This document shows positions 1 through 64,000 of a DNA stretch of 64,000 nucleotides, piece by piece (positions within the stretch are counted from its first letter, which is position 1; the number at the start of each line of letters is the position of its first letter). The position numbers and the translations under genes are program-made. The stretch comes from Squalus acanthias (lineage: Eukaryota). The DNA lies in assembly GCA_030390025.1 (NCBI GenBank), contig CM059432.1, forward strand, positions 97,714,001 through 97,778,000, written 5' to 3'. The notes beneath the pieces were generated by a model. It made no database searches, had not been told where the DNA came from, and was given only the letters and a program-made list of their open reading frames with translations.

Positions 1-1624
1 CGTGCTTGTATCCCAGACGATGCTGGTGCGAGGTTAGGCCTTCGTTGCCTAATACTATTGCTTGCTCTGGTCTCCGGCCAGCCTTTTAGCAATAAGCACC
101 TGTGAGTGGTTCGACCCACTCGCCCTTACGGTTCTAACACTGGACTTAGGTGCAGGAGCAGTAATGCAGAGAAAACTCAGATAGACCCGGTTGAATAGTA
201 CGAAATGGAAATCTTTATTGCATAGCGTCCAAAATCATGAAGTACATGTCATAGGCGCAAATTAACGAGAGTACAAGTATACATACATTCATAAAGCTTG
301 GTCTACGGTAATGAAGAACGCACGGCACATCGTAAAAAGGGGAACACATTATACTTTATCCTTAATAAAACCACCCTCCCTTATCAATACCTACACTACG
401 TCTAGATTTGTAGGATCGGGAAACATGCTCACCACTCGTGATACTTCGGAGAATTTTAAAGTGAGGCACTCGGCTCGTCTCGCTGCAGCGCCTGACTGTC
501 ACGTGTTTGGAGGGGTTCTGCACCCCACTTGTTTATCTTTGCTGCTGCGACAAGCAGGCCGGGCTCCCTGTTGTCATGAAGAACTCGACAGAACTCGGAC
601 ACGGTTCAAAGAAGAGCCTTCCTGTGCCCGACACCGGTTGTCGGTAGAATTCAATGAAGAGTCTTTCTTGTATTTTCGGGCGCGGTCGGGGTTTACTGAC
701 CGTGGCGGCACGTGGATTCTTCTTCTTTTCTTGTCATTTCATCTTGTCTTTTCGGGCCTTCGGGTCCAGACACCGTTTACCGACTCTCGGGATGGTGCAC
801 CCGGTCACTTGCCCTTGTCGAGGCGGCTCGTTCCGTTTGAGCTCCACCCAACATTCGAATAACCGTCCAGTGCGGCTAAAAGTCAAGAGTCAACAGAGTC
901 CAGCCCTAAGGAAGAGCTTCAGCAAGGGTTCGCCGAGAGATAAGAGAATAAGAGACGATTCGAGCGAATAAGCGTCGAAAATCAAGAGACCGATGGACAT
1001 TTGCTCACTATAGTTATAGTGCTGTGTTCCCTTATCTCCCGCTCAAATCTTAATGTTTGTCCTTTGTATAAAATTGGCGCTCAAAAACTCCCAGCATGGG
1101 GCGATTCTTTCCTTAACGGGTTTCGGTAGCACCTGAAACTGGCCAACTACCCGTTAATGTTTTCCCCATTGTTGACCCAGCCAGGATTGTATGAATCATC
1201 TCCCTGACTGGTTTTTGGTGGCCCCCGAATATTCGTTTAATCACCCGTCGATGTCTCTCTCATTGTAGAGCCGTGGGGGTATTTGTGTATTGATGTGTCT
1301 GGATGGGCCTTCGATTGCCCAGTACAATGGTCCTTACTTGTGCATGGAAAACGATTCCAGCACTTATATCTTTGCTATTGTTCCAAATGCAAACAGGTTG
1401 CATCCTGTCTTTATCAGTGTTTATCGAGTATGATAAATGTTTATTCGAACGCCATCTTGTCTGTCCACTGTATTTCTGGAAGCTTCTGCCACGATGCGCG
1501 GTGGCCATTTTTACAGGCTTCTGTGTCCTTTATAATCAGGACAGCATTTCGTTTAAATAAAACTGATCAAACGAATCTGCTTCTCTTAAGTTATTTCGAA
1601 TCGCGATAATTGCGAAACTCTACA
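1..1624 (-). repeat. 3' LTR (first ~16 bp lie outside the window)
   Basis: Colinear with 30112-31806; ends ...CTCTACA at 1624; minus-strand AATAAA at 214-219; abuts the PPT. Confidence 0.9.
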
Positions 1625-1636
1625 GTCCCTCCTGTT
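1625..1636 (-). promoter_or_regulatory. Polypurine tract
   Basis: Minus strand AACAGGAGGGAC immediately precedes the TGTAG LTR start. Confidence 0.7.
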
Positions 1637-2015
1637 GATGCGAATAACTCCGCTTATCGTATCAATTAAAAATGGTGGTGAGCAAAATTATCCCGATTCT
1701 CCACATCCAAACACTCCCGGTACTTAAACTATCTATGGCCTCCATGCAGTCCTCATTTCCCAGGGAAATTACATTGTCTAAACTTGGACAAACCGTAGGC
1801 AGCATTGCCTTTAAACTTACACTGCGTATACGCCTTCCAGGTGCAAAAGGCCGATGCCTCTCGCACCACCTGCATATGCATGTTTTATTATAAAAGGAAA
1901 AATAATCAAACCAACTGTTTAAAAAAAAAGTTCCAAACTTAGTTACACATATTCATAACTAACAACAATCACAAAAAACGCACATGGTAAAATGAAGCGG
2001 CGTCATCCTGGCCGT

Positions 2016-4367
2016 TTACACGGTACTTTCCTCGTTCACGTGCACGTAACGTTCTCTCCACTCCTCTGTGTTCTCCTGCTTTGTGAGGCGTTTGCCTCTT
2101 TTGCAGTGTACGACCAATAGGTACACTACAATCACTACTTGACACACTACCAAAATGTGGGAGGCTATCCTGATCCATGACGGAACTTCAATATTAGTGA
2201 ACAGATCCCACCACGGTGGGACTACTATGTCCAGTATCTCTGTCCCTATCTCTACAGTCTTTTGTTCTAGGGTGTAAAAATGTTTCTGTGATACCATGAC
2301 GGCTTTTAAAATCTTGGTGAGGTGTTCAGGGAGAGGGGGAATGATGTATCCGAAATGCGCGACGAATCGCTGCAAGTCTGTGAAATTCTCTTTTGCAGTG
2401 AGGTGAACAGTGGATGGTTCAGGAATCGGGACAATTCGCTGTTGTGCCACTTGAACTTCAGCCCTGGGTTTAAAACAGAAACTGCTGTCACTCACCGGAC
2501 ACCGGCTGTAGTGTCCATGCTGGTAGTGTTGCGCTGCAGTGGTAACGCAATACGTTCCACCCCCTATGTATGCCACCTGCGGAGGCACATGATCTTGTGT
2601 CATTGCTTCCATGGTGCAATTCATGGGCTTCGCGCCAGCCGTTCTGAACCCGCATTGTGGTGTTAAAAAGGCATTCAAGTGCTGGAGACACAGGATGATG
2701 TGTGCTCCCCGGCCACGACAACCCGAAAGGTCGGTACCTGTCATCGTTTGCTCCCAGCGGATAACGTAAGGTGGGACCACTGCGTAGCGAATGTGGGCTC
2801 CCCCCTGAATGACACCAATGTTCTCCACCCGGTACACCGGGGTGGGCTTTGCCGTGTCGCCCAACACCAGCATTCGTAGTACTATACCCATGATAGTGTG
2901 ATTTGACTGTCCGCAGTCCACTGGGACTGGGTATGCCTCTGAGGCTAGCCTGAGCTGGCACGGGCTTAATGCGTTCTGAAAAGGGTGGAGCGCCTGCAGG
3001 TGTTTGTTACTTATCCAGGACGGGACCAAACCTTGTTTTAAATCCTCCAAATTACTGCGGCCCTCGCCCAGTAACCACGCCCCGTATAGTACGCACACCT
3101 CGTTCTGCGCAGCTTGCTCGGATGCATTTCGATCTTCCCTGATCAGGGCATTTACCATTCTCGCATGCTTCTCCAGCTCTGCTATAATCTCTTTTAAGTG
3201 TAGTGTCATGGCCTGGTCCTCGTGTAACTCAGACCCTACTGCCTTGTTTTCACTTGTGAGGATGCTTTTTAACTGTGTTTTTAAACCGTTGATCTGGGTC
3301 TGCAGCTCCACATTGTCTAGAGCGTTGACCACAGATGTTCCCGTATTAAAAGCAGTGAACACATCGTTCACAACACCCCTTCTTTGTCTCCCCACCTGAC
3401 CCAAAACTTCGTGTGGTGTGGTGTATAAGCTTGTTTTGTCAATCTCTGCAAAATCAAACTCATAAAATTGCCTGAACATGTTTGTTAACAGGACCTGGTA
3501 CAATTGTTCCGTTTCTTTGGTACACCACTCTGGTAAATGCACCTCGGTGAGATTTAGAATCACCGAGGTCACCGCGTAATGTACCCCCTGATACAGTATC
3601 TGATCTGTTGGCACCAGTACCAGACCATTCCCGGGCCCCTTAGTGGTTTTAGGGCACCCTTCCTCCTGAGCCAAAGCCACCGGAATCATGGGCGGAGACT
3701 TGCGTGGGCGCGTGATGAGTTCAGTGGCGTTTACCGGGATCGGGGAGAATGGAGCTCCGCACCCCTTTGTGCTGACATCCCACCTCATCCCTTTCCCGTT
3801 GTCCTGCCACTGGTGTACGAAAAATAAGGATATACCCTTGGGGCAAACGTACTTCGATCCCCACATACAAACATATATTCCCTCATCCAGTTCCCACCAT
3901 TTGTCCCAACAGACTTTCAATTGTCTGTTAGTCCCCGTAATTGTCCGATGGGTATTGTTACCCAATCGCTCCCACTCGACCGAGGAATTTCTCATAGTCT
4001 TGCTTACCTTCCGTAGCCACCACCATCGGCTCAATGGGACCTTCCCATTGCATGTCAAACAAATCCTTTTGCCGACGGTGACGCTGATTCTGGGTGCAAT
4101 GATCCTCACTCTGGGGCACAGTAAAAAAGTCTCTTTGTAGGCAAATCCGGATGCGCTAGAGTATTCCGTCGAATTCGTTCCCAGCCATCCCGGCCACCTT
4201 CCCTTGTGGAAATAAGTGGCGGTTTCCTCAGCCTTTCGCTCCCTGGTCCCATCCGTCGTGATGGGGCCCGTGTCCCTGGAGCAACCGAACACAACGACAT
4301 CCTTGGTGAGGCCCCGATAGGCCAATCCATATCCGATCGTTGCGAGCACTATCAGAATCCTTTCCAT
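2016..4367 (-). CDS. env: Intact envelope / class I fusion glycoprotein, 783 aa, with N-terminal Ig-like domain
   Basis: Signal peptide; N-glycosylation sequons; furin site RQRR (aa 327-330); fusion peptide and heptad repeat; Cys-rich ectodomain; TM ~733-755; basic stop-transfer KRGKR; position upstream of PPT/LTR. Confidence 0.9.
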   Translation of the reverse strand: MERILIVLATIGYGLAYRGLTKDVVVFGCSRDTGPITTDGTRERKAEETATYFHKGRWPGWLGTNSTEYSSASGFAYKETFLLCPRVRIIAPRISVTVGKRICLTCNGKVPLSRWWWLRKVSKTMRNSSVEWERLGNNTHRTITGTNRQLKVCWDKWWELDEGIYVCMWGSKYVCPKGISLFFVHQWQDNGKGMRWDVSTKGCGAPFSPIPVNATELITRPRKSPPMIPVALAQEEGCPKTTKGPGNGLVLVPTDQILYQGVHYAVTSVILNLTEVHLPEWCTKETEQLYQVLLTNMFRQFYEFDFAEIDKTSLYTTPHEVLGQVGRQRRGVVNDVFTAFNTGTSVVNALDNVELQTQINGLKTQLKSILTSENKAVGSELHEDQAMTLHLKEIIAELEKHARMVNALIREDRNASEQAAQNEVCVLYGAWLLGEGRSNLEDLKQGLVPSWISNKHLQALHPFQNALSPCQLRLASEAYPVPVDCGQSNHTIMGIVLRMLVLGDTAKPTPVYRVENIGVIQGGAHIRYAVVPPYVIRWEQTMTGTDLSGCRGRGAHIILCLQHLNAFLTPQCGFRTAGAKPMNCTMEAMTQDHVPPQVAYIGGGTYCVTTAAQHYQHGHYSRCPVSDSSFCFKPRAEVQVAQQRIVPIPEPSTVHLTAKENFTDLQRFVAHFGYIIPPLPEHLTKILKAVMVSQKHFYTLEQKTVEIGTEILDIVVPPWWDLFTNIEVPSWIRIASHILVVCQVVIVVYLLVVHCKRGKRLTKQENTEEWRERYVHVNEESTV

Positions 4368-4379
4368 CTTTCCTGGTTC

Positions 4380-4400
4380 CTGTGATCAGATAAAATGATG
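4380..4400 (-). promoter_or_regulatory. Putative env splice acceptor
   Basis: Minus strand CATTTTATCTGATCACAG|G, with 12 nt between the acceptor and the env ATG. Confidence 0.6.
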
Positions 4401-4637
4401 TAGCCAGCCTCCCAAGAGTCTCTGACTTTTGTGAAGGGTGAGCGGGTCCCTTGACCTCGTCTCACGTAAAAAGACATGTACGCTGGATAGACTTTAACTA
4501 TTCCTATTTCTAACTCCCATCATTTTACCATTTACTTTTAAAATTAACCTACAATCTTACCAAACTAGAAAAAACTATAAACTTAAACTTAACCTAAACT
4601 TAACTGTACAGTGCCGCCCGTTCCCAGGGCGGCCTAG

Positions 4638-5453
4638 CTAAATTCTGCGAAGGCTGCCGCGAGCTTTTCCCAGTGGTGGGGGGGCACTGACCCCTTCCTT
4701 TGATCTGCCGCAGCCTGTCGCCGCTGCGCTGGGACTGGGATCTCCCTGGGCTACCTTGACCTTGAACTTACGCCTGGGGGTGCACGGGGGATTTGGCCAC
4801 GACTTCCTGGGCTGGGGTGTCTGACTTGACCTACGGAGGGCTACTTTGGGCAAGATTTCCAGGGCCGACGGACCAGGAACCAAGGCTTCCACCGTCACGG
4901 CCTGTGGTCCCACCACAGCCGCTGGCTCCGTCTCCCCTGGCTCCGCCCCCCTGAAATCGGGATTTGCAGTTTCTGGCTCCACCCTACTTAGCCCAGTATG
5001 TGGACTTCCACTCGCAATCCCTACCTCCCCTATGGGCAAGACTTCCAGGGCCGACGGACCGGGTACCGAGACTTCCACCGTCACGGCCTGTGGTCCCACC
5101 ACAGCCGCTGGCTCCGTCTCCTCTAGCTCCGTCCCCCTGGGCTCGGGATCTGCAGTTTCCGATTCCACCCTGTGTGGAACTCCACTCGGAGTCCCTATCT
5201 CCCCTAAGCTTGAGTCGAGGGCGAAACCTTCGTCCTCCGACCCCAGCACCTCTCCGACCGGGTCACTACCTTGATCGAGCTCCTCGAGCTCTTCCTCATC
5301 TGAATCCCAACACCAAGAAAAGATCCTACACTTTTCTAGAATGTCCTCTCCCGTCAAGCAGGCTGCTTTACCGGTCTGTGTGCCCTGCAGTTCTACCCGG
5401 GGCTGAGAGTCCCCACTCGCAGGTCTGGCCCCTCCCCTAAGACAGGCCACCAC
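4638..5453 (-). CDS. Acidic/Pro-rich ORF of unknown function with a 62-aa internal duplication; no ATG start
   Basis: 271 codons from a GTG, frame open ~48 codons further upstream; 186-bp direct repeat (4846 vs 5032). Confidence 0.4.
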   Translation of the reverse strand: MVACLRGGARPASGDSQPRVELQGTQTGKAACLTGEDILEKCRIFSWCWDSDEEELEELDQGSDPVGEVLGSEDEGFALDSSLGEIGTPSGVPHRVESETADPEPRGTELEETEPAAVVGPQAVTVEVSVPGPSALEVLPIGEVGIASGSPHTGLSRVEPETANPDFRGAEPGETEPAAVVGPQAVTVEALVPGPSALEILPKVALRRSSQTPQPRKSWPNPPCTPRRKFKVKVAQGDPSPSAAATGCGRSKEGVSAPPPLGKARGSLRRI

Positions 5454-5520
5454 CCCTGCTTGTGCATTCTGTGTGATCTCGCGGAGAAATGCGTCAGCGC
5501 TACGCGGAGCGGCCCAGGCA

Positions 5521-5624
5521 TTTCCGGACTCGTGTTTCTGATGTTCGAAGTCCGGAAACGCCCGAGCCCAGGTTGCGATATTTCCGGACTTCGGACATCA
5601 GAAACACGTTCCGAAGTCCGGAAA
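5521..5624. repeat. Pair of self-complementary hairpins that are inverted copies of each other
   Basis: TTTCCGGACT...AGTCCGGAAA at 5521-5558 and 5581-5624; the second is a near reverse complement of the first. Confidence 0.85.
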
Positions 5625-5684
5625 AACACGAAAACCGGCTCGGCCTTGGTCCCGAGGTTGCCGGATTCAGGACGCTCAACCTGT

Positions 5685-6220
5685 ATTTGCTTTTCTAATT
5701 GCTTGCTGTACCTGCATGTTAACTTTCAGTGATTCGTGCGAAAGGACACCCAGGTCCCTCTGAACACCAACATTTCCTAATCTCTCACCATTTAAAAAAT
5801 ACTCTGCTTTTCTATTTTTCCTACCAAAGTGGTTAACTTCACATTTCTCCACATTATATTCCATTTGCCATGTTCTTGCCCATTCACTTAGCTTGTCTAT
5901 ATCCCCTTGAAGCCTCTTTGCATTCTCCTCACAACTTACATTCCCACCCAGCTTTGTATCAGCAAACTTGGATGTATTACATTTGGTCCCCTCATCCAAA
6001 TCATTGATATAGATTGTGAATAGCTGAGGCCCAAGCACTGATCCTTGCGGTATCCCACTAGTTACTGCCTGCGAACCCGAAAATGACCCGTTTATTCCTA
6101 CTCTCTGTTTTCTGTCCATTAACCAATCCTCAATCCATGATAATATATTACCCCAATCCCATGAGCCCTAATATTGTTTAATAATCTCTTGTGTGGCACC
6201 TTATCGAATGCCTTCTGAAA
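5685..6220 (-). mobile_element. CR1 LINE RT fragment
   Basis: GIPQGSVLGPQLFTIYINDL, KFAD(D)TKLG. Confidence 0.9.
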
Positions 6221-6616
6221 ATAATAGTAATGTGTCGCAGACAACTTTCCCCTGAGATCTACTTCTTTCTCAAATGTGTCTCCAGATAGTCTTCCTCTTT
6301 ATAATGTTCAATATCATGCATTAGACAACAACTATAATTGCATGACTATTACGGTAATGAGATGCTGTCTGTCAAGAATTGCCTTTTTTTCTTTGTCAGG
6401 TATTGCTTTTGTTATCATTGCTTGAAAGCTCTTGTTGTTCTGCTGTTGCTGGACAACTTGAATTAGATGGCAATAACATTATATTTACAGTTCACAAGCA
6501 CTGCAATCATTTTGGATGACAGACTTTGAAAGAGGCTGTTTTTGTAGCACTTTGTGATGTGCTTCCTGTGTGACTGTCAATTTATAAACGACTTTAGCAT
6601 CTGCTGCAAATAAATT

Positions 6617-7437
6617 GCCTTCATCCTGCGTCAGTCCAGTGTGCCAGCAATTTTCCAGACATCATGTCAAACCCAAGGGTGACTGCTTGGAGGCAAGGGC
6701 TATCTGCCCTGCACCTGGCTGATGACTCCCCTCCGCAAGCCCACCACTCGTGCTGCCACCAGGAATGTGGGTATGAGTTTTGCAACAGTGGTAAGTGTGT
6801 GAGGGTGAACTGAAGCCATGATTATGAGGTATGACTGCTGATAGGTAGAGATTGTTGGTAGGTGAGTGCTGGGGTTGTGTGAGGCTTGTGGTGCAGATAG
6901 TGGGATATGGCATTTGTTGAAGCCTTCACTCACCTTGACCAGCCGTGTGAGGTCATTAAACTTTTTTTGGCACTTGATCTAGGTCCTTGGGACAACACTG
7001 GTGGCCGTGATGGATTCAGCAATCTCTTCCCACAATGTTCTGCAAATGACCTTGGATGGCCTCTTGCCTCCCTGCGGGTAAAGGGCAGCCTGCCTTTGTT
7101 GGACCCCCAGGACCAAGGCCTCTAGTGCAGCATCTGAAAATCTTCCAGCTCAGTCTCTAGGTTGTTGTGTCATAGCTTTCTCCAAAGTGAGAATGAGATG
7201 CTTCTGCAACAAAGCACTTCCCCTTTAAGTAGTGCAGAGCGCCAAGGCCAAACTTAATTGGCCATTAGACTGCACCCGATATTGCACTAAGCCAATCAGC
7301 AGCCCGTTTAACGCTGCGATCAGCACTCCAATCATGTTAATGAGTAGGCAGCACAAATTTTGCTCTCTGCACCACTTAGAAGAGGCGCAGGCAAATAGCA
7401 CTGGCCCGTGCCACTGCCTTATCCAATTTCTAGGCCA
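6617..7437. mobile_element. Deleted Harbinger remnant (HARBI1 fragment + joined to Myb/SANT exon -)
   Basis: AFILRQSSVPAIF on +; CQKKFNDLTRLVK|gtgagt on -; subterminal sequence resembles 11000-11930. Confidence 0.7.
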
Positions 7438-7955
7438 CAAACCTTTAACTCCATTCTGTCAACAGTTGTCTGGTGAACAAGACCAGGGCTGTGAAATTCA
7501 GCATCTTAATGTTAAGGCAGGTTTCGGAAAAAAAATTCCGGCGCGGACCACACTGGTCGCCATCTTGGTGAGGGCGATAGAGCGGGAGGGACATGTGCAC
7601 GCTGGCACAATGCAGAGTAGGCAGTTCATGACATCAGTCAGCGTGCAATACTGATTTGACACACAACCTGCCATTTTGGACGTCGCCATTCCAATCAACG
7701 CCCTCTCCTAAAGACGCACAGTTGAACATGTGCTCAGCTGCACGAGGGACCCCACCAGCACTATTTAAAGAGCTACATCTAACTTGCAGGTAAGTTGTTT
7801 ATTTCTCTTGTACTGGCTTGTGTAGAGTTTATATGAATACTGGCTTGCTGGAAGGCATTTATAACATTGTTAAAATGTGCAGGGAGTGCTGTTGGACATT
7901 GGGAAGGCATTGGCTGCAACTGGAAGGCCTCTGAGTACACCATTTGCTCCCAATC

Positions 7956-9097
7956 ATGGGGGCTCTACTTACGGTCCCCCTCATGCTACAGCATGACAGG
8001 GAGATGGAACAGAGGCAGCAAAGACAGAGGCAGCAGAGGGAGGAGAAGGGGGAGGAGGGCTCTCAGCAGAAGGTCTTACCCACCTAGGGTCTTCAGGGAG
8101 CACTTCTCTTACCTGCACCTAAGGCAGGAGCAGTGTATTCGGAGGCTCAACTTCACCAAGGAGGTGGCCACAGAACTCTGTCACCTCTTGGAACCAGACC
8201 TACAGCCTCAGAGCAGGGCGTCGACGGTGCTGCCAGTAGCCTTCAAGGTGACCGTGGCCCTGAATTATTTTCCAGCGGATCCTTCCAGGCTGGAACAGGT
8301 GACATAGCTAACATCTCACAGTTCGCTGTCCATCGCTGCATTGGGGAGGTCACAAAGGCTCTGTACTCCAGGAGAAGGGACTTCATTGTCTTCTCTCTAA
8401 ATAGAGTGAAGTAGGAGGAGTGCACACATGGCTTTGCCAAGATATCGGGCTTCCCAGCGGTAAAGGGCACCATCGATTGCACACATGTCGCTTTGCGGAT
8501 GCTGTATATCAATGCTGAGATGTTCCGTAACTGCAAAGACTACCAATCTCTTAATGTGCAGTTGTTGTGTGGCAACGCCCAACACATCATGATGGTAAAT
8601 ACCCGGTATCCTGGCAGCAGTCAGGATGCTTTCATCCTGCACCAGTCCACTGTGCCAGCAATATTCCAGCCATCACATCCGAGCTGAGGTTTGCTGCTCG
8701 GAGACAAGGGTTGTCCGCTCTGCACATGGCTGATGACTCGCTCCGCAATCCCACCACTCATGGCCAGCAATCATATAATGACAGCCATGCTACCACCAGA
8801 AATGTCATCGAGCAGACCATCAGGGTGCTCAAGCAATGGTACCACTGCCTTGACCACTCGGGAGGAGCTCCCCAGTACTCACCGGAGTGGGTGTCTCAAT
8901 TCATGGGTCTGCTGCATCCTCCACAATTTGACCATCATAACGGGCACTACCCATGCCACCACGGGTTCCGCGACCATCTCAGGAGGAGGAGGCGGAAGAG
9001 GAAGAGGAAGAGGAGGAAGGAAGGGAGGAGGCAGCCTGCAAATCCCCGTTCCGGACAGGCTGTCCGTGAGCGCCTCATCAGATTTCGGTTCCCCTGA
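7956..9097 (+). pseudogene. HARBI1-like DDE transposase, frameshifted
   Basis: LPVAFKVTVALN, GFPAVKGTIDCTH, SLNVQLLC, YPGSSQDAFIL, LLGDKG, TRNVIEQTIRVLK. Confidence 0.9.
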
Positions 9098-9279
9098 ATG
9101 AAACCCCAGATCCCCGTTGCCCACAATGTACCATCCCTCTGTCACAGAACATCACAGCGTCCTCTTGGGCACAATGCTGAAACGGAAGCCAGCACCAAAC
9201 AAACATTCCAAACATATTTCATAAATGATTATTTCCAATATTACATTACAATGTCAACTAATCACCCTTGTGGATTCTC

Positions 9280-10890
9280 TTAGTTCTGCCTTTTGTGTTC
9301 CATTGCTTATTCTCGTGCTCTTATGCAGTGTTACCCCAGTGACTGCAGCATGGCTGGTGGAAGGCTGCTGACATTCTGTGGGGGAGACTGCAGATGGCCT
9401 TGCAGGATGACCTCGAGCAGCTCTGGGCCTCGAAGCCCCAGCTGTACACTGCACCACCTTGGCATGGGCTGCAGCAGTCTGGGCTGGCTGGCTGACAGGC
9501 AACTGCAATGGCACTGGCGGAATGGCAGTGGTGGAAGTACGAATGCTGTCATCCTGAGAGAGGACAGCACGTTCTTGCTCCACGAAGCCACTGCCACTCC
9601 CCTAGGGTGGCACCTCAGCACTCCTAGCCACCTGTTGGAGGACAGATTGCTGGACTGCTGTGAGACCCTGCAAGCCTCTTTCCACACTGGTAAACCCAGG
9701 CACAATGGCAGCAAGCTGAGCCTGCATGAGAGCAGTCTGAACTTCCACTGCAGCACTCAGATGTTGGGTCGCTTCCGCTTTTGCTGCAATGGAATTTGCG
9801 ACATCGCCCAGCATACCCTGCATCATGGTTGGGTCCACAAGTGCTCTAATGGAGTTGCCCATCACTTCCATCCTGGAAAACAAGTGCTCCAAGCTCCGTG
9901 CAAAGATCCATGCAAATTGGAGCCGGACTCCTGCTTCTGAGCTGGTGCCTGGGAGTGTCAGATCAAGTGAGTTTCTCTTCTTCTCCATCACTCTCCTCCT
10001 CTATTTCTTCCTGCACAGGCTGGGCTGCTGGCAGTTCTTGGGTATCTGAAAGGAGAAAGGCACAGGGTTGGGTTGTGGTGAGGGGAGGGGGAAAAGCAAG
10101 ACGAGCATATTTACACCATCAGCAGCTTGTAAGTGAGAAGAGATTGTGGGATGAGGGGGAAGTGAGATGTGAGAAAAAGGATTAGGTATGAACATACCGT
10201 CATCATCAATGCTTTCAGCCTCACTAATCGTCACGGACTGACTGACAGCCCCTCCAATTATCTCCAGCACTGTCTCCTCCAGCTGGGTCAGGTTCTTTAG
10301 CCGTGCTTGCCCCCACCTGTTTGCTTCTGCTCTTGCCGGTTGTGAGCCACCTTGACCTGCAGGAGAAAGGGAAGTGTGTCAGTGAGTGTGGTGCAATGTG
10401 TTTGGGTGATGTGCCTGTCATTGTTGAATAACTGGCATTGTGTGCAAGGTGTGAGATGTGGGTGTGAGGCTTGCAGCAATGATAAGTGTCTGAGGGTGAG
10501 GTGAAGCTATGATTGTGAGTTATGAGTTGTGTTTGATAGTGATTGTTGGTAGGTGAGTGATGGGGGTGTGGTGCATCTAGCAGTGTGTGAGGCTATTGGT
10601 GCAGTTGGTGGGATATGGCATTTGAAGTTGCATTCGCTCACCTTGACCACTTGTGTGAGGTCATTAAACTTCTTCTGGCACTGGATCCATGTCCTGGGGA
10701 TAGACTGGTGGCACTAACGACTTCAGCGATCTCCTCCAACTGCTTTCGAACAGTGTGTCTGGATGGCCTCCTGCCCCACTGTGGGTAGAGGGCCTGCCTC
10801 CTCCTATAGACCCTCTGCACCAAGGCCTCCAGTGCTGCATTGGAGAATCGAGGTGCCCTTTCTGTGCCCTGTTAAAAACATTGCTATGTT
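9280..10890 (-). pseudogene. Harbinger Myb/SANT-like DNA-binding gene, 3 exons, decayed
   Basis: W.QCQKKFNDLT; GT-AG introns at about 10641-10357 and 10197-10046. Confidence 0.8.
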
Positions 10891-11110
10891 CAGCTGCAGT
10901 CACAATGAGGTACTTCTCTGCAAAGCACCTCCCCTTTAAGAAGTGTAGACAGCCTTTCACTCTGCAGGCAACCTTTCAATAGAGAGCAGGCTCCACATGT
11001 TATTGGGCCCCCCATTGAGCGCCGAGCCAACCAGCAGCGCGTTTAGCTCTGGGCTTTGTGCTGCAATCATGGCAATTAGCAGGCAGCACAAATTTCACAC
11101 ACTGCCTGCA

Positions 11111-11855
11111 CTGAATGGTAGGACCCTAGGAAGGATAGAGGATCGGAGGGACCTTGGTGTACATGTACATAGATCTCTGAAGGCAGCAGGACAGGTAGAT
11201 AAGGTGGTTAAAAAGGCATATGGGATACTTGCCTTCATTAGCCGAGGCTTAGAATATAAGAGAAGGGAGGTTATGATGGAGCTGTACAAAACTCTAGTTA
11301 GGCCACAGCTGGAATACTGTGTGCAGTTCTGGTCGCCACACTATAGGAAGGATGTGATTGCATTGGAGAGGGTGCAGAGGAGATTCACCAGGATGTTACC
11401 TGGGCTGGAGCGCTTCAGCTATGAAGAGAGACTGGACAGACTGGGGTTGTTTTCCTTAGAGCAGAGAAGGCTGAGGGGGGACCTGATTGAGGTGTACAAA
11501 ATTATGAGGGGCATAGATAGGGTAGATAGAAAGGAACTTTTCCCCTTAGTAGAGGAGTCAATAACCAGGGGGCATAGTTTCAAGATAAGGGGCAGGAGGT
11601 TTAGAGGGGATTTGAGGAAAAACTTTTTCACCCAGAGGGTGGCTGGAATCTGGAACTCACTGCCTGAAAGGGTGGTAGAGGCAGGAACCCTCACAACATT
11701 CAAGAAGCATTTAGATGAGCACTTGAAACGCCATAGCATACAAGGCTACGGACCAAGTGCTGGAAAATGGGATTAAATAGACAGGGCTTGATGGCCGGCG
11801 CAGACACGATGGTCTGAAGGGCCTCTTTCTGTGCTGTATAACTCTATGACTCTTT
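11111..11855 (+). mobile_element. 5'-truncated CR1 LINE
   Basis: RDLGV...LVRPQLEYCVQFWSP...RGHSFK...WNSLP; 3' CTATGACT-type tail. Confidence 0.95.
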
Positions 11856-12867
11856 GATATTATCAACGGACGTGGGCAGATCACGCATCACAATCCCACG
11901 GCCACTTTTGAGCCTTATCCAATTTAACTTCTCAGGACTTTCAGCAAGTCTATAAAGCTGCTCGAGTGTTAGTCTACTGAACCTCGATATTGAAGGTAGC
12001 TCCGATTGTTTCTAACGTTTGACTAGTTCATAACGGGAATGATGGCCACCCATTGTTTCAGATGTCAACATTTCTATAAATGAGAAACACAACCCTCCAG
12101 AGTAACATCTTTGACTTTTCTTTGATTAAAATAATATTCCTAAATATACAATGGAAAACAGGAAGAGTGCAGCAAGTATAGATTACATTTTGGTGGTATA
12201 TGCTCTCCCAATACGGAAGGCTTGTGGGTCTCAGTAATTTCCCGATAGAAGAGCCACAATATGCTTTAACTTTCAGAAGTATGTTTGCTTATTAGGTCCA
12301 CACTCTGCACCAGCACAAAAACCTTGATTAATCCTTGGCCTGTGCATTTCAAAACCGTTCAGTCTTAGCAGACGTCCCTGTCACAGGTGGCTGTAATCAC
12401 CTTTATTTTTCACATTGGCATTAGAATCCCTGGTGGCTTGAATCAGGGCTCATGAAAGCATGAGGGGACTATTCAGAGCTATTAAAATCAAGCCCTTCCT
12501 GTCAACAATATATTGCTGCTTTTATCAGACACTATATCACATGTGGCATATCTTATTAGTGTGGTAGATGGGTTTAAATAAATACATTGAGACATCTAAG
12601 GCCTTAATCCTATTCAGAAACTGTTTTTATGTAAAGGTTATTTCTCTCTTTGTCCTGTGTCACACAGCTTATCAGTTATATATTTGAGTGTTGAAGTGTC
12701 TTTAGTCCTGCAAAAAATTGAACTAAATCTCTATGCCATTATCATGTAAAGTGGGTAACTGTTCATTATCCCTAGTATTAACAGCAGTCCCATTCGGTGG
12801 TTGTACCCATACAGGAGTGGACTTGGAAGTAGCCTGCAAAGGCGCACAACACTCTAGGGTGCAAGAT

Positions 12868-13193
12868 ATCAGGATATCCAGGGCAACAAGGATGTGCCTC
12901 CAAATGAATGCTGTAATGAGGCTGTGCAACAGCCTCCTATACAACCCAGTGCAGGATTATCGGAAAACCTGGAGCGAGTGCAAATCAGTGTAAAATGGGT
13001 GCAAGGGTTTGAGCCAGGTTTTCCGCTCCCTTTGGGTCTGGTGCATGCCTGTGCTATGAGTGCACAGATGTGGAATTCCAGCCCTGAAGGTAGCAATTCA
13101 TTCAGAGAGGTTTTCCAATAGACCTGGCTGAAAGCACTAACCTCGTTGCAGCATTCATTTGGAGACACTTCCTTGTTGCCCAGGAATTCTGAT
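12868..13193. repeat. Imperfect foldback / MITE-like inverted repeat
   Basis: GGGCAACAAGGATGTGCCTCCAAATGAATGCTG pairs with CAGCATTCATTTGGAGACACTTCCTTGTTGCCC. Confidence 0.7.
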
Positions 13194-13448
13194 GTGTCGC
13201 GCCTTTTAAGGCAAGGCCAGCACTGTGTGCTTTCCAAACCTGTATCACTCTTGCCAGTACAGACTTACCAGAAAGGTTTTTAAAGCCGATTTAAGGCAGA
13301 AGAATGGCAGGGGTGGGAAATGAAAATGTCGTATTAATACACCAGAATTTAGAGCAACTCGTCCTTAAAGAGACAGGACCTGAAAATCCTTGGGCCCACT
13401 ACCCTGGTGAGTGCTCTGCTGCTGATCTACACTCCTGACCCCATTTAA

Positions 13449-16260
13449 GGGGGGTATTTTCCCCGCTGTAGCGCCAGTAGTTTAGGTGCTAAATATCCTC
13501 CGAGGTGGCCAAGATGGCTCTTGAGTTGCAGCGCCTGGTTAGGCCACCTTTAGTGCAAGACTCCATCTTGGTAAAGGAGTTTAAGTGCTAAGAATGGCCG
13601 CCCCAAGGATGATTAAGCCTATGATTGCCAATTAAATTGGCCCCTAGCACTCATTAATGAGGCTGCACAACATTTTGACGGCTAGCGTTGCAATTAGTGA
13701 CCTTTGCTAACAGCCACCAGCTGAACAGGAGTAAAAACATTGTTGGTGAGGATTGTGAGTGCTACTTAAAGCCATGCTCAGCTTTCACTGCTCATTTGCT
13801 GATGGAGATGGACTGAATACACTGGGTTTGAAGAGCACTTTTGATATACATCGGGAGACTTTCAGGGACACCTTGTCAAGACTTCATCAACACTCTTATC
13901 AACATTTCTTCCAGAAATTATCTGAGGACTTTGCTTAAAAAGAATCAGTGCTGTGCTACTGTACTTTATTGGAGACCTTATAGGAGTCACCAGAAGAAAG
14001 GGAGTAGTTGGTCATGGGGATCTTGCTAGGGTCCCCCTTGGTCTGGAAGAGGAATGGGAGGAGGAAATGAGCCAGGCAGAGCAGCACCAGCTGCTGGAGG
14101 AGAGAGGGACAGGAGGGTGAGGAAGGCTCTCAGCAGGAGGCCCTATCCACCCAGAGTACGACTCCTACATTCACATGGCCCAAGACCCAAGACCAGTGCA
14201 TGAGGAGGCTGCGCTTTACCAAGGGGGGCATCACAGAGATCTGTGGCCTTGTTGAAGGAAGTCTCAGACCTCGCAGCACAGCCAGGACTGCATTGCCTGT
14301 GGCAGTCAAGGTCACAGTAGCACTTAATTTTTATGGTACTGAAACCTTCCAGGCTGCTACAAGTGATATCAGTCACGTATCACAATCCTCTGTGCACTGC
14401 TGCATAAGGGAGATCATCCAGGCTATCCAAGGAGCTGCCACGATGCGTTTATATTGAGTAAGTCACTGCCTCACAGATCTTTGAGCCCCAACACAATGTG
14501 CATGGCTGGCTACTAGGTGACAAGGGATACCCTCTGATGCCATGGGTCATGATGCCCCTGCGATACCCCCAGACACCAGCTGAGCACTTATACAATGAGA
14601 ACCACTCAGCCTCCAGGAATATCATTGAACAGACTTGGGGTCTTCAAGCAGATGTTTACATACCTTGACCAGTCAGGTGGTGCCCTGCAGTACTCGCTGA
14701 GAAGGTCTCCACATTTGTGGTGACTTGCTGCATGCTCCACAATCTGGCGATCATGAGAGACCAGCCATTGCCACCAGCAACTGTTCCAGTCGGTCAAGCT
14801 CAGGAGCCACAAGAGATGGAAGAGGAGGTTGAGGAGGAGGGGGACCAAGGAAAGCACTAGAGGGTTCCAGGTAGACGGCCCGCGCCTTGGGGGTCGCTTA
14901 CCGCCATCTATTTGAAGACCGCTTTTGAGAGACGTCCTCCACAATCAGACTACCAAGCACTGTTGCCACATGACTTCCTTCCAAGACTGAGGATCCTTCA
15001 AGATGTCCACCATCTGCACTCAATCCATTCAACCCCTTCTCCATGAAGAACATAATAAAAAAGACCACCAATTCCACCACTACCCAATTACCAAAGTCAC
15101 TCTTTATCTATACCAAAAACAAACAATGAAAGCATTATAACAACCAACAGCGCTTGGAAATATTAAACTATTCACCCTGGTACTTACCCTTAGTGGCTAT
15201 CTATAAGTGCTCTTGCCTAATCTAGTGCATCTATGAAGTGTATCCCAAGTGGCAGCAGCAGGCGAGGTGGATGGCTGCTGAGAATCTGAAGAGGGCAGTT
15301 CAGATGTCCTCCTGGGATGCCCTCAAGAGGCTGTGGGCCATGATGGCCCCGCCTCAGACTGTACCATCTCAGCATGGGCTTCAGCAGTCTGGGCTGCCTG
15401 GCTAACAGGCAATGGCGAGAGCAATGGTGGAGTGGCGGGGGAGAGAGCAGCAATGCTGGCATCCAGAGAGAGGCCAGTAGGTTCCTGCTCCATGATTCCC
15501 ACGCCGCTACCTCAGGACTACTGTTCAGTCCACCCAGTGATCTGCTAGAGGACTAGTCCTGGAAGAGAAATAGTGGTGATTGTGAATGAGTGCATTGGCA
15601 GGCGTGTTTATGTGTGTGTGTGATGCCTCACATAGTTGAAGAGCTGCGAGATGTGTCTGAGGCGTGAATAGTGCCTGTGAAGAATGTAATGGTGTGGGTT
15701 GTGTGAATCTCAGTGTATGGTTAGATGATTGTTGCAGTGTGTTGAGGTTGTGATGCTGGTGGTGGTGCAGTTATTGAAAAGTGTATTTGTGAGATAGGTT
15801 CTTACCTTGACCACTCGTGTCCAATCATTATTTTTTTTGCGGCACTGGAGTCATGTCCTGGAGGTGGTGCTCCTGGCTGTGACATCCTCGGTGATCTCCT
15901 CCCACATCCGCCGCATGAGTTGCCTCAGTGGCCTCCTTCCCACCTCAGGTCATCCTTCCTCCGCTGTACCTCCTCCACCAGGACCTCCAGTGCCACGTCG
16001 GAGAAACTGTGAGCCCTCTCCCTCGGTCCCTGAGCCATCCTGAGAAGTGCTGTTGTCCTCCTCTTTCAGTTGCACTGTCAGCCAGCATAGTCCATACCTT
16101 CAGTGGAAGTGCGTGCATAGAGGCTAAACCTGCAGATCTCCATATTATCGGCTCCAGACACATTTAAATCATGGTAATCAGCAATTAGCCTCAAGACTTT
16201 TAAATAGACATGTTATATTAGCACAGCACTCACTTAGCACCTGTTTTCACCCTTTCCCCA
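13449..16260. mobile_element. Decayed Harbinger (HARBI1 + ~14014-14914 with internal deletion; Myb-like - ~15190-16110)
   Basis: LPVAVKVTVALNFY, GWLLGDKGYPL; minus-strand QCRKKNNDWTRVVK|gtaag. Confidence 0.8.
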
Positions 16261-16713
16261 AAATAACCACAATAGTATCTGGGACCAGGCCAGGATTGAC
16301 TTATTTCAATATTTATGGTGGGTGCCAGCGCCTCTGTGGGAATGTCTTAAGCAGCTGCCAGAGGAGGATGGGAGGAAAACCTGGCACTGGCAATCTGCTC
16401 GGGACATTAGCTGGTGTCACTGGCTAGAAAAGGTTTTTTATGAACATTCCCAATTACCATCTTTTTTATGGGAGGACGGGAGATATGCCTGAGTATGCTG
16501 GCTGTTTTCAGGATGTCCAGGCCTGGACTCAGTCTTGATCATTAGATGGGCCTTACTTTCACCCCAACATTGACCTGGTCATTGAGTCCTGCCTCATTTC
16601 CACCCTCACCGGGCCTTTGTTGCGACAGTTGTACATCTCATTCCCCCACCAAAACGTACCACAGGCTCTGAGGAAATCCGAGGCCATATTGTTGTGGTAG
16701 AAGGAGCTTTAGT

Positions 16714-19494
16714 CATAAAAACATAAGAAATAGGAGCAGGAGTAGGCCATTCGGCCCTTCAAGCCTGCTCCGCCATTCAATGAGATCATGGCTGATCTTC
16801 TGCCTCAACTCCATTCACCGGCCCTATCGCCATATCCCTTGATGCCCTTACTAGTCAGAAATCTATCGACTTCTGTTTTGAATATACCCAATGACTGAGC
16901 CTCCACAGCCCTCTGGGGTAGAGAATTCTAAAGATTCACCACCCTCTGTGTGAAGAAATTTCTTCTCATCTCAGTCCTGAATGGACTACCCTTTTTTCCT
17001 GAGGCTGTGGCCCCTGGTTCTAGACTCCCCAGCCAAGGGAAACATTCTCCCAGCATCCACCCTATCAAGCCCTGTAATAATTTTGTATGCTTCAATGAGA
17101 TCCCCTCTCATTCTTCTGAATTCAAGAGAATACAGGCCTAGTTTACTCAATCTCTTCTCATACGACAGTCCCGCCATCCCAGGAATCAATCTTGTGAACC
17201 TTCGTTGCACTCCTTCTATGGCAGGTATATCCTTCCTTAGGTAAGGAGACCAAAATTGTACACAGTACTTCAGGTGTGGTCTCACCAAGGCCCTATATAA
17301 TTGGAGTAAGACTTCTTTACTCCTGTACTCAAATCCTCTTGTAATGAAGGCCAGCATACCATTTGCCTTCCTAATGGCTTGCTGCACCTGCACATTCACT
17401 TTCAGTGATTCGTGTACAAGGACACCCAGGTCCCTTTGAGCATCTGCATTCCCCAATCTTTCACCATTTAGGAAATAATTTGCCTTTCTGTTTTTTCTAC
17501 CAAAGTGGATAACTTCACATTTATCCACATTATATTCCATCTGCCATGTTCTCGCCTGAGCCTGTCGAGATCCTCCTGAAGCCTCTTCACAACTGACAAT
17601 GCCACCTAGTTTTGTATCATCAGCAAATTTGGAAATGTTACATTTAGTCCCCTCATCTAAATCATTGATATAGATTGTGAATAGCTGGGGCCCAAGCACC
17701 GATCCTTGTGGTACCCCACTAGTCACGCCTGCCATCCTGAAAAAGGCCCGTTTATCAATATTCTTTGTTTTCTGTCTGTTAACCAATTCTCAATCCATGC
17801 TAGTATATTACCCCCAATTCCATATGCCCTAATTTTGTTCACCAACCTCTTGTGTGGGACCTTATCGAAGGCCTTCTGAAAATCCAAATACACCACATCT
17901 ACCGGTTCCCCTTTGTCTACTCCACTAGTTACATCCTCAAAGAACTCCAATAGGTTTGTCAAACAGGATTTCCCTTTCATAAATCCATGTTGACTCTGCC
18001 CAATCTTACTATTAGTTTCTAAGTGCCCAGTTATTGCATCCTTTATAATAGATTCCAGCATTTTCCCAACTACTGATGTGAGGCTAACAGGTCTGAAGTT
18101 CCCCGTTTTCTCTCTCCCTCCTTTTTAAATAGCAGGGTTACATTTGCTATCCTCCAATCTGCAGGAACCATTCCAGAATCTATAGAATTTTGGAAGATGA
18201 CAACCAATGCGTCCACTATCCCAATGGCCACCTCTTTCAAAACCCTAGGATGTAGGTCATCCGGTCCTTGGGATTTATTGACTTTTAGTCCCATTAATTT
18301 TGCTAGTACTGTTTTTTTACGAATAATAATTTCTTTAAGTTCCTCATTCTCGCCACACCCTTGGTTTTCTTGTGTTTCTGGGAGGTTTTTTGTGTCTTCC
18401 TCCGTGAAGACAGAAACAAAGTATTTATTTAATTTCTCGGCCATTTCCTCATTCCCCAGTATAAATTCTCCCGTCTCTGACTGTAAAGGACCTATATTTA
18501 CCTTCACCAGTCTTTTCCTTTTCACATACCTATAGAAGCTTTTACAATCCTTTTTTATATTTTTTGCTAGTTTGTGCTCATATTCCATTTTCCCTTTCTT
18601 TATCAATTTCTTGGTCCCCCTTTGCTGATTTCTAAAATGATCCCAATCCTCAGGCTTACCGCTTTTTCTGGCAACTTTATAAGCTTCCTCCTTTGACTTA
18701 ATACTCGCTTTAATTTCTTTTGTTCGCCATGGTTGGATCACTTTTCCTTTTGGGTTTTTATGCCCTAGAGGAATATATGTTTTTTGCAAATTATGCATTA
18801 TTTCCTTGAATGTTAGCCATTGTATGTCCACCTTCATACCTTTTAGTGTAGTCTCCCAATCTACCATGGCCAACTTGTCCCTCATACCCTTGTAGTTTCC
18901 TCTGTTTAGATTGAAGACCTTAGTTTCAGATTGGACTACATCACTCTCAAACTTAATATAAAATTCAATCATATTATGGTCACTTGTCCCTAAAGGCCCC
19001 TTTACCACAAGATTATTGATTAACCCTTTCTCATTACACAGTACCAGATCCAGAATAGCCTGTTCCCTGGTTGGTTCCTCCACATACTGATCCAGGAAAC
19101 CATCTTGCATGCATTCCAAGAATTCGTCCTCCACACCATTAATGGTAATTTGATTTTCCCAGTCAATATGTAGATTAAAGTTCTGCATGATTACCGTATT
19201 TCCCTTGTTACATGCACTTCTAATCTCTTGATTGATACTGTGCCCTACATTACCACTACTGTTTGGTGGCCTATACACAACTCCCACCAATGTTTTCCGC
19301 CCTTTGCTGTTTCTTAGCTCCACCCAAACTGATTCCAGTTCTACATCACGATCTGTCAAGCCAAGATCTACCAAGGCCAACTTGTCCCTCATAGCCTTGT
19401 AGTTTCCTCTGTTTAGATTGAAGACCTTAATTTCAGATTGGACTACATCACTCTCAAACTTAATGTAAAATTTAATCATATTATGGTCACTTGT
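16714..19494 (-). mobile_element. CR1 LINE ORF2 (APE endonuclease + RT), frameshifted
   Basis: VYRPPN, SDHN, QHGF..KSCLTNLLEFF, FADDTKL; CTTATGTT-type 3' tail. Confidence 0.95.
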
Positions 19495-19580
19495 ATTCAG
19501 ATAACTGAGCTATATTTAATGTGTGAGTGTTTGTTAAGGCGTAAAACCTGAATGTACTCCATTCCCCGACGGTATAATCT

Positions 19581-20815
19581 TAGAACATAAGAACATAAGA
19601 AATAGGAGCAGGAGTAGGCCATTTGGCCCTTTGAGCTTGCTCCGCCATTCAATAAGATCATGGCTGATCTTCTACCTCATCTCCACTTTCCTGCACTATC
19701 CCCATATCCCTTGATCCATTAATATTCAAAAATCTATCGATCTCTGTCTTGAATATACTCAACGACTGAGCCTCCACAGCCCTCTGGGGTAGAGAATTCC
19801 AAAGATTGACCACCCTCTGAGTGAAGAAATTTCTCCTCATCTCAGTCCTAAATGGTCAACCCCTTATTCTGAGACTGTGACCCCTGGTTCTAGACTCCCT
19901 AGCCAGGGGAAGCATCCTCCCTGCATCTACCATGTCAAGTCCTGTAAGAATTTTGTATGTTTCAATGAGATCACCTCTCATTCTTCTAAACTCCAAAGAA
20001 TATAGGCCTCGTCTACTTAATCTCTCCTCATAGGACAATCCCCCCATCCCAGGAACCAGTCTGGTGAACCTTCGTTGGACTCCCTCTATGGCAAGTATAT
20101 CCTTCCTTAGGTTAGGAGACCAAAACTGTACACAATACTCCAGGTGTGGTCTCACCAGGGCCCTATATAATTGCAGTAAGATGTCTTTACTCTTATACTC
20201 AAATCCTCTTGTAATTACCATTTGCTTTCCTAATTGCTTGCTGTACCTGCATGTTAACTTTCAGTGATTCATGTACAAGGACACCCAGGTCCCTCTGAAC
20301 ACCAACATTTCCCAATCTCTCACCATTTTAAATATACTCTGCTTTTCAATGTTTCCTACCAAAGTGGATAACTTCACATTTCTCCACATTATATTCCATT
20401 TGCCATGGTCTTGCCCAGTCACTTAGCCTGTCTATATCCCTTTGAAGCCTCTTTGCATCCTCCTCACAACTTACAGTCCCACCCAGCTTTGTATCATCAG
20501 CAAATTTGGATATATTACATTTGGTCCCCTCATCCAAATCATTGATGTAGATTGTGAATAGCTGAGGCCCAAGCACTGATCCTTGCGGTACCCCACTAGT
20601 TAAAGCCTGCCAACCCGAAAATGACCCGTTTATTCCTACTCTCTGTTTTCTGTCCATTAACCAATCCTCAATCCATGCTAGTGTATTACTCCCAATCCCA
20701 TGAGCCCTAATTTTGTTTAATAACCTCTTGTGTGACACCTTATCGAATGCCTTCTGAAAATCCAAATACACCACATCCACTGGTTCCCCCTCATCTATTC
20801 TGCTAGTTACATCTT
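19581..20815 (-). mobile_element. 5'-truncated CR1 LINE
   Basis: RT motifs; AGAACATA repeats on + at the 3' tail. Confidence 0.95.
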
Positions 20816-21179
20816 CATCTTGACAAGCACATAGTTCACAAAATAAAAACACAAGAATACAAAAATCTGAGTATACTTAAGATAAAGGCCTAAGAAACGC
20901 CTAGGAAAATGCTACTATGTATTTTGGACTGTGCAATGGAATCCGTGTTCAAGATAAAGCTTTAATTTTTTTTAAGAATATATACTCCCGATGATCACAG
21001 CCCCGATTAACCCGCCCCTATTCATTGCGCTGCTGGCAGGATGTAAAATTCGTGTGCCTGCTGATTTTTATGGTTGCTATGTGTAGCCAGTGCTACCAAT
21101 GCTACCAGGTGCATTGTGGCTGCTTAAGTGGTGTCATGAAATAAATTGATTTTGAAGAATTTTGTCAAGATTGCTCAAC

Positions 21180-22950
21180 CCGCGAGAGAGTGAGCACCAA
21201 GGTTTTCTAACGATGCACTGCAGGACTTAGTGCAAGTTGTGGAGAGAAGGAGAGACAACCTGTATCTGTAAGGGAGGGGGCAGGAAGCCCTTGATCCATA
21301 TGCACAGGAGGCAGTGGGAAGAAGTAGCAGCTGAGGTGAATGCCAGAAGTATAACTCCAAGAGCATGGCTGCAGTGCAGGAGGATGTTCAATGATCTGAC
21401 ACGAGTTATTGAGGTGAGTGAGTTGAATCTCCAATGGCATATCTTACCAACTGTACCAGTATCCTTATCCACTGCTCAATTCTCCACAACCCCATCACTC
21501 ACCTACCAACAATCTCTATCAATCATAGCGGTGCCGCACCCAGGCGCTGGTTAATTTGTGCCCCGCTAGCGCCCTCTTATGGCACTAATGGGAGGCGCAA
21601 ATCAACCGAATTTAGCCCCCATAGAGTCGTAACGGCACAGAAGGAGGCCATTCGGCCCATTGAGTCCGTGCCAGCTCTCTGCAGAGCAATCCAGTCAGTC
21701 CCATTCCCCCGCTCTATTCCCGTAGCCCTGCAAGTTTATTTCCCTCAAGTGCCTATCCAGTCTCCCCTTGTAAACATTGAGTGTTTCCGCTTCCACCACG
21801 TTCGTCGGCAGCGAGTTCCAGGTCCTCACCACTCACTGTGTAAAAAAGTTTTTCCTCACATCCCCCCTGTATCTCTTGCCCAAAAAACTTAAATCTGTGT
21901 CCCCTAGTCCTTGTACCATCAACTAGTGGGAACAGCCTTTCCCTGTCTGGCCTATCCAAACCCGTCATAATCTTGTACACCTCTATCAAATCACCCCGCA
22001 ACCTCCTTTGCTCTAATGAAAACAAATCCAGCTTCTCCAACCTGTCCTTGTAGCTAAGATCCCCCATCCCCGGAACCATTCTGGTAAATCCCCTCTTCAC
22101 CCTCTCAAGGGCCTTCACATCCTTCCTAAAGTGTGGTGACCAGAACTGGACGCAATAATCCAGTTGTGGCCTAACCAGCGCTTTATCAGTACTCAAGCAT
22201 TCAGTTCATATGCTTTCCCTCACTCTCACACACTTAGCACTGTTGCAAGACTCACACCCACATCTCACAGCTCACACACACTGGCAGCTATTCACCATGG
22301 CAGCCACATCACCCAAACATATTGCAGGACACTCACTGACACACTTCCCTCTTTCTTGCAGGAGAAGGTGGCTAATAACAGCAGGCAGCAGCAAAGAACT
22401 GGAGGAGGACAAGTTCGCCTGCATGTATTAACACCCGTGGAGGAGACAGTGCTGGCCATCATGAGAAGGGGCATCACTGAGTCTGTGCCCACTGGCAGGG
22501 ATGGAGGGATCGATGATGAAGGTATCTGCATATTAAATCCTCCTTCACTCTTCGCACAGTCTCTTCTGACTCACAAACTGCAGATGGTGTAGGCACGCAC
22601 TACTTACTTTTTCCTCACACCTCACCACAACCCAACCCTTGTCTCTATTTCATTTCAGAACCCAAGAACTGGAACCTTCCCAGTCAAAGGAGGAAGAGGA
22701 AGAAGATAGTGAAGATGAAAAGACACTTGCACTTGCAGCCACCAGCTCAGACACTGACACTGCGCATACTTTAGATTCTAGGACAGAAGAGGGATCTGCA
22801 CATGGTGAGACACAGGGCACAAGAGCGCAGGAGCCAGGCTGGGGGAAAGGATAGCCTAGGTGCCAGCTTGCCGGAGGGCGAGGTCGCACACTAGTTCTGC
22901 TGCAGAAGAGTCAGATGAGGACTTCGATGGCCTAAGCTACAGAAGAAGGC
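21180..22950 (+). pseudogene. Harbinger Myb/SANT-like gene; intron interrupted by CR1
   Basis: PRFSNDAL..., WLQCRRMFNDLTR..|gtgagt, ttgcag|EKVANN. Confidence 0.75.
21620..22185 (-). mobile_element. CR1 3' fragment
   Basis: LVRPQLDYCVQFWSP...RGHRFK. Confidence 0.9.
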
Positions 22951-23109
22951 TGTTCAATAATTTCAGAACATAACAACTGCTCCCATTTTTTTTGGACAGC
23001 AGGTGCTGGTAATGATATTGCTTTTGCCTTTTACTGCTCCTTTAGACCCATCTTGTGTTTTTATCTTGTCCCATTATCACCCCGTTTAACATTGCACTCT
23101 CATCCCTTT

Positions 23110-26100
23110 TGCTGGAGTTTTGGCATGCCTGCCGTTGGAGATGGGGAGATGGGGACCTCCCAGCTACCTGGTGACACAATTAAATATCAGCCACCCACAT
23201 GTCATATGGTACTCGGTCATGTTGACTTGATTTCAACAGCGAGTGAAATTTGATCATCTACATAATGATCATCCTACCTTGCCAGTACTCATTTATGTCT
23301 TCTATCTCTGACAGAACCTTCATGCTGCAGCAGGAGTAACTGGAGATCGCAGACGACGATTCCTCAGAGAAGCTAAATCCGTCTGAGGGTGCACCGTCAC
23401 AGGACTCATGCTGACCATGCACCAGCTCAGATATTCACACTTTGGTGGGTCCAGTTAGAGAGATTGTTGGGTTTTCACCTGGTGACTCACACTTCACAAG
23501 CGAGCAAGAACAGATGATGGTGACAGGGACAGCAGTGGAGAGTCTGCGTGGGAGGGCGCAGCCCTCTCCAAGCTCTGCTCAACTGGACACAAATGTTGTA
23601 CCTCGGCGACCATCGATGAAAAAGAGAATCACTGAGTAGCAGCAGACAATGTGCGATGCACTGACAAGCCTTCCAGGCACACTGATCACGATTGCAGAGA
23701 GAATGGAGGAGTCCACCTCAAGCATGTGTAGGTTGATGTTCAGGGCATTATGATGATGTCTTCTTGTATGGATAGAGTGGCTAACTCTGTGGAACATCAA
23801 ATGCTCCAATCAAATGAGTCCATGCACGCCTTGACCATGGCCATGCAGACTCTGGATAACAACATGTCTGACACCTTAAATAGGAAGACAGACACCTTAG
23901 CCTTGGCCTCACAGCACCCCACTGATCTGCACCTGTGCTCTCCAGCACAGGGGCGGCAGTTAAATGTGGCTGGGCCATGAGAGGGATGATAGCGGAAAGG
24001 GACATGGAAGTGGGGACTTCACTCAAAGCGCTTCCACTTCTCACCCATTGCCCCCCGCACACCGCAGTCGGTACCCCACTTGCTACATCATCTCCCGATG
24101 GATGAGCCTGCCCCTGCACAAGTGCAGGTGGAACAGTCTTTGGCAGTGCCCTCACGGGCTCGAAAACCCAGAGGTCATCGGCCAAGAGCATCTCAGCAAT
24201 CAGAGCAGGGATGTAAGCAGCCTGCTTCTATCTCTGCTCAGCCACAGGGGTTCCAGGGCATGGGAGCAATAGGAAAAGGAAGACTAAAGCTTTGTATTTG
24301 CACAAGGGTATGCACTTGGGTGTATGATAAAATGTTATGTTGTTAAGTTTCTGTCCTTTACTTGAAGAACATAAATATTATTCTTTTGCACCAGTTTCCC
24401 ATCTGGGTTGCTGGCTGGCAAGTGGCCTTTTAAGTTGTTTGATGATGAATGGGAAGACATGAATTAACGGGGACCAATGGGGGATGTGCAAGGGCTGGTT
24501 GGTTGTTTGCAGGACTGTTTTGTATAAGTGGCATTGTTGGGGGGGTGGTGGCAGGGAGGTGGGAAGAATGACTGTTGCATGTGCTTGTGAGATTGATCCA
24601 TTAAGTGATCCTGACAATAATAAAAGCATCCCGGACAGGCATGTGAGCAGCTGAAGGTGCAGTGACCTCATCACCTTCCTCACCCTCGTCTTCTTCCTCC
24701 TCCTCCTCCTTGGAATCCTCCAATGATGATTTGCACTCTGCGTCTTGTTCCTCCTGCAGGTCCAAACCTCGCTGTTGCGCAATATTGTGCAGAGTGCAGC
24801 ACACCACGACCAGGTCTGTCTAGGCACCTGAAGCGCATATTCAGCATGCCGATGGATTGTTCGATCACACATCTGGTGGTGATATGGCATTCATTGTAAT
24901 GCTGTTGGGGGCTTCTTTGGTCGGGTTTCTGGCAGGTGTCATGAGCCAAGTTTTAAGTGGGTATCTCTTGTCTCCTCGCAGCCACCTCTTAAGTGTGCTC
25001 CAGGTCCTAAGACACCAGGGAGCTTGGACTGCCACAGAATGAAAGCATCAGGGAAACTCCCCAGGAATCTTGCACACACCTACATAAAGATCTTTTTGTA
25101 GTTGCACACCAGCTGCACATTAATAGAGTGGAAGCCCTTGCGGTTGACGAATACTCCTGGCTGATTTGTGGGTGCCCGGATTGCCATGTGCATGCAGTTG
25201 ATGACACACTGCACCTGTGGGAATCCACCCAGAGACGCAAACCCGAGCGACCGCTTATTCTGATTGCCATCATTGGAGGCGAAGTTGACATAATTTCCGG
25301 CCTTGGCAAACAAGCCATCAGCCACCTGTCTTATGCATTGTGGGCCGCCAACTGGGAGATCCTGCACATGTCTCCAGCAGACCGCTGGAAGGATCTGGAG
25401 GCAAAGAAGTTGAGGGCGGTGGTGACTTTGACAGCCACTGGTAAAGCATGGCTACCAGGTACAGCAGGCAGCAAGTCTTCTTCTAGCAGGCTGCAGATGT
25501 CTGCCATCTGACATGACAACCTGAGCCTCCTGAGACATTGCTGTTCGGACATGTCAAGGAAGATGATCCTCTTCCTGTAGAACCAGTGTCGTGGGTAGTG
25601 CCTCTTGTGAACTTCACCTCTCTGCTGCTCCCTCTCTACTGTGCAGCTACAGGTCCGTAACCAGCAGGCTGCTGCTGCTGTTGCTGGCCATTTTGGTCCT
25701 CATCTGAGGTCCAATCCAAGGCAGCCAAAGCGCCACCCATCCTGATATGATAGAACAAACCTCCAAAGTGTAGAAAATAAACTCTCAGCAAAAGTACTGT
25801 GAACAAACCCTTTCCCACCAGCAGATAAGAAAGGTGCTGTGAACACTGAGTAATTATTGCAATATTTCCATGAGATTGATTCAGCCCCCTCAATTGCCGC
25901 TGTGTACTCGCCTTGTTTTCACTGGCGAGTGTCAGGAAGCCTGACGTTAAAGTTAAAACTGTGTTTAAATATCGCTCTAATTGAGCGATTAACATATCTT
26001 AATAGTCAACCCGCCTCTCCCGAGGAGGGTGTGCGCACGCAGCCTAACGCGGTATAGTTAAATGCGGAAGTCGGCGGGTTGGAGCCGGCTTCCCGATGCG

Positions 26101-26171
26101 CTCATTTTCCCCGGTTTTAACCCTCCACTCGCACCCAAACCCGCACGCTCCTCCATGTTAAAACTTCCCCC
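23110..26171. mobile_element. Harbinger element (Myb-like 3' part +, HARBI1 -)
   Basis: Terminal region similar to 54000-54236; convergent genes. Confidence 0.8.
24601..25740 (-). pseudogene. HARBI1-like transposase, decayed
   Basis: LPVAVKVTTALNFF, GFPQVQCVINC, FVNRKGFHSINVQLVC, CCTLHN. Confidence 0.9.
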
Positions 26172-27620
26172 GTTAACTCTGTTTCTCTCTCCACAGATGC
26201 TGCCTGACCTGCTGAGTATTTCCAGCATTTTCTGTTTATATTTCAGATTTCCAGCATCGGCAGTATTTTGCCTTTTGTATTAGTGTTTAATTCACTGCCA
26301 CTTCTCTTCCAGGAATGCCCACATTGAAGAATGCTCTCCTCTCCAAAGGGATTTCCGTTTGTTTCTTTTACCTTGTTCACCTTCATTGCTCTCTGTTTCC
26401 CTTCTTGTGTTTGAGCAGGTATCTACTAAAACTTACTTTCACAGCCACATCTTCTTCCTCAGCAACTGTCTCCGGCTCCCAATTATTCCACATGGATTCC
26501 AACTGAAATTTCACCCTTCATATATTGGATCCACCCATGATTACAGATATCTGCAAGATATTCAACGTTCCTCGAACCACTGCTCTTGTTGCTTCCTAAG
26601 ATCCACGCTCAAAGCCATACACTGCCACATGCACCCTCTTGACCTCTCTCTTCATCAGCATTGACTCTTTCTATCTCAAAGCTATCCTGGTCCGCAGTTG
26701 CATTTCATCCTTCACCTCATCCGGCGCTTTAACAAAAAATGTTTTTTCTTCCTTCCAGTTGTCAAGGACCGCAAGCTTCACCAACTCTTAGAAACCAACG
26801 GACCTCCGGATTCTTCTTCCCTTTCACTTTCCTCTGACCCCATCCCTCCTTCCAATTTCACCCTTTGCCGTGTTTTCACTATCCCCTCTGACCTTCCCTT
26901 CTCTGACCCTGAACAATCGGTTTTCAGCAAAGGCCTCAGCTTCATTACCTTACGCCCCCACTTTAATGAATTTCGGGCTCGGCACATTGTTGAGCTCTTC
27001 TTCCTTCGCCTTCACCTCCGCGACCACTTCTTTGGCCAGGAGTCTTCCCCCCTTTCTCACACCTTCAAAATTCTAATTCCACATGGATCCCTTCCTCTGG
27101 CCTCTTACCCTCTCTAGATCTTTTCATTGGGAACTGCCAGCGTGACATCGGACGTCTCAAGTTTTCTATTCCATTCACTCACTCTAACCTACCTCCGTCT
27201 GAACTTGCAGCACTCTGTTCTCTCACGTGCAACCTTGACATTGCCATTAAACCTGCTGACAAAGATGGAACTGAGCTCTACCTTGCGGAAGCTGAATGCC
27301 AACTCTCCAGCACCTCCTCCTACCTCCCCCTGGACCATGACCCTAACATCAAACATCAAGCCATCATTTCCCAGACCGTCACTGATCTCATCTCCTCTGG
27401 AGGGAGATCTTCCCTCCACAGCCTCAAACCTCATAGTTCCCCAATCCCACAGAGCCCACTTCTACCTCCTTCCCAAGATTCACAAACAGGACTACCCTGG
27501 TAGACCCATTGTTTCAGCCTGTTCTTGCCCCACGGAACTGATTGCTTCCTATCTCGACTCTACTTTTTCTCCTCTTGTCCATCTCTTCTGACCTATATCT
27601 GTGACTCTTCCGACGTACTC
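26172..27620 (+). mobile_element. Penelope-like retroelement 5' part (pLTR + RT N-terminus)
   Basis: [30 protein letters not shown]...PTE, LF.MDI; cut by CR1 at 27621. Confidence 0.85.
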
Positions 27621-28815
27621 CAGTACTTTAACAGTTTCCAGTTTCCTGGCCCTAACCGTCTCCTTTTCATCATGGACATCCATAGAAACATAGAAGATAG
27701 GAGCATGAGTAGGCCATTCGGCCTCTCGAGCCTGCTCCAACATTCAATGTGATCATGGCTGATCATCCAAATTCAGTACCCTGTCCCTGCTTTCTCCCCA
27801 TATCCCTTGATCCCCTTAGCATTAAGAAATATATCTAACTCCTTCTTGAATATATTTAATGAATTGGACTCAACTGTCTTCTGTGGTAGAGAATTCCACA
27901 GGTTCACCACTCTCTGGGTGAAGAAATTCCTCCTCATCTCTGTCCTAAATGGATTACCCCTTATCCTTAGACTGTGACACCTGGTTCTGGGCTCCCCCAC
28001 CATCGGGAACATCCTTCCTGCATCTAGTCTGTCTAGCCCTGTTAGAATTTTATAAGTTTCAATGAGATCCCCTCTCATTCTTCTAAACTCTAGCGAATAC
28101 AAGCCCAATCGACCCAATCTCTCTTCATACATCATTCCTGCCATCCCAGGTATCAGTCTGGTGAATCTTCGCTGCACTCTCTCCATGGCAAGAACATCCT
28201 TCCTCAGATAAGGTGACCAAAACTGCACACAATACTCAAGGTGTGGTCTCACCAAGGCCCTGTACAACTGCAGCAAGACATCCTTGCTCCTGTACTCAAA
28301 TCCGCTCGCTACGAAGGCCAACATACCATTTGCCTTCTGAACCACCTGCTGCACCTGCATGCTTACCTTCAGCGACTGGTGCACAAGGACACCCAGGTCT
28401 CGTTGCACTTCCCCTTTTCCCAATCTATTGCCCTGCAGATAATAATCTGCCTTCCTGTTTTTGCCACCAAAGTGGATAACCTCGCATTTATCCACATTAT
28501 ACTGCATCTGCCATGCATCTGCCCAATCACCCAAATCATACTGGAGCTTCTCTGCATCATCCTCACAGCACACACGCCCACGCAGCTTTGTGTCGTCTGC
28601 AAACTTGGAGATATTACATCTAGTTCCCTCGTCTAGATCATTAATATATATTGTGAATAACTGGGGTCCTAGCACCGATCCCTGCGGTACCCCACTAGTC
28701 ACTGCCTGCCACTCGGAAAAAGACCCGTTTATTCCAACTCTTTGCTTCCTGTTTGCCAACCAGTTTTCTATCCAGGACAGTACCTTACCCCCAATCCCTT
28801 GTGCTTTAACTTTGC
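27621..28815 (-). mobile_element. 5'-truncated CR1 LINE
   Basis: RT C-terminal half and tail; closely related to 32411-34898. Confidence 0.95.
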
Positions 28816-30111
28816 CATGTGGGGACTCCAGGACACCTCCCATGTCCTCTACAACCACATGTGCAGGAAGTGTCGTCAGCTGGAGGAGCTCAAGTTCCGT
28901 TTTTTGAGCTTGAGCAGCAGCTGGCGTCACTGCGGTGCATCCGTGAGGCTGAGAGCTTCGTGGATAGCACGTTTCAGGAGGTGGTCACCCCGCAGATAAA
29001 GAGTGTACAGGCAGAAAGGGAATGGGTGACCGCCAGACAGAAGAGGAGGACCAGGCAGGAAGTGCAGAAGTTCCCTGAGTGCATCTCGCACTCCAACCAG
29101 TATTCAATTCTGAGTACTGGTGAGGGCGATGGTTCCTCTGGGGAGTATAGCCAGAGCCAAGTCTGCGGCACCACGGGTAGAAGAGTGGGAAAGCAAGAAA
29201 GCAATAGTGGTATGGGATTCGATAGTTAGGGGAGCAGACAGGCGTTTCTGTGGCCGTAGACGTGATTCCAGGATGGTATGTTGCCTCCCTGGTGCCACTG
29301 TCAAAGATGTCACTGAGCGGCTGCAGAACATTCTGAGGCAGGAGGGTGAACAGCCATAGGTCGTGGTCCATATCGGTACCAACGACATAGGTAGAAAGAG
29401 GGATGAGGTCCTGCAGGCAGATTTCAGGGAGCTAGGAAAGAGATTAAAAGCAGGACCTCAAAGGTAGTAATCTCTGGATTACTCCCGGTGCCACGCTCTA
29501 GTGAGTATAGAAATAGGAGGATAGCGTAGATCAATACGTGGCTGCAGAGATGGTGCAGGAGGGAGGGCTTTTGATTCCTGGGACATTGGGACCAGTTCTG
29601 GGGGAGGTGGGACCTGCACAGGCTGGACGGGTTGCACCTCAACAGGGCCGGAACCAATATCCTCGCGGGGAGATTTGCTAGTGCTGTTGCGGAGGGTTAA
29701 ACTAAGTTGGCAGGGGGATGGGCACCAGGATGTAACATTAGAAAGGGGAAATAAAGTGCTCAAAGGATTGGGAGATGCAGAGAGCACTAAAGTAAGAAAT
29801 AGTAAGGTATTAGGAGGTGTCAAACTAAGAGAGAATACAGGATGGTCTAAGATGGGTTTATAGTGTATGTATGTGAACGCATGAAGCATAGTAAACAAGG
29901 TAAGTGAGCTGCAGGCACAAATAGCCACATGGGAATATGATGTTGTGGCAATACCTGAGACCTGGCTCAAAAAAAGGCAGGATTGGGTATTAAATATTCC
30001 TGGTTATAAAGTGTTCAGGAAAGATAGGGAAGGAAAGATAGGATTGGCAGTATTAGTCAAGGAGAATGTTACAGTGCTGGAGAGGGAGGATGTCCTGGAG
30101 GGGTCAAGGAC

Positions 30112-31806
30112 TGTAAGGGGTGCCGGCGTGCTTGTATCACAGACGGTGCTGGTGCGAGGTTAGGCCTTCGTTGCCTAATACTATTGCTTGCTCTGGTCTC
30201 CGGCCAGCCTTGTTGCAATAAGCACCTGTGAGTGGTTCGACCCACTCGCCCTTACGGTTCTAACACTGGACTTAGGTGCGAGAGCAGTAATGCAGAGAAA
30301 AACTCAAATAGACCCGGTTGAATAGTACGAAATGGAAATCTTTATTGCATAGCGTCCAAAATCATGAAGTACATGTCATAGGCACAAATTAACGAGAGTA
30401 CAAGTATACATACATTCATAAATCTTGGTCTATGGTAATGAAGAACGCACGGCACATCGTAAAAAGGGGAACACATTATACTTTATCCTTAATAAAACCA
30501 CCCTCCCCTATCAATACCTACACTACATCTAGATTTGTAGGATCGGGAAACATGCTCACCACTCGTGATACTTCGGAGAATTTCAAAGTGAGGCACTCGG
30601 CTCGTTTCGCTGCAGCGCCTGACTGTCACGTGTTTGGAGGGGTCTCTGTACCCCACTTGTTTATCTTCGCTGCTGCGGCAAGCAGGCTGGGCTCCCTGTT
30701 GTCATGAAGAACTCGACAGCACTCGGGCCCGGCTGTAGAACTCAAAGAAAAGTCTTCCTGTACCGACACCAGTTGTCGGTAGAATTCAAAGAAGAGTCTT
30801 TGACCGGTTCGTGCAATAACCTGTAGAGTTCAAGAAGTGGGTCTTATATTTTCAGGCGCGGTCGGGGTTTACTGGCACGTGGATTCTTCTTCTTTTCTTG
30901 TCATTTCGTCTTGTCTTGTTGGGCCTTCGGGTCCAGACACCATTTACCGACTCTCGGGATGGTGCACCCGGTCACTTGCCTTCGTCGAGGCGGCTCGTTC
31001 CGATTGAGCTCCACCCAACATTCGAATAACCGTCCAGTGCGGCTAAAGTCCAGAGTCAACAGAGTCCAGAGAAAACACAGAAGCCTGCTCGTCCAGCAGA
31101 GCGATACCCGAGGATCAGAATAGGAGAATAAGAGTTCAGCCCGAGTCAAGAGTCAGCAGAGATAAGAGAGCGATGGACATTTGTTCACTATAGTTATAGT
31201 GCTGTGTTCCCTTATCTCCCGCCCAAATCTTAATGTTTGTCCTTTGTGAAATATTGGCGCTCAAAACTGCCAGCATGGGGCGATTCTTGTCTTTAACGGG
31301 TTTCGGTAGCACCTGAAACTGGCCAACTACCCGTTAATGTTTTCCCCATTGTTGAACCGGCTAGGAGCCTCCCTGGCTGGGTTTTGGGGGCCCCCGAATA
31401 CTTGTTTAATCACCCGAGAATGGCTCTCTCATTGTAGAGCCGTGGGGGTATTTGTGTATAGATGTGTCTGGATGGGCCTTCGATTGCCCAGTACAATGGT
31501 CCTTACTTGTGCATGGAAAACAATTCCAGCACTCATATCTTTTGCTATTGTCACAAATGCAAACAGGTTGCATCCTGTCTTTATCAGTGCTTATCGAGTA
31601 TGATCCCGTCTTATATTGAAATATTTATTCGAACGCCATCTTGTCTGCCCACTGTAATTCTGGAAGCTTCTGCCACGATGCGCGGTGGCCATTTTACAGG
31701 CTTCTGTGCCCTTTATAATCATGACAGCATTTTGTTTAAATAAACTGATCAAACGAATCTGCTTCTCTCTCATTATTTTGAATCGCGATAATTGCGAAAC
31801 TTTACA
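30112..31806 (-). mobile_element. Solo LTR of the env-bearing family (1695 bp)
   Basis: TGTAA...TTACA termini; flanked by GAC/GAC; contiguous CR1 coding sequence on both sides. Confidence 0.92.
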
Positions 31807-32410
31807 GACAGAATCTATATGGCTAGAGTTAAGAAACAATGGAGGTGCCATTACACTACGAGGTGTATTCTTTTGACCACCAAATAGTGGGAAAGCTATG
31901 GAGGAGCAAGTTTGCAGAGAAATTACAGAGAGGTGCGAGAACTATAGAGTAGTAATAATGGGGGACTTCAAATATCCTAATGTAGACAGGGATCGTAATA
32001 GTGTCAATAGCAGAGAAGGTGAATAATTTCTGAAGTGTTTCAGTAGAACTTTCTTGATCAGTATGTTACCAGCCCGACGAGGGAGGAGGCATTGCTGGAT
32101 CTGGTTCGGGGAATGAGGTAGGTCAAGTGGAGCAAGTGTCAGTATTTTGGAAACAGTGATCATAGTACCATAAGGTTTAGATTAGTTATGAAAAAGGACA
32201 GGGAGCAATCTAGAGTAAAAATGCTTAACTGGGGGAAGGCCAATTTCAGTGGGATGAAAACGGATCTGGCCCGGATAAACTGGAATCAAAGATTGGTAGG
32301 CAAAACTGTAATGGAACAATGGGCTGCCTTTAAAGAGGAAATAGTTCAGGTACAGTTGAGGTACATTCCCACTCGGGGGAAAGGCAGGGCAACTAAAGTC
32401 AGGGCTCCTG

Positions 32411-34898
32411 GGTTATCATGGGTGACTTTAATCTACATATAGATTGGACTAACCAAATTAGTAACAATACTATGGAGGGGGAATTCCTGGAGTGTATACG
32501 GGATGGTTTCCTGGACCAATATGTCGAGGAACCAACTAGAGATCAGGCCATCTTAGACTGGGTAATATGTAATGAGAAAGGAATAATTAGCAATCTTGTT
32601 GTGCGAGGCCCCTTGGGCCGGAGCGATCATAATATGATAGAATTCTTCATTAAGATGTAGAGTGAAGTATTTGACTCAGAGACTAGGGTCCTGAATTTAA
32701 ATAAAGAAAAGTACGATGGTATGAGGCGCGAATTGGGTAGGATTGATTGGGGAATGTTACTCAAAGGGTTGAAAGTGGATAGGCAATGGCAAACATTTAA
32801 AGATCGCATGGATGAACTACAGAATTTGTTCATCCCTGTTTGGCATAAAAATAAAACAAAAAAGGTGAATATACCGTGGCTAACAAGGGAAATTAGGGAT
32901 AGCATAAGATCCAAGGAGAGCACATATAAATTGGCCAGAAAAAGCAGCAAACCTGAGGATTGGGAGCAGTTTAGGATTCAGCAAAGGAGGACAAAGGCAT
33001 TAATTAAGAGGGGGAAAATAGAATATGAGAGTAAGCTTTCAGGGAACATAAAAACTGACTGTAAAAGCTTCTATAGATATGTGAAGAGAAAAAGATTAGT
33101 GAAGTCAAGCATAGGTCCCTTGCAGTCAGAATCAGGGGAATTTATAATGGGGAACAAAAAAATGGCAGACCAATTAAATACATATTTTGGTTCTGTCTTC
33201 ACAAAGGAGGACACAAATAACCTCCCAGAGATGTCGGGGAACATAGGGTCTAATGAGAGAGAGGAACTGAAAGAAATCAGTATTTGTAGGGAAATGGTGT
33301 TAGGGAAATTGACGGGATTGAAGGCTGATAAATCCCCAGAGCCTGATAATCTACATCCTAGGGTACTTAAGGAAGTAGCCCTAGAAATAGTAGATGCATT
33401 ACTGGTCATCTTCCAAAATTCTATAGACTCTGGAACAGTTCCCATGGATTGGAGGGTAGCTAATGTTACCCCACTATTCAAAAAAGGTGGTAGAGAGAAA
33501 ATGGGGAATTATGGACCGGTAAGCCTGACATCGGTAGTGGGGAAAATGCTAGAATCCATTATAAAAGATGTAATAGCAGAGCACTTGGAAAACAGTGACA
33601 GGATCGGTCAAAGTCAACATGGATTTACAAAAGGTAAATCGTGCTTGACTAATCTACTGGAATTTTTTGAGGATGTAACTGGTAAAATAGATAAGGGAGA
33701 ACCAGTGGATGTGGTGTATTTGGACTTTCAGAAGGCTTTCGATAAGGTCCTGCATAACAGATTAGTGTGTAAAGTTAAGGCACATGGGATTTGGGGCAGG
33801 GTACTGACTTGGATAGAGAACTGGTTGGCAGACAGGAAGCAAAGAGTTGGAATAAACGGGTCTTTTTCCGAGTGGCAGGCAGTGACTAGTGGGGTACTGC
33901 AGGGATCGGTCCTAGGACCCCAGCTAATGATCTAGACGAGGGAACTAGATGTAATGTCTCCAAGTTTGCAGACGACACAAAACTGGGTGGGCATGTGTGC
34001 TGTGAGGAGGATGCCGAGAAACTCCAGTATGATATGGATAAGTTGGGTGATTGGGCAGATGCATGGCAAATGCAGTACAATGTGGATAAATGCGAGGTTA
34101 TGCACTTTGGTGGCAAAAACAGGAAGGCAGATTATTATCTGAAAGGCAATAGATTGGGAGAAGGGGAATTGCAATGAGACCTGGGTGTCCTTGTGCACCA
34201 GTCGCTGAAGGTGAGCATGCAGGTGCAGCAGGCGGTTCAGAAGGCAAATGGTATGTTGGCCTTCGTAGCGAGAGAGTTCGAGTACAGGAACAAGGATGTC
34301 TTGCTGCAGTTGTACAGAGCCTTGGTGAGACCACATCTTGAGTATTGTGTGCAGTTTTGGTCACCTTATCTGAGGAAGGATGTTCTTGCCATGGAGGGAG
34401 TGCAGCGAAGATTCACCAGACTGATACCTGGGATGGCAGGAATGACGTATGAGGAGAGATTGGGTCGATTGGGCTTATACTCGCTGCAGTTTAGAAGAAT
34501 GAGAGGGGATCTCATTGAAACTTATAAAATTCTAACAGGACTAGACAGACTAGATGCAGGAAGGATGTTCCCGATGGCCGGGGAGTCCAGAACCAGGGGT
34601 CACAGTCTAAGGATAAGGGGTAAGCCATTTAGGACAGAGATGAGGAGGAATTTCTTCACCCAAAGAGTGGTGAACCTGTGGAATTCTCTACCACAGAAGG
34701 CAGTTGAGGCCAACTCATTAAATATATTCAAGAAGGAGTTAGATATATTTCTTAAGGCTAAAGAGATCAAGGGTTATGGGGAGAAGGCAGGGACAGGGTA
34801 CTGAATTTGGATGATCAGCCATGATCTCATTGAATGGCGGAGCAGGCTCGAGAGGCCGAATGGCCTACTCCTGCTCCTATCTTCTATGATTCTATGAT
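32411..34898 (+). mobile_element. CR1 nested within CR1
   Basis: MGDFN...RT motifs; TTCTATGA tail. Confidence 0.93.
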
Positions 34899-36920
34899 TC
34901 TCCCTGGATGATGAAAGAGACAGAGAATATGATAAAGCAGAAAAAGAGCGCGTATGACAGATGTCAGGTTGCAAATACACCTGAGAATCAGGCTATATAT
35001 AGAAAGGTCAGAGGAGAAGTGAAAAAGAAATAAGAGGGGCTAAGAGAGGGTATGAGAATAGAATGGCAGCTAACATAAAAGGTAATCCAAAAGTATTTTC
35101 TAGGCATATAAATAGTAAACGGGTAGGAAGAGGAGGGGTGGGGTTGATTAGGGACCAAAAAGGAGACCTATGCATGGAGGCAGAGGGTATGACTGAGGTA
35201 CTAAATGAATACTTTGCATCTATCTTCAGCAAGGAAGAGGATGCTGCCATAGACATAGTAAAGAAGGAGGTGGTGGAGATACTTGATAGGATAAAAATTG
35301 ATAATAAGGAGGTATAAGAAAGGCTGGCTGTACTTAAAGTAGATAAGTCCCCAGGAGCGGATGGGATGCATCCTAGGATGCTGAGGGAATTGAGGGAGGA
35401 AACCGTGGAGGTACTGGCCATAATATTCCAATCCTCCTTAGAAATGGGGGTGGTGCCAGAGGACTGGAGAATTGCAAATTTTAAACCATTGTTCAAAAAA
35501 GGGTGTAAAGATAAACCCAGCAACTACAAGCCAGTCAGTTTGACTTCGGTAGTGGAGAAGCTTTTAGAAACAGTAATCAGGGACAAAATTAACAGTCACT
35601 TGACAAATGTGGATTAATTAAGGAAAGCCAACACGGATTTGTTAAAGGCAAATCATGTTTAACTAATTTGATTGAGTTCTTTGATGAGGTAACAGAGAGG
35701 GTTGATGAGGGTAATGCAGTTGACGTAGTGTACATGGATTTCCAAAAGGCGTTCGACAAAGTGCCAGATAATAGGCTTGCCAGCAAAGTTGAAGCCCATG
35801 GAATAAAAGGGACAGTGGCAGCATGGATATGGAATCGGCTAAGTGACAGGAAACAGAGAGTAGTGGTGAACGGTTGTTTTTCGGACTGGAGGATGGTACA
35901 CAGTGGTGTTCCCCAGGGGTCAGTTCTAGGACCACTGATTTTCTTGATATATATTAATGACTTGGATGTGGGTGTACAGGGTACAAATTCAAAATTTGCA
36001 GATGACACAAAACTTGGAAGTATAGTGAACAGTGAGGAGGAGAGTGATAGACTTCAAGAAGACATAGGTAGGCTGGTGAAATGGGCGGACACGTGGTAGA
36101 TGAAATTTAATGCAGAAAAGTGTGAGGTGATACATTTGGTAGAAAGAATGAGGAGAGGACATATAAACTAAATGGTACAATCCTGATGGGGGTGCACGAA
36201 CAGAGAGACCTGGGGGTATGTGTGCACAAATCGTTGAAGGTGGCAGTGCAGGGCAGGTTGAGAAAGCATTTAAAAAGGCTTAAGGGATCCTGGGCTTCAT
36301 CAATAGAGGTATAGAGTACAAAAGTGTGGAAATTATGATGAACCTGCATAAAACACTGGTTCGGCCCCAACTGGAGTACTGTGTCCAATTCTGGGCAGCA
36401 CACTTTAGGAAGGATGTGAAGGCCTTAGAGAAGGTGCAGAAAGATTTACGAGAATGATTCCAGGGATGAGGGACTTCAGTTACGTTGATAGACTGGAGAA
36501 GCTGGGGTTGTTCTCCTTGGAGCAGAGAAGATTGAGAGGAGATTTGATAGAGGTGCTCAAAATCATGAGGCGTCTGGATAGAGTAGGTAATGGGAAACTG
36601 TTCCCATTGGCAGAAGGGTCGAGAACCAGAAGACACAGATTTAAGGTGATTGGCAAAAGAACCAAAGGCGACGTAAGAAAAAACTTTTTTACGCAGCGAG
36701 TGGTTAAGATCTGGAATGCGCTGCCTGAAAGGGTGGTGGAGGCAGATTCAATCATGGCTTTCAAAAGGGAGTTGGCTAAGTATATGAAGGAAAGAAGTTT
36801 GCAGGGCTACAGGGAAAGGGCGGGGGAGTGGGACTAGCTGAAGTGCTCTTGCAGAGAGCCGGCACGGGCTCAACGGGCTGAATGGCCTTCTTTTGTGCTG
36901 TAACCATTCTATGATTCTAT

Positions 36921-39076
36921 GGAAGCTCAGACTTCTACCATCGTGGCTCTGAATACCACTTTTCAAAGGGGCTTCCAGGGCATCACAGCCAATAGCCTGT
37001 TCTCCAACAGATCAGTAGGATTGCTGAGGCACCGCCCTGGGAGAGTGGCAATGGCTCCATGGAACAGGAATCTGCTGTCCTCTCAGGATGACGGCATTCC
37101 TGGTCCCACCTCTGCCACTCCCCCAGTGCACTGTTGTTGCCTGTCACCCAGCCAGCCCAGACTGCTGCTGCACATGCCAAGGTGGTACAATCTGAAGCCG
37201 GACCCTCTAGGCCCAGAGCTGCTCGAGGTCGCCCTCAAAGGCCAAATGCATTCTCCTCAATTGAAGGTCAGCAGCCTTCCATCATCCATACTGCAGCCAC
37301 TGGGGAAGCACCTTGTAGGAGCAGGACAGGCAAAGGCATACGGAAGACAGGCACTAAAGGAATGCACAAGGGTGATTAGTTTCATGTTGTACGCATTAGT
37401 TAATGAGTGAATTCATAAAATTGGATTTGAATTTACATTTGCTGGTGGTTTTTATTTTTGTGTTTTCAGAAAGAGGACGATGTGATGGTCAGGTAAGGAG
37501 TGTGGACTGTTGGTGAATGGGGAGGTGTGGTTGAGGTTACTGGTATCGCTCATGAATAATGTGATCACTTAGAGCTTGGGCAGAAAGGAGCTATCTATGT
37601 TGTAGCCTCCCTTCCTCTTCCTATTCCTCCACTTTCTGTTGCTCTTCCCCCCTCCTCCTCCTCCTCTTCCTCGTGCTTCTTGCCTGATATGTGGTGGTAA
37701 GGGCTATTCCCTCATAATGGCCAGGTTATGCAGAATGGAGCAGACTATCACAAATCTTGATACCCATTCAGCTGAGTACTGCAGGGCTCCTCCAGGCAGT
37801 GGACGTATTGCTTGAGGATGCCGATGGTGTGCTCTATAATGTCCTTGTGGCAATATGGCTCTCATTGTAGGCCTGCTCTGCACGAGTGTGTGGGTTCTGG
37901 ACCGGAGTTATGAACCATATCATGAGGCAACCCAATAGCCAGCCTTTGACTTGCAATGCTGGTTCAAGCAGAGGTGGAACAGAGAACTGCCACAGATGAA
38001 ATAATCATGATTGCTGCCAGGATAATGGACATTCCCCTGCATGATGCATTACATGTGGTCACACACCAGCTGCACATTGAGGTAATGGAATCTCTTTTTG
38101 TTGATGAAAGTGGCTGAATTTATATGAGGAGCATGCAAGCCAATGTGTGTGCAGTCAATAGCACCCTGCACCTGAACCTCAGTGACATTCTTTATACAGC
38201 AGTGTACTGCAAACTGTGTGATGTTGCTTATATCTGCTTATAGCCTGAAAAGAACCAGACGCATAAAAATTAAGAGCCTCGGTCACCTTGACAGTCAAAG
38301 GCAATGCTATCCTTGCCCTGCTTTGAGGGTGCAGTTGTGGCTGCAGCAGTTGGCAGATTTCATTCACAACCTCTTTTGTGAAGTGAAGATGTCTCATGCA
38401 CTGGTCGTCACTGAAGTTGAGGTAAGAGAATTGCTCCCTATAGACCCACGGTGTATATGGCTTCCTGCTGAGGCTCCTTCTCCCCCTCCTCCTCCTCCCT
38501 TCTATAGCAGCTTGTCCTGCTCTGCGTGGCCTCTCTTCATTCTCCCAATCATGTTGAATTCCCAGAGGAAGCCCTACCAGGCCACCTATGTCTTGAAGCA
38601 ACTTCTTTCAGCTCAATATTTTAAATGACAAAAAACGTACTGCAAGACCAGCCAAACCACTCCCTGTAGAGTATTCAAACCTTAGCCAAGTATAGGAAAG
38701 CTCCAAAAATGCCTACAATTGCACCAGCAGCCTGAAGAAATAATCCAGCAACTAATCTGTAAGTAGCTCATGATTCCTTTTAATAGTGTTGGTGGGGGGT
38801 CCCTCATTCCGTTTAACATCGTGTTCAGCTGTGTGAGGTTAAAGCAAGGCATTGGCTGGTGTGTGGAGTTGGAAAATGGCAACGTTGGCTTCAAATCAAC
38901 ATTGCACACTAATTCGCGTCATCATCTCGCTGCTCTGCATGCTGCCGGTGGTCATGAGGTGCGTGTGCACAAATCCTCTTTACCAAGATGGTGTCCTGTG
39001 CACTTCCCATTTTCAAGTCTTAGTTGGCCACATAGCGCCTAAAAAACCGATGCTACACGTCCCAATTTATTCCCCC
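36921..39076. mobile_element. Decayed Harbinger (Myb-like 3' end +; HARBI1 - ~37540-38601)
   Basis: LPLTVKVTEALNFYASGSFQ, GAIDCTH; GGGGG-starting terminus on the minus strand. Confidence 0.8.
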
Positions 39077-39126
39077 TAGTGTCCAGGCAGCACTACTGAA
39101 ATAGAGGAACTGGTCATTCAGCTCAT

Positions 39127-39255
39127 TGCTCTTGTGGCATTACCTTTTTGCAATTTGGCTGTTGTGTTGCCTACATAACAATAATGTCTGCACTTCAAAA
39201 ATGCTGGGGTATGTTTCTCAGAGAGATGCACTAAGGTGCAATATAAATACAAAAC
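39127..39255 (+). mobile_element. Degraded DeuSINE (SacSINE1-like) 3' fragment
   Basis: Similar to 59381-59575. Confidence 0.55.
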
Positions 39256-39821
39256 TTTCTGTTTGGGTGGTAATTGAAGTTTATAAAGGTATCTGGGAGA
39301 ATCTGTGCCAAGAACTTCCTTGGGCCTTCTCCCACTTCACTGCCATAACTTTGGTAGAAGTTCGGTGGGAAACCCTTTTACAGTTGTGCTCACTTGTACC
39401 CTGTAGAGGCTGGAACTCCTCCACTCACTCAGTGTACCTGCCACCACTGCAATACTGGATCCCTGCTCTGGAGCAGGAGTGGAAACTCAGTCTCAGTGAG
39501 CCCCTTGCCTCTGGCTTTGGCCCCAGCCCATCATTTGCTTTGTAAGAGGCGACTTCTGGTGTAACTGAGTCTCCACCGATTTCTTGCCAGAGTTACGGTG
39601 GGTTAGAGGCAGAAAGTCCGTGGCCATTATAAATTATGCATTCTGGGGTGAAAATCTGCTGGGGTTCCATTTGTCTCCCATTATAATTACAACGGGGGAC
39701 TGGCAGAGTCACCAGGGAAGAACAAAAATTTGGTTTCGCTGGGTCTCCAACATTTCTGGGAATTTCCAATTTGACTTGCAAAGGGCGGAACTTCCTACTG
39801 CTTCTTAAAAGGCAAATGAGC

Positions 39822-40783
39822 CAGGCTCCAGGGCAGAACTGTTGCCAGGGGTGGGTCCAGGGTCCAGGGTGGAGCTGTAGCTAGGGGTGGGGCCAGGGTA
39901 TGGAGCCAGGGGTGGGGCCAGGGGTGTGGCCAGGGTCTGGGGCAGAGGTGGGGCCAGGGGTGGGGCTAGGGTCCAGGGCGGAGCTGTAGCCAGGGGTGGA
40001 GCCAGGGTATGGGGCAGAGCTGGGGCCAGGGTCTGGGGCAGAGGTGGGGCCAGGTGTGGGGCCAGGGTCTGGGGCAGAGGTGGGGCCAGGGGTGGGGCTA
40101 GGGTCCAGGGCGGAGCTGTAGCCAGGGGTGGGGCCAGGGTCTGGGGCAGAGCTGGGGCCAGGGTCTGGGGCAGAGGTGGGGACAGGGCTGGGGTCAGGGT
40201 CTGGGGCAGAGGTGGGGCCAGGGTCCGGGGCAGAGCTGTAGCTAGGGGTGGGGCCAGGGTCTGGGGCAGAGGTGTGGCAAAGCTGGGGACAGGGTCTGGG
40301 GCAGAGGTGGGGCCAGGGGTGGGGCTAGGGTTCAGGGCGGAGCTGTAGCCAGGGGTGGGGCCAGGGTCCAGGGCAGAGGTGGGGCCAGGGGTGGGGCTAG
40401 GGTCCAGGGCGGAGCTGTAGCCAGGGGTGGGGCCAGGGTCTGGGGCAGAGGTGGGGCCAGGATCTGGGGCAGAGGTGGGGCCAGGATCTGGGGCAGAGGT
40501 GGGGCCAGGGGTGGGGTCAGGGCTAAGGTCAGGGACGGGGTCAGGGCTGGGTTCAGAGGTGGGGGCCAGGGTCCGGGGCGGAGGTGGGGCCAGGGTCTGG
40601 GGCAGAGGTGGGGCCAGGGGTGGGGCTAGGGTCCAGGGCGGAGCTGTAGCCAGGGGTGGGGCCAGGGTCTGGGGCAGAGGTGGGCCAGGATCTGGGGCAG
40701 AGGTGGGGCCAGGGCTAAGGTCAGGGACGGGGTCAGGGCTGGGTTCAGAGGTGGGGGCCAGGGTCCGGGGCGGAGCTGGGACC
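39822..40783 (+). repeat. G-rich minisatellite built from 6/12/24-bp units
   Basis: GGGGCCAGGGTCTGGGGCAGAGGT and variants in tandem. Confidence 0.95.
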
Positions 40784-43096
40784 AGAGGGATGCAGTCTGT
40801 AAGCTGGGAATTCCCACTCTTGTTCCACGGTAGAGACCCGGCAAGCTCGGTGAGGTGAGGCATATCAACCTACGCAAGTGCACTTCTGGGTCGCATCGGT
40901 GAGTTCCACACCAGGCAAGTGACCAAGAATCCCCAAAATGTAATATTTTGCTTTACAATTCTGCCAGTTTGACCTCCTTGTTCAGGACTGATAGACAATT
41001 GCTGTGATTAGTGAGACTCTGATCATCCTCCCTTCTCCAAGAGTGGAACAAGGCTGGAGCTTACAGCAGCATGGGGCAGGCAAGTGCTCCAGATGCATCT
41101 GAAGTGCCTGCCTGCCTAATGAGGTGCCCTCCCGCTAACCCCGCAGAATGTATAGGAGTATTGGACGGGATCCCAGCTTAACCCCTAGTATTGTGAACCT
41201 AGCAATCTTGGAGTCTTTGCTAACCACTTCTCTGGAAAGCCCAATAATATATTAAAAGGTAAAAATACAGATTCTGAGAAATTAATGAAAAATTATTGAG
41301 CTGTGTCGGGCAGCCTGACTGATCCCTTTCTGCTGATCTCTCCACGATATGCTTTTTGATTCAATCTGCAGAATAACCTCTGTCACTTACATCACTTCCT
41401 TATTGTAAGACTTCAAGGTTACAAAACCCTGGCTCCCAGCTTTTTTTGTTGTTGTGCTTCATGTTATGTTCAGAGTACTTTGAATTCCGGTGTTTCCGTG
41501 GTGGACAATCTACCAGAAAATATTGTATTGCTGCAGAAATTACCTGCCTCCACAGATCAATCAGAAAACTTGACACCCAAACTGGAGCAAGCAGCAAGCA
41601 AAGCTGAGTGACATGCACTCTGCGTCTTCTTATGCAACAGCAGGCATGATGCTATAGTTCATTATCGGCCTCCTGTTGGATTGGGTCAAGAGTTCAAAGA
41701 AACCTAGCCAGGGCAGCCTGTCGGCATCCAGATGATGGAGAAATCTGTCAGAAACATCAACACCTTCAAATCATAACTGCTCAAAAAAAAACAGCAGTCT
41801 GTGTGGCAGCTGGTGATCGGTCTAAACTCTGCAGTAACTTCCCTGCTACGGCTCTTTCAGAACAGCAACTTGTGTCGGAAAAAGAATTGAACTACTGTGC
41901 AATTCTGTTTTATTTTCCCGCCGTACAATCAGGAAATTCTTTTTTCCCGGCAGATTCTTGGAGACTGTGGTTACTTTGTCGGGTATTCACATGTATTTAT
42001 ACAGTGTGTATGTCATTATAACACACAAGGGTAGAGAATCCAACAGTTAAAAAAAAATGAATTATTCCCTTCGAGTCAGTGAATAAAGATGGCGGGTGCA
42101 GCATGCTGCTTCAGTTAGGATGAAAATAGAAAGTCTTGACGAATTGTTGTAGCATAATATTAAATTATAACTATTATAGACACTGATTTAGACAGTCATT
42201 TCTGAAACATAAAGCAGCAATTGCCTCCTGTAGGTTTCAGCTCTTGAGGAATAATTTTCAAGCAGACAAATTACATTTTCTGTGTGTTAGAGGGTGATCA
42301 GTTGACAAACAGAATTCATCAAGTATATTTTGAGCCAATTTTGCATTGGTGCTTAGAGAGTAAAATTCGGGAGATTTATATGACTCCCTCTGACATTAAT
42401 GCATTCGATGTTGCTGGGTTTGTGAAAACACCTGCATTGCATGTCACAGTACTAAGGAATTTAGCCAATTATTTGTCATGGGATTGGTGATTTGTTAATG
42501 GATTAAAATATTTTAGTTTGAAAAAAAATGCATTGATCTGTGGACTATTTCGGTGCAGCTTACATGATGCTTGATACCAGCAGGGTTCTTTAACAGACGC
42601 TATCAGACTGTACTTGCTAGATATATAGTGCAGTTTAATGATGAAAATGTTAACAATCTTTCATATACTACAATTAGTGAAAAATTCATAAATAGCATCA
42701 AATTTTAACATTTTCAATAGATTGACATAGATATCATTACTACTGTCATGTAAAACTGTTGGACTATAACCTGGTGTTGTGCGACTTCTCATTACTGTCA
42801 TGTAAGTATGCTAAATAAATCTATACAAGACAGTTATAAATTTATATGGCAAAACAACCAAATACTTGATAACACATCTTGAAGCAATAGCAACTGCTAT
42901 GCCTAAAGATAATTATTTTGGTATAATGCTATGGAAGTCTCTTCCCAGTCAGTTGCTAAGAAACAACATGTTGCTGGAATGTAATTAGAATAGATCAATG
43001 ATTTGCTTTCAAAAGTCACACTCTGCATGCTCAAGCATCTGTAATTAAATTATGCGTAAAAGGAATTCAAACTATGAATTGCCGTTGAATGCACAG

Positions 43097-43112
43097 ACAC
43101 TAGATGGCAGTA
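43097..43112 (+). promoter_or_regulatory. Candidate CTCF site
   Basis: ACACTAGATGGCAGTA matches the CTCF core CCACYAGRKGGCR apart from the first base. Confidence 0.4.
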
Positions 43113-44934
43113 TTTAACAATAAATTAAATTCTATGTCCCTTCTGAAATGCAACGGAAATTTGAAGAGCAAAAATCTTCATATGTAAAACTGCCACAATA
43201 ACATGATTTAAACACACTAACATGAAGAATATTGCATTTTTTTGAAAGATAGTCATTTTTAATATTTGCGGAGAGGCCTGGTATTCTGCTAGTTTAAAAT
43301 GACTGGTTGGTGATGCGCTTCACAAGGCATGTGCTACACCTATTTTCTTCATCAGCATTTCACGTCATGCAACAATGAAAAACAAAACAATGCACTACTG
43401 ATTATCCTCATTCATCATATTAGTATCTACAGTACAATAAAAACACAGTTTGTCAATAACAATGCAAGTCCCTGACTCTCCTCAGTGACCATCCCTTGCT
43501 TACCCGAATTACTCATGATTCTTGTCTCACTGTACTATACCTCAGTGGTTTCTGCTGATCTATTCCTCTCATTCTGACTCTGTGGCTCCACTCATGCTAT
43601 CTTCTTGTTTATGCTAACCCAGTTTACATTCAACATGATAAATGATAGCCTTTCTACACTAGTACGATTTCAAGCCGGAAGAATAGCTGAGAAGGAAATA
43701 TAAAAGAAACCTTGATAATAACGTAGGAATCATCAGAATGTGGTGTATATTTTAATCAATGTAACTATTTTTAATAGATAATATTGTTCTTGAAATTCTA
43801 ATAAAAATGTGCCATGTATTTGCTTTTTAAATGTAATCCCAAGATTGAAACATACCATAATATAAGTACTTCCAATATTGGTGTAAAAATTATAATCACA
43901 CTCTGGCTGTGAGCATATCCTGTATTTCAAGAGGTATCCTTTAGGGAAAGGGAGTTATCTCACACAGACAAAAACACACAAACATACATACACAAACATA
44001 TATAAACACATACTCTCACATTCTGTATCTCTACTCACAAACTCCTCACATATGTTAGAGATAAAAGTCCCCAATTTCACCAGGAGCCATTGGTGCAGAG
44101 CCTCACTCATAAAACCAGGCACATGATTCACAGTGACCCGGAGTTTCCAACCAGCACTTTTGGTGGGTGAGAGGGGGCTGTTCGACTGGCAAACAAAAGC
44201 CTCATTTCTATAACAGCATTATTCACGTTGGGTCTCAAGCCAAATGTCACAAAGTTTGCCTGAGCTGCATCGCATGATTGAACCTCACACGTAAAATGGG
44301 CAAAGGACTGTTTCTCGGGCCTGGCATGCTTTAGTTCTCTTCGTGAAGCTAAGTTGTTGTTTGGATAATTGAGCTTGAAAGTTGCCTTTATTGTGAGTTT
44401 GTATTTCAGTACTTGCGCATTTTGTATTTAGCATTTTTTTATTCCTGCCTGTATCTTTTGCCATCTTTGCAAAAATCTTTGTTTTGCATCCAAGACTTTC
44501 CTGCAGTTTTTTTCCCTTGCTGCTGCTTTGGAACTTGCAGCTAACAGAGTGCTGAGAATGGGAATCCAGTTGGGTTCTCATTGCGCTGTATGAGTTAGAT
44601 GAGGAGGACAATTTCATGAGATAGTAACACTTCAGGAAGTATCTGCACATCCATCAATAGCCCGGACATTCATACCAGACCCATCTTTGCTTCCTCCGCT
44701 TAACTAGAAAGGCTATTGTAAAACTACACCATCTGCTCCAGGCTGACCTGCAGACAACTTCAGAATCTGGCATGGTTCTTCACGTAGCTATCATCAGTTT
44801 GTTAAGCTTCGATGCTACAAGATTCTTCCAGGTCACTGCATTGGAGATCTATCAAATCAGCCAGGGAGCTATACTTAGATGACTAAAGCAAATGGCAAAT
44901 ACCTTGTTTTCCAGGGGAAAGAGCTCGGTAAACT

Positions 44935-46161
44935 TTCCCTGTCAGCACGGATTTGTTAAACGGCAAATTGTGTTTGACTAACTTGATCGAGTTCTTTGAT
45001 GAAGTAACGGAGAGGGTTGATGAGGGTAGTGTGTTGATGTTGAGTATATGGACTTTTAAAAAGTGTTCGATAAAGAACCACTTGTTAGCTATATTGAAGC
45101 CCATGGGATTAAATGGGCAGTGGCAGCGTGGATACGAAATTGGCTAAGGGATGTAGTGGTGATCGGTTGTTTTTCAGACTGGAGGGATGTGTACTGTGGT
45201 GTCCCCCAGGGCTCTTTTTGATATATATTAATGACTTGGACTTGGGTATACAGGGCATAATTTCATATTTTGCGGATAACACAAAACTCGGAAATGTAAT
45301 AAACAGTGAGGAGGATTGTAAGAGACTTCAGACAGACTGGTGAAATGGGCAGACACATGGCAGATGAAATTTAACGCAGAGAAGTGTGAAGTGATTCATT
45401 TTGGTAGGAAGAATAAGGAGAGGCAATATAACTAAATGGTACAATTTTAAAGGGGGTGCAGGAACAGAGAGACCTGGGTGTATACGCAGACAAGTCTTTG
45501 AAGGTGGCAGGACAAGTTGAGAAGACTGTTAAAAAGGCATATGGGATCCTTGGCTTTATAAAAAGAGGCATAGAGTACAAAAGTAAGGAAGTTATGCTAA
45601 ACCTTTATAAATCACTGGTTAGGCACTAGCTGGAGTATTGTGTCCAATTCTGGGCTCCACACTTTAGGAAGGATGTCAAGGGCCTTAGGGAGGCTGCAGA
45701 GGAGATTTACTAGAATGGTTTCAGGGATTCAGTTACATGGAGAGACTAGAGAAACTGGGGTTGTTCTCCTTAGAGCAGAGAAGGTTAAGGGGAGATTTGA
45801 TAGAGGTGTTCAAAATCATGAAGGGTTCTGATAGAGTAAGTAAGGAGAAACAATTTCCAGTAGCAGAAGGGTCGGTAACTAGAGGACACAGATTTAAGGT
45901 AATTGGCAAAAGAACCAGAGGCAACATGACGAAAAAAATTTTTATGTGGCAAGTTGTTATGATCTGGAATTCATTGCCTGAAAGGGTGGTGGAAGCAGAT
46001 TCAATAATAACTTTCAAAAGGGAAATGGATAAATACTGCTGGGCTATGGGGAAAAAGCAGAGGCGTGGGACTAATTGGATAGCTCTTTCAAAACGCTGGC
46101 ACAGACACAATGGACCGAACGGCCTCCTTCTGTGCTGTATCATTCTATGATTCTATGATTT
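44935..46161 (+). mobile_element. Decayed CR1
   Basis: CLTNLIEFFDEVT, LEQRRLRGDL; TTCTATGA tail. Confidence 0.92.
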
Positions 46162-46414
46162 CATGAACTGGACAGTGCATTGAAACTTTTTTCATCTGGC
46201 AGCTTCCCAAGAGGTTAGGGTGTTATAGGTGATGCCATGTGGCCAGTCCACATCCATCCTGTGTGAGGTCATTGCAATAAGCAATTCAGAGAACATGTTA
46301 TGCATTTCAGTGCAATCTATTTGTGTGCATCACTAGAAATGTGCCCAGGTCCTTTTCAAAGATTTAATTTTGTTGACGCAGAATGCTGAAGCCATGGAGC
46401 AAAACTAAATTTTG

Positions 46415-48697
46415 TGGGCTAAAAACTCGGGTCTTTATGCCACCCCTATACCAGTAAAAAATTGTGAATAGAGGGCGGCTGCCACTCTTTCGCCAGCTGG
46501 TGGCGGGTCCCGTGGCTTCCTCCATTTTCCTAGGCCTGGCAGCGCTGCTCGTAAGATCCAACATCCTGCAAATTAAAATGAGGGAGCGGTGACGTCAATC
46601 GGCGTGTAACGCCAACTTAATGTCACCACGGCGAAGTTGGACCTTTGCGCTGAGTTCAGTGCTGGTTACTAAGCTCGCCATGTAAACCCAGCATGTAAGC
46701 AGACTCATAGAGGCGCTGTCAGCACCTCTTAAAGGGACACACACATCTTTCAGGTATGTCTGCATGTAAGCTTTTGGACTGGTTTTTTTTGATTTTAATG
46801 AAGTAGTGGCTTGTTGCAATAGATGTTAAAAGTTTTTTTTAAGTGTGTAGGGAGTACTGCTGGACACATGCAAGGCTTTGGATGGTAAAGGAAGGCCTCT
46901 GAGAAGACAGAAAATGCTTCAAATACTCAGCAGGTCAGGCAACATCCATGGAGAGAGAAACAGAGTTCACGTCTCAGGTCAAGATGCTGCCTGATCTGCT
47001 GAGTAATTCCAGCATTTTATGCTGTCATTTCAGATTTACAGCATCCACTCGCAGAGGGAAGAGGAAGACACAGGAGAGAAAGGAACAGAAGAAGAAGAAG
47101 CCGAAGAGGAGGAAACAGAAGTGGAGCAAGCAGAAGGGGGGAAACAGAAGAGGAGGAAGAACAGGAGGAGAAAGCAGAAGAGGAGGAAGCAGAAGGAAGA
47201 ATGCAACTCAGACAGCCCATTTCTGGCTGGGATATCCGGGATGGAATCATCCGCCTGCGGTACCAGTGACCACAACCCCAATTCCCCTTTCAACATTAGT
47301 CCCACATCTTCCCTTCCCTCTGATACTGACCATCTCAGCGTCCTCTTGGCTATGATGCTGAAATAAAAGCCACCACAAAGCAAACTTGCCAATCCAACTT
47401 TATGCATCTATCCATCCAATATGACATCAAGAAATCAACTCATTACCCTTATGCATTCTCTTAGTGACTGTCTTGTGTGTGCTTTTGCCTATCCTACTGA
47501 TGTCATGCAGTGCTACCCCAATGGCTGCAGCATGGCTGGTGGAAGGCTGCTGACTTTCAGTGGGGGACACTGCAAATGGCCTTGCTGGTCGACCTTGAAG
47601 AGCTGATGGCTGGGAGTGTCAAATCAAGTGTGGTGTCTCTTCTTCATCTTCTTCTCCTTCTTCCTCTTCTTCTTCTGGCTGGGCAGGCTGAATTTCTTGG
47701 GTGTGTGAAATGAGGAAGGCACAAGGGTGGAGTTGTGGTGAGGGAGGGCAGGAAAGCAAGGGGTGCATGCCAGAAGGAGGATAACGTATGAGGATACCAG
47801 CATCTTGTATCCTTTCAGCCATGCCCCTGCCAAGAATGGCCTGCACCATCTCCTCCAAGGGAATGGGAGATGTGCCTCATGATTGGTACAGATTGTTGGT
47901 AGGTGAGTGATTGATGGGGGGAGTCGTGCATTCAGCAGTGTGTGAGGCTAGTGGTGCAGTTGGTAGGAGACGGCTTTTGAAGTTGCATTCACTGACCTTG
48001 ACCAGTGGTCTGAGGTCATGAAGCTTCTTTGGGCACTGGAGCCAGGTGGTGGGGGCGACATTGCTGGCAGTGACGGTCTCAGTGATGTGGTCCCACATCA
48101 TTCTTTCTGTAGGGCCTCCTGGCCCCTGTGGGTAGAGGACGTCTCTTGCAGTGTTGACCCACTGCACAAAGCTGGAGTGCTGCGTGCGAGACCCTGGGTG
48201 CCCCTTCCCTGGCTTGCTGAGCCATTTGTGTTAGTGCTGAAAAACTTTTCCCATTTTTTGAGGTTCGGAAGGGAATTCAGCTTTTGAGTGCTGAAGACTC
48301 CCATTTAGGAATTCTTTTTAAAGTTAATTTTTTTTAAGGCAGTAAGGGCTGAAAACTGGATTTTTTCACTTCATTTTTAGTGTTATTACTTCAGAAGGTA
48401 TTGTCCTTTTAATACATTGCCCTTTTAATTACCCACAATTCCTAGCGAACTCCATAGCCTCGTTTTCAGAGGCTGTTAGAAGCTGGAACGCCGCTTCAAG
48501 ACGGGAACTTCGACTCCCATAGCTGCACTGACGCCACCAGGAGGGCATTACATGGTAAGTTAGCGCTGGGTTAAAAATCTTTACCACCCCCCCAGCATGA
48601 ATTTTTCCCTGGAAGCGTTTCATTCATTTTCAGCAGCCGTTAACCCAAGTTGCCAGAGACAGCGGCAACTCTCATGGCAGCCACAAATTTTTCCCCG
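46415..48697. mobile_element. Non-autonomous Harbinger derivative
   Basis: Myb exon on - (WLQCPKKLHDL..VK|gtcagt); only the Glu-rich HARBI1 tail remains. Confidence 0.65.
46905..47046. repeat. Inverted pair of Penelope pLTR-like fragments
   Basis: Both arms match 26172-26260 (GATGCTGCCTGACCTGCTGAGT). Confidence 0.75.
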
Positions 48698-48810
48698 TGT
48701 TTCCCTACATTACAGCAGTGACTACACTTCAAAACGACTTCATTTGCTTTGAAGCGTTTTGGGACATCCTGAGGTCATGAAAGGCATTACATGAATGCAA
48801 TTTTTTTCTT
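48698..48810 (+). mobile_element. DeuSINE 3' fragment
   Basis: CCTACATTACAGCAGTGACTACACTTCAAAA...GTCATGAAAGGC. Confidence 0.7.
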
Positions 48811-50016
48811 TCCAAAGTGTAGCTGGAGGAACAGGGATATCAAGTGCGAGTATGAGGAATGATGCCGCAGGAATAGGAGGTGGATGCTGGATTGAATGTG
48901 AGGCTTCTCTTTTTATTCTAAGTGATGTGGAGTAATTGGATGTTCAGGGAGAGGAGGCAGTTCTGTACTGCTGTGGGGAAATAGGTGTTTGTAGCTCAGG
49001 AAATGGCTGGGCAAATGGTTTCAGCAGCTGTCAAAGGGATTTGTAGTTGTTCGTCCTTGTCTGTCTCCAAATAACCTGCAATGCAATAGGGCAGGTGGCA
49101 GAGTACTAATCATTGCCTCCATTTCCAAGTGTAAAATATTAATACCGTTCTGCAGAAAGTACAGAGGCAGCAATATCATTCTTTTAATTCAAAAAGCCAA
49201 AAAACAAAGACCTTTCTTGGTAATAGCAGACTGTCCCTTAAGATAGATAGTGCCTAAACCACAACGCTGGAATCAATAGCACCAGGTTGTCATGGGAGCA
49301 GTTTGCACAAGAAGTCCATTACCTTAGGAAGAACCATGCAAAGTTTAGCCAGCCTGCCTGCCTCAGTCCTGACACAGGCATGCATGCTGCATGAGTGAGT
49401 GCCACCGCCCTCCCCTTGCTTTTGCTGGTCTGGCACAATGGCGGCTATAGACTTCCGTGCTTAAGCTCCATCATCCATTCTCCCTTCATTCTAATTTACA
49501 CATCAGACACTGTCTTATCTGCAGCTCAATGTCACCCATGCTGGTTACAAGCTCCTGAATGGTTCTACGAAACAGCTATTCATAATTACCTGTTCATGCA
49601 AGAAAATATCATTCCCAAAATGATTCGCTCTTTACACGCAATATGAGTAAGTCAATTATTCAATTTTAATTTAAATCGAAAAAGCAACAGATGTCAATGG
49701 TGAAGGAATAATGTTTGGCTAATGAGTTTGTATAAAGTTGGGAATGATGGCACCAGAATGTGTCTATCTGTGTGTAACCCTTTCATCACAGATCAGAGTT
49801 CAATTACAGGATATATTCCTAGGTGGATCATAACATTATTATAATCGCAAATACAATAAATAATGAAAGCTCTGATTATATTCTAGTACATTTGGATGCA
49901 TTTAAATAATAAGAAACAAAATGACCTTCCTGGTTCATTGCAGTTTAGGCCTCAACCCCAGGTGGGACCCACATGTTCCCTTTGGTGGGGCAATATGCCT
50001 CTCCTCACTGGGCATA

Positions 50017-50235
50017 CCAACAACAACAACTTGTATTTATATAGCACCTTTAACGTAGTAAAACATCCCAAGACGCTTCACAGAAGCTTTATAAAACAAA
50101 ATTTGACACCGAGCCGCATAAGGCGATTTAAGGAGCGTCTTAAAGGAGGAAAGAGAGGTAGAGAGGCGGAGAGATTTAGGAAGGGACTTCTAAAGCTTAG
50201 GGCCTAGGCAGCTGAAGGCACGGCCACCAATGATG
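50017..50235 (-). mobile_element. L2-like LINE 3' end
   Basis: RAFSCLGPKL-type ORF2 end; GTGCTATATAAATACAAG(TTG)n tail on -. Confidence 0.65.
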
Positions 50236-50898
50236 GCTGCCCCTCCGACTGAGAGGTCAGGCATGCTGATGTTGGGAGGCCCCGGCTATCGCTTAGCAAA
50301 CAGAGGAGACGGGATCTGATAGCTGAGTGCTTTTAGCAAATAAACACTGAGAAACCAAATAAAGTTCCATACCTGACATGTTTCTCCTCACCTTCACAAC
50401 TGCCTCACAAAAATTTGCATTCCCAGTGGCTCTGTACCTTGCCTCCTTAATACAGAAGTCACACTCTTCGTGGCTCATCATCCAAGTCAACTAAGTTGCA
50501 AACATCCAGAGAAATGAACATTGGAGTCTATGTGGTTGAACAATTTTTGCTTTCCACAACAAAATTGAGCAAAAGGTTCCAATAATTTCTACACTCTAAC
50601 AACAATTATTTAGTAACATCATGTCTACTCTTTGTGCCAACTACTATACTTGCTCTACCTCCTAATCTACTACTGAGTGATGCAAGTTGGGTGGCTGGGA
50701 GGATTCTGCTGGAAATTTTCGACGCAAGTCTTTCTTTTAATTCTTTCTTATTTTTGCGGACTGAGGTGACTCTCATCTTAGTGAAACTGTCTTTGCTTCT
50801 GGTTACCATTCTCTTGCATTGTCAGGGGGAATTAGGCCCATATCTGAAGTTTCCTCATGGGCTGGAATTGCAGTGCACCTTAAAGAAGTTGCCACATT

Positions 50899-53800
50899 GG
50901 CCGGAATTTTCACCTAAGAGTTGGGGCGGGTGCTTGTGGGCCACGTAGCGGGTCGCCATCCCGAAGTTTTCAACAGTGCGTTCTGCACTGCGCGTTTAAC
51001 TGAATTGGATCAATTGAAACAGTCATGCAGGTTTCCTGGCCAATTAAATGGAGTGGTCTGATGACATCACCGATGACTCGCTTTCAGCTCAGATATTTAA
51101 AGGAGCCTTGCACACATCCCAGTTGAAGGTTGTTGGAGGAGGCGGCTATTGTTATATATCGAAGAGTTTTGTGTGGGTGCAAGCAAGGATGGAGTCACAG
51201 CGACAGAAGGCTGCGCCCACGTTCTCGGATGCCTCTCTGGAAGTCTTGGTCCTGGGAGTCAGAGCACAGAGGGAGGTTCTATTCCCTGGTAGTGGCAGGA
51301 AGAAACCAAGAGGGCATGGTTGGAGATCGTACAAGAAGTGAGCAGCAGGGATGTTGTCAGCCGCTGATTCAATGCCACAAGAGATTTAATGATCTCAAGA
51401 GGTGAGGAAAGGTGAGTACAATGCCACACTCAACTACAGCCTGATGTGCGTGTCACCCCAACCCCATCACTCTGCCTTCCCAAGCCTACTCCTGCATGTC
51501 ACTCCTCACACCGACCTACCTTGCAGGTGCACCCACCCCTCACTGTCTATGCACCTACTCACATCCCCATCTGACTAACCACCATTGACACGCACCCTCA
51601 GCCTAATGCAATCCTACAAAGTAACACCACAGAAGGAGGCCATTTGACAATGTCACTCCATTCCCTCATAGTCACCCTCTACAGATGTAGCCCGTACATC
51701 CCTTACACTCATTCCATCACTCTCACTCAAAGTTCTCTTCTTTCCCTCCTTGCAGGAGAAGAGAGCGCAGAACAGGAGAGAAAGAGAAAGAACCGGAGGT
51801 GGCCCTCCAATATATACAAATTTGACACCAGCAGAGGAGGATGCTCTCGAAATAAGTGGAGTGACAGGGCTGCTGGCGGTGGGAGATGGAGAGAGGGGGA
51901 CATCCCAGCAACCTGGTGACAGAATTAAATATCCAACATGGCATACGACAGTCACTCATGGTGACTGATGTCAGCAGCCAGTGAAATATCATCATGTGCA
52001 TAATAGTAACGTTAAACATTCTTATCATAAGAGTTTGAATTCATGTCTTTACTCTCCCACAGGTCCATCAAGTAACCCCTCCCCCCACTGTTCAGTCAGA
52101 GGAGGAAGACAACTCCTCAGAGGAAGCTCCAGTCTCTGAAGTTGCACCGTCAACAGACCCATGCGTACCCAACACCAGCGCAAATACGCGCACGCCTGCG
52201 AGACATAGAGTAGTGTTGTCACCTGGTGTCTCACACATCATAAGTGAGCAAGAGCAGATGGTGGAGACAGGGACAGCAGTAGAGAGTCCTCGGCAGAGGG
52301 CGCAGGACAATCCAAGCTCTGCTCAGCTGCATGTAGATGCTGAACCTTAGGGGCCGTCGACAAAGAGGTTGATCTTGGAGGAGCAGCAACAAATGCAGGA
52401 GGCTCTGACAGCTTTTCCAGCCGCAATGTGCACAATTGTACAGAGAATGGAGGAGTCCATCTCCAACATGAGCAGCACGATGGCGAAGAGGTGCTCTTCC
52501 ATGGAAAAAATGGCCACCTGCATGGAGCAGCTAATGCACCAGTTGAATGAGGACATGCTTGTTGTAAACAAAGATTGCAGATTCTTATTGACCTCATCTC
52601 TAGAAGGGATAGCAACGTAGACTTGGGCATTCATCACCTCACTGATGTGCAGCAAGGTGCTCTCCAGATCCTTTCTAGCAGAGATGTGCGGGTGGCCCAT
52701 GAGAGGGATGATGGTAAGAGGGCACATAGAAGTGGGGTCTCTGCTCAAAGCACTCCCACTTCTCCCCCTTTGCCTCCCCCTCAGCCAGAGCCCCACATGC
52801 TGCCTCAGATCCCGATGGCCGAGTCAGTTGCAGGAGGAGCAGTCTTTGGCGGGGCCCTCACAGGCCCTAAAACCCAGAGTTCATCTGTCAAAAGTGTCAA
52901 AGTAGTCGCAGCAGGGAAGTGAGGAGCTTGCCTCTACCTCTGCTGAAACCACAGGGGTTGCATCTCGTAGAAGCACCCAGAATAGAAAAAAGACAATCGT
53001 AGATGTACAAGGGTATGCACATGGGTTCTGGTTCACAAACACTCCTGGGTCATCTGGGGATGCCTTGGTGGCCATATGTGTGCAGTCAATGACGCTGTGC
53101 ACCTGTGGGAAGCCAGCCAAAGGTGTAAAGCCGAGCGCCCGCTCAGTAACACTGGCTTCATCAGTGGCAAAGTTTACATAAGTGTCTGACTTGTGAAACA
53201 TGGCATCAGTCACCTGGGTGATGCATCTGTGGGTGGCCAACTGCGAGATCCTGAAAATGTCTGCTGTAGATCCCAGAAAGGTGCCTGAGGTGAAGAAGTT
53301 GATGGCGGTGGTGACTTTGACAGCCACTGGTAAGGCATATCCACCAGGTCCTCTGGGCAGCAGGTCTTCTTCCAGCAAGTTACAAATATTTGCCATGACC
53401 TGGCACGATAGCCTGAGCCTCCTGAGGCACTGCTGTTCAGTCATGTCCAGGAAACTCATCTTCTGCCTGTATACCCTGTGATAGGGGTATCACCTCCGGT
53501 GTAGCGCACCCCTGTGCTGACCCCCTCTCTCCTGTGGAGCATCAGGTCAGTGAGGAGAAGGCTGCTGGTGTTGTTACTGCTGCTGCTGGTGTTGTTGCTG
53601 TTGCTGCTGGTATGGCTTGTGTTGTTGGTGCTGGGGCTCCTCTTGATCCGAATCTGAGGTCCAAGGTGAGACAGCATAAGCGGCACCCATGCTGATCTAA
53701 TAGATGGCAAGTAAAGTGGAGATCAGAGGCATAATCCTCCAATGTAGTGAGAGTGACCAGCAATGTGGTGAGAGCGGCTTCCGAGGTTGCAGAATTCCCT

Positions 53801-54236
53801 GCAAACTCCTAAAAGCTAAATCTGCACAAAATGGTGTCAGCAAGAGCCTTTCCCTTAGGCAAGGAAGCAGGTGTAAGGTGTCTGTATTTATGTGCTTTTT
53901 CCAGCTGTCACTTAATGAACTAGCACAATGGACACTGAGCTCCCACCTTGCCTTCACAGGCGAGCTTCCCGATGTCCGTGAATCCCATGCGCAACCAGCT
54001 AAAATTGAAACCTCACGTTAAAAAGGCTGTTCAGGGTCTCTAAATGAGCAGTTAACTACCTCAATAAAGTCACCCGCCTCTCCCGAGCGGGTCCGTGGCA
54101 CGCTTCGAAATGCGCCCCAGTTAAATGCGGAAGTCAGCGGGATGACGGCGGGTTCCCAATGCGCTGTCAATTTCAACGCTTTTAACTGCCGACCTGCTCC
54201 CAAACCCGCACGCACTGCAATGTGAAAATTCTGGCT
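50899..54236. mobile_element. Harbinger element with both TIRs and ATT target-site duplication
   Basis: GGCCGGAATTTTCAC ... GTGAAAATTCTGGCT (13/15 match); ATT on both sides; Myb-like + from 51189; HARBI1 - 53690-53023. Confidence 0.9.
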
Positions 54237-55474
54237 ATTGTCATTATCATGAGGGGCAGCCACATCTGTTATCACTCCTTGCAGTCCACTGGTCCAAGGC
54301 ACAGGCTTAGATGGACTGTGAAAGGGAATGCTCCCTCGCACCACAGATTTTTGGGGCCTCTGAATCTTCTCAGTTATATCACTACCAGTCACTGACTCAG
54401 AAAAATCTAATGATATCACTATACCAGCTTTCAGGTTTTGGAGCATCTGAGGACAAGTGAGCTCTGATTACCCTCAGTGAGTTAGTACTGTGACTGAGAC
54501 ATAGGGCAATGATGGACATGTTACTAATCAGAAAAATTGTAAATTTTCAATCACCTATTGTTGTTAAATCTCAAATCCTTCCTGTGACATTGCTGAGTGC
54601 ATATTATAAGCAACATGATATGGGGAAATAAATGATACTTGACACTATGAATGCCAGATTTGTTTGCTGTAGTATAATTGAATTTGCCAAATTTTTGAGG
54701 TATTTAGATGTGTACATGAATTGCGAATAATTTAGCACTAAATGTATCTTTTTCACTGGAGAACGAAGAAATAATTCATTCATGGGAAATGCATATTAAA
54801 TTAAACATTCACAATCAGACAGACATTCTAAAATGCTGCGACACTCCATTATTATAGCTGCCTTCACTAAATAACCATGGTTCATTTAAATACATGCAAT
54901 GTTCGCAGAAATTCAACCTTTGATTTTCCAGAGCACATTATCTCAGAAATGTGCAACTTTGAATTTATTTTCTGAAATGATGGGGGATGATTTCCTGTGT
55001 GACAAAATTGTTAATGTGTACTTTATAAACCGGTTACAATTTTGTTACACATAATGTATAGAGGAAATCTTTCCCCTTTATTGTTGATGTCTTGTTTAGC
55101 TTGTTTTCTTTCTTAAAATTCCATTGAAAATTGTGTTATATGGTGTTTAAATTGCCAAAAATCAATTTACAGCTGAATGCTTGAAATAGAAACCTCTTCT
55201 ATGTTCCAGTACTTTCCTTGATGAGCATAAAAATTCAGTTCAAACAACTTTAGAGGAAAATGTAATGTAATATTTATATGGGGTGTGCATTGAGATGAAA
55301 TAGGTATAGTCATTTGAAAATATATTCAAAAACTTTTAGATTGAACAGATGAATCAAAAACTGCATTTAGTGTTGAAAATATACAGGGTACAAGTATCAA
55401 AATGGCAAATATGATCAGAAAAAACAAGAGTATATCAATTGTTAATTAAGACAAGAATAATACCCCAAATTCTA

Positions 55475-55765
55475 CGTTCCTCCGAATCTGACCTCTTGTG
55501 CATTCTCTCCTCTCTTTGCTCACCATTGGCAGCTATGCCTTCAGCCACCTAGATCCCACAGTCTGGAATTCCCTTCTTAAACCCCACTGCCTTTCCACCT
55601 CCCTCTCCTCCTTTCAGACCCTCCTTAATACCTAACTCTGTAACCAAGGGTTACCCCTCCTAATATCTACTTCTTTGGCTCCGCATTCATTTTTTCGGAT
55701 TATGCCTCTGTGAAGCATCTTGGGACGATTTCTATCATAAAAGTGCTATATCAATGCAAGTTGTT
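55475..55765 (+). mobile_element. L2-like LINE 3' end
   Basis: YAFSHLDPTVWNSL; tail GTGCTATATCAATGCAAGTTG. Confidence 0.65.
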
Positions 55766-56022
55766 AATGTTGATAATGCAATATAATGGGATCTTCGCTA
55801 CTAATTGGCTTTTTTGATGTTTTTAATCCAATGGTGGTAGGTATCAGAGATAAAACCTATAGTGGATCTCCCTGATGGCAAACTGAATTTATCCAGCGAG
55901 TAGCTGAATCATACAGGTGTGGTAGGTCCCAGGTTTGATCCCTACTCTGAGTGTCAGCTTGGCTCCGAGCCTCTGAATCAAAATGTTGTGGATTCAAGCC
56001 CCATTTCAGGAGTTGAGTAGCT

Positions 56023-56155
56023 TTTATTGCCCATCCCTAATTGCCCTTGAGAAGGTGGTGGTGAGCCGCCTTCTTGAACCGCTGCAGTCCGTGTGGTGAA
56101 GGTACTCCCACAGTGCTGTTAGGGAGGGAGTTCCAGGATTTTGACCCAGCCATGA
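56023..56155 (-). mobile_element. 3' end of a second CR1-clade LINE family
   Basis: SWNSLPNSTVG...FKKAAHHHLLKGN*, followed by AATAAA. Confidence 0.7.
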
Positions 56156-58600
56156 TAAAGTGAATAGGAGTTATTCTTGTTAAAACTGAAGTACAGCCAA
56201 TTGATGAGGTAATACTTCGAAACATATGGATCCTCAAGTAACCAGAGTGAAAAAAATAAATAAAGAAGTATTTTTTGTACCATATTACCTTGTGGAATAA
56301 CATAAACTTATAAGCAAAAACACCCATTCCCTAACAAAATGATAGGCTGTTTATTATATAAAAAGGAGCATTAAAACATGTAACACATAGTGGCCCCAAA
56401 ATTCCTGGGGTTTGACAGGGCGTTAGAAAGTTATATTTAAGCCCCAGTGGGGTGGTGGTCTAGATCCCATTTCTGTCGGGATCCAACTACTTGGGACTGC
56501 CGCTAAATTCCAGTCAGGGTGGAGGGACTGTGGTGGATGTTCCATGGAGGAACAGTTGCCAAGGGTAGTTGCCAACACAAAATTGCAGGATACAGAGTCA
56601 ATGAACCGCTGAACCTTCAACGCAGTGAAAAAGAGGACTGAGCAGGTCATATCAGAGGGCTAACTGTATCCACAAAAGAGAAGAGACATTGGCCATTCTC
56701 ATGCCTAGCCTGCCCTCATCACATCACTGAACTCTTTCCTGCACTAGTCTGCAGCTCTGGGGGTGTGAGACGTCGTACACACAATCACTGCCACCTCCAC
56801 GTGGCTCTTGAGGTGCTTTTCTGAGGTCACCTCCCGTGGGCACCCAGCAGTCTTTCACTCCTTTGTTGCATTTCAACCAGGAGTATCTGAAGGTCAAACG
56901 CACTGCAGTTTTGGACTCTTCTTTTTGTCTCCTTCGAATTGTCTGCTTCCTTCTTTGGGTTCCTCAGCCATCTTCTCCTCCAGTAGAAGATGTTCTTTAA
57001 AAGTATCAGGAAATCTCATATGAGACATTTAAAACCACTAAGGGACACTAAATTCAGTCTTGCTTAAGGTTCACAACTTACCTGCTGCTCCTCTAGATTT
57101 CTGCTGAAATCTTAAAGTCATTGCTGATTTTTAAAGACTACACCTGAAGTTTCCTCTCCCTCCCCACAGCTCAGTACTCTGTGTTATGCAGGAGTTCTAT
57201 ACACCAACACCATTGCAAATGCAAATGAGCTGACCCTCCCAATTATGGGGCGGATAGCCCGCGGTGGATTGGCAGGCGGAAGTGCCGGCTGAATAGCGCC
57301 TCTTTCAGCTGGAAGAAGACAGCAGTGCAAACACATGGCGGAGCCTCAGCATAGGGAGCGAGCCTGCAGATTCTCTGATGTGGCTCTTGAGGCACTGGTC
57401 ATGGCCGTGGAGAGGAGGCGGGCTGTCCTCTTCCCACACACTGGCAGGAAGGCTCTGGCAGAAGATAGCCGCCTATGTGACGGCCAGCATCGTGGTCCCA
57501 AGGTCAGCCATCTAATGCCCTAAGAAGTTTAATGACCTCACACGGCAGGTCAAGGTGAGGAAGGCTTCAGAAAATGCCATATCCCACCATCTGCACCACA
57601 AGCCTCACACACTGCTCAATGCACCTCAGCCCCAGCACTCACCTACCAACAATCTCTACCTATCACCACTCACAATCAGAGCTTCACCTCACCCTCACAA
57701 CCTTACCACAGCTGCAACACTCACCCACATCTCAGACCTTACACATACTGACAGCTATTCAACTATGGCAGGCACATCACCCAAACACATTGCACCACAC
57801 TCACTCACACACTTCTCTTTCTCTTGCATAATTAGAGAGAGCAGCAACAGACAGGCGGGGGGCAAGCTGCCATTTACGACCTCAGCCAGCTGGAGGAGAG
57901 AGTGCTGGAGATCATGGGGCAGCAGATCATAGAGGTCGTGGCAACCGGCGAGGTTGAACCACTTAGGGAACAATGGAATGCTCATTCCTAATCCTTCTCC
58001 TCACATCCCACTTCCCCCTCATCCCACAAACTTTTCTCACTTTCAAGCTGCTGCTGCTGTAAGCATCCACATCTTGCTTCCCCCCGCTCCCCTCACCATA
58101 ACCCACTTGTGCCATTCTGCTTTCAGATAATCCAATCCAATCACCTGAGCAGCCTGTCCCCGATGCGATGCACGAGAGCGAGGGGGGAGAAGAAGACACA
58201 GCACCACTGCATCTCTTACTCGCAGACACCAGCTCAGAAACTGGCACTGCATGTAATTTAGAGGCTAGTATAGAGGCTGGATCTGCACAGGGTGAGGCAC
58301 CAGGCACGAGTGAGCTGCAGCAAGGCTGGGGGAAAGGGTAACTCAGGGACAAGCTCTCTGTAGGGCGAGTTTGCGCGCGAGTTCTGCTGTACAGGACTCA
58401 GATGAAGACCTCGATGGGGCGGCCTTCAGAAGAAGGGTGATGGGCATGCACACCGAATTGCTAGGTGCAATGGCAAGCCTGGCAGAGAGCCTCTTGGCAA
58501 TATCAAGGATCATGGAGGAGTCCGCCTCCAACATGGCACGGGGCTCTGCACAGAGCTTGGAGCCCAGAATTTCCAGGCTGAAAATTATGGAAGACTTCCG

Positions 58601-60455
58601 AATCAGAGAATAGAATCATAGAATGGTTATAGCAAAGATGGAGGACATTCAGCCCGTCGAGCCTGTACCGGCTCTCTGCAAGAGCACTTCAGCTAGTCCC
58701 ACTTCCCCACCTATCCCTGTAGCCCTGCAAATTTTTTCCTTCAGGTACTTATCCAATTCCCTTTTGAAAGCCACGATTGAACCTGCCTCCACCACCCTTT
58801 CAGACAGTGCATTCCAGATCCTAACCACTTGCTGCGTAAAAAGTTTTTCCTCATGTTGCCTTTGGTTCTTCTGCCAGTCACCTTAAATCTGTGTCCTCTG
58901 GTTCTCGACCCTTCCACCAATGGGAACAGTTTCTCTCTATTTACTCTGTCTAGACCCCTCATGATTTTGAACAGCTCTATCAAATCTCCTCTCAACCTTC
59001 TCTGTTCTAAGAGAACAACCCCAGCTTCTCCAGTCTATCCACGTAACTAAAGTTCCTCATCCCTAGAACCATTCTTGTAAATCTTTTCTGCACCCTCTCT
59101 AAGGCCTTCACATCCTTCCTAAAGTGCGGTGCCCAGAATTGGACACAATACTCCAGTTGAGGCCGAACCAGTGTTTTATAAAGCTTCATCATAACTTCCT
59201 TGCTTTTGTACTCTATGCCTCCATTTATGAAGCCCAGGGTCCCGTATGCTTTTTTAACCGCTTTCTCAACCTGCCCTGCCAACTTCAATGATTTGTGCAC
59301 ATATACCCCCAGGTCTCTCTGTTCATGCACCCACTTTAGAATTGTACCCTTTAGTTTATACTGCCTCTTCTTGTTCTTCCTGTGTCCTGGCCAATATTTA
59401 TCCCTCAATACACATAACAAAAACAGATTATCTGGTCATTATTATTGCTGTTTGTGGGAGCTTGCTGTGCGCAAATTGGCTGCCGTGTATCCCACATTAC
59501 AACAGTGACTACACTCCAAAAATACTTAATTGGCTGTGAAAGGCGCTATATAAATGCAAGTTTTTCTTTTTCTTTTTCCCTACCAAAATGTATCACTTTG
59601 CACTTTTCTGCGTTAAATTTCATCTGCCACGTGTCCGTCCATTTCACCAGCCTGGCTATGTCCTCTTGAAGTCTATCACTATCCTCCTCACTGTTCACTA
59701 TACTTCCAAGATTTGTGTCATCTGCAAATTTTGAAATTGTGCCCTGTACACCCAAGCCTAAGTCATTAATATATATCAAGAAAAGCAGTGGTCCTAGTAC
59801 CAACACCTGGGAAACATCACTGTATACCTTCCTCCAGGCCAAAAAACAACCGTTCACCACTACTCTCTGTTTCCTGTCACTTAGCCAATTCCATATCCAT
59901 GCTGCCACTGTCCCTTTTATTCCATGGCCATGGGCTTCAGCTTTTCTGGCAAGCCTATTATGTGGCACTTTATCAAACGCCTTTTGGAAATCCATGTACA
60001 TTACATCAACCACATTGCCCTCATCAACCCTTTCTGTTACCTCATCAAAGAACTCAATCAAGTTAGTTAAACACGATTTGCCTTTAACAAATCTGTGCTG
60101 GCTTTCCTTAATTAATCCACACTTGTCAAGTGACTGTTAATTTTGTTCCGGATTATCATTTCTAAAAGCTTCCCCACTACCGAGGTTAAACTGATTGGCC
60201 CATAGTTGCTGGGTTTATCCTTACATCCTTTTTTGAACAAAGGTGTAACATTTGCAATTCTCCAGTCCTCTGGCACCACCCCCATATCTAAGGAGAATTG
60301 GAAGATTATGGCCAGTACCTCCGTGATTTCCACCTTTACTTCACTCAGCATCCTAGGATGCATCCCATCCGGTCCTGGTGATTTATCTACTTTAAGTACA
60401 GCCAGCCTTTCCAGTACCTCCTCTTTATCAATTTTTACCCCATCCGGTGTCTCAA
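58601..60455 (-). mobile_element. CR1 LINE containing a SINE
   Basis: RT motifs and tail. Confidence 0.93.
59381..59575 (+). mobile_element. DeuSINE (SacSINE1-like)
   Basis: Deu-domain GCTGTTTGTGGGAGCTTGCTGTGCGCAAATTGGCTGCC; tail shared with L2. Confidence 0.75.
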
Positions 60456-61501
60456 CTACGTATTTGGCAGCATCTCAGAAGAGACCGTGTAGACCCAGAC
60501 ATGATGCTATGTGTGCTGGGCGATGTTGCGGCTGCCATTGAATCACAGGTGGAAGTGACCCAATGTTTTAGTGCTGCAGCGGAAGTGCAATCTGCTCTCA
60601 TGAACTCTCAGCTTGCTGCCACCCAAGCTCAGACTGCTGCCATCGTGCCTGGGTTTACCAGTGTCAACCAGGGCTTGCAGGGTGTTGCAGCAGCCCAGCA
60701 ATCTGTGCTCCAACAGATGGCTAGGAATGCTGAGGCGCCGCCCCAGATGGGGGTGGGTGGCAGTGGGTCAGTGGAGCGGGACCCTGCTGTCCTCTTCGAG
60801 GATGACAGCATTCCTGTTCGCACCACTGCCACACCACCATTGCCCTTGCCACTGCCTGTCAGTCTGCCAGCCAGCCCAGACTGCTGCCGCCCATGCCGAG
60901 GTAGTGCCGTCTACAGCCAGGCCTTCTAGGTCGTCCTGCAAGGCCATCTGAAGTCTCCCCCATAGAAACTTAACAGCCTTCCACCAGCCATGCAGCAACC
61001 ACTGGGGGAGCACTTCGTAGGAGCACTAGGACAGGAAAGGGCACCCGAACAACAGGCACTAAGGGATTGCACAGGGTGATTCGTTCATATCGTAAGTGTA
61101 AATATGTGTCAATTGATTTTTGATCAATTTATTAATTTTGTTTGGAATCTTTTGTGGTGGCTCTCATTTCAGCTTTGTACCCATGAGGACACTTCGATAT
61201 TCCGTGACAGAGGGATGGTACGATGGGGATGTGGTGAGCAATAGGTATCTGGGGTTTCATTCATTGGAATCGGAGTCTGATGAGGCATTCATGGACAGCT
61301 CGTCCGGAAGGGGGATTGGGTGCCTCCTCCCTCCCTCCTTGTCCTCTTCGTCGAAGATCGATGTGATGCAGTGCTATACAAATTCTTCTTTCATGTTTTA
61401 TCTACCTTTCTCAACTCAACTGAGATAAAGCTCTAAGTGTGCATAAAGTTAAAACAGTGCCTTAAGTTTCACAATTATAATTGTGAAAATGTTTCTTAAA
61501 C

Positions 61502-62919
61502 CAGGTCTGGAGCCAAGTGGTCATGGCAGATCCCAACTGAGCATCGGTGAGCAGGTTATTGGTGAGTAAGTGCCAGTTGATAGCACTGTCGACAACACCT
61601 TCCATCACTTTGCTGATGATTGAGAGTAGACTAATGGGGCGGTAATTGTCTGGGTTGGATTTATCCTGCTTTTTGTGGACAGGACATACCTGGGCAGTAT
61701 TCCACATTGTCGGTTTAGATGCCAGTGTTGTAGTTGTACTGGAACACTTTGGATAGAGGCGCGGCTATTTCTGAGCACAAGCCTTCAGCACAACAGCCGG
61801 GATGTTGTTGGGGCCAATAACCTTTGCTGTATCCAGTGCGCTCAGCCGTTTCTTGATATCATGTGGAGTGAATCAAATTGGTGATGGTGGGGACCTCAGG
61901 AGGATGGCAAGATGGATCATCCACTCAGCACATCTGCTGAAGAGGGTTGCAAATGCTTCAGTCTTGTCTTTTGCACTCGTGTGCTGGGCTCCATTATTAT
62001 TGAGGCTAGGGATATTCATGGAGCCTCCTCCTCCTGTTAGTTGTTTAATTGTCCACCACCATTCACGACTGGATGTGGCAGGACTGCAGAGCTTTGATCT
62101 AATATGTTGATTGTGGGATCGCTTAGCTCTGCTGTTCAGCAGACATGTAGTCCTGTGTTGCAGCTTCCCCAGGTTGGCACCTCATTTTTAGGTATGCCTG
62201 GTGTTGCTTTTCTGCAGTCCTCATTGAACCATGGTTGGTCCCGTGACTTGATGGTAATAGTAGAGTGAGGGATATGCCGGGCCATGAGGTTTCAGATTGT
62301 GGTGGAATACAATTCTGCTGCTGCTGATGGCCCACAGCGCCTCATGGATGCCCAGTTTTGAGCTGCTAGATCTGTTCTGAATTTATTCCATTTAGCACAG
62401 TGGTAGTGCCACACAACACGATGGAGGGTGTCCTCAGTGTGAAGACAGGACTTCATCTCCACAAGGACTGTGCAGTGGTCACTGCTACCAATACTGTCAT
62501 GGACAGATGCGTCTGCGACCGGTAGATTGGTGAGGACGAGGTCAAGTAGGTTTTTCCCTCATGTTGGTTCTCTCACGACCTGTCACAGGCCCAGTCTTGC
62601 AGCTATGTCCTTCAGGAGTCGGCCAGCTCAGTCAGTTGTTGTGCTTCCGAGCCACTCTTGGTGATGGACATTGAAGTCCCCCACCCAGAGTACATTCTGT
62701 GCCCTTGCTACCCTCGGTGCTTCTTCCAAGTGGTGTTCAACATGGTGGAGTACTGATTCATCAGCTGAGGGAGGGCGGTAGGTGGTAATCAGCAGGAGGT
62801 TTCCTTGCCCATGCTTGACCTGAAGCCATGAGACTTCATGGGGTCCGGAGTCAATGTTGAGGACTCCCAGGGCCACTCCCTCCTGACTGTGTACCGCTGT
62901 GCTGCCACCTCTGGTGGGT
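61502..62919 (-). mobile_element. CR1-clade LINE ORF2 fragment (endonuclease to RT start)
   Basis: TYRPPS, VGDFNVHH, NYRPISLLSIISKVME. Confidence 0.85.
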
Positions 62920-64000
62920 CATAAGAACATAAGAAATAGGAGCAGGATTAGGCCATTCGGCCCTTCGAGCCTGCTCCGCCATTCAATGAGATCATGGCTG
63001 ATCTTCTGCCTCAACTCCATTCACCGGCCCTATCGCCATATCCCTTGATGCCTTTACTAATCAGAAATCTATCGACTTCTGTTTTGAATACACCCAATGA
63101 CTGAGCCTCCATAGCCCTCTGGGGTAGAGAATTCCAAAGATTCACCACCCTCTATGTGAAGAAATTTCTTCTCATCTCAGTCCTGAATGGCCTACCCTTT
63201 ATCCTGAGGCTGTGGCCCCTGGTTCTAGACTCCCGAGCCAAGGGAAACATTCTCCCAGCATCCACCCTATCAAGCCCTGTAATAATTTTATATGCTTCAA
63301 TGAGATCCCCTCTCATTCTTCTGAATTCAAGAGAATACAGGCCTAGTTTACTCAATTTCTTCTCATACGACAGTCCTGCCATCCCAGGAATCAATCTCGT
63401 GAACCTTCGTTGCACTCCCTCTATGGCAGGTATATCCTTCCTTAGGTAAGGAGACCAAAATTGTACACAGTACTCCAGGTGTGGTCTCACCAAGGCCCTA
63501 TATAATTGGAGTAAGACTTCTTTACTCCTGTACTCAAATCCTCTTGTAATGAAGGCCAGCATACCATTTGCCTTCCTAATGGCTTGCAGCACCTGCACAT
63601 TCACTTTCAGTGACTCATGTAAAAGGACACCCAGGTCCCTTTGAGCATCTGCATTCCCCAATCTTTCACCATTTAGGAAATACTCTGCCCTTCTGTTTTT
63701 TCTACCGAAGTGGATAACCTCACATTTATTCACATTATAATCCATCTGCCATGTTCTCGCCCACTCACTGAGCCTGTCGAGATCCCCTTGAAGCCTCTTC
63801 ACATCCTCTTCGCAACTGACACTGCCACCTAGCTTTGTGTCATCAGCAAATTTGGAAATATTACATTTAGTCCCCTCATCCAAATCATTGATATAGATTG
63901 TGAATAGCTGGGGCCCAAGCACCGATCCTTGCGGTACCCCACTAGTCACAGCCTGCCATCCTGAAAAAGACCCGTTTATCCCTACTCTTTGTTTTCTGTC
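62920..64000 (-). mobile_element. CR1 LINE 3' part (runs off the window)
   Basis: Open RT frame; near-identical to 16714-17760. Confidence 0.95.

Follow-up and report, generated by a model that had tools for sequence, protein, structure and literature searches.

An intact F-like envelope gene in the shark Squalus acanthias belongs to a multicopy endogenous retrovirus family of a probably distinct basal lineage

What is a frame of 783 uninterrupted codons doing among decayed transposable elements in the genome of the shark Squalus acanthias? The initial annotation took it for an intact, non-orthoretroviral (F-protein-like) envelope in an LTR element, belonging to a young and possibly undescribed lineage of cartilaginous fish or else a candidate for a domesticated fusogen. 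We analyzed the frame within a stretch of 64,000 nucleotides (the window). On re-reading, the ORF proved stop-free, running on the minus strand from an ATG at 4367 to a stop at 2016; it is the longest of the 134 ORFs of at least 100 amino acids (aa) in the 64-kb window, the runner-up having 479 aa. The annotated RQRR cleavage site was found at aa 327 to 330, with the fusion-peptide stretch directly after it (aa 331 to 350). Env measures 403 aa from cleavage site to transmembrane helix (annotated as about 400). The whole protein has 22 cysteines, the annotated cysteine block among them, and 9 sequons. It has one strong transmembrane segment (Kyte-Doolittle values above 2 at window starts aa 732 to 739), and a motif check of the whole 783-aa sequence found no CX6CC, as annotated. 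The annotated signal peptide is a putative one, read from the hydrophobic N terminus. The LTR-element context also held, with a polypurine tract and 3′ LTR meeting at 1624 and a solo LTR farther along. The features are as follows.

1..1624, minus strand: 3′ LTR (TG...CA), continuing for about 19 bases beyond the left edge of the window (copy comparison)
1625..1636, minus strand: polypurine tract adjoining the 3′ LTR (sequence)
2016..4367, minus strand: env ORF, type I membrane glycoprotein, 783 aa (ORF reading)
2106..2168, minus strand: transmembrane helix, aa ~734 to 754, then a tail of ~29 aa (sequence and AF2)
2199..3635, minus strand: F2/F1-like fusion core, aa 245 to 723 (AF2, Foldseek, VIA)
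3318..3377, minus strand: predicted fusion peptide, aa 331 to 350, then a long heptad helix (sequence and AF2)
3378..3389, minus strand: furin-type cleavage site RQRR, aa 327 to 330 (sequence motif)
3858..4094, minus strand: likely Ig-like domain, aa ~92 to 170, in an N-terminal extension (sequence pattern, weak matches)
4638..5433, minus strand: Pro/Glu-rich C-terminal tail of pol with an internal repeat of ~180 nt (copy comparison)
5434..6220, minus strand: 5′ break of the provirus (homology stops at 5433 to 5480), then unrelated repeats including a LINE RT fragment (copy comparison)
30112..31806, minus strand: solo LTR of the same ERV family, inside a LINE (LTR comparison)

The window copy is therefore truncated. 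It retains the pol tail, its sole pol remnant, together with env, the polypurine tract and the 3′ LTR, and has no 5′ LTR, no gag and almost no pol. The solo LTR at 30112 to 31806 is flanked by a duplication of 3 bp, one short of the 4 bp usual in the family. Elsewhere in the window, tandem repeats of 12/24 nt (39800 to 40870) and 15 nt (47050 to 47200) give rise to long low-complexity ORFs, and the remainder is mostly LINE fragments.

The copy-number check suggested by the annotation shows a multicopy family. At least 57 Env protein matches occur in the animal's own genome, 56 of them other copies, at 94 to 96% identity or better, and at least 39 are stop-free. A 26-mer from env has 291 exact matches, so that env is present at least 291 times, and a 23-mer from the LTR start has 1,357; the reversed control of each gave 0. 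Whole copies are arranged LTR-gag-pol-env-LTR over ~12.3 to 12.7 kb, with TG...CA LTRs of 1.6 to 1.75 kb (flanks of the window copy and 9 others). In one natural copy, Pfam identifies protease, RT, tether, second RNase H and integrase (IN) in Pol, and a coiled coil with one CCHC in Gag; its Pol ends in a Pro/Glu tail of ~300 aa. In 10 copies, the interval from env to the LTR contains no ORF of at least 200 aa. For a systematic sample of 20 copies, the first 100 env matches listed (contigs C1 to C5, one substitution allowed) were thinned to one in five. Eleven of these carry gag, pol and env, five are pol-less with gag and env, and four are 5′-partial; an env frame of at least 770 aa is kept in only 3 of the 20.

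Target-site duplications are 4 bp long and exact in 6 of 7 copies. The primer-binding site matches 18 nt complementary to the 3′ end of host tRNA-Arg(TCG) in 7 of 8 copies and, in whole copies, is separated from the LTR end by 5 nt. At all 15 gag-pol junctions found among 30 copies, gag ends in a TGA in frame with pol, followed in 14 by CTA. UGA-CUA is a readthrough context. Genes for tRNA-Arg(TCG) and tRNA-Ser(GCT) form large tandem arrays with a period of ~1.62 kb (contig C26, ~39 to 42 Mb), with 431 pattern matches genome-wide. We also observed one tandem provirus (L067/L087), in which a 3′ LTR is followed by a second primer site and gag. Contigs from 4 of 7 listed sequencing runs, guessed to be RNA, cover 30 of 30 bins of a whole copy, a kind of evidence from which level, strand and splicing are unreadable. 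No env splice joint is among the joints listed in those contigs, and the window stretch is not in any run recorded as RNA. LTR pairs (n = 8) differ by 0.83 to 1.83%, corresponding to ~8 to 18 My at the shark rate given in PMC10699275 and 19 to 42 My at that in PMC4422223; at these published rates the annotated "young" is a relative term.

The pol-less copies form a subfamily of their own (L057, L060, L067, L070, L073 and three further copies). All eight examined share an insert that replaces protease, RT, RNase H and integrase and by eye resembles the Gag coiled coil. In the three copies whose junction was located, the frame stays open for 347 to 370 aa past the gag stop and runs into the pol tail, so that the readthrough frame is kept. 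They fall into two divergence classes, with ~77% and ~91% identity to the reference copy. Here too, env is constrained (ratio 0.08). Pol-less copies likely borrow Pol from whole ones.

We then considered what kind of fusogen this envelope resembles. An AF2 model built from 37 sequences had a pLDDT of 61.5 and a pTM of 0.45, with high pLDDT in the core. Foldseek against the PDB ranked paramyxovirus and pneumovirus F first (human parainfluenza virus 3 F, E = 3.7e-10). In VIA comparisons, Newcastle disease virus F scored Z 11.9 (rmsd 19.6, 378 residues aligned), respiratory syncytial virus and human metapneumovirus F about 9 (rmsd ~5.8), and foamy virus Env 8.3 and 7.3. BFVD matches included lispivirus G, baculovirus F and the Envs of WEHV1 (1e-11) and WDSV (1.5e-9); the BFVD entries Q9WHI8 and A4GTG3 are walleye epsilonretrovirus Envs that appear to have an F-like core. 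The top Atlas match was Fusion_gly (0.94). By sequence, a Pfam fusion family was recovered in 0 of the 37 Env family members, and Pfam and PDB searches with Env and its alignment returned none; one chimeric homologue matched Baculo_F at E = 0.001, below the cut-off. Taken over a middling AF2 model and high rmsd values, the predicted Env core fits paramyxovirus and pneumovirus F best, followed by foamy Env. This supports the annotated F-like, non-gamma-type envelope, and, unlike gamma-type Env with its CX6CC and short TM ectodomain, the shark protein combines a 403-aa ectodomain with no such motif. The label "non-orthoretroviral" has to be qualified: Snakehead retrovirus (SnRV, our reference L095) and the walleye epsilonretroviruses appear to carry such a core in their Envs although classed as orthoretroviruses, and foamy Env matches this fold too, if less strongly.

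Like paramyxovirus and pneumovirus F and foamy Env (as described in PMC11468914), shark Env has a predicted F-type core, furin site, fusion peptide and heptad repeats, but its identity to them is only 7 to 16%. It also differs in where a putative receptor module is placed: N-terminal in shark Env, inserted within foamy Env and a separate protein in paramyxoviruses. Residues ~92 to 170 show an Ig pattern (Cys106, a Trp and DEGIYVC) and match Pfam Ig_3 at E = 0.36 and Atlas ig/V-set at 0.91, and the low-confidence N-terminal model (pLDDT 39) yields Ig-domain matches of which 0 reach E ≤ 1e-3. Several weak lines, none significant by itself, thus agree on a likely N-terminal Ig-like domain, a candidate receptor-binding module.

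A HMMER search over 1.84 billion representatives returned 47 Env matches. Sixteen of the 18 that we looked up could be named, belonging to eight elasmobranch genera, Latimeria, Xenopus and Pelodytes, with a skate and a sawshark supplying the closest named ones. An HMM of the env family scored 67 bits against lokiretrovirus (Loki) env, −0.5 to 17 against foamy env and 15.5 against SnRV env, with 200 shuffled sequences reaching at most 1.7. With hhalign, the core aligned to that of SnRV env at 91.8% probability (E = 7e-7, 278 columns), and whole proteins gave 62% for SnRV and 10 to 81% for six foamy envs, against less than 0.6% for 20 shuffles. BLASTP gave no significant match between Env and SnRV Env, and comparing Gag was uninformative. 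On this sequence evidence, the shark env core is homologous to lokiretrovirus Env, one of those to which the annotation had likened its layout, and weakly homologous to SnRV Env. In frogs, the C terminus of the Pol relative P0009 runs into a segment that by eye resembles the V-set-like start of the env homologue P0042, which suggests that pol and this kind of env are linked there.

RT gave a different picture from Env. RT references comprised 54 of 120 listed rows and earlier matches, to which further reference sets were added. Loki references were picked by their RT motif (the env of one, L131, matches the printed Loki-Sri Env by eye), and the RT of L095 is the SnRV RT printed in the supplement of PMC7947760. 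References L132 and L133 had no RT match, and three rows labeled gamma with a very long branch, probably deltaretroviruses, were left out of later trees. In the RT tree, a branch supported at 98/91 parts Loki and gypsy from the shark element and retroviruses, and the shark motif LPQGFHNSP contrasts with (C/T)PFGY(A/S)NSP in Loki. AU tests, run under LG+G4, a model that can reject wrongly, and with alpha-, beta- and lentiviruses unsampled, rejected shark plus Loki (p = 0.0497 for RT, 0.008 for RT and tether) and did not reject shark plus SnRV (p = 0.147 and 0.078) or shark plus foamy (p = 0.09). In the IN tree, a 97/92 branch instead leaves the shark element with Loki and divides it from SnRV, foamy viruses, ERV-L and gamma/epsilon; its IN relatives are annotated NYNRIN-like, NYNRIN itself being absent from that tree. 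The group of shark and amphibian/coelacanth elements has a support of 44/80, and no starred clade contains the shark element. Identities over RT, tether and IN were as follows.

Frog and coelacanth ERVs: 52 to 54%, 45 to 48%, 45 to 50%
SnRV: 46%, 24%, 34%
Loki L131: 32%, 40%, 42%
Foamy viruses: 33 to 37%, 16 to 19%, 30 to 32%

Judged by these identities, the element stands nearest to unnamed ERVs of amphibians and coelacanth. Its RT is of the retrovirus type, whereas its tether, integrase and env core are Loki-like. Such mixed affinities fit either ancestral states retained in a basal lineage or recombination. The combination points to a distinct basal lineage, likely sitting between lokiretroviruses and ordinary retroviruses.

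We at first thought a lokiretrovirus highly probable, and dropped that reading after the RT motif contrast, the trees and the AU tests; a lokiretrovirus, or a Loki recombinant with a retroviral RT, now seems improbable. Such an element would be the first Loki in cartilaginous fish, as Fig. S1 of PMC7947760 reports Loki in 0 of 6 chondrichthyan genomes; three of those six species carry env homologues of the shark family. Gene order, the well-kept tether of a dual RNase H and an F-like, sequence-homologous Env are shared with lokiretroviruses, the env core is closer to Loki env than to that of any other reference, and tether and IN are Loki-like, IN on a side of its tree that may be NYNRIN/CGIN1-like. 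To our knowledge, however, a dual RNase H is present in all retroviruses and is not diagnostic for Loki. A Loki contig (L131:4440-4446) also has TGA-CTAG between in-frame gag and pol, as in the shark family; the word "readthrough" was not found in the main text of PMC7947760. On the other side, RT is 31 to 37% identical to Loki and outside its clade, which, with the AU rejection, largely refutes a Loki origin for RT; the protease region is short; and Loki Env has no counterpart of the ~215-aa, likely Ig-like N-terminal extension.

Somewhat less improbable, though still unlikely, is an already named lineage, with simple membership in the SnRV clade or in the CmiFLERV/XtrFLERV group of ghost shark and Xenopus. 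SnRV has the closest named RT, and shares with the shark element RT motifs, an in-frame gag-stop-pol, a coiled-coil Gag with CCHC and the env core; PMC4422223 groups elephant-shark ERV lineage I with SnRV, and the nearest rows in our comparison include proteins of Xenopus tropicalis. SnRV differs in its tether and IN, both more distant than those of Loki, in a TAG junction, and in an Env with a longer N terminus and a 136-aa tail, plus accessory ORFs, where the shark tail has ~29 aa; it is parted from the shark element in the IN tree and is never its sister. CmiFLERV/XtrFLERV (PMC5512871) and CmiERV lineage I (PMC4422223) are likewise basal retroviral lineages joining cartilaginous fish and frogs, and the shark lineage, compared by description only, may be the CmiFLERV/XtrFLERV clade, which PMC5512871 describes solely on the basis of pol, having detected neither gag nor env. 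ERV-Spuma.0-Sca was set aside, also by description, being grouped with teleost FLERVs in PMC10699275. The literature searched contained no account of this shark family or of a shark Loki, and none that describes SnRV or epsilon Env as F-like; Repbase, Dfam and some subscription papers lay outside that scope and could already contain the family. Spumaretrovirinae have a Gag without CCHC and make Pol separately from Gag. The shark element, with one CCHC and an in-frame gag-TGA-pol, is unlike them in these traits. Its tether is distant from theirs, and a grouping with foamy RT, though not rejected by AU, is absent from the best trees.

Selection on env bears on the proposal of a domesticated fusogen. 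In the 20 sampled copies, which replaced an earlier and biased set of the 30 best protein matches, the dN/dS-like ratio of env variants was 0.09 when they occurred in at least three copies and 0.46 when they were private (Fisher p = 6e-26), and the contrast was similar without CpG codons. Ratios were 0.16 in the N-terminal 230 aa and 0.06 in the core of env, 0.05 in pol and 0.20 in gag, while the pol tail, a near-neutral control, gave 0.73 for shared and 0.80 for private variants. Since private env variants fall under the pol-tail value, the private class includes some replication history. Purifying selection on shared variants implies that Env was needed during multiplication of the family, pointing to reinfection; the family likely spread by Env-dependent reinfection, and we infer that it was formerly infectious. 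The window copy itself shows no added constraint (6 synonymous and 11 nonsynonymous private env changes, ratio 0.54, compared with 0.45 in other copies). That it serves as a syncytin-like host fusogen is thus very improbable: its ORF is intact in an otherwise truncated copy, a state retained by few sampled copies, but it has at least 39 intact paralogues among at least 291 dispersed copies, and no 5′ LTR.

The ORF is the intact env of a truncated copy within a multicopy ERV family, bearing out the annotated enveloped LTR element of cartilaginous fish. The data show its anatomy, copy number, selection signal and env homology; readthrough, fusion, receptor binding, infection and the precise place in the tree are inferred, and we consider the account as a whole more likely right than wrong. 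Reverse transcription would likely be primed by tRNA-Arg(UCG), Pol likely made through UGA readthrough at gag-TGA-CTA-pol, and integration would leave the 4-bp duplications. Env would be furin-cleaved and act as an F-like class I fusogen, likely with an Ig-like receptor-binding domain, and the family would likely spread by reinfecting cells. The family likely represents a lineage of its own at the base of the retroviruses, with hosts among sharks, coelacanth, amphibians and turtles, and not a lokiretrovirus in the strict sense; entry is nonetheless predicted to work like that of lokiretroviruses, though the element is not Loki by RT.

Where retroviral env came from is an open question, and here an env tied to a retrovirus-type RT is homologous to Loki Env and detectably to SnRV Env, which makes a single-origin scenario testable with alignable sequences and hints that F-like envelopes are ancestral in retroviruses. 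Gag, env and cis-elements thereby become available for a basal lineage present in at least eight elasmobranch genera, coelacanth and frogs, as does a pol-less partner that keeps env under selection. A bolder reading, which we hold tentatively and think somewhat less likely to be right than wrong, is that it represents an undescribed link between Loki and canonical retroviruses, with an F-like env in the common ancestor of Loki, SnRV, walleye epsilonretroviruses and foamy viruses, later replacement by gamma/beta-type envelopes, and an Ig domain added here as receptor binder. If true, an ancestral F-like env would overturn the preference stated in PMC9040795 for independent env acquisition, which is based there on Loki and canonical Env proteins that "did not share detectable similarities".

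Four shark gene models (P0003, P0004, P0016 and P0043) fuse env pieces to Niban-like, cadherin-like, zinc finger and fbxo15 genes and are candidates for exonization or annotation artifacts. Full-length divergent env homologues occur in Chiloscyllium punctatum (P0019, 28%) and Pelodytes ibericus (P0026, 20%), candidates for separate invasions or domesticated copies.

Follow-up and report, generated by a model that had tools for sequence, protein, structure and literature searches.

Background

Receptor-binding domains (RBDs) with an immunoglobulin (Ig) fold are known from retroviral envelope glycoproteins of the gamma type, for which the capture of a host SIRP IgV domain and the swapping of RBDs have been described (Hotzel, bioRxiv 10.1101/2024.03.17.585361, main text as accessible). 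Fusion proteins of the F type either depend on a separate attachment protein, as in paramyxoviruses, or carry a built-in module, as in foamy virus Env and coronavirus spike, and the gain of such modules has mostly been argued from structure. According to the accessible part of a study of foamy virus Env, the F scaffold accepts binding modules in two places, at the N-terminus (coronavirus spike) or between subunits (foamy Env) (Fernandez et al., PMC11468914).

Here, we describe an endogenous retroviral Env in a 64,000-nucleotide stretch of the Squalus acanthias genome (the window), in which residues 84-186 are, with fair probability, a strongly diverged V-type domain of the Ig superfamily (IgSF) and act as attachment head for the F-type (class Ib) Env that a snakehead retrovirus (SnRV)-like element encodes. 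This Env resembles the SIRP-like IgV RBD of Env-Dbi and Env-Per and the IgV-like RBD-C of MLV/FeLV, as presented in the accessible text of the Hotzel preprint, in its predicted N-terminal V-type Ig domain, predicted extra disulfide, and RBD exchange. Those Envs, however, are gamma-type and their SIRP donor is clear by sequence, whereas here the core appears to be F-type and the donor is unrecognisable; none of the strings 'shark', 'loki', and 'paramyxo' appears in the accessible text of that preprint (10.1101/2024.03.17.585361). Foamy virus Env (PDB 8rm0/8rm1) similarly has an integral binding module on an F-like scaffold, but its RBD, as described in the accessible part of PMC11468914, is a 330-aa novel fold located before the furin site, while the module described here is N-terminal, in the position of the coronavirus spike module. 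Paramyxovirus and pneumovirus F proteins have the same predicted core, lack an N-terminal head, and require a separate attachment protein. The contrast with paramyxovirus F that the initial annotation of this locus had drawn thus holds, though foamy Env and coronavirus spike are the nearer comparison (PMC11468914, accessible part). In the openly accessible literature, bioRxiv supplements aside, we found neither a report of an Ig head on a retroviral Env of the F type nor, in openly accessible journals, a description of an SnRV-clade Env as F-type. Ig RBDs on gamma-type Env and F-like loki and foamy Envs are already known.

Results and discussion

An intact env frame in a truncated provirus

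The env open-reading frame (P0001) is intact, encodes 783 aa, and occupies window positions 2016-4367 on the minus strand, as do all features given below with window coordinates unless stated otherwise. It begins with a predicted signal peptide (aa 1-16, 4320..4367), evident as a hydrophobic N-terminus in the sequence, followed by an N-terminal arm (aa 17-83, 4119..4319) that carries sequon N65 and C29, the inferred partner of C203. The Ig-like domain (aa 84-186, 3810..4118) comes next and is joined by a linker (aa 187-237, 3657..3809), Pro-rich past C203, to the fusion core. Downstream of env, a polypurine tract (~1625-1637) precedes the 3′ LTR of ~1.64 kb (1..1624), whose far end lies ~16 nt before the window. 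Upstream of env, a remnant of the 3′ part of pol with a deletion junction (4368..5482) is all that is left of the provirus; the window copy has no RT, gag, or 5′ LTR.

A predicted V-type Ig-like domain ahead of the fusion core

The initial annotation had noted canonical Ig signatures within window 3816-4115, corresponding to aa 85-184 of env, and all of these were located as claimed: SVTVGKRICLTC runs from aa 95 through C106, W117 follows, DEGIYVC occupies 161-167, and an additional pair is formed by C103 and C153. Its account of the extra cysteines was right for C103/C153 and incomplete otherwise, as the C84/C175 and C29/C203 pairs, which are likewise conserved, had been missed; eight cysteines lie ahead of the fusion core (C103/C106/C153/C167 plus C29, C84, C175, and C203). 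The 61 aa from C106 to C167 fall within the 55-75 aa of IgSF V/I-set domains, and the B-strand Cys, the C-strand Trp, and the F-strand D/E-x-G-x-Y-x-C are kept in 58-60 of 60 loci. Shuffling the ORF 20,000 times produced the pattern C-x(9-16)-W-x(35-60)-[DE]xGxYxC, which was composed after viewing the sequence, in 15 cases. An extra cross-strand C103-C153 bond is plausible from Ig topology because the two residues would lie on the neighbouring strands B and E. Inspection of the sequence also revealed sequons N127 and N137 inside the domain, eight Trp in the module, and a basic composition (18 K+R vs 6 D+E).

Profile searches gave matches of varying strength. Pfam Ig_3 matched env below threshold (15.5 bits vs a curated cut-off of 30; E 0.025) and matched 17 of 18 aligned rows (best E 2.1e-4), so that an Ig HMM match, whose absence was to count against the domain, was seen, while the curated cut-off was reached by no Ig HMM score. 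A profile built from 14 rows of this head family only (family A) aligned with the IgV domain of CRTAM over positions 8-99 of 103 (E 0.03), the B, C, E, and F strand motifs being in register; among its nine PDB matches to E 10, four were Ig, with non-Ig matches interspersed at E 0.08-2. When this profile was widened by seven rows of head families B-D, 60 of the 60 listed PDB matches were Ig-superfamily or Ig-containing proteins, with JAM-A as the best (E 1.7e-5). Profile A1 with long flanks produced no match in the PDB, and phmmer with the whole Env produced a single chance match there. With Atlas language-model features, the top matches of the head were Ig domains (0.88-0.90).

The structural check proposed along with the Ig claim gave a divided result. 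AlphaFold from the single sequence was uninformative (pLDDT 38), whereas a 21-row alignment yielded a beta-sandwich (pLDDT 61.7; core strands 70-80), although this alignment took in seven rows of families B-D, whose homology to the family-A head is insignificant (hhalign ~1%). Foldseek matched the model to antibody V-like chains with a probability of ~1.0 and a best E of 3.7e-3, no match being obtained at E<=0.001. The best VIA match was TREM-1 (Z 7.0, which is within the range of common arrangements; rmsd 2.7; 89 aligned), followed by TREM2, NKp44, catshark CD8a, and pIgR, all tied at 9-18% identity, and a BFVD search of the model matched viral Ig-like proteins.

Every score being sub-threshold, the model confidence being moderate, and non-Ig matches being interspersed in the family-A search are what would be expected if a beta-rich viral domain merely imitated Ig motifs and the assignment to Ig arose by chance or as an alignment artefact. 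Against this, sequence, language-model, and structure searches agree on Ig, the CRTAM alignment is full-length with its strand motifs in register, and the motif is rare in shuffled sequence, and we regard a mimic as quite improbable. Since the four tests (Atlas, Pfam rows, Foldseek/VIA, and the CRTAM profile) are concordant, though each is only weak to moderate and none passes a curated cut-off, an Ig fold of residues 84-186, V-type over other types, is considered very likely from their combination, in agreement with the initial reading.

A predicted F-type fusion core with one conserved furin site

Past aa 238, the protein continues with an F2-like segment (aa 238-330, 3378..3656) of 93 aa without an insert, which starts with a conserved C-P-x(3-8)-G-L and ends in RQRR (327-330, 3378..3389), with a predicted hydrophobic fusion peptide directly after. 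The F1/TM-like subunit (aa 331-758, 2094..3377) contains a heptad region, a Cys-rich domain, and a transmembrane helix at ~aa 728-758. This layout of signal peptide, furin site then fusion peptide, heptads, Cys-rich domain, and C-terminal transmembrane helix is that of class Ib (F-type) fusion proteins. A 40-row profile of the core found foamy virus Env first in the PDB (E 0.014), with the cysteines in register, and F0 at E 0.44, while Atlas features placed the core close to F0 (0.94; 209/256 features); Pfam Fusion_gly gave no match to env at E<=1. The core is thus predicted to be F-type (class Ib), nearest to foamy Env and F, and the earlier description of the fusion part as F-like is borne out.

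The linker contains RPRK at 220-223 (3699..3710), which had been put forward as a second basic cleavage site. RPRK is present, but it fits neither R-X-K/R-R nor R-X-X-R, its final residue being Lys, and it is not conserved: it occurs in 27 of 30 copies of its own subfamily and in 4 of 26 readable copies of other subfamilies, which mostly have YTRK or HTRK in its place, and in 0 of 4 skate and sawshark proteins, which have RPRI, RPRT, HIKK, and QVKK instead. RQRR, in contrast, is the only R-X-K/R-R or R-X-X-R site ahead of aa 735, and, among readable copies, R-x-R-R is found in 28 of 29 from the own subfamily and in 15 of 19 from the others. RPRK was rejected as a furin site on grounds of consensus and conservation, and a conserved second furin cut comparable to RSV p27 or the foamy leader is not supported, though the dibasic RK may be cut by another protease. 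Furin cleavage would be expected at RQRR330, with the Ig head staying on the F2-like surface subunit via the Pro-rich linker, and all eight cysteines of the head module would pair within the module.

Conservation of the Ig-like domain

The Ig region matches at least 150 places in the same genome at 93-100% identity (5,564 candidates, of which 150 were scored). Conservation was followed in 60 loci, which represent three subfamilies and were chosen by their score to Ig-containing queries. In these, C84, C103, C106, W117, and C153 are present in 60/60, C167 in 58/60, and C175, C29, and C203 in 59/60. Between subfamilies, the Ig domain has a pN of 0.15-0.26 vs a pS of 0.64-0.90, with an omega of 0.11 for A2-A3, where it was measurable, indicating that the domain is under purifying selection in three subfamilies. 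The omega of 0.06 within subfamilies was set aside because the copies had been selected by Ig score. Between-subfamily identity is 57-75% for the Ig domain and 60-71% for the F2-like segment, with F1 a little above Ig, while the linker, at 44-53%, is the most variable part of the protein. The Ig domain therefore lacks the hypervariability of many receptor-binding domains. Outside S. acanthias, the family-A head also occurs in skate, sawshark, and whale shark proteins, so that the presence in related env copies anticipated by the initial annotation was found both within and beyond this genome.

An exchangeable N-terminal slot

Relatives of this Env were found in skate, sawshark, whale shark, bamboo shark, smoothhound, catshark, and a frog. 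All share the core, opening with C-P-x(3-8)-G-L, and they differ in what lies between it and the signal peptide. In two relatives (P0038 and P0047), the core directly follows the signal peptide, suggesting that it may function without a head. The three head families B, C, and D, found in the S. acanthias genome and other sharks, have a weak contactin-like Ig signal (E 1e-3), and in this group P0012 is named 'Ig-like domain-containing' in UniRef. The head of a frog relative (P0019) has weak antibody similarity, and P0035 and P0053 carry a Cys-less V/I-set head (Pfam E 1e-4 to 2e-3), located at residues 14-130 in P0035 and at ~1215-1320 in P0053, where it forms the end of a frog pol model. Cys-rich heads without an Ig signal are present in P0013/P0022 and at three S. 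acanthias loci (L093, L097, and L102), and other short heads at L100, L101, and L103.

Alignment of the heads with hhalign grouped only B, C, and D (93-96% probability); head A against B, C, D, E, or F gave 0.1-2%, insignificant next to controls of up to 1%, and heads A, B-D, E, and F showed no significant alignment with each other. Heads A and B do align in register over ~80 columns, and one old origin for the Ig heads A-D may underlie this. The cores nearest to family A bear non-Ig heads, and forcing the nine Ig-bearing cores together against the eight others costs 110.7 log units (p-AU 8e-45) in a quick, unrooted tree of 17 rows and 330 residues. Because the same core bears modules that cannot be aligned with each other, or none, and Ig-bearing cores do not form one clade, the Ig domain occupies an exchangeable slot that follows the signal peptide and precedes the fusion core. 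The core tree and head alignments leave two histories, repeated gain of Ig heads or repeated loss and replacement of an old one, and the N-terminus is an exchangeable module under both.

This arrangement also bears on the alternative that the Ig domain is not a binding head but an old viral domain with a structural task, stabilising the prefusion trimer as a cap or as a folding chaperone. Such a role would fit the strong purifying selection, the extra disulfides and eight Trp, and a donor search that found none, but it sits poorly with relatives that lack the Ig domain or have unrelated modules in its place, and with its being joined on by a Pro-rich linker more variable than the rest of the protein. 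We therefore consider a structural cap unlikely.

Two of the alternative heads deserve separate mention. The frog-type Cys-less heads of P0035 and P0053 outscore the shark head on Pfam Ig models and are the best candidate for donor tracing. A phmmer search with P0035 found no match in the PDB. In the sister env family of the same genome (L093:757-1500, L097:2635-3414, L102:2632-3411), the head is Cys-rich, spans ~200 aa, and lacks a convincing match in Pfam.

Proposed origin and role of the Ig head

As an attachment head, the Ig domain would bind a cell-surface receptor or glycan and so do the job of the separate H/HN/G protein that accompanies paramyxovirus F. Receptor binding is inferred, and the modular slot favours it. 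Heads would be gained, swapped, and lost through recombination at the linker, and some would have been taken long ago from host Ig-superfamily genes. The initial annotation had proposed a captured host IgSF domain; capture is plausible and, in the long run, a host origin of the Ig head appears likely, but the donor gene was not among the database matches, since no host protein occurred among the 47 matches (10 checked by name) or among four others. The sequence of the head has diverged too far for a donor family to be assigned.

Large DNA viruses use captured Ig proteins as immune modulators or decoys, and the Ig domain could in principle act likewise, either displayed on virus particles and infected cells, where it would engage receptors of the inhibitory or nectin/CD300 type, or shed after cleavage, with attachment left to the core. 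The best matches are immune receptors (TREM-1/2, NKp44, CD300a, CRTAM, and CD8a), the BFVD matches include viral Ig-like proteins, the even number of cysteines in the module makes a tether to the core unneeded, and most shark copies have the dibasic RK. However, the matches are tied at 11-17% identity and reflect the common V fold, shedding would lack a conserved furin site (skate relatives have RPRI or RPRT), and the slot is also filled by non-Ig heads, for which a shared attachment role fits better. A decoy is accordingly judged improbable, and attachment remains the preferred reading; if it is correct, the receptor could be sought with a 100-residue domain.

An apparently SnRV-like retroviral element

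Five copies chosen for an intact env and taken with their flanks have the structure LTR-gag-pol-env-LTR. Their pol encodes protease, RT, a tether RNase H, RNase H, and integrase, and gag has a zinc knuckle (zf-CCHC match, E 0.0026). Foamy Gag is not known to have a zinc knuckle and foamy Env has an RBD insert that is missing from the F2-like part here, which indicates that the element is not a foamy virus. The best PDB matches of pol were MLV/XMRV (239 bits), foamy virus (217), and Ty3 (193), its nearest database relatives were elements of frog, Xenopus, and coelacanth at 37-43%, and no relative was found in the viral contigs scanned with pol. In a quick 56-row RT tree, built without named reference sequences, the element fell on the retrovirus side, outside a 17-row gamma/epsilon-like group.

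The primer sites of two copies (L032 and L035) are complementary to the 3′ end of host tRNA-Arg(TCG) genes, and the SnRV primer site is tRNA-Arg. By eye, the RT agrees with the row for snakehead retrovirus in a published alignment (PMC7947760, accessible part) in WPVxKPDxSWRxTxDYR, LDISNGFWSI, LPQGFHxSPxIFHQ, and QYVDD, whereas the two lokiretrovirus rows have PFGY-NSP and IYVDD where the S. acanthias element has LPQGFH and QYVDD. Lokiretroviruses share with the element the order LTR-gag-pol-env, a dual RNase H, and an F-like Env with signal peptide, RxKR-type site, fusion peptide, coiled coil, and transmembrane helix; no Ig domain was reported for them ('immunoglobulin' occurs 0 times in the accessible text and supplement), and they were detected in 0 of 3 Orectolobiformes genomes screened (Wang and Han, PMC7947760). 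The lokiretrovirus label, which the dual RNase H and F-like Env would fit, was dropped because the RT motifs differ by eye. The element thus looks SnRV-like by its RT motifs as judged by eye, a label that does not rest on a tree with named references. SnRV-like elements have been described in elephant shark (PMC4422223) and other vertebrates (PMC12193657, PMC4977317), with the clade extending over fish, amphibians, reptiles, and birds (PMC12193657), according to the accessible parts of these papers.

The sequence comparisons suggest that the little-studied Env of the SnRV clade is F-type, not gamma-type. It is conceivable, if somewhat doubtful at present, that, besides loki and foamy viruses, SnRV-clade retroviruses in sharks and amphibians form a second retroviral lineage with an F-type fusogen. 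This fusogen would have become a one-piece entry machine whose plug-in N-terminal slot took up host IgSF domains (at least 3-4 Ig heads unrelated to each other), as well as other modules, repeatedly and independently for receptor binding. If true, the slot would be a living record of how spike-like proteins acquire binding domains. Gain and exchange of modules could be traced here because one family has the core with an Ig head, a non-Ig head, or no head, together with many intact young copies.

Genomic copies and neighbouring repeats

Many copies in the genome carry an open env frame of 789 aa. The LTR pairs of the five flanked copies are 98-99.7% identical, indicating that the insertions are young, and RT is absent in three of the five. 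The window copy matches the junction of the pol-deleted copy L038 to position 5482, its 5′ part being lost. A nearly identical gag-to-pol deletion is present in L038 (4728-7658) and L040 (5122-7836), with L036 and L037 cited alongside, and window 4368-5482 matches this junction; because L038, L040, and the window copy share it, a subfamily that lost pol and kept env has spread. Seven sequencing runs guessed to be RNA contain 17-24% of the words, and four give short contigs across the stretch, evidence neither for nor against expression.

In one copy, gag and pol are in frame with TGA-CTAG between them (L032:3421-3427); TGA-CTAG is a known stop-readthrough context, and gamma- and epsilonretroviruses use TAG. 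The tRNA-Arg end has 422 exact matches in the genome, and tandem arrays with a period of ~1,623 nt that contain tRNA-Arg(TCG) and tRNA-Ser(GCT) genes are located at G000:C26:38.99-42.2 Mb (L088-L090). Within the window, an imperfect direct repeat of ~180 nt (82%) at 4844-5206 lies in the long post-integrase tail and is seen in other copies too, and a solo LTR of the same family at 30111-31807 is ~88% identical to the 3′ LTR at 1-1624. At the point where the provirus breaks off, a short inverted-repeat element (5521-5624) and a LINE RT fragment (5685-6222) are found, and further LINE RT/endonuclease ORFs occur at 16986-19479, 27773-28843, and 32721-33935.
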